Shown here: one piece after another, positions 1 through 64,000 of the stretch
Layout: each line of letters opens with the position of its first letter
How positions within the stretch are numbered: position 1 is the stretch's first letter
Translations under genes and position numbers: made by a program
The notes under the pieces: model-generated
Seen by the model: only the letters and a program-made list of their open reading frames with translations
What the model was told of the DNA's origin: nothing
The model's database searches: none
DNA from: Magallana gigas
Taxonomy: Eukaryota
Reading direction: 5' to 3'
Assembly (NCBI RefSeq): GCF_963853765.1
Contig: NC_088857.1
Span: 7,316,001-7,380,000, forward strand
DNA length: 64,000 nt

Positions 1-422
1 ATTAGAATCTTATTTTATGCATTCAGACGTTAAGTGTTTATTGTATGGGTCATTCTCAAAAAAGGTGGTATTTGGTTGTTCAAGGGCACTAGAAAGTATA
101 ATCCTTGATTTTTGCCAAGTTTCACTTTTGTGCTACCTTTGGATATATATTAGTATACATATTGGTATATATACAGTTAATTCTAACAAAATCTTAAAAA
201 TTTGGAAAGTTTATAAGTTGATTTTTAGACATTATTTGACTGTTACAACTCGGAGTTTGCGACTTTAAATAGGTTTTGTAAAGGTATAATGACCCTTTCT
301 TATTAAAATTATAGGGTCAAGGGATGAACGATATGAAAAATACCTCTCTCGAACAAAAAGACGAAGAAAATATATGAACAATATTTTTCAGCAAGATAAA
401 GGTTGTCTGTTCTCTTTTTTAT

Positions 423-2141
423 GTCCATGGTGTAACGAAACAAAATATTGGCGTGTAAGAGTTGTCATTCTTAGTAATTTGAAACATAAATGATGCCTCC
501 TTATTCCCATCGTATAGCTATAAACAATGATAGAAGACAAAATAGCTGATAATGAAATTTACTCAATTTTTTTCTTGATAAGTAAGTAGAAATGAATGTG
601 TAACTTTTTATATTGTCTTTGGGCTAACAAGAAATACTAGGAAAAAGAAATATTTAGACACTCTGGAAAACAGACAAACTATTGCTATGTGTTGTTGAAG
701 CAGATAACATGCTCTTTTACTCTGAGGGAGCAGTAATTATTTAGCAGAGACAAGTTAATTCATAAATATGTCCTTGGTGTAACAGTCCTTGGTGTAACAA
801 AAACAAAAAGTTACACCATAGACCATCATTGTTATCCCAGAGACTATAATTTACATAATTTATTTTTTGGAGAAAGACATGATGAAATTATTAAATAAAA
901 TATATCACAATGAATCACATTTGTTAGTTTGTGCTGATATATAATGTCGATGCATCTGTTTGCTGTAGAACTAGATTATTTCTCAATCATGCAATATTTT
1001 GTTACTCCAAAGACACATACAATTAACACCAAGGACATATGACCCAAAATATTCATTTTTAAAAATTTAAGTATTGTCAAATCAAATCGAATTTATCAAT
1101 TCAAGTATGATTAATATTGAATATGATATCGGACTTATAGCTTAAGCCAAATTTTCCCTAAAAAATATTAATATCTGACTTTAAACAAAATGTGTTACCA
1201 AGGACTTTTAATGTTACACTAAAGAGTATTTCAATTCCCATGCATGTATTTCTGATAGAAAAATTAATAAAACTAAAATTGTATAAATACATTTTATGAC
1301 AGATTATGCAATGTTTTCAAACAGGAGTATAATAAAATACTAATATTATTCATCAACTAGATGGAATGGTGTCCATGGTGTAACATGTTGTGTCTTTTGT
1401 ATAACAAACTTAAATTTTAAGCCTGAACTTGTAGAGAATAACAGTTACATGTATAATATATCTGCTGAAATGTGCATTTGGTAATTTTGAATTCATTTAA
1501 AATACATTCAAGCTGTTAAAACAAATTAAAATATTAAAACTTAGATTCTTATAACAGACAAAGTCCATGGTGTAGCGCAAGTGTCCTTGGTGAAACATAT
1601 TGGAACTAAATTGTGTAAATAATTTGACTTTAGGGGCACTATTATGCACATTGATAATGATTAGTGTTAAATATATGCATTCATAAGTTATAGCTATGAA
1701 AACATTCAGTTGTCTCTATTTCAAAATCTGATATTTTCGTGTTTAAATAAAGATTGTCCTTGGTATAACATTTGGACTAACAATGATTGTCCTTAGTGTA
1801 ACATCCCTTATTTTGTTTTCATTTTCAAAGATTTACAAAAAATATTGAGTTTTTTTCACTTAAGATTATTTTTCATGTCACTTACAAGTGTCTATTAAAA
1901 AAAAATCAGACATTAAATGGAAAAGAAGTTTTCAGTGTGCAATACAATGTCATTAGATAGATGCATATTTCTCATTCACAAACCAAATATGAAAATTTAA
2001 GGAAAACACACTATTGAATTCTTGTTTTAGGATTAAGTTCAAGAAAAACTTCAGAAAATTTAACTTTAAAACCAAATTAAATGCATGAACAATAAGATTT
2101 AATGAAATTTATGAATATTTCTTATGCGTTACACCAAAGAC
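423..2141. mobile_element. Probable non-autonomous DNA transposon body with dispersed GTCC(A/T)TGGTGTAAC motifs
   Basis: About 13 exact or degenerate copies of a 14-mer in both orientations (423, 770, 785, 810rc, 1023rc, 1194rc, 1213rc, 1371, 1563, 1583, 1756, 1789, 2128rc) in non-coding AT-rich DNA. Termini not identified. Confidence 0.5.
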
Positions 2142-4307
2142 TGTTTTCTTTTCATGTGGTTGTAAATATCATATTTTTATAGATTTTCATTTGATGTACT
2201 GTTGGCATATTTTAGCAAACAAACAACATGATATGCCCAATACAAAATATGATAAATTCAATCTGGTTGTAAGTACTTTGTTTTTAAACAAGTGGTACTT
2301 GAAAAAATCCACCTTTTTTGAGAATGACCCGTATACACAGTGTTTATTATACGACTCACAATGACGCCAGGATTAAATGTATTCTTGCAGATAAATTATA
2401 CGTCATATCACTCCATGAGGCGTTCGTGGTCCATCCTCATCTGCAATTTTCAGTTGAAATCTTATATGGCAAGATTAATTCCAATCCCGATATTTCTTAG
2501 CCGATAAAGGCCAAAAATAACAATACAAAAAACATGATAAAAATATATAACGTTTTTATTACACGTTATCATATAACGAACGCATATTTATATAAATATC
2601 TGAATTGAGAAAAAAAAAGGTTACCATAACAACAATCACAAATATCTTGGATTAAAACTTTTTTGTGAATGAAATATTTTCAGAGGCTTCACTTTTATTT
2701 TCATGTAATTAAATAATGTATAAAACGGGGTGAACGGATATTCATGAAAGACGATCCCTTTCTCACATCGGTCTGCATCAGGTTAATCAACTGCTTCAAA
2801 GAAAGCGACGCCCAAGAGGAAACCAATCAAATGGCATGGCGTTTGTTTATTCTTTGACATTGTAACAAACTTCAGGGAAAACAACTTGATATTTGGACAG
2901 AATATTAGTATTTGAAAGGGTTAATAGCATCAAAGACGACCATTAGGTTTCCCCACCAGCCCCCATTAAATCACCGCTCTCTTCTTCAGCAAAACAAATA
3001 GCTGGAATCCATGATCAAGCGTTACCAATTACATACGCATATAATCAATGGTAAAATATGATTGGAACAAAAAATATTAAAACATTATCGAACCACAATG
3101 TCAGTCTTGTTTAGTCTTTTAAAACCGTATGTACTATCTAAATAGATCAACAAAAACTCTCAGTTTACTGAATAAATTCCGTACGAAGTTCAATAATGAA
3201 GGCGCCACACAAACCGTGGAAGGTAAAAAGATGAGGCATATTTACAATCTCAAATGTTATTGAATGACTCTTGTAGATCACGTGAGTGAACACCCAAAAC
3301 AAAGTTATCCAAACGGTTCTCATTAAGGTGACACCTTTATATCGTCAATCTAGCTGCATCAAGCGTAATATTATCGATTAAAATCCGTTAAAACTTAGAT
3401 CCCTATATCTAATGTTTCACGGTTACTAGAACCGCTACAAACAACCGTCATGCTGATGAATTAATAATTTCGTTGCAGTGTACACTAAGTGTTATGTGTA
3501 CCATAAGAGTATCTGGTTGATGTATAGTATAATGATCAAGAGTAAAATAAGTTTCCAGCTTCGTTGTTCTCTTAGAGTGCTTCCTAATCACAATTCGTTT
3601 AGAGAACCGAGTTCTTTGTTTGTCCTCAAACAAATCTAAAGACCTGAACAAACACGAACCTTGCTCTAATGATGCATCAATGGTACAGCCAGGTGAGTGA
3701 TTTCCTATCAACTAAATGATACGCCACAATTCAATAACAATATCATAGTTAACTAACGACAACAACAGGTAAACTGTCATAAAATCGCTATGATTATTGT
3801 TCTGCATAAAAAATGTCCATAGCGTTGGCCGTATAATTTACAAAAAATGGAAACCTATAGATTTCTTGTGACAAAAATAGTCTATTATAAACCCACTTCG
3901 TGGTATATTTATATTCATTGTAACCAAGCAGAAACAAGTTGTTTTTTCTGCAATACAGCAATAACAGTCATTATCGGTCGTCACTTTGGTGTGTCTTTCA
4001 ATAGCACATTCACGGAAATCTGCCTTCCGATGATTTGGTTCCTGTGAATAAAAACATGGGTGGGAGGAAGGAAACGGTTTTTATGCTATTTCACCAGAGA
4101 GCCAATGAACTCCTACGGCTGCGTAGAAATAAACCAGCAACACGTCAAAATTCGCAAGTATCTCTAAGATAACAAACATCTCTCTATGGCACTAGAAAAC
4201 CCCTAAGACCGGCAGTCAGACTACTGGACTTCAAAGGATGGGAATGCATTACAATGTGCTGGAATGCAGACATCTGGTTATCTCGGTCTTCTGTCGACAC
4301 TTGATTG

Positions 4308-5407
4308 TCAACCCTGTCCTCTGGTGACGTTCGTGATGACGTCAGTAAGGTTTGTTACTATGGATATGGGCGTGCTGGAAAGCACTGGCTTGTGGAGAAG
4401 ATTGTTATTTCCTCTTACTGAAAATTGAATTAAAAAAATTCGTTAGCACTTTTGTATCTAGAAATATGATTGTTAAAAAATCTTGACGACGTCATTGAGG
4501 ATATTCATTTTATAGCAAATTTTTTCCTAAAATGGACGAAACACTCAATTTTAACACTTTATACCGGATCATGCTGTCTACCAGTAGATATTGGCATTAA
4601 GTTGTCAAAAGATATACAAGCTAAGAAATTATTCACTGCAAATCACTCACCTAGATCATCTATCTTGTCGGACATGATCAGGGAGACCATTACCAAGAGG
4701 GCGCTGACCGTGAACATTGTCATGGAAACTATCATCACGGCGCGTGCTACGAATTTCTGTCGCTTGGTCCGAGTGTCCATATGAATATGTAGATCAGACC
4801 TCCTCGGGGTGTCTCTCACTAAAAACTCACTCAGTAAACTTCTGGCCACTGATGGGTCAATATAAAACACATTTTTATCGTGATAGTAGTCGGTGTCGGC
4901 CATGATTTCGATGTCATCATCAGAGAAGCTGATCCCGGTCCAGTGGGCCTGTCCCGCTCGCCACTGAGCTGTCCGAGCACTGCTCACGTTCTCTGGATGA
5001 CTGTGGTCCAAAGCTTTGTTAGTTCTCTCATACTGAATGTATTCTCGAGATTTGACACAGTTTTCACACAAGCACTCACCCTCCTCCACGATTACGTCTT
5101 GGTTTCCGTACGTTGCTCGCATAGCTTCTTCGCGGCAACTATCACAACTGCACTGTATTTCTTCATTATCAGCCGCTGGGTTTTCACCACCGAGTGCGCC
5201 TCCCCCCTCGCTGTCATTTGGTAGAAGAGGTTGATACGTTAAATAACTGTCGTCTGATAATTCCGAGATTTCCGTGTGTTGTCTCTCCAATTTCCCGCGC
5301 TCCTCCCGATCGGAGCCTCCTGATGACGTTGTATACGGGTACTTGTCGGAGTACGTCACACCGCTGGCGGTATCGTCGTCAGACAGTAACTCGCTGGTTT
5401 GACTCAT
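4308..5407 (-). CDS. Uncharacterised single-pass membrane protein (acidic N-terminal region with two CxCxxC motifs, C-terminal TM helix), 2 coding exons
   Basis: 254-aa ORF 4643-5407 with a GTGAGT donor at 4650 (exon 4651-5407). A polypyrimidine-CAG acceptor at 4418-4420 gives an in-frame exon 4308-4417 (…DDL|VRGNNNLLHKPVLSSTPISIVTNLTDVITNVTRGQG*). Hydrophobic stretch AVMIVSMTMFTVSALLVMVSLIM is preceded by basic RTKRQK. An acceptor near 5478 implies a 5' UTR intron. Confidence 0.8.
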
Positions 5408-7185
5408 TTTTACAGTTACACCTTGCAGTCCCTAGAACTTGTAGCGACTTCAAAACACCCGCAGCTCTCAAGCAATAACTGTAACGAAAATCAATTTGAA
5501 GCTGTTAATCTACCAGTGCCTGCGTCTGTAACGAATTTTTGATTTTTTAAAAGTGAAGTGCCGAGAGGAAAACACAAATATATAGCAGTGCACTTATGGA
5601 GCGTGTGTTGCTAAAACATGCCATTTCTTCAATTAGTTGTAAATATGTAATTATGGAAGATTGCCCATTCGCTAATCTTCAATCGGCTGATATTGCAAAG
5701 ATCCTTGCACAACAAATGAAGCTGTCCTTTAAGCTCTTAGGCTCGTTATATTTAACCATGAATGATTTCTCTAAATAGCTAAAACACCGTTACACCTGCG
5801 AGGCGATGCCTGTTTTTAACATATGAACTCAGGGATATACCATTAGATTCGATCTGTTGAGCTCTGTGCTAACTCGCCGTAAGCCTCTGAAAAATTCATT
5901 AGCTTCTTTTTGAAATATCTCGAGCAAAGAAGTTACAACGCTAAAATTAATCTCGAGAAAAGTATAACATCAAGGGATACCTTTTGTGGGCTCCGTTGCA
6001 TGCAGAATCGAGGAGATCGATTTCATTTCATTCCCTTGGGATTGTCTGCTGACTGATACAAGGGGAAGATCCTCTAAAAAGATAAAAGTAATAATTAAAG
6101 CCATTAATTACTTTGGATTATAATTATAGAAAAAATCTGTAATACGGAAGAATAAGGCAACAAGGATAAATATCTGAAACGTAAATGTAAAACAAAAGTC
6201 TAAATTCATTTTTAATTAGAGTTTGATATTCAGCCGTGCCTTTAGATTATGTTAGAATTATTTGTTGGATTTTGTTATAAAAAAAAACCCTCGAGGATTT
6301 CCAGATACCTCATAGCGTTAACACTGCCAAAACGCCTTGATTTCACGGTCACTGATTGTAGGACCGTGAGCGGAAACACGCTAAAATGTGGGTTTGTGTG
6401 TGTGGTTTTTTTTTTGGTACTCTCCTTCTCTCACTCGTAACCCGTAACTGTCTGATATCGTATCACTATCATAAGTGTCTTTTATTAATTTTCAATCTTA
6501 AGTTGAAAATGATTACATGACTGTCATGTAATCATTTTCAACTTTAGATTGAAAATTAATAAAAGACAAGTATCGTTTGCGTGTGGTCTTTTAATGCTTC
6601 ATGTTATTTGGAATATTCGCGTACAGGTACGTAGTAATTTATATTCACATATTAAAAATCATAAGAATATAAAACCCGACTTTCATAGCGAGAAAATAAG
6701 CCCAGCAGTGCCGCATTCTCATTACCGGTCTGTATCCATTGTTCTGTGCTGTTTTATTTCAGATACGACCGATTTTTTTTCTCCACGAGAATAAAACAAG
6801 TTATATCTCTCAATCGTAGACGGGTTTGAAGAGAGTTTCTCACGAAACTCATCAACTTAATATAAAACAAGTTCAGGCCTTGAACCTTTCCTTACTATAT
6901 CGCCTGAAATAAAAAGATTAGCTTCCACACCGTGATTAATCATTGATGATTACTGGAGGATTTCCTTCAGAAAGTAATGAATAGCAAATTCTCATGTCCA
7001 AGAAAACAGACCCGTCTGTCCATATATAGTGTCTTTGGAAGACAATGTCAAATTGCAATACTGGTATAAATATAGAATGTAAAGAATATAATGGACACTA
7101 AAGGTCAAATAAGGTTTTACTATATATATAAATATATAATTTAAAAATGATAAATATCCAGAATAAAATCACAAATTGATCCTAT

Positions 7186-7228
7186 TAACCGCAAACGTTT
7201 TCGCCATTCCTGGCTCTTCAGGCAGTTA
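7186..7228 (-). ncRNA. Minimal type I hammerhead ribozyme motif (mirror copy)
   Basis: Exact reverse complement of 7261-7303, located in the left arm of the palindrome. Confidence 0.75.
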
Positions 7229-7260
7229 TGTACAAATCGCCTTTATTTCGCATTTGTACA

Positions 7261-7303
7261 TAACTGCCTGAAGAGCCAGGAATGGCGAAAACGTTTGCGG
7301 TTA
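7261..7303 (+). ncRNA. Minimal type I hammerhead ribozyme motif
   Basis: TAACTGC-CTGAAGA-GCCA-GGAA-TGGC-GAAA-ACGT-T-T-GCGGTTA. Stem I is TAACTGC/GCGGTTA (one G-U pair), core CUGANGA, stem II GCCA/TGGC with a GGAA loop, then GAAA, a palindromic AACGTT stem III and a U-U cleavage position. Confidence 0.8.
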
Positions 7304-7374
7304 ATAGGATCAATTTGTGATTTTATTCTGGATATTTATCATTTTTAAATTATTTAAAACTGTGCCGATTTATT

Positions 7375-7505
7375 NNNNNNNNNNNNNNNNNNNNNNNNNN
7401 NNNNNNNNNNNNNNNNNNNNNNNNNNNNNNNNNNNNNNNNNNNNNNNNNNNNNNNNNNNNNNNNNNNNNNNNNNNNNNNNNNNNNNNNNNNNNNNNNNNN
7501 NNNNN
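7375..7505. other. Assembly gap (131 N)
   Basis: Run of N characters. Confidence 1.
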
Positions 7506-10500
7506 TGTGTGGTCAATAAACAGACCTTTATTTTATTGATATGACAATTTATGCTATTTGGTAATGACAAAATCAATAATATATTCTAGCTTTAAAATTT
7601 GAAAATTTTCCTTTTACAATGTTTGATGATGCCACATGAAGTACGGACTACTTGTGACAGAACACAAGAACATAGATATAAAAACCCACTTTTAAAAAAA
7701 ATGTCACCGCATGCAAGAACAATGAGAAATCGTTGCTAGGAAAAACCGCACCCGTCATGCAACCTTCTGTTACAGTAGGTTTTGAGCAATCATTTGTATT
7801 GTATCTTCAAGGAAAGAAGAGAAATAAAAAAAAAAAGCCGCGTTAAAGACATTAAGTATGGAGCTGTCAGAAATGCACTAGTTTTGACAACCGTGCGTAT
7901 AACTGCTGATCTAGATAAGCCAGAAAAGATGATTCATTTAAGTGAGTACGAACAAGCTTGGGACATATCCTTGGGCGAGAACTGAGTACTATAATTATTG
8001 TAGTGCTTCAATACTCGGTGAATCTTAACGAAGCTTGACAGAAACTGCACATGGGTGGGGAATTATGTCAGAATCTGTCAAGGTCTATAATACAGAAACT
8101 TGCACCGCCGGAAACTTGGAAATCAAATTTTTTTTATATCTCATGAATTTTATGTGCTTGTTACGAAAAATTTATTTTTGTTTTAATTTTGATTTGTAAA
8201 AATCGATCGAGTTTGTAAATTTTTTAATGAAATCAAAGTAGCCGCTAGCAAGGCATATTCAATCAATTTTGCTTGCAAGTTTATTGAGCGTATTATATTT
8301 CCACGGAATCGTCTTTTGGGAATTTTTTTTTTAAAATAATAAATAAATAGTTCTTGGTTTCTTTGCAAATCTTCAGGTTATCCATTTTTTTCTGTACAAA
8401 ATCAAAGGGCGGTTTGAATTTTTCATATTTTCTCGGCATTTTTACGCCATTTCCATTCCATTCCGTGGCATCTGTTACTCTTATCAACATGATGGTATCA
8501 TTTTATATCAATACAATCTCATATGCATTATTATGGCGTCTAGATATTCAAGGAGGTTTATATACGCAGGTTCGAGGGTGTTTGAGCATCTTTTTATAGA
8601 ATCCGATTTCATTTAACATTGATGATACCCCAAGTGTTTGGACACCTCTCACACATGTATATATTTACACATCCGCTATTCCATGGGCTAATCATTAGAC
8701 TTAAATTCATAAAAGTATAAAATATTGACGAGAATGATATAATTCCAAGTAAATGAAAATGAAAATTATTGATTCCTCGCAAGCCGCGGCTTTATCTATA
8801 AGTACATATTGGTCATTTTAACGACTCTGGGGAGCTCGTGACATCAAGATGAGGACACACAAGAAAGCAATCAACAATAAAAGAAAACCATACAGACCGA
8901 TCCCTGAGTGTATTTTCTGCTTCATGAATTGTTTCATTTTACTTTTTATAAAACTGAAATTTGACAAATGCAGCTACCGATATCATTTGCTTGAAAAAAA
9001 AACCCGCTGTATTTATAAGTTCTATCAGCAGATTTAATTCATAGTAACAATTACATACTAACGAAACAAACACTCTTCAAACGCAAATTGTCAAAACAGT
9101 ATTTAAAAAGTAAATACATTGCTAGTATAGTTGAAACAAAATGTAGTTTAATTGAAGAAATAAGTTAAAATACGAACATAAAAAGGGTCTTATTGCATTT
9201 TAAGGAATTAAGGGTTACACTAAATAGAGACCATACCTTAACAAGAATTGCCACTGGTAGAATTTGAAAAAGTTCCGGTAAATCATAGTCAACCAATCTC
9301 TGTGCTCACAGTGATATACTACCGACACAGTCAAGATATGTTTAGAACATTTCACCGTATTGATTGGAGTCGGCAACAAACAGCGTATTGTTACAAGTAA
9401 TCACGTGACGTTTCCCGGCATTCCACCGCCATTCTACGAGCTCCGTATCTTTTCCACCCCTTGTTTTTGTATATAGTATTGATTCCTTTAACTTTTTTAA
9501 AAAGATAACAAAAATCAATTTATCGAATGAAATGTAGTTTATCCTTTCAACCGAAGGAAAGTCTAGCAATTAACTGTCCTAACGAACGACTACTAACGCT
9601 GATAGCACTAAAGCGGCGATTTGCGTTCTGTGATACCAAAGGACAAATGTTCACGCACCATTCATCAAGAGAAACAGTGTATTGTTAGCGTCGGTATTAC
9701 TACAACATTATTTCTATTATCGCGGTAATCGCTTTGCTATTTTAATTAGACTCACGCTTTTAACTGTATCTGAAATAGAAACTTCAAAGAATATCTTAAT
9801 GAATTAAAAAGAGAATATTATTGTTTATTTCTACAACCTTAAGTCAAATAAATTTATGACTTAATAAAGGGTGCATTCTATAGATGTCGCACAAGTATTT
9901 TCTTTTTCTTTTGGTTCCTTTTAAAAGATTTTGTCATAAAATGATTTACATACACAGAATAAAGGCTGCAAGACTAAAATTCCAAATTTCTGGTTGTATC
10001 GAACACCATGTTATTGTTTTGATAGGTTAATCTTTGTGAATGCAAAAGACATTGATTTCCCATTACAGGACATACTTTTATCGTCGTCATTAATATTCGC
10101 AATGTTGATATTAGCGGAACTTTTTTTTGTAAAATTGCGTAAAAAAAAATACTAAAAATACTCTCTAAACAATATCGTGAAATGGGTAGCTTTTAGTGAT
10201 ACAGCTTGTTGTCATCAGATGCGCGGAATGAGTCAAATTATCGTCGTATTTAAATGAAAAATCTAATAACTACAGGTACTTCAAGTGGATAAACAAGTTG
10301 TTTATGCATTTCAAGGTGTGGCGAAGGCAAATCAAATTTTACAATATGCTACCAGCTAATAGAAAATATATATATAGACAAATAAAGAAAAACGTTAGAA
10401 TGCTTAAAATATTTTTGGTAAATAACAGGACATCCATTACATGTATTTGATAGAGTAGACTAAAAGGGAGTGAAAAAGAGGTCCATAGGTCACACTGTTC

Positions 10501-10674
10501 ATCTAAGCAAACAGCAAACATGTATATATACATTTTCCATTGTCTTTGGCTGTGATAACAATGCGAAGTGCGAATTTAATCGACTTTGTAATGTATATTC
10601 CAATACATATCACCAATGACTATTTCATTATTTTGTCGTACAGTTGCTGAAAATTAATATAAATATATAATTAT

Positions 10675-10835
10675 AAGTAATAAAGATTCATTCTTTGAAT
10701 ATTATTATGTGATCAAATACGATCGGGCGTCATCAAAACTATCGTAAAGCCATTCGGCCTTAATGGATTTGATCACCCCGACCGTATTTGATCATCTCAT
10801 AATACTCAAAGAATGATTCTTTATTCCTTAAATAA
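10675..10835. mobile_element. Short fold-back MITE-like element (family also at ~43908-44072)
   Basis: Imperfect palindrome (…ATTCATTCTTTGAATATTA…GATCAAATACG / CGTATTTGATC…TAATACTCAAAGAATGATT…TTTATTCCTTAAATAA). A related copy sits in the last intron of sulfotransferase A. Confidence 0.65.
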
Positions 10836-13446
10836 CGAGCTAATAAAACAGCTTTATGGAGTCATATACATGATCTTCATCAAACTCTGAACCCATTCTT
10901 GGACCAAGAACTGTCAGGGACCACAGTCTTTGGCTTATTGGTAATCAACAATATGTCATGTCTAATCTTAAGCTTAAACTTCGAGTGGATTTTTGGAAGG
11001 AAACTAATAGATATAAAACCTTCCCCAGTCGTAAGCTATTGTATGGATATTCTTGGTAGCCTAACTTATTTAAAAGTGTTTTTAAATATTTAGACTAGCT
11101 GAATTAGCAACCATTTGATTAAACTTTTTGCTGATAAGAACTACAGGGTATATAGAACAATACAAGGGTAAAACGATTGTTGAAATATATATATGAGAAC
11201 TTAAAGAAAAGATTGGTAGGAATTTCCAATAGCCATGCATCATAGCCCAATCCTTCATTTGGCTACAAAATGAAATGATGTCCATGTTTTTTTTTTCAAA
11301 ATTTTTCGTTTTGACAAGTTTTCTTGGGGAAAAAATCCAATTTGAGGACTTCCCTCAAAGTGACACTACCCTTAGTTAAAAATTCATTTAAAATATCCAA
11401 GATAGTTATGACTCCACTGCACTAAAATTACAAACCACGTAGTTCTGTGATATGCAAGGAATATTAAGTCGTTCATGAAGATGCAAAATGATATATATTT
11501 ACTAAAAACCGTAGCATTTGAATTCAAGTTTCATCCTTTTTTTGATTTTCTTGTATATAATCAGAAAGAAAATAAGGTGTTCTCGGTTTTTTTTCGTATG
11601 TACAGGTCAGAGTAAGTTAGGGACATTTCGAGCATTTAAAAAAAAATAAACTCAGCTTTAGCACGTTTTCGTTTTCTTAAATGTTTGTGTCAGTATGCTG
11701 TTTTCGGTTATTTTTATAGTAAATTGTGTACCTAATTAAAAATGCACCTCATTATTATTTACAGCTTTTTAATGACTAATGAATTATCTTTCTATTTTCT
11801 CTCCTTCTCTCGATTTCACACACAAAGAAATCAATATTAGTTGGAAAAGGAGCGTATTTTATATGCTTCGTTAGCAAACATTTCAATGCTTTAAATTCTG
11901 AAAACTGCACCTGCTCTCAGATAATTCATAATCCGGTATAAATTTCACAGAGTCTATGCTAAAAATACGCGTACTTCGTGTTACTTTGGAGATAAGCTTT
12001 GTAGGGATGCGATACTAGATACCCGGATGACATTACAACATGGGGATCGTACATGTATGATAACCAAGCCTTAATGATAGGTAATTCCTAGAAATAGCTC
12101 AACCTAGTAAATAGATTATATGTGTTGAATGGCATGGGAATTGCCAACAAGAAGTAAAAAATCAATTAAATGAAAATAAAAGTAAAAGTATTCCAGTCAT
12201 AACCAGTGCAGCACGTTGGGAGTCTTGTGTTGGCCAATAACCTTCTAAAAATAGCATTCCTCTCAGTATAACGCATATTCTGTAACAAAAGTTCTTCGTC
12301 ATCATCTATATACACGTAGCTGTACAATCGGTCAGTATGTGCATTGTCCAGTATTTGTTTGCAAACTGTTTTTCCGCAACTCTCGACATCAAAGGTTAAC
12401 AAACACATCAATCGAATACCATATGATGTTGATTATACATCTATCCAATATCCTTTATACAAAGAAAGCGTTCCCGAGCACATTAATCTTCTATATTAAG
12501 TCAATTACTTTGTAAAATATAATTTCTAACAATAATTTCTTTTTTATCAAACTGCACGATTTCTAGTCACATAGCAGACAATGGTGTACATGTATGTAAT
12601 TAAGTTATTTTATTTATTCTAAGCGGCCTGATTTATTGCTCATTAAACTGGTCCTTTTCCTTAATTTCCTTACTACGCGTGGGATGCTAGATTTAAATGT
12701 CAGCTACATATCCCTGCCCATAAAGCAGGCTCCGAGGCCGAGTAGGGTTCGTTAAGGCCTGGGTAACCACTAGACAGTATATAGCTGTTATAGCGACTAG
12801 ACCCTCTTTAAGAGGACTTCATCGCCAGAGAACTGTATAACTCAATCTTCTGTCACACCGTACTAAATATTTAATGAACGTAACAGGAATGGAGTATAGA
12901 TTATCATATAGACACATGGTGCACAAATGCTTAGTGCCTGAGCGCCGTCACCCCCCTATGTTTATCATATTTACTGTGGAGTAAGGGCTGAAGGACGGTG
13001 ACCCCTTGTGAGAGGAGACCAAGAAACATAATGGAGACAGCGATTATTTACATCTATATTGTTGTTCTGCACCCGTTGTGTGAAGCTGCCCCATGAAGTG
13101 CAACCATGCATACTAAGTTTGTCGCTTTATATGAAAATGGTTTACAAGACTTAGTATAAACAATCACAAAAAAGTAGTTTTCCCATTATACCTAAATCTT
13201 TAACATGTTCTGTTGACAACTACGTTGTATTAACCAGTGTAACGGAGTTCTAATATTTTCTTTTTAATATTAATGCATTTTTTTTCATTATAAAATTAAC
13301 ACATTAAAGATAAAGCTTGCCTTCAACCTTTGTCAGTAAACATGATTTGAACCAACCATACAAAATCCCTTCCACGATTCATTTATGGTTGACGGGAAGA
13401 TGTGCGATAAAATAAACTAGTACGATATAATTTAGTAATGAGATTA

Positions 13447-26700: not shown

Positions 26701-27178
26701 TATTATCTGACTGAACGATAAGTGAACACTGAATGAACGGTGAATGCTTTGTGAACGGAAAGACAAGCACAAGTGAATGCACGGAAAAATGGGAAAGTAG
26801 ATCGTTTCAGGGACTGTACATATATATATCAATGTACCATCTAAATTTGATATTTGGTTTGCCGGTAAATGAAATGTTTATCCAAAGTATTTTCAATTTT
26901 GATATCATGGCATGAAAGACAACTCTTGCTTATTGTAGAAACCCTTGTCAGTGCGAATTCTTCGGAATGAAAAAGAATTTAACGTAACTCTAACACCCAA
27001 AGCTTGGAGTGGGGGTGGTCTTCTCGGGTGAGTTCTTTCATATTCACATATAAACCAATTCATACATACATATGATTAATTATAATTCATCCGCTGTTTA
27101 GTGTATTGATCAAGCAACTAAATTGTAAAATTTTCTTTTTGTAATAGGTGCAGTTTTCTTCCAATCAAAAAGACGTGA
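23735..27178 (+). CDS. PSMD9: 26S proteasome non-ATPase regulatory subunit 9 (p27/Nas2 assembly chaperone), 6 exons
   Basis: Exons 23735-23827, 23907-24009, 24166-24362, 24855-24956, 26939-27027 and 27148-27178, all GT-AG and in frame. Motifs: [37 protein letters not shown]-like region (VDEGSPA…GL…D.ILKFGSV) and [14 protein letters not shown]. Confidence 0.95.
25325..26285 (+). mobile_element. Full-length Helentron/HINE-like element with central ~167-169-bp satellite monomers, in PSMD9 intron 4
   Basis: 5' AAACAAGAGG.CCATGGGCCACATCGCTCACCTGAG, tandem monomers (TCATGAATTTCACAACT at 25784 and 25953), ACAGACGGAC microsatellite, 3' stem-loop AGCTCACTTGAGCTTTCAGCTCAGGTGAG and a poly-A flank. Confidence 0.88.
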
Positions 27179-30100
27179 ATTTCTTTACATATATGTACAT
27201 CGATCCTTTTTGTAAATCTGGTCTCCATGTTACATAAAAAATACAATTGTCAATAAATCATATTCAAACTTCTACCTGTTCTTGTGTCATAAAATTTGCA
27301 GGAAAACTTTAAGATTTATTTCTGATCAGTGTATTTAAAGCTGTCAAAATTAAGTTAGTTTTTCCTTCTCCTTAAAGATATAAAATTGTATTAAATTCTT
27401 TTACTGTTTGTTATTGTAAGAAAGGTTTTTTAAGAAATAAAAAGCTGCAAGTTCGAAAAGTTACTAGGATATAATACTTGTTTATATTCCGACCAACTTC
27501 ATATCCAGGGAACTTTTTAAAATTGCTGTTTATTTATACTTATATTTAAGTTTGAGAAGTTAAATCTTTCAGAACTATATACATAACTATGTTTTTATGT
27601 TTCTAAGGAGGTAACCGTCAGTCCATAAGTTTGCGCAGTGATCATTGTGGCTTCAAAAATATAAACGATAATTGTTCCTCCATTCATCATATTGTGTTAT
27701 ACATTTTCAAAGAAAATGCAAAAATACATTTCTTTAAATTGCTACATTGAAAGAGTGGTCTGTGTTATATCCTAATGCACATTTGGCATATATAAATAAC
27801 AATACAGTTGGACTTGGCTATCTAGAACACCAAGATCAGGGATACCATGGACATATATGTATATGTCCAAGTGATCCTCCTTTAAATACTTCTTTTACTT
27901 AAATAACATGGATCCTCAAATATCTCGAAGATTTCTCTCTGTAAAATTAATGAGGTTTGACTGTATGTAAAATCTGTGGAATCCTCAATAATGTACACCT
28001 ATTTTTTCTTTAAAAAATTAAATTTAACCATCTCTATTGACAATTAAGAATACACTACATATCAATTTACAAATGTTATCAACCAACACAAAAAAAACAA
28101 CCCAACCAATTCTTTTAAAAATTTATTTTTCAATAATATATATGTCGTACAAGAACAAAACAAAATATAACATAGAAGATGTGTTTTTATGTGTATATAA
28201 AAGCATAACGAATAAGCTTGAACTATTTGTATATAAGGAGAAACATTGCAGACTTCCAAAATTATAGATGGTGCCAAAAACAGTGAAGAACATAAAAAAT
28301 GATAAATCATTGCACACATAAACAAGACGTGTTCTCAGAAAAATATCCAAGTTTAACATGATATTAGGCTTTAAATTGCCTCCCAATACAACTCATGAAA
28401 ACATTATTTTAGTATTGTAAAAAAAAAGACAAGATATAAACACCAAGATATTTGGTCTATAAACTAAACAAAAATAATGACTTTGAATGATAAATGCAGA
28501 ATTAACAAAAAATTAAATTAGCTGAAACAAGATTTTATAATAAAGCTAAGTCATACTACTTAGTCATTTCTGTAAATGCCTAGTATATAAAAAACAATTT
28601 GGTTTTTTTTTAACAGAAAATACAGCCAAGTATGTTTCTTATATGTTAAATTAATAAATTATTGATATTATTTTTTATATTACTTTATATATTATTTATT
28701 TAATTATTAAATACTTATGTATATGTAATACATTTAGAAATTGTTCAACATTCATATTTTTGGCTTGATAGGTATCTTCTGGTTTCAAAATAACGGTTTG
28801 CTGGGTTTTGGCATTGGTTTATAAATTGATATAAATCTGGAATACCAAACATAGTGAGATAAATTCCATCAGTATGATATGCAAAACTTTGCCATGATTA
28901 CCAGTATGAATTTAAAACCAAATGAGGTTATGTATCTGTGTGAGTTATGTTTTGCCTTTGTGATGTAAAGCTCATCCTAAAAAACTAACAGATTATTGGT
29001 TAACTCTGTACTCTATGTATTTTTATAACATTATAGCAGATTTAAATCATAATGAGCTGATGTTATTCTTTTCTTTGCAAAGCACTTTTAAACATTATCA
29101 TGCTATTGATCTATATTTCTATTGATATGACAATATTTTAAGATTGGCTGATCAGTTAAATAATGTTCAAGTGAAGGTGATTTAACATGTACAATTAATC
29201 TTCTAATTTGCTTTTAATTTTCTTGAAATAAATAAGAATAATTACATAACCATATAGATGAGGAAAATATATCTTGGTGGTGAAATTAATAAAAAGAACT
29301 TGTATTCTAAAGAATTAATGTTTTTGCTTATGTAAAAATATAAGTAAATTGTTTGTATGAAAATATATTTTTTAGTTCAATACCTTCCATATAGAATAAT
29401 ACAAAGAAAAGCACCACAGAAATTTCAACATACAATTCCTCAGTCAACTTCACAATGTGAAAACTATGATAAATTAGGGACAATATCTTGAAATGTTTAC
29501 ATGTACATAATCTAGTTTACTCTTGAAAACCCCTACATATTCACTTGTTGGTGTTAAATATTTTTTCCCCCAAAATTCCTCAAAATGTTTAATAGCCCAG
29601 CTAGTATATTATGAGATGATAAAAAGAGAGATAACCCTGACTTTTGATAACAATATCAGGTGTCAAAAATATCTTCAAAGTTTGAACACAGATGATATAA
29701 ATAAACATTAGTAGAAAAAGTAGAAAAAAGTCAAACATACCCACATAATATAATAAGAGAAAACTACAAATATCAGCTGTTATTGATTAGTCAAAATGAG
29801 TTGTGAAAACATTGGTGTAATTTAAAAAAATGACCAGAATTGCATGACCATGAGTTTTTGACTATTAGAAAATGCAGAATTTGAGTTTCATACATTGAAT
29901 AACAAACTGGTATCTTTCCCATTATATAGAACAAACAAAACAATGGCAGTAAAACAGAGAAGTCATTGTTACCATGGTGAGATTGCAGGGTGCATCAATG
30001 AAACACTGAGTGGCTATTTGACTACATATTATGCAAATGAACAATATTACTTGTAGCTTTGAGGATTGAACTCTAAGCGGTGACCACATCAAAAATATTT

Positions 30101-31112
30101 TTCTACCACTCTTTACCTCTATAATCAGTAAATTTCTAGAATGGTAATCTGAAAACTCAAACTGTTTTCTTCTTTAAATTAAAAAAAATTATCATGCAAT
30201 TACAAGACATATATCACAGTTTTTTTATAGCACTTCAGCATGATTTGGTCTTTAATCTACAATAACCAGTTCATTTTAAGTATAACAGACATGGAATGAA
30301 TGCACCAGTACAATGCCTTCCGCTACTAGGCTTAAACATTTTCCTGTGGACATGGTGAAGCTGATACCAGCGCATATACTACAGTAACCGATAAAATGTT
30401 TATGATGTTGTCCACCAGAATATTAGGAATTACATAAGTATCAACCGGTGTTACACTTTTAATGGAATGTCCCTCCAAATTTGTTTCAAATTTGATGAAC
30501 TTGTAATTACCATAAAACAAAATGTCCAAAACATATAGGTACATACAAACAGTCACGCGCAATTATGTTGTAGATACATGTATAAATACAATATAGCACT
30601 AGTTTGAAGTATATGTACAGACAGCTCATTTGAACTATAATCTTACATTGTACTCTTATTACCGGTATGATTACAAAAACGTAATGAAATATAAAAAATA
30701 CAAAATGTATTCAATATTGGTCCTTATTAGAGTTTAAATATCATAATTATCCTCTAAAAAAATTCCAGATTGACCAATTAAAACAAAGAAAGTGTTTCTT
30801 TGTATTACAACCAGTCAACCTGCAAACAGAAGGGCTGGTAGGTATGTGAAACATTTTATATTAACATTATTAACATGTCAATTTATACTTTGTTTTCAAA
30901 CTACCATAAAACATCTATTACAAATTCTAAAATCATTACTTTCTTTAAATATGATCATCAAAATTCTGCTTATGGTATATAATTTTGCTTCAGTTTGAGA
31001 ACTAGAAACACCCTGTCTGTTTTGGACTCTGGTAAAAAAAAAAACAAAACCTACATAGTTCACTTATATTATGCCAATTCAAAATCTAACAAGATAATTA
31101 TTAAATAGTTAT

Positions 31113-32090
31113 CTACTTAAATTTTTTGAAAATCAATTTTAATTTGAAGGAGAAGAAGGCAATGATGAGGCTATTGACGGCCATGACGGACAGAATCACG
31201 CCTATGGTACTCCACGCGGAGCTGTACTCCCAGCTGCTCTCTGACAGCTCGGCTCGGCGGGCCTTCATGTCATACAGAATGGCCTGCATTTGGTCCATGG
31301 TTCCTAGAATAGAACACACGTGAAACAGTTGGTGGCTGTGGCCTATGATATCGAATCGGCCAGGGTTAAGTCGCTCCGGAAGATGACTAGCGTACAGAAA
31401 TGCAGCAAGGAGAGCAAACACAAACTGTCGCGCATGAATGAACTGTGACTGAAGCAGGCACTCGTGTGGATTACAGAAAAAGAGACGGTACAAGATGGGA
31501 ATACTGTCATAGCAGTAGGGCCAAGCAAAGGCACCCAGGCGCATGACTTTTCTCAAGGTGCTGGGAGGCATGAAGCGGGTTTGGCAGGAGGCGATGGTAC
31601 ATATCACACTGTTAATTAAGGCCATGTCAGTGTAATGGTGTCCAAACCAAGTGTTCCTCAGATCCGAAGGGAAGCAATATGCTCTGTAGGCTATGGCAAC
31701 TCCAAGACTGAAAATACTCAGAGCACCGTAATCCATGAAAAAACAGATATGTCTGGCCAAGTCTGACATTGTGTTGAAGGTGTGGGCTGTAGCGCTGGCC
31801 AAGGGAAAGATGATACACACAAACATGTATGTGAGCAGTGGCCAGGTGTAGCTATCATGCTTGAAATCCAGCGTATCCGAGAGGTCACGCAAGATCCAAA
31901 GGAAATACCAGGAGGGCAGGAAATGAGTCCAGAAGTTGAGGGTTTCATTGGTGGCATCAAACACACTGAGGATGCACTGAAAAGGGGTGCTCTTAGGGTG
32001 GCGGTAGCCGCTGATGATGAAATGCTCATGGAAATGTTCTGGAACCTGGTGGACCTTGTAGGTGGGACCGGAAAGTCCGACTGGAGCCAT
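31113..32090 (-). CDS. PAQR5: Progestin and adipoQ receptor, class II (membrane progestin receptor gamma-like); single coding exon visible
   Basis: 325-aa ORF with PAQR motifs (FIISGYR, NETLNFWTH, SATAHTF, FFMDYGA, HLPERLNPGRFDIIGHSHQLFH) and multiple TM helices. An acceptor at 32107-32109 means a few extra N-terminal residues or a 5' UTR exon may lie upstream. Assignment among PAQR5/6/9 is uncertain. Confidence 0.88.
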   Translation of the reverse strand: MAPVGLSGPTYKVHQVPEHFHEHFIISGYRHPKSTPFQCILSVFDATNETLNFWTHFLPSWYFLWILRDLSDTLDFKHDSYTWPLLTYMFVCIIFPLASATAHTFNTMSDLARHICFFMDYGALSIFSLGVAIAYRAYCFPSDLRNTWFGHHYTDMALINSVICTIASCQTRFMPPSTLRKVMRLGAFAWPYCYDSIPILYRLFFCNPHECLLQSQFIHARQFVFALLAAFLYASHLPERLNPGRFDIIGHSHQLFHVCSILGTMDQMQAILYDMKARRAELSESSWEYSSAWSTIGVILSVMAVNSLIIAFFSFKLKLIFKKFK

Positions 32091-32819
32091 CCTGGTCAGC
32101 TTCTCCCTGGAAAAAGAACACCACTTCTATATATATTGGTAAATCATAATTCTGTACTAATAACGAAGAATTCTTATACTGTCTACCAATACAAGCAAAT
32201 GCTGAAAAAGAAACAAAGTTTATAGATATACATGTATTGATAAGATAAATTTCATTTAATTTCTTACAATAATGAATGCTGGATAATGGCTACATTTAAT
32301 CAATCACAACTCTCTGTTATCCACACAACCATTCTAATGCTTCATTAATTGATTTTACGTACATCAATGAAAAGTGAAGTAAATAATATGTTCATCAAAT
32401 CCTTGAAGCATAAACAGTCTCTATGTTAGTTCTCTAAAGCTTTGGCATCACATCAAAATATGAAATCAATAGGTACATATAACTCTCTCTGTAGTTGTCT
32501 CTAGTCAGTCTGGGCTAGATCTCGCTGATTAAACGTAAAACATTAGATGATTAAATCACGCTGTTTCATTAGGGTATCTGTGTATCCAGGTTTAAAGAAT
32601 GGAAGCAGAAGAATCGAGAAGCAAATTCCAGGGAGAGTGAAACCAATGTTTTTTCAAACTGAGATGAGCAAATGTTAGAGTTAGAGAGAGAAAACAAGTT
32701 ATTGAATCAATATACAACAAGATCAGGGCCTGAACTGTTTGAAAATGTTTGTCAATATTTCAGGTGCAGTGATACATGTAGTTAAATGATTCATGTCTAT
32801 AAGTTATCTAATACTAACA

Positions 32820-32985
32820 ATTTTGTCTCTAAAAATTAAAGTAGAAGGGAGAAATAAAAAAGTAGAAGGGGATCTAAAGGTCTAGCTTATAGCTAGATTG
32901 TGTTTGAAATGCAATAATAGCCGGGTAATTACGTCACTTTAGGCGGGGGAATTCCCCGCCTCCCGGGTCTTATAGACAACCCTGT
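32820..32985 (-). mobile_element. ~165-bp MITE (CAGGGTTGTCT TIR family), degenerate copy
   Basis: Reverse-complement match to 37741-37907. Confidence 0.7.
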
Positions 32986-35639
32986 AATAGATCTACAATC
33001 CATACAAAATGATCAAATTCCTCATTTTAGTATCTCTTACACATACGTAACAGCTTAACTTTGAGGATTTATGCCCAATTAATGTATGCCATTCAATGTA
33101 GCACATCTGTTTTTCATTTTAAATAGATAATCAATTGTCATGTGATGATATACGAAGATGTAAATTAAAACTAATTAAAGAATAAATCAAGTTTTTGCAG
33201 TTATAGCTCTTAAGAAGTACTTAACTGTAGTAAAAATTGACGTCAACTGTTATCTATAAATTAATTCTATAAACATATTTCAAAGCACATTTCACAATTA
33301 TTTTTTATCCAAGATGATTAATTGAAGCATTTTTAAATAACATCCGGTTGTATATAGGATGCCCCCTCCTGTGTCGGGCAGAATTTATCTTCCTTGTCTA
33401 GTATCACATGATTTAATTTCCTTTGAGTAATTAAAATAATGAATAAATAGAATATTTTTTCTTTAAATCTTTATGAAGCTGACACATTCACTTCTAAAAC
33501 AAATCCATATCATTTCACAAGGTAGGTTTATCAGACATATACGTCTCTATAAATGAAAGAATACCTGCAAACACTATCAATCAAATTCCAGATTTCACGC
33601 TTCAACTTCCACAAACATTTTGAATTTTTGTCAACAGTTTCACTTGAGAGATCAACAGGCATTCCAGTGCAACTCATACAAATGATTTAACACCAGTAAA
33701 TACAAGTCCTGTGTATGGCAGGGTTACTGAGGAAACAACTCAGAAAGGAGTTCTGATTTGTTGATCATGTAGTATCCTGTCATCTTAACATCTAACCCAC
33801 TTCTCTCATTGGTGATACGAGTCTAACAGTTTACACTCGGCAGATAATAACTGTTTTACTTGAAAACATTAAAAAAAAGCCTGGGGTACCTTCAGCCAGC
33901 GCTTTGCTTTGGTCATGAGTGTGACAAATTAGCAAAGAATGTTAACACACGACAAGTGTCATTTTAAAATGCAGCTTTAAAGTTGACTCATTACAGGACA
34001 GCAGAAGAATACTCATACATATTTAAGTGGTAATAAGCAATCTATTTGACTAGGTTTTTTTATTTTAATATTATTTATATCATTCTTACCACATTCTTTG
34101 CAGCAATCAAAACAATCCAGCAAAATTAGGAATTAATAGATTCATGCTCCCCTGAATGTCAAATCAAGAAAAAAAATGCAAGCCAAGTGATTTTATTGGA
34201 ATCTAATGGAGCATTCAAGTGAGGGTTGCCATAATATAGTGTCACCACAATACAGCCGAAAACACAGCTTATTACCTGGCACATGTATATATACTCAACT
34301 GTATACCTGAATACAGAAAGTTGTCACAGCTGACATCACAATTTAAATATACACAAAAAAATTTCAAACAAATTACGAAGAAGAGCTCTTACATCAGTGT
34401 ATGCTCTTGAAATCACATGTTATGGCACAATTACACAGAAAGTGGAGAAACCATACACAAAGTTGCCAGTTCCTGGGTGAAATTTAAATTCTCTCATGGA
34501 TCTAGGTCACTAATCCTACCCCGCCTTTATGAAGATGACAATTAACATTACAGACTTTCTATTGACAGAAAACGCACCTGATCAATTCTTAAACAATACA
34601 GCGCTGGACAAATATTTAGACATCTCCAGTGACGATTCAATCAGACCGCCTTGACTACTGTGCAATCAATGAGATGATGTCATTAATGTATGGTCTAGTT
34701 CCCACTGTCATGTACTAATCACTTCAATAATAATAATATTATATGTCAAGATTTACTTTGCCGACGATCTATAGCCTTTGACAATTAATTCGGAATAAGA
34801 CTCCCTCATTCTTCTAAAACAATATTAACTAAAATAGTGACACTACTGTTGACTGAGGTTATTCTTTGTGAACTCTAATGCTTCAGATGAGCAACACCCT
34901 TTCATTAGAGTATGGCTGACTTTGTGTTAAGTTTTAATTCAAAGTTTGGGATATCTTATATCTACCACTATGGCAGAAGAATGGCTAAAGCTGCGCATGA
35001 CTGCAGCTCTATACAGAAAATTTAGGTAGACCGGCCAATCAACCTGAGCAACAGCTCTGAACCTAAAATAAAACTTAATAAAATATAATGGGTAATTCTA
35101 TGCCACTTCTTCAATAAATTATACAAAAAGAAACAGATTTTTTTGGTAACTGTTCTTTAAAAATAGGCGGGTGTGGAGGTTTGCCTAGGCCAATTTTCCT
35201 ATTCATCTGTTGCAAGACATCAGTATATCGAGGAGTCTATTTTTTTCTTTTAATCAAATCTTAATATTATGCACATTAAGATATTCAATTTGTGGAAACT
35301 TAAGCTGTTGTTATTTGAACATCATTGATCGATCAGCTAGTTCTGGAACTGGAAGTATGAAATATTGGCATATCTCACTATTTCATGCTCTGTGCAATGA
35401 AACAATGTCCACATAATATGAGCCATTACCTCCATAATTTACATCTGAAGCAAGTATACAGCAATAAAACTAAAGAGTGCTAATAGCTAGGACTGCTGTG
35501 TTGGATAACAAGTCAGAGTCGTGTGTGTTATAATGACAAGTTCTATGTCTCCACCCACACGAACCAGTAAAACGTGTAAACTCTATCACTACTTGGTCTC
35601 CTCACAACCTTGTCAGAAAAAAAAGATACCAATCTTCTG

Positions 35640-35712
35640 TACCCTTGTAAACATCAACACCGCCATCAATGTTTTTTACCCTTGTTAACATCAACACCGC
35701 CATCAATGTTCT
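35640..35712. repeat. Short tandem duplication (~35 bp x2)
   Basis: ACCCTTGT(A/T)AACATCAACACCGCCATCAATGTT occurs twice. Confidence 0.8.
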
Positions 35713-37740
35713 AAGGAGACCTGGCACTCCTACTTTGGATGCGAAACAGCACTAGATTTTTGGTGATCATAGAATTTATTTGCAGGTACTGCAAATTTTG
35801 AAACAACCTCAAATACTGACACAAACACACGACAAAAATATTTTGTGATTAAAAATATCCTATCCTTGAATAATAAACATATAGGTATATATATATATCA
35901 TAATATGCATGTACAATGTAGATACATGCATTGATATTGCTGTATTTTTGTGCTACCGGTATATTAAAAATGTCTTTGGATAAACTAAACAAGGACATTC
36001 ATTATAAGACAAACATGGAGCAGTGGACGGAGTGGTCTTTTATATTATATCAACATCTGCTGTAAATTCCTACATTACTCATAGTATATAGATCATTCAT
36101 TGAAAAGACGGCGTTGAATATATTAAACTTTCAACCTGACTGAGTTTGACTAAATTCAGACTCGACTTTCTGTAGGGTGCTATGAGATGTCACTGTGCAA
36201 TTGAGTAAGTGCACCTGGATCTTCAGTAAAAATTTGATTAATTGTAGATCTAACTTCTGGATTCTTAAGAACCATACCCCTAGTCTCCTAATCTCAAACT
36301 TGTCATCTAAATTGGCTGTGTTGGAAGGTAACATCCATTGATTTCAAATACTTCTAGGCTTACATAGGCATTGCCTGCTGCCTAATCCATTTATGTAAAA
36401 TGTAAATGTATATTTGCATAATAAAAAATGTTCAAATAAAAAAAACAAAACTTCTAGAATACAAAATAACACAGGTACCCTGTGTAGACAGTAAATGTGG
36501 GGTGGTCAGTGGTTCACACAGTACCCCAATCGGTGACCATGGTGACAGCCATACTTATCTGTGGCATATATGTATTAAGTTTATCGATAATTTAAACGGG
36601 ACAGACAGGGCAAAAACAAGTTTATCTTTATTTTTAATAATGCAGCAAAATCTATCTAAAAATCCAGAGCATCCCCCCCCCCCAACTCCACAATCATGCA
36701 GGGCTTTGTCATCTATAGTCTGTCCCAAGTTATTGCTTCCGTCACTTTTTGATGATTTTTAATAAAAATACACATACCTGTCAGGCAGTGATGGAAGTAC
36801 AGTTGAAATCAATGAAATGGAAAATATCTAAGATATCTTCATTGACAAATTATCCCTTTTCACTCATAAAATTTCGCAGGAATGAAAACAAATTTCTTAC
36901 GGAGTTTTGTAATGAGAAATGTTTACATCTTTTCTCCATTCGGAAGTACTCGGGACACCTCGTGCAATTTTTCAACGTTATCGTCCGGGCTTATTAATGG
37001 CTGGTGCAATGCAAAATATCCGTAGACTTTTTATTTTGGGATGTCTTTTGAAACCTGAAGCGGTAGAGGGGGCATTTCAAAACAGATAATCTGGACAAAT
37101 TTCATATTATTGGATGAACGTAGTTTGAGCACAAAGGTATTTATCATTGAAATATCAAGCGAAAAGTGGTGGAAGCAAAAACTCGGGACATAGTATAATA
37201 GGAGTGACCATGTTCTGTTTTCTAGTTATTTGATGTATGTGAAAATGAGCCAAGAAAATTATGAAAATTAAAGTGTGACTGTGTCACTACCTCAGTTTGC
37301 AACACACCGAAGAAGAAGCCAATTAATCACAATAATAGTATTAATATATCTCCCCAAAACAGGAGCACAAAACTGTCAAGAGTCAATTATTCATTAAAAC
37401 AACATGTGTGATTATTTACTTGTTACTTGTAACACCTACAGTAATTATAACAGTTTATTTTATGCTTTGAATTATAAACCTGTAAAACACAAAACTTGGG
37501 TTTCAAAAAGATGGACCAACATTTGTACTTTAGCAGCTATTGAAGTCTTTGGGAATAGGTGATGGTGAATTTAAGATTCATAAACTGACAGTGAAATAGC
37601 AAAGTATGCTAAATTGTGTTTTGATGCTTATTGTTAATATCTTATATCCTAGACATACGTTTTACATTGAACAAATTAAAGAAATTAAGATTAAAAATTT
37701 GTATTTCCCAGTATTTCCCAGTTTAGTGAAAATCAGTAGT

Positions 37741-37907
37741 CAGGGTTGTCTCTAAGACCTGGGAGGCGGGGAATTTCCCCACCTAAAGTGACATAATTAC
37801 CCGGCTATTTTTTCATTTCAAACACAATCTAGCTATATGCTAGACCCCTAGACCCCCTTCTACTTTTTTATTTCTTCCTTCTACTTCAATTTTTAGAGAC
37901 AACCCTG
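37741..37907 (+). mobile_element. 167-bp MITE with 14-bp TIR CAGGGTTGTCTCTA/TAGAGACAACCCTG and apparent AGTAGT duplication
   Basis: TIRs are directly visible, and both flanks read AGTAGT. It sits within another GGTAAATACCGG/CCCAGT-rich repeat. Confidence 0.8.
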
Positions 37908-38941
37908 AGTAGTAATATTTACTGGGATGGGAAATACCGGTATTTACCACCGGTAATTCCCAGCACTGGTATTTCCTGGTCAACCCTGTGACCATCTTAA
38001 TAACATAAGGTTTCTAAAACTGCGAACACATAAAACTGTCTTAACTTTAGCTGCAGTTCCTATTATCCAAAAATTGAGACAGATCAATCTCTACATTCAT
38101 CAGTAATGACAGTTCATTGCAAAATTTGGGTGTGGCTGAAGAATCAACTTTGGATCGAGATACGAGATTTTCAAGAGTTTCTCACCATCCTTCCAATAAT
38201 AACTAAATAAAAATGTTAAATTCACACACAAAATTCCTAATATATATACGCATCCAAATGGATAAACTTCCTGCATATTTAATGTTTAAACGACGTGTTG
38301 ACCGCACATGCAAATTAAGCCGTCAAAATAACACGCGATAACAGATCAGTACAAGTGCAAGCGACCACCTACCTATCCATCGGATTTTCCTTAAGGTTTG
38401 ACATTATAAACATTCGCTAAATAAAGTCCATCGTGAGGTCAAGTTGATGATTTTACACGCCAAACTCTCAGCGTGTATCTGCACCAATGAGTATGTCTAA
38501 ATAACGAAATCTGGCAACTAAACGTCAGGAGAGCTAATATCCGAAAAAGATCCTAAATGACATATCGTTTTATCATGTTCATCCTTGCATTATTTACACC
38601 CCCTGTTAAATTTAATCTTAATTTCTTTCTTTATGAGATTATTTCCAGTTTTCAAAATGTAGTTTTATTATTTTACAAGACAGGGATGGTTAGCATATCA
38701 TGTATGATCAATATAAAATTTTCAGATGTAAAATAATTTCAAAAGAGACAGTTTATAAACTTTTCAGAAATTGAATATTGGGTTTTAGTTTAGTTTAAAC
38801 AATATTTATTGATATTTCACAATAGCAGGTATAGGTCCTATGTATTTGGCATTAAGTACATTAATAAGATTGGGAAACAAGCCACGCAAAAGGCTTAAAT
38901 ACAAATCCGTCTCTTAGATAAGAAAAAATATGAAAAGTGCA

Positions 38942-39521
38942 AAGGACTATGTGCGGTTTTATGCATTTTTTGCCCCCAAAATCAAAGTTTTAGAAAGAGC
39001 TTTACAATTAAAGTGAAAGATAGTTAAAATCATATTGGAAGTAAAGGTGTAAAAGGTTATCACCACAGTGACGTCATAATGTAGGAATGACGTCATGAAG
39101 ATTGCATTATTTTGATAAATTGGTATTTTGCAGCAAAATATGGGTGTTTTCCGATGGTTTTTCGACTGGGAAACATCGAGCGCAGGCTTGCTCAAGTACC
39201 ATTTTTTAGTATAACGTGTATAACTATCTAAAGAAAAACATACGTTAAAATCGCACTTGAGCAGACCTGCGCTCTATACTTCCGAATGCAAAATATAGAG
39301 CAAAAATGAGAATATTTTCATTTGTTTGCAAATTTGCGGGAATTGGGCCATTTAGGTGACGTCATAGATAAACAGCGAATGGGCAATGATGACTAAAATC
39401 AATATTGAAGTTATAGGCATCCTCTATACAATGATTTGTGAAGATTTTATTTTTATACGATACTATTTAAAAATTGGTTGAAATCGGGGGCAGATATTTG
39501 ACCATACCGCACATAGTCCTT
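38942..39521. mobile_element. ~580-bp MITE with 16-bp TIR
   Basis: AAGGACTATGTGCGGT … ACCGCACATAGTCCTT. No clean target-site duplication. Confidence 0.75.
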
Positions 39522-39662
39522 ACATGTATGTATGATTGAATAATGAACCAGAAAACTTATATACTATAAGAAAAACATTACAGTCATGTTCAGAACAATT
39601 TGAAGTAAAACTCCAAAGGAAATACATGTATGTAATACATCCCTGTATAAATATATCCAAGC

Positions 39663-39754
39663 ATCTTCCCAAGTCAAGGGTTTCTGACCCGCATAGCTTC
39701 TTACAAACTTTGTGAGAAGCTATGCGGATCAGAAACCCTTGACTTGGGAAGATG
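39663..39754. repeat. Near-perfect hairpin (~45-bp arms, tiny loop)
   Basis: CATCTTCCCAAGTCAAGGGTTTCTGA…CAAA/TTTG…TCAGAAACCCTTGACTTGGGAAGATG. Confidence 0.8.
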
Positions 39755-41058
39755 ATATCCTAGATGCTTTTATACGTATTAAGAGAATATAATTAAGTAG
39801 AAAAAGTGTCGAGGTTACACTAGGTACCCTGAAATCATTTAATGTCGATGATAAATTTTTGAACCATATAAAAAATGTATTTGTTATCATTATCGCTAAG
39901 ATTGGGAGACTCATTGGTTCTTGAAAACCCTGAATTATTATGCTTCGGAGTCAGTATTGTGGTCCAGCCACGTTTCATTCAATGTTATGATATCAAACCC
40001 CCCGAATTCCGCTTGAATAATATCAATTTTATTACTATAACACTTTGAACATTGTCATTATTGGGTATTATTCCGCTATGACCACTGATTTAATGTTTCT
40101 TATGTCATATTTGGTATAATACCTCTAAATGAGGGTAATAAAGTTGTTAACTTTATATTTTTGTATACCAAACAGTATATTTTTAACAGTTTGAAAAAAA
40201 AGAAGATCAGGCCCTTACTTTCTTGAAAGAGCTATTACAACACATTTATTTCAAATATACATGTATGAAGATACTTTCAAAGATATGTGTATGTCAAATA
40301 AATCATGCGAAAATTGAAAATTTGACAATGATTGGTCAAAGTGGAAAAATATTTTTGAACCTTACTTTTTTGGAAAACACCGAAACGTGTTTCTGATAAT
40401 ATATAAGTTGCAAGCATAGTGCTAGAAACAGTCACTTTGTTTCTTGGTTTCATTGTAATAATTATGAAAATGAAAATAAAATTAATATAAAAAAAAATCC
40501 TGAAGTTTCCGCTGAAAAATCAATTTGCTTTATTTCAGCAGAGACATAAATTATGTCTCTGATTTCAGTGCTCATTATTTTAACCATGCATTCTACAGAC
40601 ATGCATATATACATGTTCATATATACAATCAAGCAACTACTGTTACAGTTTCCAAGTTATTATATCCAATCGGCATATATACATGTATTTATAAAAAAGA
40701 TTACAAGTATCAAATTTGTTTTGTTTTTGTTTTTGGTTTGTTTGTTGTTTTTTTACATTTTTTTAAAGCTGAAAAAATAAAGGTAACCATCTTTTGATGG
40801 TAAAATCATATTTTAAAAGGGTTTCTTTACTGATCAATTAAATAAAAAGTAAGTGAAACAGACCACCGTATCCGACCCGGATGTTTTTTGTTTGTACGCA
40901 CACAATTTGTAGTTTAGTTAGATGATAATCGTTTCCTGTGTTATATAAACGAGAAAATCATTATGATATTGTGATTACTTATTTACTAGATGTCTGATAT
41001 ATTCATGTGTTTTGAATGCTAAATCTTATTAAAGATCTTAATTAAAGAAAAAACCGAA

Positions 41059-42285
41059 ATGTCATCTTTGGAGCACGTGTCACGAGTAAGGCTATTGTAT
41101 AAAGCCATTTTAAGGTACAGTATTTCAGCTCTTACGAAGTTGATGAAAACATCTTTAATTCTGTATGTTTAAAAAGACACTTTTCTACAGAATGAGGTTG
41201 TCACTCTTCCTTGCTTTAGAAGTAATTGCATTTGTACATTTGTAAATATTTTTGTTGTTTTGTACCTCATGTACTGTAACCATTGATATGGTTTGAGTGA
41301 AATAAACATTCAAGAAATTTTAAATATCTTGGAAACTGGAGTGTGTTAAATAATCACCAACTGTACCTGTAAGAAAATTACTGTACTTCAGACATTCAGA
41401 TTGTTAGCGAATAGGGTCAACATAGTCAATATATAGTAAACAGAATGATAAAAAAAACCTTTTGAAATGCATATGATAATGAAAAATTTCTCCTTAGTAT
41501 TATATAGACTAACTGCTAACAAAGTTGTTTATCTATAAAACATCATATTCTTTTATCGAGTTTTTACAGACTGGGATGACTTAATGCAAAATTGTTGAGG
41601 CCTGCATCATTTCTTTGGTGTTTATTATTTGTAGATTGCATCGTAGTCTACCTTTGGAGATGAGGGCTTTAGGAGACCAATATGTAAAAGATGAATTCCG
41701 CCGCCACAAACAAGTCAACCCAGCAGAAGCACACATGTTTATGCAAGAATGGACTGTAAGTATCCATGATTGTTTCCCCTTTTCAATATATGTGTTAGAT
41801 TAAAAAAATTTATTGAATGAATGTGTATATATATATATATATATATATGTTTAAAATATACAATATTATCTGCTTATTAATGCAGATAAACAGAGTACAA
41901 CAGTAAATTTTATCTGAAGTTCATCCTCAATGTAGATTTTATGTGTACATGGTGTACATTTGCTAAAATTGTAAAAAAATAAAATAAAATCAAAAATCAG
42001 GTTATTTGGTCAGTAGTTCAATCCTTCTGAGTGAGGAAGTTACAAAAAAAAAAATGTCTTTTTAGAGTATTTGCATATTGTATGATTTTAAATCTTCTTT
42101 TTTTTCAGAAGTATTATTTAACACTAGGAAAACAAGTTACAAAACCAAACAAAGAACAGCATGTAGGATCACATTTAAGTGGGGAATTTGTGGACTATTT
42201 TAATGATGACCAGGCTGAACAATTGCTTGATTTACATAAAGCTATTAAGAATCCCACTGAAGGGAATGGAGGTTCACAAAGCTAG
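41059..42285 (+). CDS. SDHAF3: Succinate dehydrogenase assembly factor 3, mitochondrial (ACN9/LYR-motif family), 117 aa, 3 exons
   Basis: Exons 41059-41114, 41635-41755 and 42109-42285, in frame. Motifs: [38 protein letters not shown] and Q..QL..L. Confidence 0.95.
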
Positions 42286-42650
42286 CATAGAAACAGTGTG
42301 TGGAAGAATGTGTCTATTGACTGAATTGAAAAAAAACCCAACTTTGCATGTGTGAAATATGTCTTGTGTCATGTATCAAAACATGAATTGGCAGTGATTG
42401 AAAACAACAGACATATCCACAGTGTTTAACAGAATACACTACATTCAAGTTCTTACAAGGCTCTGGTCATTTCTCTACACAGGCCAAAGTGTGACAAACG
42501 TTGTTATGAATGGATACAAGAATTAAGGAAGATGATGAAGAGTTTTTGAAACAGTTTTGAATAAATGAAAAAATTCATTATTTTATATTTTGTATGCTGA
42601 TTAATTTCTTAGTGTATTCAGTAAAGATGAAGATATATGTGATTAATATA

Positions 42651-43479
42651 CGAGGGTTGTCCAAAAAGTTTGTGGACATCTGTAATTTTATTCAAAATGA
42701 GAGATGCCATTTTCAGGAAATATTATATTTTAATATAGAGTATAATAATGTATATGTATAAAAATCAGTGCAACGTACATTCTTAAATTGGGAGTTATCA
42801 TTTTGTGTACATTGCATATATAGGTTGCACAACCTAGTCTGATGTTGAGTTGTAGGAACGATTTTAGTGTAGCATTGTAGTTTTTGGTTAACCTGACTGA
42901 TTTTTGCTGCATTCACTGTTTGATTAAAGGGTACAACTGCACGCTCCAACAGAAACTCGCTTGTGTCATTCGTAGATAAGTGATCTCAAACAAATTCCAT
43001 GTTTTTCCTGTTTCTTCCACCATTTGTTTCGATCTTTTTTTTTCCAAATTTGACACAAAATTTGATGATGACTTGCTGCTCCATGCGGTCAGCCGACGTC
43101 GCTTTTCATGGCGTTTTTAAAGAGACGTTTTGCTGTAATATTTATTTCAAAAATCCTCTGCTCATTTAAAGACATCTTTAATTGACGTATGAAAATGACA
43201 GACACAATACTAACTTCTTCACAACAAGAGTATGATATTTTTACATGTTTATATAAACTGTAAATATTCATATCTAAAACTTCAATCGCGCGTTTTTTCC
43301 GTGAACCTTAGATACATTTATTATTTTTGACTAATTTTAGGGGAAAACATTCAAAACCACTTTAGTTGGATTTGAAATTTTATGACAAACACATTGGTAT
43401 ACATTATGTACATGTATATATAAATATGTTTAAAATGACAAAAAACTCGATTGTCCACGAACTATTTGGTCAGCTGTCG
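42651..43479. mobile_element. Degenerate Tc1/mariner-type element
   Basis: TA-flanked imperfect TIRs: CGAGGGTTGTCCAAAAAGTTTGTGGACA versus the reverse complement of the right end, CGACAGCTGACCAAATAGTTCGTGGACA. Confidence 0.7.
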
Positions 43480-43571
43480 TATATGTACAATTGTCTAGCA
43501 ATGTCTGCAATAAAAACGAGATGCTTGTATACCTCTGTACAATAGTTCCTCGCTGAACAGCGTATCTTGGA

Positions 43572-46034
43572 TTATTCAAAATATACTGTTAGTTTGGAAT
43601 CTACCATCTGCTTTCTGTACAGTTCATCAAAACGTTCATTTTGTCGAACTGTAAAGTGGTTCTTCCAGTCTCCTATTTCTCCTGCAAAATCGAATGGAAA
43701 AACTCAATTCCTTTCATAATGTATATTTGATGTGCTAAGAAACAAATATATTTACATTTTTTCAGTTTCTTTGCCTGTGATAACACTACGTATCGATTTG
43801 AACTATACAGTCCAATAACTTCAAATGACGTATAATTGTGGCGCCATCGGTATTTGCTTATTAACATTTAAACATTTAATCTTACAAAGGTTGAAAATTA
43901 TGTAAATATAAGTAATAACGAATCATTCTTTGCATATTATGAGGTAATAATTTCGGTCGGTGCGTGTTCAATTCTATTATAAAGCCTTTCCATCTTTATT
44001 GGATTTGATCACGCCCCGACCAAAATTATCACCTCATAATACCCAAAAAATGATTCTTTATTCCTTAAATAAAACAAATTGCTAGATGATGATATGCCGG
44101 TACTATGTGTTTGAGAGCAAATTGGAATTGACAGTGGTTGACTTGCCTTTTCTGAAGAAAGAATTGTACTGGACTTTATCCACATCGCCTTCAAACTTGG
44201 GATTAGCACCAACCACTATTTTCTTGTATTTATTCTTTTCTTTCAAAGTGTCGTCGGCCCTTTTCAGTTTATTAAATGAACAGCTATCTGTTATTTCATG
44301 TAGAAGTTTTATCGACTGTGGCACTTGTAAATATTCAGCTAGTCTTTTAATTTCCACCATGGGATTCTTTTTAAAAATAGAAGCATAATCATCGCAATTA
44401 CTTAAGAGAAAAAAACATACTAAGTAATGAATATACAGAGAATATTATATAAATAGTGCCTGTTTGGGAGGGTAACAGTTGAAATTGACACCCCGAGAAA
44501 ACCATTGTCAACCGACGCGAAGCGGAGGTTGACAATGGTTTTCGAGGGGTGTCAATTTCAACTGTTATCCTCCCAAACAGGCACTATTTATTTTGTTATA
44601 CTGAATGTCTTTTTTTAAATTTTTCAGAAAATTTTACTGCTTTTATATAGGAATAACGTGAATTCTACAGCGAACCGTACGCGCATAATTTTCGCGCAGG
44701 TAACATTTTTTAATGTTACCCGTTGCCAAGTGCGTTGCTAACGCTGAGGGTAATAGTAAATATTATTAACTGCGTCTTAACCAATCAGATTTCAGTATTT
44801 AACATGAAAGTATAACAAAAATAAAGATAAACTAAACAGACACATAAAATAATGGTTTACAGAGAGTGATATTTTTATTAAATCAATAGTGCTTTTTCCA
44901 TGCTCCCATGCATGTATGTAAATGACGCAGACAAATAATTAAACGCTCGCCATCTGCGATCTTTTCCTTACCATTATCGTCCTTGTAGATAAGAACCCAG
45001 TTATGAATGCATGAATTCTATACCAGTCAAAAGTGTATAGTCCTTACATGCATAAATTCTTTATAGTACATTCAAAAATGCATAGTCCTTACATAATCTC
45101 TGTATACAATCAAAACTGTATAGTCCTTGTATAAACTGTATGTGTATAAAATCAAAAATGTATAGTTGGCCTTGCATAAGTTTTCTATATCCACCCTAAA
45201 ATGTATAGTTTTTTTTTGTCAATTCTATATACACGAAAAAATGTATGGTCCTTACCCTTTTCAAGTTTTCAAAATATAACACGTGAATGTTGTAATTATT
45301 AGAAACTGCTTCCTCAAAATCTTTCTCGTACGAAAACCATCCTCCGTATGGAGGTTTTCCTAAAATTCAGAGAAAAGTTCTGTCATTAGTTCTGCAAGTT
45401 GGAAATTAATTACAAAATATAACGAACACAATAATGATTCATACTTTCCTTGGAAAATAGTCCCTCAAAGCAGTCGGCAAACTGCACGCCATCACTATGC
45501 ATGAACAATCCACTGCCTATAAAGTGATAGTACAGAGATACACATATATCCTTAGGGTTCCGAATGACATGGATGATTTTGCCATTGCTTTCCACGTGCT
45601 TCTGTGGCAACCATCGGAAGGGTAAATTTGTGTTTAGCACCCTCGGTGAGTCCATAGATTTAATGGTACCAATATCATCCATAGCTTCCAGGAAGAGGGA
45701 CTCTTTGCCTTCCTTTATATATTCAGCTCGGCCATTAAGGAGCATCCACACTATTTCCCAAACCCAGTGAGTGCCTATCGATGTACAGAAACTATTTTCT
45801 GTACTTGTAGATTGTACGACAAAATCGACAAGCTATTAAATAACAAAGTTATTAAATACCTGACTTGGGATAGATGGCCAGAAGAATGTCGGTGGGCCTT
45901 GTTTCCAGGTGTTTGATGGCATTTAGTCGAGCCTCCACCCCCTCACGTAGTGGTTTAAATGGTGGCAGGGACATACCATCAAATACCACTTCCTTTAAGG
46001 CCTTACCATCAGTCATACCCCCAGTTGAAGACAT
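43572..46034 (-). CDS. Cytosolic sulfotransferase family protein A (SULT-like, 312 aa, 5 exons; catalytic His replaced by Asn)
   Basis: Exons 45860-46034, 45445-45774, 45256-45359, 44147-44366 and 43572-43681, in frame; intron 4 uses a GC donor. Motifs: [51 protein letters not shown]. Confidence 0.9.
43908..44072. mobile_element. Short fold-back MITE-like element, relative of 10675-10835, intronic
   Basis: Shares GGATTTGATCAC…CCGACC…CTCATAATAC.CAAA.AATGATTCTTTATTCCTTAAATAA with the 10.7-kb copy and is palindromic. Confidence 0.65.
44445..44820 (-). mobile_element. ~370-bp hairpin element, copy 2 (intron 3 of sulfotransferase A)
   Basis: Near-identical to copy 1, with only a few substitutions visible. 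Confidence 0.85.
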
Positions 46035-46254
46035 ATGCCCTCTATCGATGCATTCAACGGTAAAGGGCTTTTATCAGCTCCTTTGTTTATTTCATTTGTA
46101 TTATCGTTCTAAATATACATCAACTTATCAACAGGAACAAAGATGACCAGGCATACACTAGTGAGAATTAGGATTAACTCGTACGTTTCATTAATTATAC
46201 GACTTTCAATGAATTGTATGAATAAGAACAAAAGCTAAATCACTATCGGTAACT

Positions 46255-47824
46255 TTATTCGAACTCAATTTTAAAGTCACAACCTTGCATTTGTTCGCAG
46301 AAGTAATCATCAAACCGTTCACTTTGCGACACCGTGAAATACTCCTTCCAGTTTCCAATTGTACCTACAATATCAGCGATCCCTTAAGCCGACGATTAAC
46401 ATTAACAAATAATTATCAATACTTAAATTATTGTAATTCAGGTATACACAACTTACCGTCAAGGAAAAGAGATTTAGGATTTGGTCCATGAACGTTTTTT
46501 CTGGTCGTAACTTTGGTTGTGTCGTCTGCTTCTTTAAGGCTGGTGAAGTTGCATTTCTCAGCGATGTGAAAAATCAGTTGGTCGGAATAACTTACTCTGA
46601 GAAAGTCAGCAAGACGTTTGATTTCTTCCAGCGGATACTAAATGATTGAATTTTTTTTAGAAACGTAGTAATCTATTATAAAAGTAGCACATATAAGTAA
46701 ATGATTACAGATGGCAAAATTTGTTTTTTGGTTATTATTTGAGATAAATGCACTCTCAATATCATCATGGTTTTTTTTTTAAATTTTTCAAATTTTCATG
46801 ATCAAGAGTATTTTTAAAGTGGTCAAAATATGCGATATACAAAATAATGTGCTTTATATATTCTGAGAATTCTGTATATTTGTTAGACTGAAATAAAGGT
46901 GCAAAAGTTTCGAACCCTCTTTAGTCGTTCGAAGTGTACAAAGTGAATGTTTGATTTAGAATGCTTCATGAAATCCTTCTCATATGTAAACCATCCTCCA
47001 TATGGCTGGTCTGAAATCATAGAAACACGGTCTTCTTAAATCTGCGATGATATACGTAAATTACACGTAGAGTAGAGAACATTTTAATTTTCGACGATTT
47101 TTTTCAAGAGGGTTTTTCTTTTCTTACATATAAATACGTTGATAATTGTTTTTGTCCTGTTTTGTAGAGGAAAGGGGTATGTGAGCTTAAGCTAAGAGAA
47201 ATTTACTTGGTGCATCAGACAGCATGCCATTGACACGGTCGTCGAAATCAAGTATTTCGCTGCCGATGAAGTCCCCAGTCTCTTTAAAATGGAAAAACAT
47301 AGACACTGCCACATCTTTTGGATTACGCACAACATGAACAATTTTCCCGTCGTTTTCCAAATGTTTACGCGGAAGCCACCTGTATGGAAGGTGTGTATTA
47401 AGAGTTCTCGGTGACGTCATCTTATTGATGAGGTTAAGGTCATCTAAAGCCTCCAGGAACTGGGACCCTTTCCCCTCTTTGACGAAAGATGTTGCACCTT
47501 GCAAAAGCATACAGATGATTTCCCAGACCCAATGCGAACCTTAAAAGAATAAAAAGAATATATATTTGCGGTACGCACAGAGAAGCATAAATGTAGGATG
47601 GAAATTGAAGATGAAAACATTCATAGCATTTGTCATTATAAAAACAATTTGTACCAACCAGACTTTAGATAGGTGGTTATAATGACGTCATCAGGACGGG
47701 TGCAAAGTCCCCGGATGTCTTCAAATCTCTGCCTGACACTGACCCTCAAAGGTGGGAATGGTGGGATGGTCATTCCATCAAATAAAACTTCCGGTAAACT
47801 GTTTGTTGTCGTTTTACTATCCAT
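46255..47824 (-). CDS. Cytosolic sulfotransferase family protein B (SULT-like, 294 aa, 5 exons; RKG motif replaced by LDG)
   Basis: Exons 47659-47824, 47207-47539, 46916-47010, 46457-46637 and 46255-46364, in frame, with the same intron phases as paralog A. Motifs: YLKSGSHW, PRTLNTHLP, RNPKDVAVS, PYGGW, LFLDGTIGNWKEYFTVSQSE. Confidence 0.9.
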
Positions 47825-48964
47825 GCTGTTATTTACAACAACTGTGATGGGTCACGGTAAACAGAGAATCGCCCTACCTAACGAACATTTATAACTGTAG
47901 TAAATCATTAACATTGTTGACTGTGATGCAGCATCAATTAGATGTCTTCTTGTTACATAAATCCGGCGGTGTTCTGAGTCAATTAAGTGATTTGACTTCA
48001 GCCCGTAAACTTTAGTATACAAATCAGCTATGGTTTCTCCAGTTTCTACACTTATTTATAAAGCCATATGATAAAAGTAATTGTAATTCCCAATGTTTGA
48101 TTTGTATAAAATACTTTTTAAACAATTTGAACTTTCATTTTGATACAAGAAACCAATCTTTGTCACGAATTTTATGATATACGTTTCCACATTTGTTGAA
48201 AATGTTTCCATGTTTTGATGATAATAATGCTTTATTAGGGTCTATTTAGGGTATTTATAATATTCAACCAACATTCGAGTGTCAGTCGTCGAGTTATATA
48301 TTAGATACAGAGATCATAACTCTTTGGTTTAATATGTACTTATACAAAGTTCATGCCATGTATTTAAAAGCATATTAAGGATTTCATTTTTTTTGCAATT
48401 TGTTTCATCTCGCGCTCAGGAACGTAGATGACATGGCATCCTCTGAGCAGTATAAGAAATGAGTGCATTTAATGAAAAAATCTTTTTACATCCAATAATT
48501 TCATGTATACACTTTAAATCTATCTTTAAGTCAATATCTAGTAAATGAAATGTGCCTACAGATTAATAAAATTCAAGGTATAAATTCCTTGAATGATGCT
48601 TCATAAATAACAATAGCTTTCTTTAACTGGGTGTATTGGGGCTTAAATTTTGGTAAACACAATGAAAAATCATGTTTTGAACTGTCTATGAAATAACAAA
48701 TGTAACAAATCTCGACATTTTGTCCATTTTTGATTGATGAAATATATCTAGAATGCCTATGGTCTCTCCAAAATGGCATTAACATCCTCTGTCAAATCGA
48801 ATATAAAATTATTTTACCCATTTTTTAATATATATAACGTCAGGAAGTTATTTCATTTTCTATATGATTCGTTTAAAGCTGTCAATCATGGGGAAAAAGA
48901 TCGATTCATCAAAACAATTATGACGTCATAATGGTTCTAGCTTAGGATTTAACTTAATCAAACT

Positions 48965-51900
48965 TAATCATGCATACGAGCGTAATATTTGGGTATATAA
49001 AGATGCAGATTTTGAAAAATTAAACTCTCTAATTTCCAACTGCGATTGGGATATTACAATTAACAGCGCTCCAAATATTGATGCGGCAGTTGCACAGTTT
49101 ACTTCAACATTTATGTCATATGTTCGTGAATGTGTACCCGAAAAAAACTATAATTATACGCCCCCGCGAGAAACCGTCTCGCTGCTTCGTAAAACTATGA
49201 GGAGTAGAGACCGCTTAAGAAACAAAGCTTTAAGAACCAAAAATGATGCCGACTGGACAAAATTTCGACACGTTCGCAATAAAGTAAATAATATGAAAAA
49301 ATACGCTATTATATAAATAGTGCCTGTTTGGGAGGGTAACAGTTGAAATTGACACCCCGAGAAAACCATTGTCAACCGACGCGAAGCGGAGGTTGACAAT
49401 GGTTTTCGAGGGGTGTCAATTTCAACTGTTATCCTCCCAAACAGGCACTATTTATTTTGTTATACTGAATGTCTTTTTTAAAATTTTTAGGAAAATTTTA
49501 CTGCTTTTATATAGGAATAACGTGAATTCTACAGCGAACCGTACGCGCATAATTTTCGCGCATGTAACATTTTTTAATGTTACCCGTTGCCAAGTGCGTT
49601 GCTAACGCTGAGGGTAATAGTAAATATTATTAACTGCGTCTTAACCAATCAGATTTCAGTATTTAACATGAAAGTATAACAAAACTGATTATTACGATAA
49701 TATCGAATCTGCATTGCACGACAGTAGTAGGAATGGTAAAATATATTGGAAGTTGATGAAAGATTTATTCAAAGTTAAAGCAACAACTGAAATACCCCCG
49801 TTGCAATTCTTTGAAAATGGACAATCTACATTAGCTTTATCAGATATTGATAAAATAGAAATTTTGAACAAATATTTTTCATCAATTTCAAATATTGAAT
49901 CTGCGAATCGTAACATTACCCAATTTATACTATATGTGCAACAAAAAAAAATCTGATATCCAAATAAAGGTTGAAGAAGTTTTCGACATTATCTCAATCT
50001 TGCTTGTTAATAAGGCTATTGGCCCTGATAATATAAGTCATAGAATGTTGAAATATACAAAATTTTCCATTTCAAAACCTTGATGTACTAGTATGCATTT
50101 TAACAAATCACTTATTGAAAAATCATTTCCAAATTATTCGAAAATAGCTCATGTTTTACCGCTCTTTAAGAAAGATGATCCATCTGTTGCAAGTAACTTC
50201 AGACCAGTGTCCCTGCTAAGCTGTGTCAGCAAAATTATGGAAAGGATAATTTTTAAGCATGTTTACAATTTTTTTCACGAAAATAATTTATTCCATAAAT
50301 ACCAGGCAGGTTTTTTGCCTGCCCATTCCACGGTATTCCAACTATTAGAAACATATCATAGCATTGTCAAAAGTATAGAAGATTGGAAAATGTGTTGTAT
50401 GATTTTTTGTGATTTGTCGAGAGCTTTTGACAGGGTGTGGCACGAAGCCCTAATTTTTAAACTTCAAACTTATGGCATAAGTGGGCATCTTTTACAATGG
50501 TTTAAGAGGTTACTTGATAGAACACAAAGGGTAATGCACAAAAACAAGTTATCATCAACCTTATGTATCAATGCTGGTGTTCCACAAGGGTCAGAATTAG
50601 GACCACTATTATTTCTTATTAAATTAATGCTGTAGCAACAAATATGTTATCATTTTGTAGACTTTATACTGATGATAATTCATTACAGCATTGTGATTTA
50701 TATACTAAAAACATTGAAACTGTATTGAACCATGATATGAAAATTCTCAGCGACTGGTCTGACAAGTGGTTATTGAAATTTAATCCGTCTAAAACAAAGG
50801 CTGGTTTTTTTTCCCACAAAGAAACATTTAGAAGAATTTCCCAAGTTATTTTTTCAAGGGTGTCAACTGGACTATGTTTCAACCCACAAACATCTTAGTT
50901 TACTTTTTTTCTAATGATTAATAATATAGTAAACAGTGCATACAAAAAATTGGGACTTTTGAAAAAACTAAAGTTTACTCCAGGTAGAACTAATTTATCA
51001 AAAATGTATATCACGTTTATTAGACCAGTTCTTGAATATGCTCCTGTAGTATGGGACGGCTGTAATATGTTTGACATGGAGGGATTAGAAAAAGTTCAAT
51101 TAAGTGCTACAAGGATTGTTACTGGTTTACCCATTTTAGCATCTACAGAATCTCTCTACACAGAAACTGGGTGGGAGCCTCTTGTTAGTCGACGTACATG
51201 TAATAAGGCTAAATCAATAACCATGTTTAAAATTCATACAAATCAAGTACCTGAGTACTTGAGCAACATTATTCCCCCTGTAACAGAAATGTCTCAATAT
51301 ATCTCACAAGAAATGGCGAAAAATTATTGTGTTCCAATCAGCAGATTAGAACTTAACAAAAAATCTTTTGTACCTGACACCATTCGGAAATGGAATTATC
51401 TCAAATTAGAAGTTAGGGAAGCAACGTCTCTCAACATATTCAAGAAAAACATTACTGAAAGTATTCTTCAACCTTCAAAATATTTTTCATTTGGTAAACG
51501 CACTTCTAATATTTTACATACTAAGTTGAGACACAACTGTATTTTGAATTATGATCTGTATAGAAGAAACATTTTTGAATCACCCAATTGTATTTGTGGT
51601 CAAAAAGAGGATGTTTATCACTTTTTCTTTGTATGCAAGAATTATGTAAATGCAAGAAACAATCCTTTTGACTTAATTTTTAATGGGTTTGAAGAAACAA
51701 TTTTAATTAACTCACATTTGCTTCTTTGGGGTAGTGACAATTTGTCTTACAATACAAACTGCTTTATTTTTTCAGCAGTTCAAAAGTTCATTAAAGAGTC
51801 TGGAAGATTTTTAAAATAATTAAATTCCTTTTTGCTATTGCTTTTTATGCTGTATATTAACGTTATCTACTATGTATTCGCAATTACTTTGTAAAGGCAT

Positions 51901-52070
51901 GTTTATGATTTTAATTATTATAAAGTCAATAGCTATAAGTAACATGTAACATGCAATATTACTATGAAAATTGTATATATTGTATACATTATCATTAGGA
52001 GAGGAAGTTGTAAGTTGTAAGAACTTGTTTCCAATCCTTTTGTGTAATTTACACAATAAAATATGTTCAA
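48965..52070 (+). mobile_element. 5'-truncated, frameshifted CR1/L2-clade non-LTR retrotransposon (ORF2 reverse transcriptase pseudogene)
   Basis: ORF fragments 49113-49316, 49714-49956, 50093-50635, 50644-50898 and 50914-51819. They carry KA.GPDNIS, NFRPVSLLS..SKIMERI, FCDLSRAFDRVWH, GVPQGS.LGPLLFL, YTDD, FNPSKT, YI.FIRPVLEY and a C-terminal C.CG..ED..HFFF.C. An AATAAAATATG tail lies near 52056. Confidence 0.92.
49309..49682 (-). mobile_element. ~370-bp hairpin element, copy 3 (nested inside the LINE)
   Basis: Near-identical to copies 1 and 2. It interrupts LINE ORF2 between KKYA and TDYYDN. Confidence 0.85.
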
Positions 52071-52315
52071 ATTAAATCAATGGTTCTCGCACCAAAAAGA
52101 CACTCTGGAATAAATCATTAGATACTAGCATTAACAGCATCTATTCACTGTATCTAGGGGATGTGTGTCTTCGGAACTCTGTAACTAGATCGATTTCATC
52201 TGTTCCCATTCGGCACAAATACCCTTTTTATCTTTTATTTATAAGAACAAAGTATACAAAAACTTCAAGCACGAAACTTTCATATAGCTTACAGACATAT
52301 TGTGTAATTCCTTAC

Positions 52316-52818
52316 TTTTAACAGAGACATAAATTTATGTCTCTGCTGTATAAAAACAGCCAAACTGAAATTTACACGCCCCATTTATCGATTGGTCGAA
52401 ATCTACAGCGGCTGAAAGTGACAGGACTGAAATTGACACGCCCTGTTTATCGATTGGTCTGAATCTACAGCGACCTAAGTAAACTCAGGGACTGCACGAA
52501 ATAATCATGATGATGCCAGATTCAAAGTCTCACAAGAGACGATTTGGCTGTTTCTTTTAGCTAACGTACTTATGTATATTAACAGTAATTTAGCGAATTT
52601 TAGTATCTTTTCATAATCAAATTATTAATTAGTTAAAGAAAGATGTTAATATAAACAATAAAATGCTTTCTTTGATGATTCATGCGGGTTATGAAGGTAG
52701 CGATCATTGCTGGAAAAATTAACATAACCCGCTAACGCGGGTTATGTATTTTTCCTGCAATGTCGCTACCTTCATATCCCGAATGAATCACCAAAGAAAG
52801 CATTTTATTGTTTAAATA
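52316..52818. mobile_element. Non-autonomous element with long terminal hairpin (52652-52814)
   Basis: TAAACAATAAAATGCTTTCTTTG…CCCGCTAACGCGGG…CAAAGAAAGCATTTTATTGTTTA. Same overall architecture as the 370-bp family. Confidence 0.7.
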
Positions 52819-52837
52819 TTCACAATATATTTATTAA

Positions 52838-53541
52838 AGGGGCATGGTCACGATTTTGGTCAAATCTTATTTCTATGTTTTTATTACTGTGGTTTCATTA
52901 ATTTTCGTGGGTATCAATTTTCGTGGATTTTCAAAAAACCACAGTTTCAAGGATACGTAATTTCGTGGCTAATGATCCTATCAATACAAAATGTTAGTTG
53001 AAATTGAACTTCAATGAATATTTGATTTCGTGGATCAACTTAACAACGAAATCCACGAAAATTGGTATTCAACGAAAATTGATGAAACCACAGTATTTAC
53101 AATGATTTAGAAATGAATTTCTAATGATCAAAATAAAATTTGAGAGTCATTCGTAGAGTAATAAGCAAGATACAGGGCTCACAATTCTTTGCCATGTAAA
53201 CAAGGCTCGTGCCCTGTTTTTGTTTACATAGGTTTAATATTACAGTAAGAAATCTTTTTCCAGCTTATTTGTCTATCTTTTTATTTATTTTAAGCATAGA
53301 TACATAGTTCCTAACGTTTAACACATTCGTTTTAGGTTTAAAACTGAAATTTTTACTTCACCGTTCAAAATGTAAACAAACGCTATGATTACATGTAGCG
53401 AAGAATTTCAAGCTCTGTAACTCGCTTATGACTCAACAAATGACACTCAAATTTCGGTTGCGTATTAAAATGCCTTTCTGAAGCATTGTAAATATTAAAA
53501 TCGGAAAAATAAATTTTCACCAAAATCGTGACCATGCCCCT
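52838..53541. mobile_element. TTAA-flanked MITE (Kolobok-like) with TIR AGGGGCATGGTCACGATTTTGGT
   Basis: TIRs at both ends, TTAA at 52834-52837 and 53542-53545, and purine-purine termini. Confidence 0.85.
52887..53093. mobile_element. TA-flanked Tc1/mariner-type MITE nested in the TTAA MITE
   Basis: TIR CTGTGGTTTCAT.AATTTTCGT / ACGAAAATTGATGAAACCACAG with TA on both sides. Confidence 0.85.
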
Positions 53542-53816
53542 TTAAGCTTTTAAGTTTTGTTGCATATTTTGATGGTTTTAAGAACATCGTTTTGTAATTC
53601 ATATCTCTTATTCATAACTCTTTACGTATCTCTAGGACTTTGAGAGGTCTCATTTTTGTTCTCAAATACACATAACATCTTAGATTTATAAATACTGTAA
53701 GCAACAAAATATATAATATTATTTAAATTAAATTGTATCTGAGAATTAATTCCATAGTAGACACTAATAATTACATGTTTCGACACAAGATGTAATTGCA
53801 AAATCGTACACAGTTT

Positions 53817-54107
53817 TCACCACATTTCTTTGAAATTGTCACATTCAAAAATTAGATGCTTAAAATTCTCTGTTGTGTCTTCACAATGACCAAAACAGTT
53901 GTTTGATCTTACTTTGCATTGATTTAAAAATGAATTGCAGCTCAATATATTATCTAAAAATTTGGAATTAAATTCACATATACTGAGCAAAATAAGTTTA
54001 GCAGTAACTGTTGCTTTTGCATATCTATACTTTTTTAAAAAAAAATTCTTGATTTGTTTATCATGTATTTCTTGAAAGTCAATTAAATTATAGGAATCAA
54101 AAGACAA
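53817..54107 (-). pseudogene. Fragment of an L1/Tx1-type LINE C-terminal zinc-binding (zf-RVT-like) region
   Basis: C.G.C…E..KHL.FEC……W motif preceded by ILS.NSFL; isolated and lacking the RT core. Confidence 0.55.
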
Positions 54108-54785
54108 TGATTTTTAAAAAATAAATCCAGAGGTGCTCGAATGAAAGTTTACGAGACTTCACCGAGATTTGTTCAGTTCCTGTGAAATTTCGAGCGAAAG
54201 TATAGGTGTTCGGATAATATTCTCAAAATACGTAAGTACTGGTCATTTTTCATAACATATCCCACTTTGTTTTACGTTAAAACATGAAAATCTATTTAGA
54301 TATATGTCTTATTTCATTATCTAGAGATTATTTAAACTAAACGATGTTATTTAGAACAGAGTTATCGTTCGTGTTCAACCACTCTACACGTGGTTGAAGG
54401 TATAAACATTGGGTTGCTTAATAAAACCATAGCCATGTTTGAAGCTTTTGGCATGCAATACCATGCTTTTAAAAAAAAGAATGGGTGTCTGTTTTATATA
54501 AAAACTTAGTATATCGAACTATTATAAAGAACATTCTGCATAAAATATATCGTCTGTTTCACTTTTGATGCTTATACTAGGTCAGGCGCGGATCAAAAAT
54601 TAATCCTAAAGGGGGATCGCTACTAAGCATGTTAATTGTTGCAGAAAAAATAACTCATTGTATCCACCAATTAATGAACATAAAGTTTAAAATCCATAAA
54701 CGTCTATATTTTATATTTGACTACAAGTATCTAGATTCTAGGAAATAGACTAAACACGAGGCACGATTTTTACTGCTTAACAATA

Positions 54786-55718
54786 GGTGCGTTCAGAGTT
54801 GTACCGTTGGTGAAATTGAGATCTACCGCTGGCAGCATTTGGTTGCCATTGGTGAACTATGGTGGTCATTGGTCACCAAGTGCTGCCATTTGTAGCAATT
54901 TGAATAGGTAGTACAATGAACGATTTTTTGTCAAATTCAAACAAATGGTAGCCTTTGGTTACACTTGGTTACCAATTGTAACAATTTGAAAATATAAAAC
55001 AGTTGAAAACAAAACAAAATACCTTTCCTCTGTGAAGTGCGACTCTTTCCCTTTAAAACAGCTTCGTTGAGTGATTTATTATGCTTAAAAAGTCATTACA
55101 CAACTTTGATGACAATTTTGTTGAATTCCCAATTATATAAAGAAGTCTACAAAAGGACTACCAATCCATCATTAATACAAAGAAAGTAAAGATTAATTGC
55201 AAAACTGATAATAAATATTTAACGCCAGCAAGAATGTATATAAATAAAATCAATTCTTTAACAAGAGCTTGGACTTTGGGTAGGTGTCCCAAACAGCAAT
55301 GTGATATAGGCCTATCAATAATTTCTTTGTTGGCCATGGATCTTTGAAATCTAAAAAGCAATTTCTACGCAATCTGTGCATATTTCACTTGATATCAACA
55401 TTCTTTCTACGCAATCTGTGCATATTTCACTCGATATCAACATCCTTTTAATTTGATATGCATATATCTTATTCTAAAGTCTTTATTTACATCAGTATCT
55501 ATAGGCATCTTATATCCCGCCATGTTGAATTAGCATAATGGTGTCACCTACCAAACTTGCCCAAGCTCTAGGCTGCCGGTAGATTTGGTGACCTCATTTG
55601 AAATTGAAAGTACACAAATGGTCAACATTGGTAACCAATTGCTATCACTGGTTACCAATTGTAGACATTGGTGACCGAACTTGCCGTTGGTAACAATCTG
55701 GTGAACTCTGAACGCACC
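54786..55718. mobile_element. ~930-bp MITE (PIF/Harbinger-like) with TIR GGTGCGTTCAGAGTT
   Basis: TIRs flanked by TA. Subterminal TTGGT(T/A)ACCAA repeats at both ends and an internal ~42-bp tandem duplication at about 55362-55445. Confidence 0.75.
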
Positions 55719-56032
55719 TATAAATAACAAGGTCAAATAAAACCACGTGGTCTAAATTTAAATGACAATAACATTTGCAGGGGTGTATATATAATGTCGA
55801 AGTATAAAGCCTTCGAGCTGTATTCATACGCATACTCGGTCCTATTGATTTTCCACCCTTTTTACCTGTGAATTGGCCTCTATTTATTTGTGGGAGTTGT
55901 TCGGAATACCTGTTATTTTGCCTAAATAGGTTTGTAGTCATTTTCAGAAGACATTTAAATTAGCATAGGTTTCTATTTTTGTAGAGGTAAATTATATGCT
56001 CCTTGAGGTTTTTAACAATCTTTCGAAAACAA

Positions 56033-56034
<2 letters not shown>

Positions 56035-56071
<37 letters not shown>

Positions 56072-56125
56072 CTCCCTCTCTCTCTCTCTTTGTGTGTGTG
56101 TGTGTCTCTCTCTCTATCTCTCTAT
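56035..56125. repeat. Compound microsatellite (GT)n(CT)n
   Basis: Directly visible. Confidence 0.95.
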
Positions 56126-57164
56126 TTCAATGAAGTTATTGTCCATGAATGTATGTCCATTAATGCTTGAATGTAGTCATGTGTTATCTTTTGTAGTTAC
56201 GTTAATTTATGAGCGATTAGTTCTGTAAAACAATTTCTGAGTTTCTTTACCCGAATTATCTTGTACAGAGATAAATATATATAATATATCACATTTATTG
56301 CCTGTTTGTGGAATAAGTATGATAGTAGCCAAACCGTAGAAACGTTTGGCTAATTATATGTCCTTTTTATATAAGCAAACAATGCAATACTACACGCTAT
56401 TCAAGTTCGTAAAGAATACACACAATGCTCTGCGAATAACGTAAGATATGTAGATTGGCGAATGAAAACACCGTGTGCTCAAATAGATAGACTATGTGTA
56501 AAAATGCTAGAAACATAACTTACAAAAGTCTGATTTTTGCACTTTTATCAAAATACACATGTACTATTATTTTCCTTTTAGCTTGTCTGATCACTTGCAT
56601 TACGTGTACTAAAAAAAATTCATACGCTGATTTATGGAACGCCATAGCTGCCTTAAGGACGTTGGATCCTGCGATCAAAAGTCTTAGTTTTTTTCTAAAG
56701 TATTTTTTAAAAATCTACACTCATAGCTTAACCAAAATTCAAAACAAAATTTTGGAGTCTATATGCTTCATTTAGCGCTACGGTGTATTAAATATGACCT
56801 TTCTGCACTGAATGTGCAGATCACACATAAATCGCTTTTCCCTCTATATTTCATTATCGGAATGAACTATGGCATCAAATACAAATTTAAACTATTTAAG
56901 ATAAATAAAATTAAAATTATTATGAAGAAAAATGTTACAATTTCTTCACCCAATGGATATTTTGACCTTTTTGCACTGATAAAACGCTGTTATTATCCAT
57001 TAACGATTCAACATGAAATGAAATTATTTAAATGTCTCAAACTTTTTCTCAAATAATGATAAACTTCTCATTAAAAGCATACTCTACTTATAATACATTC
57101 GATTTTTCACACAAAATGGGTTCAATGATTGATATTATGATATCGGTGTTTAAAGGACAGATAA

Positions 57165-57239
<75 letters not shown>
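57165..57239. repeat. Compound microsatellite (CA)n(CT)n
   Basis: Directly visible. Confidence 0.95.
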
Positions 57240-57243
<4 letters not shown>

Positions 57244-59430
57244 TCAAATCAAACGACAATTTGACCAGGAAATGTGCATTGTCATAATGAACGCGGCAAA
57301 CTGGACCTCTTTCACCACAATACATAAAGGTTTCACAACCATTCAAATGTACATAATGTTTTCAACACGCCATAAGATGATGTTAGTACTGCATATAATG
57401 AACTTATCACCTAATGTCAAGAAGTTTCACTGCATAAAAAGATTTTGCAACTGCATGCACACGAAGAGTGTACCACAAAACATAACGATTGAACAACAAT
57501 ACATTATGAATTCATATCTCTTTATGAAATGAGTTTATCATATTATCATATAAAGATTTATTCATAGCATGTAACGAATAAACTACTGCACATAATGATT
57601 TGACGACATAATGTTATGATAATGCCATTTCATATAAAGATTTTACCCCTGAATATAATGATGAAATCCCAGTACATGATGATGTTAGCAGTGTATATAA
57701 TGATGCTAACACTGAATATATTATAATGATATTACTATTGCATATGAATGAAATACCAATTCATATAATATGAAATTGACTTTAAGGCAGCTATGGCGTT
57801 CCATACTGATTGCACACAACTCTTTGATTGGCTGTTCAATTTCAATGATATGAATAGCAATTTGATTATCAAAACCAGAGCCAAAAATATAATTGTTAAA
57901 CTGCACAGAAGTCCTATAATCTCAAGTACACAACAGTACTGACGATTGTAATAGAACTAAAATATTATAAATTTTGCACAAGGTCATGCTGCATGTTTAC
58001 TAGTACATTGTAAGACACACACTGAAGGTCATGTTTGTTATTTTCCTGCATGGTTGCATATTCCCTTTAGTAATTTAAAAAACCTCAAGGGTAAAGAATG
58101 TCATCTGTTGTTGGTGGAATAACAGTAAACGAAATCATGGCACAAACCTTGTTTACATAGCTAGCACTGTAACAACCGTTATGATGGAATAAAACACCTT
58201 TAAAAAGACACTCAAATTAACGGTCAATTATTTGATTATGAAAAATATAATAAATAAACTGAACACATGTCAAATAAGCGTAAAATTTGCAGTTAGGGGA
58301 TAAAAAAATGAACATCTTAAAAATTCAATTCCGTATGTAATAACAAAAACTCCTGAGGGATTTGAACTCGGGAAGTACGGATCACAAGCCCGACATTTTA
58401 TCCATTCGGCTATGGAGTAAGCTACATGTACACTTTGTCATCGACAAAATATCTTAATGAAACAAAATATCGTTTAGCCATTTTGTGATGATGTGTTACT
58501 CCACCTTAAATGATACAACACCGATGCAATTGCAACGCCTAACGCTATGAATTATGCATTAGCAGTTGAAATCATGACAAAAACCTAGTTTACATAGCAT
58601 ATAAACTGTGAGCTAGGGTCACCTTTTGTCTGAAAATTCAGCATAGCATATAAATTCTAGTAATATATTTATATTTTACAATGCCAAATAAACTTTCTTG
58701 AATACAATTGTTTAAAAAAAATACATTTTTACAAAATATATATGGAACTATATTTTGTGGTGGAAGGTTTTCAAGGAGGTAATGAACACTTTTTTAACTT
58801 GACAGTTCTAGAGTACTGTTACTTTAGCTTCATAATTTTCAGCGCAGACCAAACTTCTAGATAGTTTGTGTAATACGAAACATTTATTATGTTCTGAAAT
58901 ACATATTTGAACAATATTTTGATATTTCTATCGATATATTCTGGCATGTAAAGCATATATTTCATAGAAGTAACAAAAAAATAACTCCAATTTTGACCTA
59001 AAATTAGCTTAATTCATGCTATATGTATATCTCAATTTTTCTTAGACAAGACCCCTACTTTTTTTTTTTTTACTTTAAATGAGACATTATTAAAACGAAT
59101 GTCTTTTTGTATGCAAAGTTTTTGAAAGATGACATTACTTATCTTTTTTATATGCGTTATAATTTGATTTCTCCAAAATTTTGCAACGATCTTAATTTTC
59201 GTTGTTGTGTTCACTATGTACTGGCATTTGAAGCCACAAGTAAAGAAAGATTTTTTAAGCTTTGACTCAGATATTACTTTTATAGTCACTACATGTGTTT
59301 AACTTCATACTGTATTAAAATCATTATTAAATAACAGTTCAAACTATAAATATTTGTCTGATTTCTTCAAATAATCAATTTTCATGCCAAATATTTTGCA
59401 AAAATTTTAGAAAATTTTTCTTTCTGTTTA

Positions 59431-59693
59431 GGCCTAAAAAAAAAAATAGTGTGTTTAGGGTAACACTGATGAAAAAATTAGGTTAGGTAGGTGGGGATTT
59501 TTTTTATTTTATCTAATTTTTTTGCCTGAATCCTAAGAATGTTTGTTTGTTTCATATTTAAAAACGTATTTTTTATTGGAAATAAGATAAAATTCACAGT
59601 CGAATAAAATCAGGCATCTAAAAATGGTAGGATCGGGCCATTTTTGTAGGTTAGGTCGGGTTACCCGAAACACACAACTTTTTTTTTTAGGCC
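59431..59693. mobile_element. ~260-bp MITE with GGCCTAAAAAAAA…GTGTGTTT.GGGTAAC TIRs
   Basis: Inverted termini are visible, with internal GGTAGG repeats. Confidence 0.7.
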
Positions 59694-59891
59694 GTATATT
59701 TCCAAAAATGGCATGCGACATGGGTCACAAATAAAACAAATGAACATTTTAGGTCCCCATCTTAATCTTCAATTGGTTGTTAGATGATTGACATTACTAG
59801 TTTTCAAGTGCCAACCTCCTTAAATCAACAACTGGAATTAATTTTTCTTCATCTGTAGTAGGAAAGGAGGAATGAATACAATGAAAATATA

Positions 59892-59965
59892 TGGCTGGAC
59901 CGGGAATCGAACCGGGGACCCCCTGTATCTATAGCCAGGAGCTCTACCACTGAGCAACCCAGGCC
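59892..59965 (-). mobile_element. tRNA-derived SINE head / tRNA pseudogene
   Basis: GGCCTGGGTTGCTCAGTGGTAGAGC…GGTTCGATTCCCGGTCCAGCCA has A and B boxes and a D-arm, but the acceptor stem is mispaired and the anticodon loop is oversized. Confidence 0.7.
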
Positions 59966-60387
59966 GATATTCACGGTCCATATAGCCCCAACTACTACAC
60001 ATAACTAAATAAATACCATTTGATTTAGCACTATAAACATTGAAAATGGAAATCTAGAATTGAAAATGTTCAGTTTAAATGATGGCTATATATGCCCCTT
60101 TTAAGTTTCCTTAGCACGACTACGGACTACATGTTCATGTAAAACGTATACGAAAAGAAAAAAAATATCCGGACAGAATAAAAGGGGAGAGGGAATTAAT
60201 GTTTTCAAAACTGCAAAATTAATAGTGTAAGATATTTGATGGAATGGTATTATCAGAAATTTTATGTGGTGTACCGAGTGTTGAAGCTACGAAGAATGAA
60301 TATAGATATGTTACATAAATTAGGTATTGCATGTTTTATAAAATTCACTCTGTCGCATTTACTGTTGTAGAATTGGAATAGACCATC

Positions 60388-61773
60388 ATGAGAAAACCTA
60401 GAACAGGTTTCATTTTGATTGGCATCACAGCTGCTCTCTGTTTAACCATGTTTGTCTACTTTGATAAGAGAGAACGCAATCTTGTAAACATGATATTGCG
60501 ACAGAACCACGCAGCATCTGACACACACGACCCTATATTTGTCGATAAAACGAGGAACTCGAACATAAAATACTCAAGGGACGAAAACATGGATGACGAG
60601 GAAAAGTGGAACAATGATCAGTCCGCTTCTGAGAAATATTCCAGAAATGTTTTAGTGGATAAGGGAATAAATTTGAAGCTGCAACTTCCTCTTAAAGGAC
60701 AAACATTTAACCCAGTTGTTCGAGGATTTGTGGAGCAATTGAAACGGAAAGGGGAAGTGGCAAAAGACGTCGAAATCGAGAATATTGGTCAATACGCCAA
60801 ATCCCATTTACAATTAAGAGATACAGATCTAAACGCAAAAGAACTGAAAAATATAAAAAATTGTAAAGCAACCAGCAAGCAGGACTATCAAAAGAACTAT
60901 GGTGCATTCTTTGGAGGTGATCATGGAAGATTACAGAACATTCGTAGAACACACCATACTTACTTGGACGAGACAAAATTCATGATAGAGGTCGGAGGAA
61001 ACTGGGGTTGGGATGCAGGGAATTTTTCAAAACTCTACAATATGAACTATCTTATCTTAGAACCGTTAACACCGTACACTGATATTCTTGAGAAGAAATT
61101 TGCGGGAAACGAAAAAGTCAGTATATACAATGTCGGTCTTGGTTCAGATAACGAAGTAGTTATGGTAAACCTTGAAGGGAACAACGCATGCGCAACGACA
61201 AAGTTTTCAAAAAAGAACGGAACTGTTCCCATCTACATTGTAAATGCCATTGACTTCCTAACAGATTTAGGTAAGCATTTCGTAGAACATAAAAAGTCTT
61301 TTGAATAGAACGTTTGCAAAAGAGCCAATCGTATCAATGACATATGTTCTAAGGAAAACTTTATTTGTATAGAATTGAATTTGTAACATTTGATTGATTT
61401 TTCAGACTAATATACTTATTATAGATAATCTTATTTGCTTTACATAAGTCAACTATATTTGTAAGAGTTTGCAAAGATTGTGAAAATTATAGATATAACA
61501 TTCTCTCCCTCATTTCTAGGCGTGGGAGTTTATGAATTGGATTTGCTGACCATGAACTGTGAAGGCTGTGAGTTTGAGGTTCTGGAGACTCTCGTCAAGT
61601 CGAACCTCATAGAACGAATCCGGAATATTCAGTGGGCCACTCACACACAAGTCAGCATCCCAAACCCCTGGGAGCGATACTGTCGCATTCATGAGCTACT
61701 GAAACGCACACATCGACCCACATATCAGTACAAGTTTAACTGGGAAAGTTGGCGAAGGAAGGATATCAAGTGA
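60388..61773 (+). CDS. Type II membrane protein with FkbM-family (Methyltransf_21-like) SAM-dependent methyltransferase domain, 378 aa, 2 coding exons
   Basis: Exons 60388-61270 and 61520-61773 (GTAAGC/TTCTAG, phase 1). N-terminal signal-anchor MRKPRTGFILIGITAALCLTMFVYF. FkbM-like motifs: MIEVGGNWG, LILEP, IYNVGLG and LLTMNCEGCEFEVLE. Confidence 0.8.
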
Positions 61774-62104
61774 AAATTCACTTAGAGCAAGAATTGTGAT
61801 TAAAAAAACTTCACTTTCGTAAATCACAAAGAAGTGTATAGGAAAACCTCTCTAGAGTGATAGTATAGAAATATATAGGTAAATAAATTCCTTATAACTT
61901 TTTTATGGTTAAATATTGTGAAAAGACCTTTTTACATTTCGTTTTTTTTTTAATTTGTTGTATTTTGATAACATAGGAATTTTTCAAAGATAGTAAAATT
62001 CGATTGTTTTCTTTAAGAATAAACCATAATTGACATGCTATTCAGCTGTTTACATGGTATATAACAGAGACACAATTCAAACTTAGCTAAAGCATTGAGT
62101 TTAA

Positions 62105-63296
62105 GGTGGCTCTATACACCCACAGTTTATTCTAATTTTCAATAGAAGACCACAAAACATATACTTATCAAATATTAAAATGACGATAGGGATACTATAG
62201 GTATTTTAAAAGAATTTTAAATGTTTTTTCGCGTTTTTGTAAAATATTTTTTAAAAAGACAGCTATCAACAAATTGAGAGAAATTATTTTGTCATATGAT
62301 GGATATTTCCTTCGGACACATAAAAAAAATATATCACTTCTTAACATTCAAAAATGTTATTATTGCAATTTATTTTAGTATTTCCCCACAATATATCTTT
62401 TCATATTTTCTTACTCTGTTGACAAATCATCTGAAAAAGTTGCTTGGTGTTATAAGAAAATGTATTTTAATAAATGTGACATAAAAAATTGAATGAAAAC
62501 CATTGCAAATAAACACAAAAAATATTTTAAATTTTATTTGGTATGAAAGTTCCTCATGTAAGGGTTATCGTTCCTAAGTCCCAAGGCCCAAACACCTTGA
62601 GGACTTTTCATTTCTGAGTTGAAGAAAATTTCCTAAATATAATGTTGGAATGATAAATACATACATATTTCATTATAGAATTTGCCCTGTACAAGTGAAT
62701 ATATTCGCTTTAATGCAAAACTAAGTCAAATAAATAAAGGGGAACATTGACTAGGCTAATAGGATTTATGTATCCCAACCTGAGAGAAATTCAAAGCAAC
62801 CCTCTCATCCCCGTTAGATGTCGATATTAATGTGCATTAAAGTATATAATAATTGAAATATTTTCACCTGTTTAGAATTTTCTTTCACGGTATTCAACCA
62901 AAAAATACGTTTTAGAAGTTTTTGGAAAGTTAAAAAATTTATTGCTCTCAACGGGAATCGAACTCATGACCTAATGGTTTGTAGTGAATCCACTAATCCA
63001 CTACGCTACGGTGTAACATATCGATGGTGCTAAAGAAACTCTTTAAAAATTTATACTTGATTTTATTGTTTATTTCGATAAATAATACCACACAACGTGA
63101 AGGTGTCACAAACCACATTACTTGTAAGTAATGAATTTTCCAATTATCAAATTAAATCTATCCATTTAACAAATTTTTCAAAATAGCGGTTCCCATACAA
63201 TTCACCTCAGTTTAAATCAGCCAGTACCGGAAATGCATGTTTCCAGATTTACTTTTTTGCGTACTGCGTCATCAAAAAGTGGTGTATAGAGCCACC
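62105..63296. mobile_element. 1.2-kb TTAA-flanked MITE (Kolobok-like), TIR GGTGGCTCTATACACC
   Basis: TIRs with TTAA at 62101-62104 and 63297-63300. Internal tRNA-like segment at 62953-63011 on the minus strand. Confidence 0.85.
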
Positions 63297-63683
63297 TTAA
63301 CTAAGATTCTATTATTTTCTCTTGTTTAAATGAAATAAGAAAAAATAACATTTTAACATTACTTGAAAATAGTGGCAAATATTAGATAATCGAATTTTAG
63401 CAAAAATATTTCCCATCTTTAACTGTAAATATGTATGGTTTTTTTTTTATACATTACCTTACGTTAACGAAATATTATCTCCGGGCTTTAAAGTTCAAAA
63501 CACAACATGTTCCTTTATTTCTTATCCGGACCGCTGATCATGCACTTTTCTTATCCGGACCGCCGATCATCAGAAGTATCTCTCCTGTGTAAGGCACAGG
63601 TAAATGATTGCGCCCATGAGAAAAATGTGATTATGGCATTTTTGACAAAACAGAGAAATAACGTCACAAACATTATACATTTA

Positions 63684-63813
63684 TTGCATGAATGTGAAGG
63701 AAATATGAAGATTTATTCCCCAAAGAAAAACCATATTTCCCGAGGGCTTTACCCGAGGGAAATATGATTTTTCCATGGGAATAAATCTTCATATTTCCCT
63801 CACATTCATGCAA
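63684..63813. mobile_element. Terminal hairpin of another fold-back non-autonomous element
   Basis: TTGCATGAATGTGA.GGAAATATGAAGATTTATTCCC…CCGAGGGCTTTACCCGAGGG…GGGAATAAATCTTCATATTTCC.TCACATTCATGCAA. Confidence 0.7.
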
Positions 63814-64000
63814 TTAAAGTTTATTATAGCGAACAACAATTGATGATACAACATACGTCGATTTTTAATAATTTTTCGACTTGTCGAAAGCAATAACGTT
63901 GTGATTTTTGGGCTTTTTTCTGATAGTCAATCTTTGTTTTCATACATTCGAATCAAATATAGTAAAATTGATTTTTGTTGCAGAAAGGAAATTTAATTGA

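What the first reader, a model, noticed from the sequence alone, without database searches (positions are those of the whole stretch)
7136..7353. Back-to-back hammerhead ribozymes in a perfect 102-bp-arm palindrome (Penelope pLTR or retrozyme signature)
Seen in the sequence: each arm holds a complete minimal type I hammerhead (stem I TAACTGC/GCGGTTA, CUGAAGA core, GCCA-GGAA-TGGC stem II, GAAA, palindromic AACGTT stem III), so transcription from either direction would contain a self-cleaving motif. Established: minimal type I hammerheads with short palindromic stem III, which are thought to act as dimers, mark Penelope-like element pseudo-LTRs and small non-autonomous retrozymes that can yield circular RNAs in metazoans, and inverted pLTR arrangements occur in Penelope elements. 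Inference: this is the end of a young Penelope element or retrozyme whose remainder lies in the adjacent gap. The identical arms would form a 102-bp dsRNA competing with ribozyme folding, a possible built-in silencing switch. Position 17 is U, a weaker cleavage context.
Basis: partly seen in the sequence, partly recalled or inferred. Interest (0 to 1): 0.75.

Follow-up and report, generated by a model that had tools for sequence, protein, structure and literature searches.

The report
Inverted Penelope retroelement ends with hammerheads
The perfect palindrome is real, but it is an ordinary, well-described insertion scar: two about 100-base 3' ends of one young Penelope-like jumping element of an oyster, each with the element's own small hammerhead ribozyme motif, joined head-to-head in TA-rich DNA.

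Summary
Perfect 102-nt arms (7136-7237 and 7252-7353) flank a 14-nt spacer, and each arm holds a complete minimal type-I hammerhead motif that reads outward.

In other copies the arm is the last 101 nt of a young Penelope-like element (PLE). [quoted passage not shown] The genome holds at least 91 copies of this ribozyme box, and a reversed control pattern gave 0. Paired copies among the longer ones also lie head-to-head, with inner breakpoints anywhere from 39 nt to 3.2 kb. The right arm carries the PLE-specific "tail" and the left arm does not. The 16 other pairs I checked follow the same one-tail rule.

Three points of the reading fail:
- No remainder of the element lies in the N run. The element's 5' side faces the centre, so at most the end of the tail is masked.
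- It is not a retrozyme, because no tandem direct copies were found.
- A read-through transcript holds one sense and one antisense ribozyme, so the ribozymes cannot form the dimer. It folds instead into a hairpin of -154 kcal/mol.

Rfam's hammerhead models do not score the motif. Three base pairs covary across four sister families.

The scan found the same structure before on other DNA of this genome (s1-385405). This is a known kind of feature. One modest extra is that short copies share a sharply defined 5' end just upstream of the ribozyme.

The parts
7121..7136 (.). TA-rich left flank, a short (TA)n-like run: the target sequence
   Evidence: Read. Most other copies of the family end directly in (TA)n. 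(TA)n is a published preferred target of PLEs with the CX2-5CxxC linker (PMC8557442).
7137..7237 (-). Left arm: last 101 nt of the PLE 3' UTR, with the element's sense on the - strand, its 3' end at 7137, and no tail
   Evidence: The arm is 99-100% identical to the 3' end of copies that carry the RT + GIY-YIG ORF.
7186..7228 (-). Minimal type-I hammerhead motif of the left arm, with the predicted cut between 7193 and 7192 on the - strand
   Evidence: Descriptor hit on the - strand. It is the mirror image of the right-arm motif.
7238..7251 (.). 14-nt filler at the head-to-head junction, not part of the element
   Evidence: It does not match the sequence upstream of the arm in longer copies. Other short pairs have a 0-27-nt junction filler.
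7252..7352 (+). Right arm: last 101 nt of the PLE 3' UTR, sense on the + strand, 3' end at 7352
7261..7303 (+). Minimal type-I hammerhead motif of the right arm, with the predicted cut between 7296 and 7297
   Evidence: The same motif with allowed variation is seen in sibling copies, and with covariation in sister families.
7353..7374 (+). First 22 nt of the PLE tail extension, present on this arm only. It runs into the N mask at 7375, which was not read or inferred
   Evidence: The same 22 nt follow the element end in about half of the family's ends, where the tail is about 41 nt long and is followed by (TA)n. All 16 other pairs have exactly one tailed end. Tails are a published PLE signature (PMC8557442, PMC11167929).

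Best explanation
Window 7137-7374(+) is one insertion of a young Penelope-like retrotransposon (PLE) with a C-terminal endonuclease and a Neptune-like linker. The insertion consists only of two inverted copies of the element's last 101 nt, joined 5'-to-5' (head-to-head) through 14 nt of filler, inside TA-rich DNA. Each arm is the pLTR-equivalent 3' module: a minimal type-I hammerhead motif, then about 50 nt up to the site where reverse transcription starts. The right arm also carries the optional tail.

How it arose (inferred from family anatomy and published biochemistry): the element's RT/GIY-YIG protein cuts AT-rich DNA and primes cDNA on the cut ends. One cDNA starts at the distal start site and gains the tail. 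The other end lacks the tail. The two antisense cDNAs, or one cDNA that snaps back on itself, are joined at their 3' ends, which makes a head-to-head palindrome. Here copying reached only about 100 nt, a preferred end point just upstream of the ribozyme.

The copy has no ORF and was dead on arrival. The hammerhead is a conserved cargo of the element and is probably protein-assisted and dimer-dependent. At this locus it has no plausible activity, because any read-through RNA folds into a perfect 100-bp hairpin.
For: Shown here:
- The arm occurs in at least 50 places at 96-100% identity.
- 91 ribozyme boxes of this family match with at most 1 mismatch, against 0 for the control.
- Whenever two copies are close, the order is - then +, so their 3' ends face outward.
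- Long pairs L031, L032 and L033 hold divergent ORFs with RVT_1 and GIY-YIG above Pfam's cut-offs.
- The ORF also shows a DKG motif and a CX4CxxC linker.
- Inner breakpoints vary from 39 to 3217 nt from the 3' end. Pairs can be symmetric (1740/1734, 483/483, many near 100/100) or asymmetric (2793/417, 1356/503, 244/170).
- The element ends in (TA)n or in a 41-nt tail followed by (TA)n.
- Exactly one end is tailed in 16 of 16 other pairs and in the window.
- In 8 of 8 clearly asymmetric pairs the tail is on the longer arm.
- The ribozyme sits at the same 3' UTR position in a sister family with 65% protein identity.
- Compensatory changes keep the ribozyme pairs: 2.1-1.1 C-G to U-A, 10.4-11.4 A-U to C-G, and 15.2-16.2 A-U to G-C, the last keeping the 4-nt palindrome.

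Published:
- Minimal hammerheads in PLE pLTRs, with pairs on opposite strands 100-700 bp apart (PMC4209133).
- Inverted 5'-truncated copies, one-sided tails and (TA)n targets (PMC8557442).
- Head-to-head palindromes read as self-priming (PMC3846280).
- A PLE protein that cuts and extends both DNA strands, starts reverse transcription at two internal sites that define the tail, and assists the ribozyme (PMC11167929).
Against:
- Rfam hammerhead models do not score the motif.
- Cleavage is untested. U17 in a UUU triplet is a poor context (established hammerhead enzymology, from my own knowledge).
- No direct pLTR or partial tandem was seen for this family, although that is the textbook PLE arrangement.
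- The covariation rests on only four sequence families.
- The mechanism (two-strand priming versus snap-back) is inferred, not shown.
Confidence: 0.92

Rival explanations
1. Fold-back assembly artefact: only one arm exists in the animal, and the assembler mirrored it next to a gap.
For: The structure lies 22 nt from an N run. PLE inverted repeats are known to trouble assemblies (PMC8557442). I could not lay reads.
Against: - The same short head-to-head pairs, with different junction fillers, lie at 9 or more other places inside chromosome-sized contigs without any N. They also occur in three sister families.
- The arms are asymmetric in the biologically expected way, with a tail on one end only, which a mirror artefact would not produce.
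- The genome copy of this place fetched as L004/L008 contains no N at all (count only, letters not read). The N run is therefore a mask and not an assembly gap.
- 19 runs from 9 studies hold at least half of the sampled words of 6700-7374. This is weak support, because the arm words are repeated in the genome.
Confidence: 0.04
2. Retrozyme: a small non-autonomous tandem repeat with hammerheads that is transcribed, self-cleaves and forms circular RNA.
For: It has the same kind of ribozyme. Animal retrozymes are reported to derive from PLE pLTRs (bioRxiv 10.64898/2026.07.22.740005). The roughly 100-nt module does spread without an ORF, both as solo arms and as pairs.
Against: - No tandem direct copies. 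Among the 91 boxes, all close neighbours are in inverted orientation.
- A palindrome yields one sense ribozyme per transcript, so there is no unit to excise.
- The arms are 96-100% identical to the 3' UTR of ORF-bearing copies.
Confidence: 0.02
3. DNA transposon or MITE whose terminal inverted repeats contain a hammerhead-like string by chance.
For: The pattern is a - arm on the left and a + arm on the right, with spacing from 0 to 4.5 kb. This looks like terminal inverted repeats with internal deletions. The relaxed motif is expected by chance roughly 90 times in 564 Mb (extrapolated).
Against: - The interior is two diverging, mutually inverted copies of one RT + GIY-YIG ORF, not a transposase.
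- The inner breakpoints vary while the outer ends are fixed, which is 5' truncation.
- The ribozyme covaries across sister families.
Confidence: 0.01
4. The palindrome has been taken over by the host as a hairpin-RNA gene, a source of miRNA, endo-siRNA or piRNA that silences the PLE family.
For: A read-through RNA folds into a perfect hairpin of -153.6 kcal/mol, z = -32. Six RNA runs hold 40-68% of the sampled words of the locus. Small-RNA silencing of PLEs is documented in rotifers (PMC3846280).
Against: - There is no evidence of transcription through the locus. RNA runs may hold it as DNA.
- The Rfam miRNA hits are all far below the gathering scores and simply reward any long hairpin.
- The copy is as young as its siblings, so no conservation can be shown.
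- The same structure arises as an insertion by-product at many loci.
Confidence: 0.05

Closest known systems
Canonical endonuclease-containing Penelope-like elements, Neptune-type (Arkhipova 2006; Craig et al. 2021, PMC8557442)
   Same: - A single ORF with RT, then a CX2-5CxxC linker, then a C-terminal GIY-YIG domain.
- A hammerhead near the 3' end.
- Heavy 5' truncation and adjacent inverted copies.
- A one-sided tail of 30-40 bp (41 nt here).
- (TA)n targets.
   Different: In the copies sampled, this family shows only head-to-head pairs and solo ends, with no direct pLTRs or partial tandems. The window copy consists of nothing but two 101-nt ends.
Minimal hammerheads of metazoan PLEs (Cervera & de la Pena 2014, PMC4209133)
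   Same: - Type I, with an open helix I.
- G10.1-C11.1 is present.
- A very short helix III whose inner bases form a palindrome (AACGUU), which implies action as a dimer.
- Pairs on opposite strands about 100 bp apart were reported there.
   Different: Helix II is the canonical 4 bp, without the extra unpaired base after A9 that is typical of PLE minimal hammerheads. Helix I is 7 bp. The cleavage triplet is UUU. No Rfam model scores it.
Poseidon element of Anolis (PAc) studied in vitro (Frangieh et al. 2024, PMC11167929)
   Same: It supplies the mechanism used in this report: cutting and extension of both DNA strands at AT-rich sites, two internal RT start sites that define the tail, and a protein-assisted ribozyme that is not needed for insertion.
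   Different: It belongs to a different clade and host. There the ribozyme overlaps the ORF start in tandem units. Here it lies in the 3' UTR, about 50 nt from the end.
Animal non-LTR retrozymes
   Same: The ribozyme type is related and they probably originate from PLE pLTRs.
   Different: Retrozymes are tandem direct repeats that release circular RNA. This is an inverted pair with a single sense ribozyme per strand.

Membership tests
Penelope-like element (EN+, C-terminal GIY-YIG) | One ORF with a reverse transcriptase followed by a GIY-YIG endonuclease | tested here: met
   RVT_1 scores 34.3 bits (cut-off 29.6) and GIY-YIG scores 30.7 bits (cut-off 22.6) in L032:3143-5431. The same domains are found in L031 and L033. 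This holds for sibling copies that share the arm at 98-100% identity. The window copy itself has no ORF.
Penelope-like element (EN+, C-terminal GIY-YIG) | DKG motif in the RT, and a CX2-5CxxC linker before the endonuclease (Neptune/Nematis type) | tested here: met
   Read directly in the translation...EADKGG... and ...KKCGDPRCGTCAY... lie upstream of the GIY/YIG block. No phylogeny was made, so the clade name is provisional.
Penelope-like element (EN+, C-terminal GIY-YIG) | Variable 5' truncation with an adjacent inverted copy (head-to-head) | tested here: met
   There are at least 20 head-to-head pairs, with arm lengths of 39-3217 nt.
Penelope-like element (EN+, C-terminal GIY-YIG) | [quoted passage not shown] | tested here: met
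   A 41-nt tail lies on exactly one end in 16 of 16 pairs. In the window its first 22 nt follow the right arm only.
Penelope-like element (EN+, C-terminal GIY-YIG) | AT-rich or (TA)n insertion sites | tested here: met
   (TA)n follows nearly every end. The window's left flank is a short TA run.
Penelope-like element (EN+, C-terminal GIY-YIG) | Direct pseudo-LTRs from partial tandem copies | tested here: not met
   L032 has no direct self-match, and no + + or - - neighbours lie within a few kb among the 91 boxes. A related family with 48% protein identity does form an inverted-plus-tandem array (C4:7807391-7817983). The literature allows inverted-only arrangements (PMC8557442, PMC3846280).
Hammerhead ribozyme, type I | Catalytic core CUGANGA ... 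GAAA with G10.1-C11.1, A15.1-U16.1 and a non-G at position 17 | tested here: met
   Core variation among copies is confined to N7 (A/U) and loop 2.
Hammerhead ribozyme, type I | Helices supported by compensatory changes in relatives | tested here: met
   - 2.1-1.1: C-G to U-A, family A versus B.
- 10.4-11.4: A-U to C-G, family A versus D.
- 15.2-16.2: A-U to G-C, keeping the palindrome.

Only four families were compared, so support is modest.
Hammerhead ribozyme, type I | Match to the curated covariance models (Rfam Hammerhead_1 and relatives) | tested here: not met
   No hammerhead hit at the gathering threshold, or at E<=10 on the palindrome or on a single arm. Minimal PLE hammerheads with almost no helix III may simply fit these models poorly (inference, not tested).
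Hammerhead ribozyme, type I | Self-cleavage 3' of position 17 | not testable with these tools
Published PLE minimal hammerheads cleave weakly, as dimers or with the element's protein (PMC4209133, PMC11167929).
Retrozyme | Tandem head-to-tail repeats, each with a hammerhead | tested here: not met
   every close pair is inverted.

The most novel reading that the evidence does not exclude
The 101-nt arm is not a random truncation but a complete unit. Three observations support this.

1. Defined 5' end. About 24 of roughly 52 measured arms of this family, including solo arms, begin within an 8-nt window (A-T-T-T-G-T-A-C-A). This window lies at an initiator-like TCATTT, 9-16 nt upstream of the ribozyme box. 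Two junctions carry 6-14 extra A/T, as from RT run-off.

2. Sister families. Short pairs in three other ribozyme families have similarly small box-to-box distances (26-57 nt), which suggests breaks at the corresponding place (coordinates only; their junction sequences could not be fetched).

3. Conserved upstream motif. A CRE-like TGACGTCA lies 60-90 nt upstream in two families.

Together these would mean that the pLTR promoter fires just 5' of the hammerhead, and that pLTR-only RNAs (transcription start site to RT start site) are frequent retrotransposition templates.

In addition, exactly one end is tailed in 17 of 17 pairs, and the tail is always on the longer arm. This would show an obligate asymmetry between a primary and a secondary cDNA in PLE integration.
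Probability: 0.3. Interest if true: 0.45.

Novelty: already known. Interest (0 to 1): 0.2.

Why it matters
For the genome, this is one more dead-on-arrival fragment of an active oyster retrotransposon family. It needs masking as a repeat and should not be annotated as a ribozyme gene or a miRNA.

For PLE biology, the family is a clean natural data set:
- it is young;
- it has dozens of head-to-head pairs;
- it follows a strict one-tail rule;
- its short copies have a sharp 5' end next to the hammerhead.

That data set could help decide between two-strand priming and snap-back models of PLE integration. It could also help locate the pLTR transcription start. These are refinements of known biology and not a new kind of system.

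Tried and rejected
1. Rfam at the gathering threshold on the whole window, then at E<=10 on the palindrome and on one arm. No hammerhead family was hit. The sub-threshold miRNA hits (MIR6274 at 68.9 bits against a gathering score of 80, and others) only reflect the long hairpin and were dismissed.

2. Single-arm RNA folding. The hammerhead fold is no more stable than shuffled sequence (z about -0.3). This is expected for a dimer-dependent minimal motif, so it is uninformative.

There is therefore no read support, no RNA 5'/3' ends and no test of the palindrome at this locus. Later folds and scripts used 7151-7340 only.

Families C and D are known only from the 27-28-nt matches listed.

5. TIR-transposon/MITE reading: rejected on the ORF content and the variable inner breakpoints.

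6. Arms defined by hammerhead cleavage: rejected. The cut would leave 56-nt arms, and only one 64-nt arm was seen.

7. Pfam scan of the nearest sizeable ORF (4643-5407, - strand): no family. No tandem repeats in 5000-10000.

8. The N run at 7375-7506 was not read, filled or inferred. The loci L004 and L008, which are the window's own place, were excluded from every script apart from a count of N. The length of the tail was learned from other insertions of the element. I make no statement about the masked letters.

L032 served only as a coordinate ruler.
Full report
**Observation**

The repeat finder reports arms 7133-7237 and 7252-7356, 105 nt long and 99% complementary, with 14 nt between them. 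The perfectly complementary part is 7136-7237 and 7252-7353.

Each arm holds a full minimal type-I hammerhead motif. On the + strand of the right arm the parts are:
- helix I 5' strand: 7261-7267
- CUGAAGA box: 7268-7274
- helix II, GCCA-GGAA-UGGC: 7275-7286
- GAAA: 7287-7290
- ACGU: 7291-7294
- U16.1: 7295
- U17: 7296
- helix I 3' strand: 7297-7303

The mirror copy is on the - strand at 7186-7228. In both arms the ribozyme's sense points away from the centre.

A descriptor with base-pairing rules finds only these two sites in the window, against 0.01 hits per shuffled window.

Rfam does not recognise the motif at its gathering scores, nor at E<=10 on the palindrome or on a single arm. Its only hits are sub-threshold miRNA hairpin models that score the palindrome as such.

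**What the arm is**

The 105-nt arm has at least 50 matches at 96-100% identity in the window's own genome (564 Mb, 29 contigs). The 33-nt ribozyme core has 91 matches with at most one mismatch, against 0 for the reversed control. Run labels and earlier notes of the scan call it an oyster.

Wherever two copies are close, the left one is on the - strand and the right one on the + strand. The distance between them ranges from a few nt to 4.5 kb.

The long pairs contain two diverging copies of one ORF. That ORF has RVT_1 and GIY-YIG domains above Pfam's cut-offs. The 762-aa frame of L032 also shows the DKG motif and a CX4CxxC linker ahead of the endonuclease. From the literature and my own knowledge, an RT fused to a C-terminal GIY-YIG endonuclease defines endonuclease-containing Penelope-like elements (PLEs). 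The linker is the Neptune/Nematis trait (PMC8557442).

The ORF stops 268 nt before the element's end, and the ribozyme lies about 50 nt from that end.

**Family anatomy**

I measured arms against the longest copy, L032:2483-5699, which I used only as a ruler. The outer ends are fixed and the inner ends vary from 39 to 3217 nt. This is 5' truncation of copies arranged head-to-head.

Some pairs are symmetric:
- 1740/1734 nt
- 483/483 nt
- many near 100/100 nt

Others are asymmetric:
- 2793/417 nt
- 1356/503 nt
- 244/170 nt
- 103/64 nt

Only four copies keep the 5' 400 nt. I saw no direct pLTR in this family.

Outside the element end there is either (TA)n directly, or a conserved 41-nt extension followed by (TA)n. 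This extension is the PLE tail of the literature.

In all 16 pairs with both ends readable, exactly one end has the tail. If the ends were independent this would have a probability of at most 2^-16. In all 8 clearly asymmetric pairs the tail is on the longer arm.

**The window copy**

The element proper spans 7137-7237 (- strand) and 7252-7352 (+ strand), 101 nt each. The extra a/t pair at 7136/7353 is chance.

The left arm abuts a short TA run. The right arm is followed by the first 22 nt of the tail (7353-7374), which then runs into the N mask. I did not read, fill or infer the masked letters. The window's own place (L004, L008) was left out of all scripts apart from a count, which showed that those loci hold no N. 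So the N run is a mask rather than an assembly gap.

Both arms end with their natural 3' ends outward, so nothing of the element's body can lie in the N run. A missing 5' part would be at the centre, where there are only 14 nt of filler that match nothing upstream in longer copies.

The copy has no ORF and was dead on arrival. Its arms are identical to each other and to several other copies. Several sibling ORFs are open. The family is therefore young.

**Is the hammerhead real?**

Within the family, the only changes seen in the core are at N7 (A/U), in loop 2, and a G-U to A-U change in helix I.

A sister family with 65% protein identity (family B) has the motif at the same place in a 3' UTR that is otherwise much diverged.

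A pattern for box + helix II + GAAA has 343 genome hits against 0 for the control. The hits fall into four sequence families. Between families, three pairs change on both sides and stay paired:
- 2.1-1.1: C-G to U-A, family A versus B
- 10.4-11.4: A-U to C-G, family A versus D
- 15.2-16.2: A-U to G-C, which keeps the four inner bases of helix III self-complementary (ACGU versus GCGC)

This is the published signature of metazoan PLE hammerheads, which are thought to act as dimers (PMC4209133). The evidence is modest, because it rests on four families and I could not fetch more.

Activity is untested. Published PLE minimal hammerheads cleave poorly on their own. One was shown to need the element's protein and to be dispensable for insertion in vitro (PMC11167929).

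U17 in a UUU triplet is a weak context (my own knowledge of hammerhead enzymology). Family B has A17, and also an extra U between helix II and G12.

**Consequences of the palindrome**

A transcript through the locus contains one sense and one antisense ribozyme. It cannot form the sense-sense dimer. It folds into a perfect hairpin of -153.6 kcal/mol, against about -12 kcal/mol for the ribozyme fold.

A role as a silencing switch is speculation. There is no evidence of transcription, and the structure arises as a by-product at many loci.

**Mechanism (inferred)**

Published work shows that a PLE protein cuts AT-rich DNA on both strands and extends both. It starts reverse transcription at two adjacent internal sites whose interval is the tail (PMC11167929). 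Head-to-head junctions with palindromes have been read as self-priming (PMC3846280).

The data here fit a primary cDNA and a shorter secondary copy. The primary starts at the distal site, so it is tailed and is the longer arm. The secondary is untailed and may be primed on the other strand or made by snap-back. The two are joined at their 3' ends, with or without filler. I cannot tell the two routes apart.

**An extra observation**

Short copies do not end at random. About 24 of roughly 52 measured arms, solo arms included, start 98-108 nt from the end by the ruler. That ruler runs 1 nt into the tail, so the window's arms read 102 there and are 101 nt long.

In eight short pairs, all arm starts fall in one 8-nt stretch. 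This stretch lies at an initiator-like TCATTT that contains the palindrome TGTACA, 9-16 nt upstream of the box. Two junctions carry 6-14 extra A/T.

Equally short pairs exist in families B, C and D, with 26-57 nt between the boxes.

Hammerhead cleavage cannot explain this, because it would give 56-nt arms. Two explanations remain possible. One is a discrete RNA 5' end, for example the pLTR promoter's start site with conserved TGACGTCA motifs 60-90 nt upstream. The other is an RT stop next to the protein-bound ribozyme. This needs RNA 5'-end mapping.

**Limits**

- The locus is therefore not verified independently of the assembly. In its favour are the same architecture with different fillers at 9 or more other N-free loci, the one-sided tail, and 19 runs from 9 studies that hold most sampled words of 6700-7374 (weak, because the arm is repeated).

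**Comparison and verdict**

Every feature matches published descriptions of endonuclease-containing PLEs and their hammerheads (PMC4209133, PMC8557442, PMC3846280, PMC11167929). The scan had already reached the same reading for another 108-bp palindrome of this genome (s1-385405). I arrived at it independently before looking that up.

The finding is real and correctly attributed to a Penelope element. It is not a retrozyme, has no hidden remainder, and is an already known kind of structure. Interest is low, with a small premium for the sharply defined 5' end and the strict one-tail rule.

Noticed in passing
loci L001-L048 (family A pairs), for example L031, L032, L033, L034, L036: Every head-to-head pair has exactly one end with the 41-nt tail (16 of 16, plus the window). 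In all 8 clearly asymmetric pairs the tail is on the longer arm. This suggests a fixed primary/secondary asymmetry in PLE integration.
   Followed up: partly
window 7252-7260 and its mirror 7229-7237; junctions in L007, L020, L022, L023, L024, L037, L043: Arm 5' ends of short copies cluster in one 8-nt stretch, at an initiator-like TCATTT that contains the palindrome TGTACA, just upstream of the ribozyme. Two junctions carry 6-14 extra A/T. Similarly short pairs occur in ribozyme families B, C and D.
   Followed up: partly
L069:2371-2640 and L068-L082 (family B, 65% protein identity): The sister PLE family's hammerhead has an extra U between helix II and G12 (GGC-U-GAAA) and has A17. It is present in dozens of copies, so it is either a tolerated core variant or a family-wide inactive motif.
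   Followed up: no
L032:5540-5600 and L069:2480-2540 (3' UTRs, alignment A2): CRE-like TGACGTCA/TGACGT motifs are conserved between families A and B, 60-90 nt upstream of the ribozyme, in otherwise diverged UTRs. They may be pLTR promoter elements.
   Followed up: no
L066:159-221: A different minimal hammerhead lies next to a decayed PLE copy. It has a bulged A after A9, helix II GGGA/UCCC, an AAUU helix III and U17. This is the classic PLE minimal-hammerhead architecture.
   Followed up: no
G000:C4:7807391-7817983: A PLE family with 48% protein identity forms one inverted copy followed by three tandem copies with a 3.79-kb period. This is the textbook inverted-plus-tandem PLE array, which family A lacks.
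   Followed up: no
window 6500-6544: A perfect 22-nt-arm palindrome with a 1-nt spacer, 600 nt left of the finding. It is unrelated in sequence to the PLE arm.
   Followed up: no
window 59892-59964 (-): A tRNA-like sequence. Rfam's tRNA model scores 34.3 bits (gathering score 29). ARAGORN calls an undetermined tRNA with a 4-nt anticodon. It is possibly a tRNA pseudogene or a tRNA-derived SINE head.
   Followed up: no
window 4643-5407 (-): A 254-aa ATG ORF in a GC-richer patch (0.48 against about 0.33 around it) with no Pfam family.
   Followed up: partly
window 7375-7506 versus loci L004/L008: The loci cut from the genome at the window's own place contain no N (count only). So the N run in the window is a deliberate mask, not an assembly gap. 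The letters were not read.
   Followed up: no
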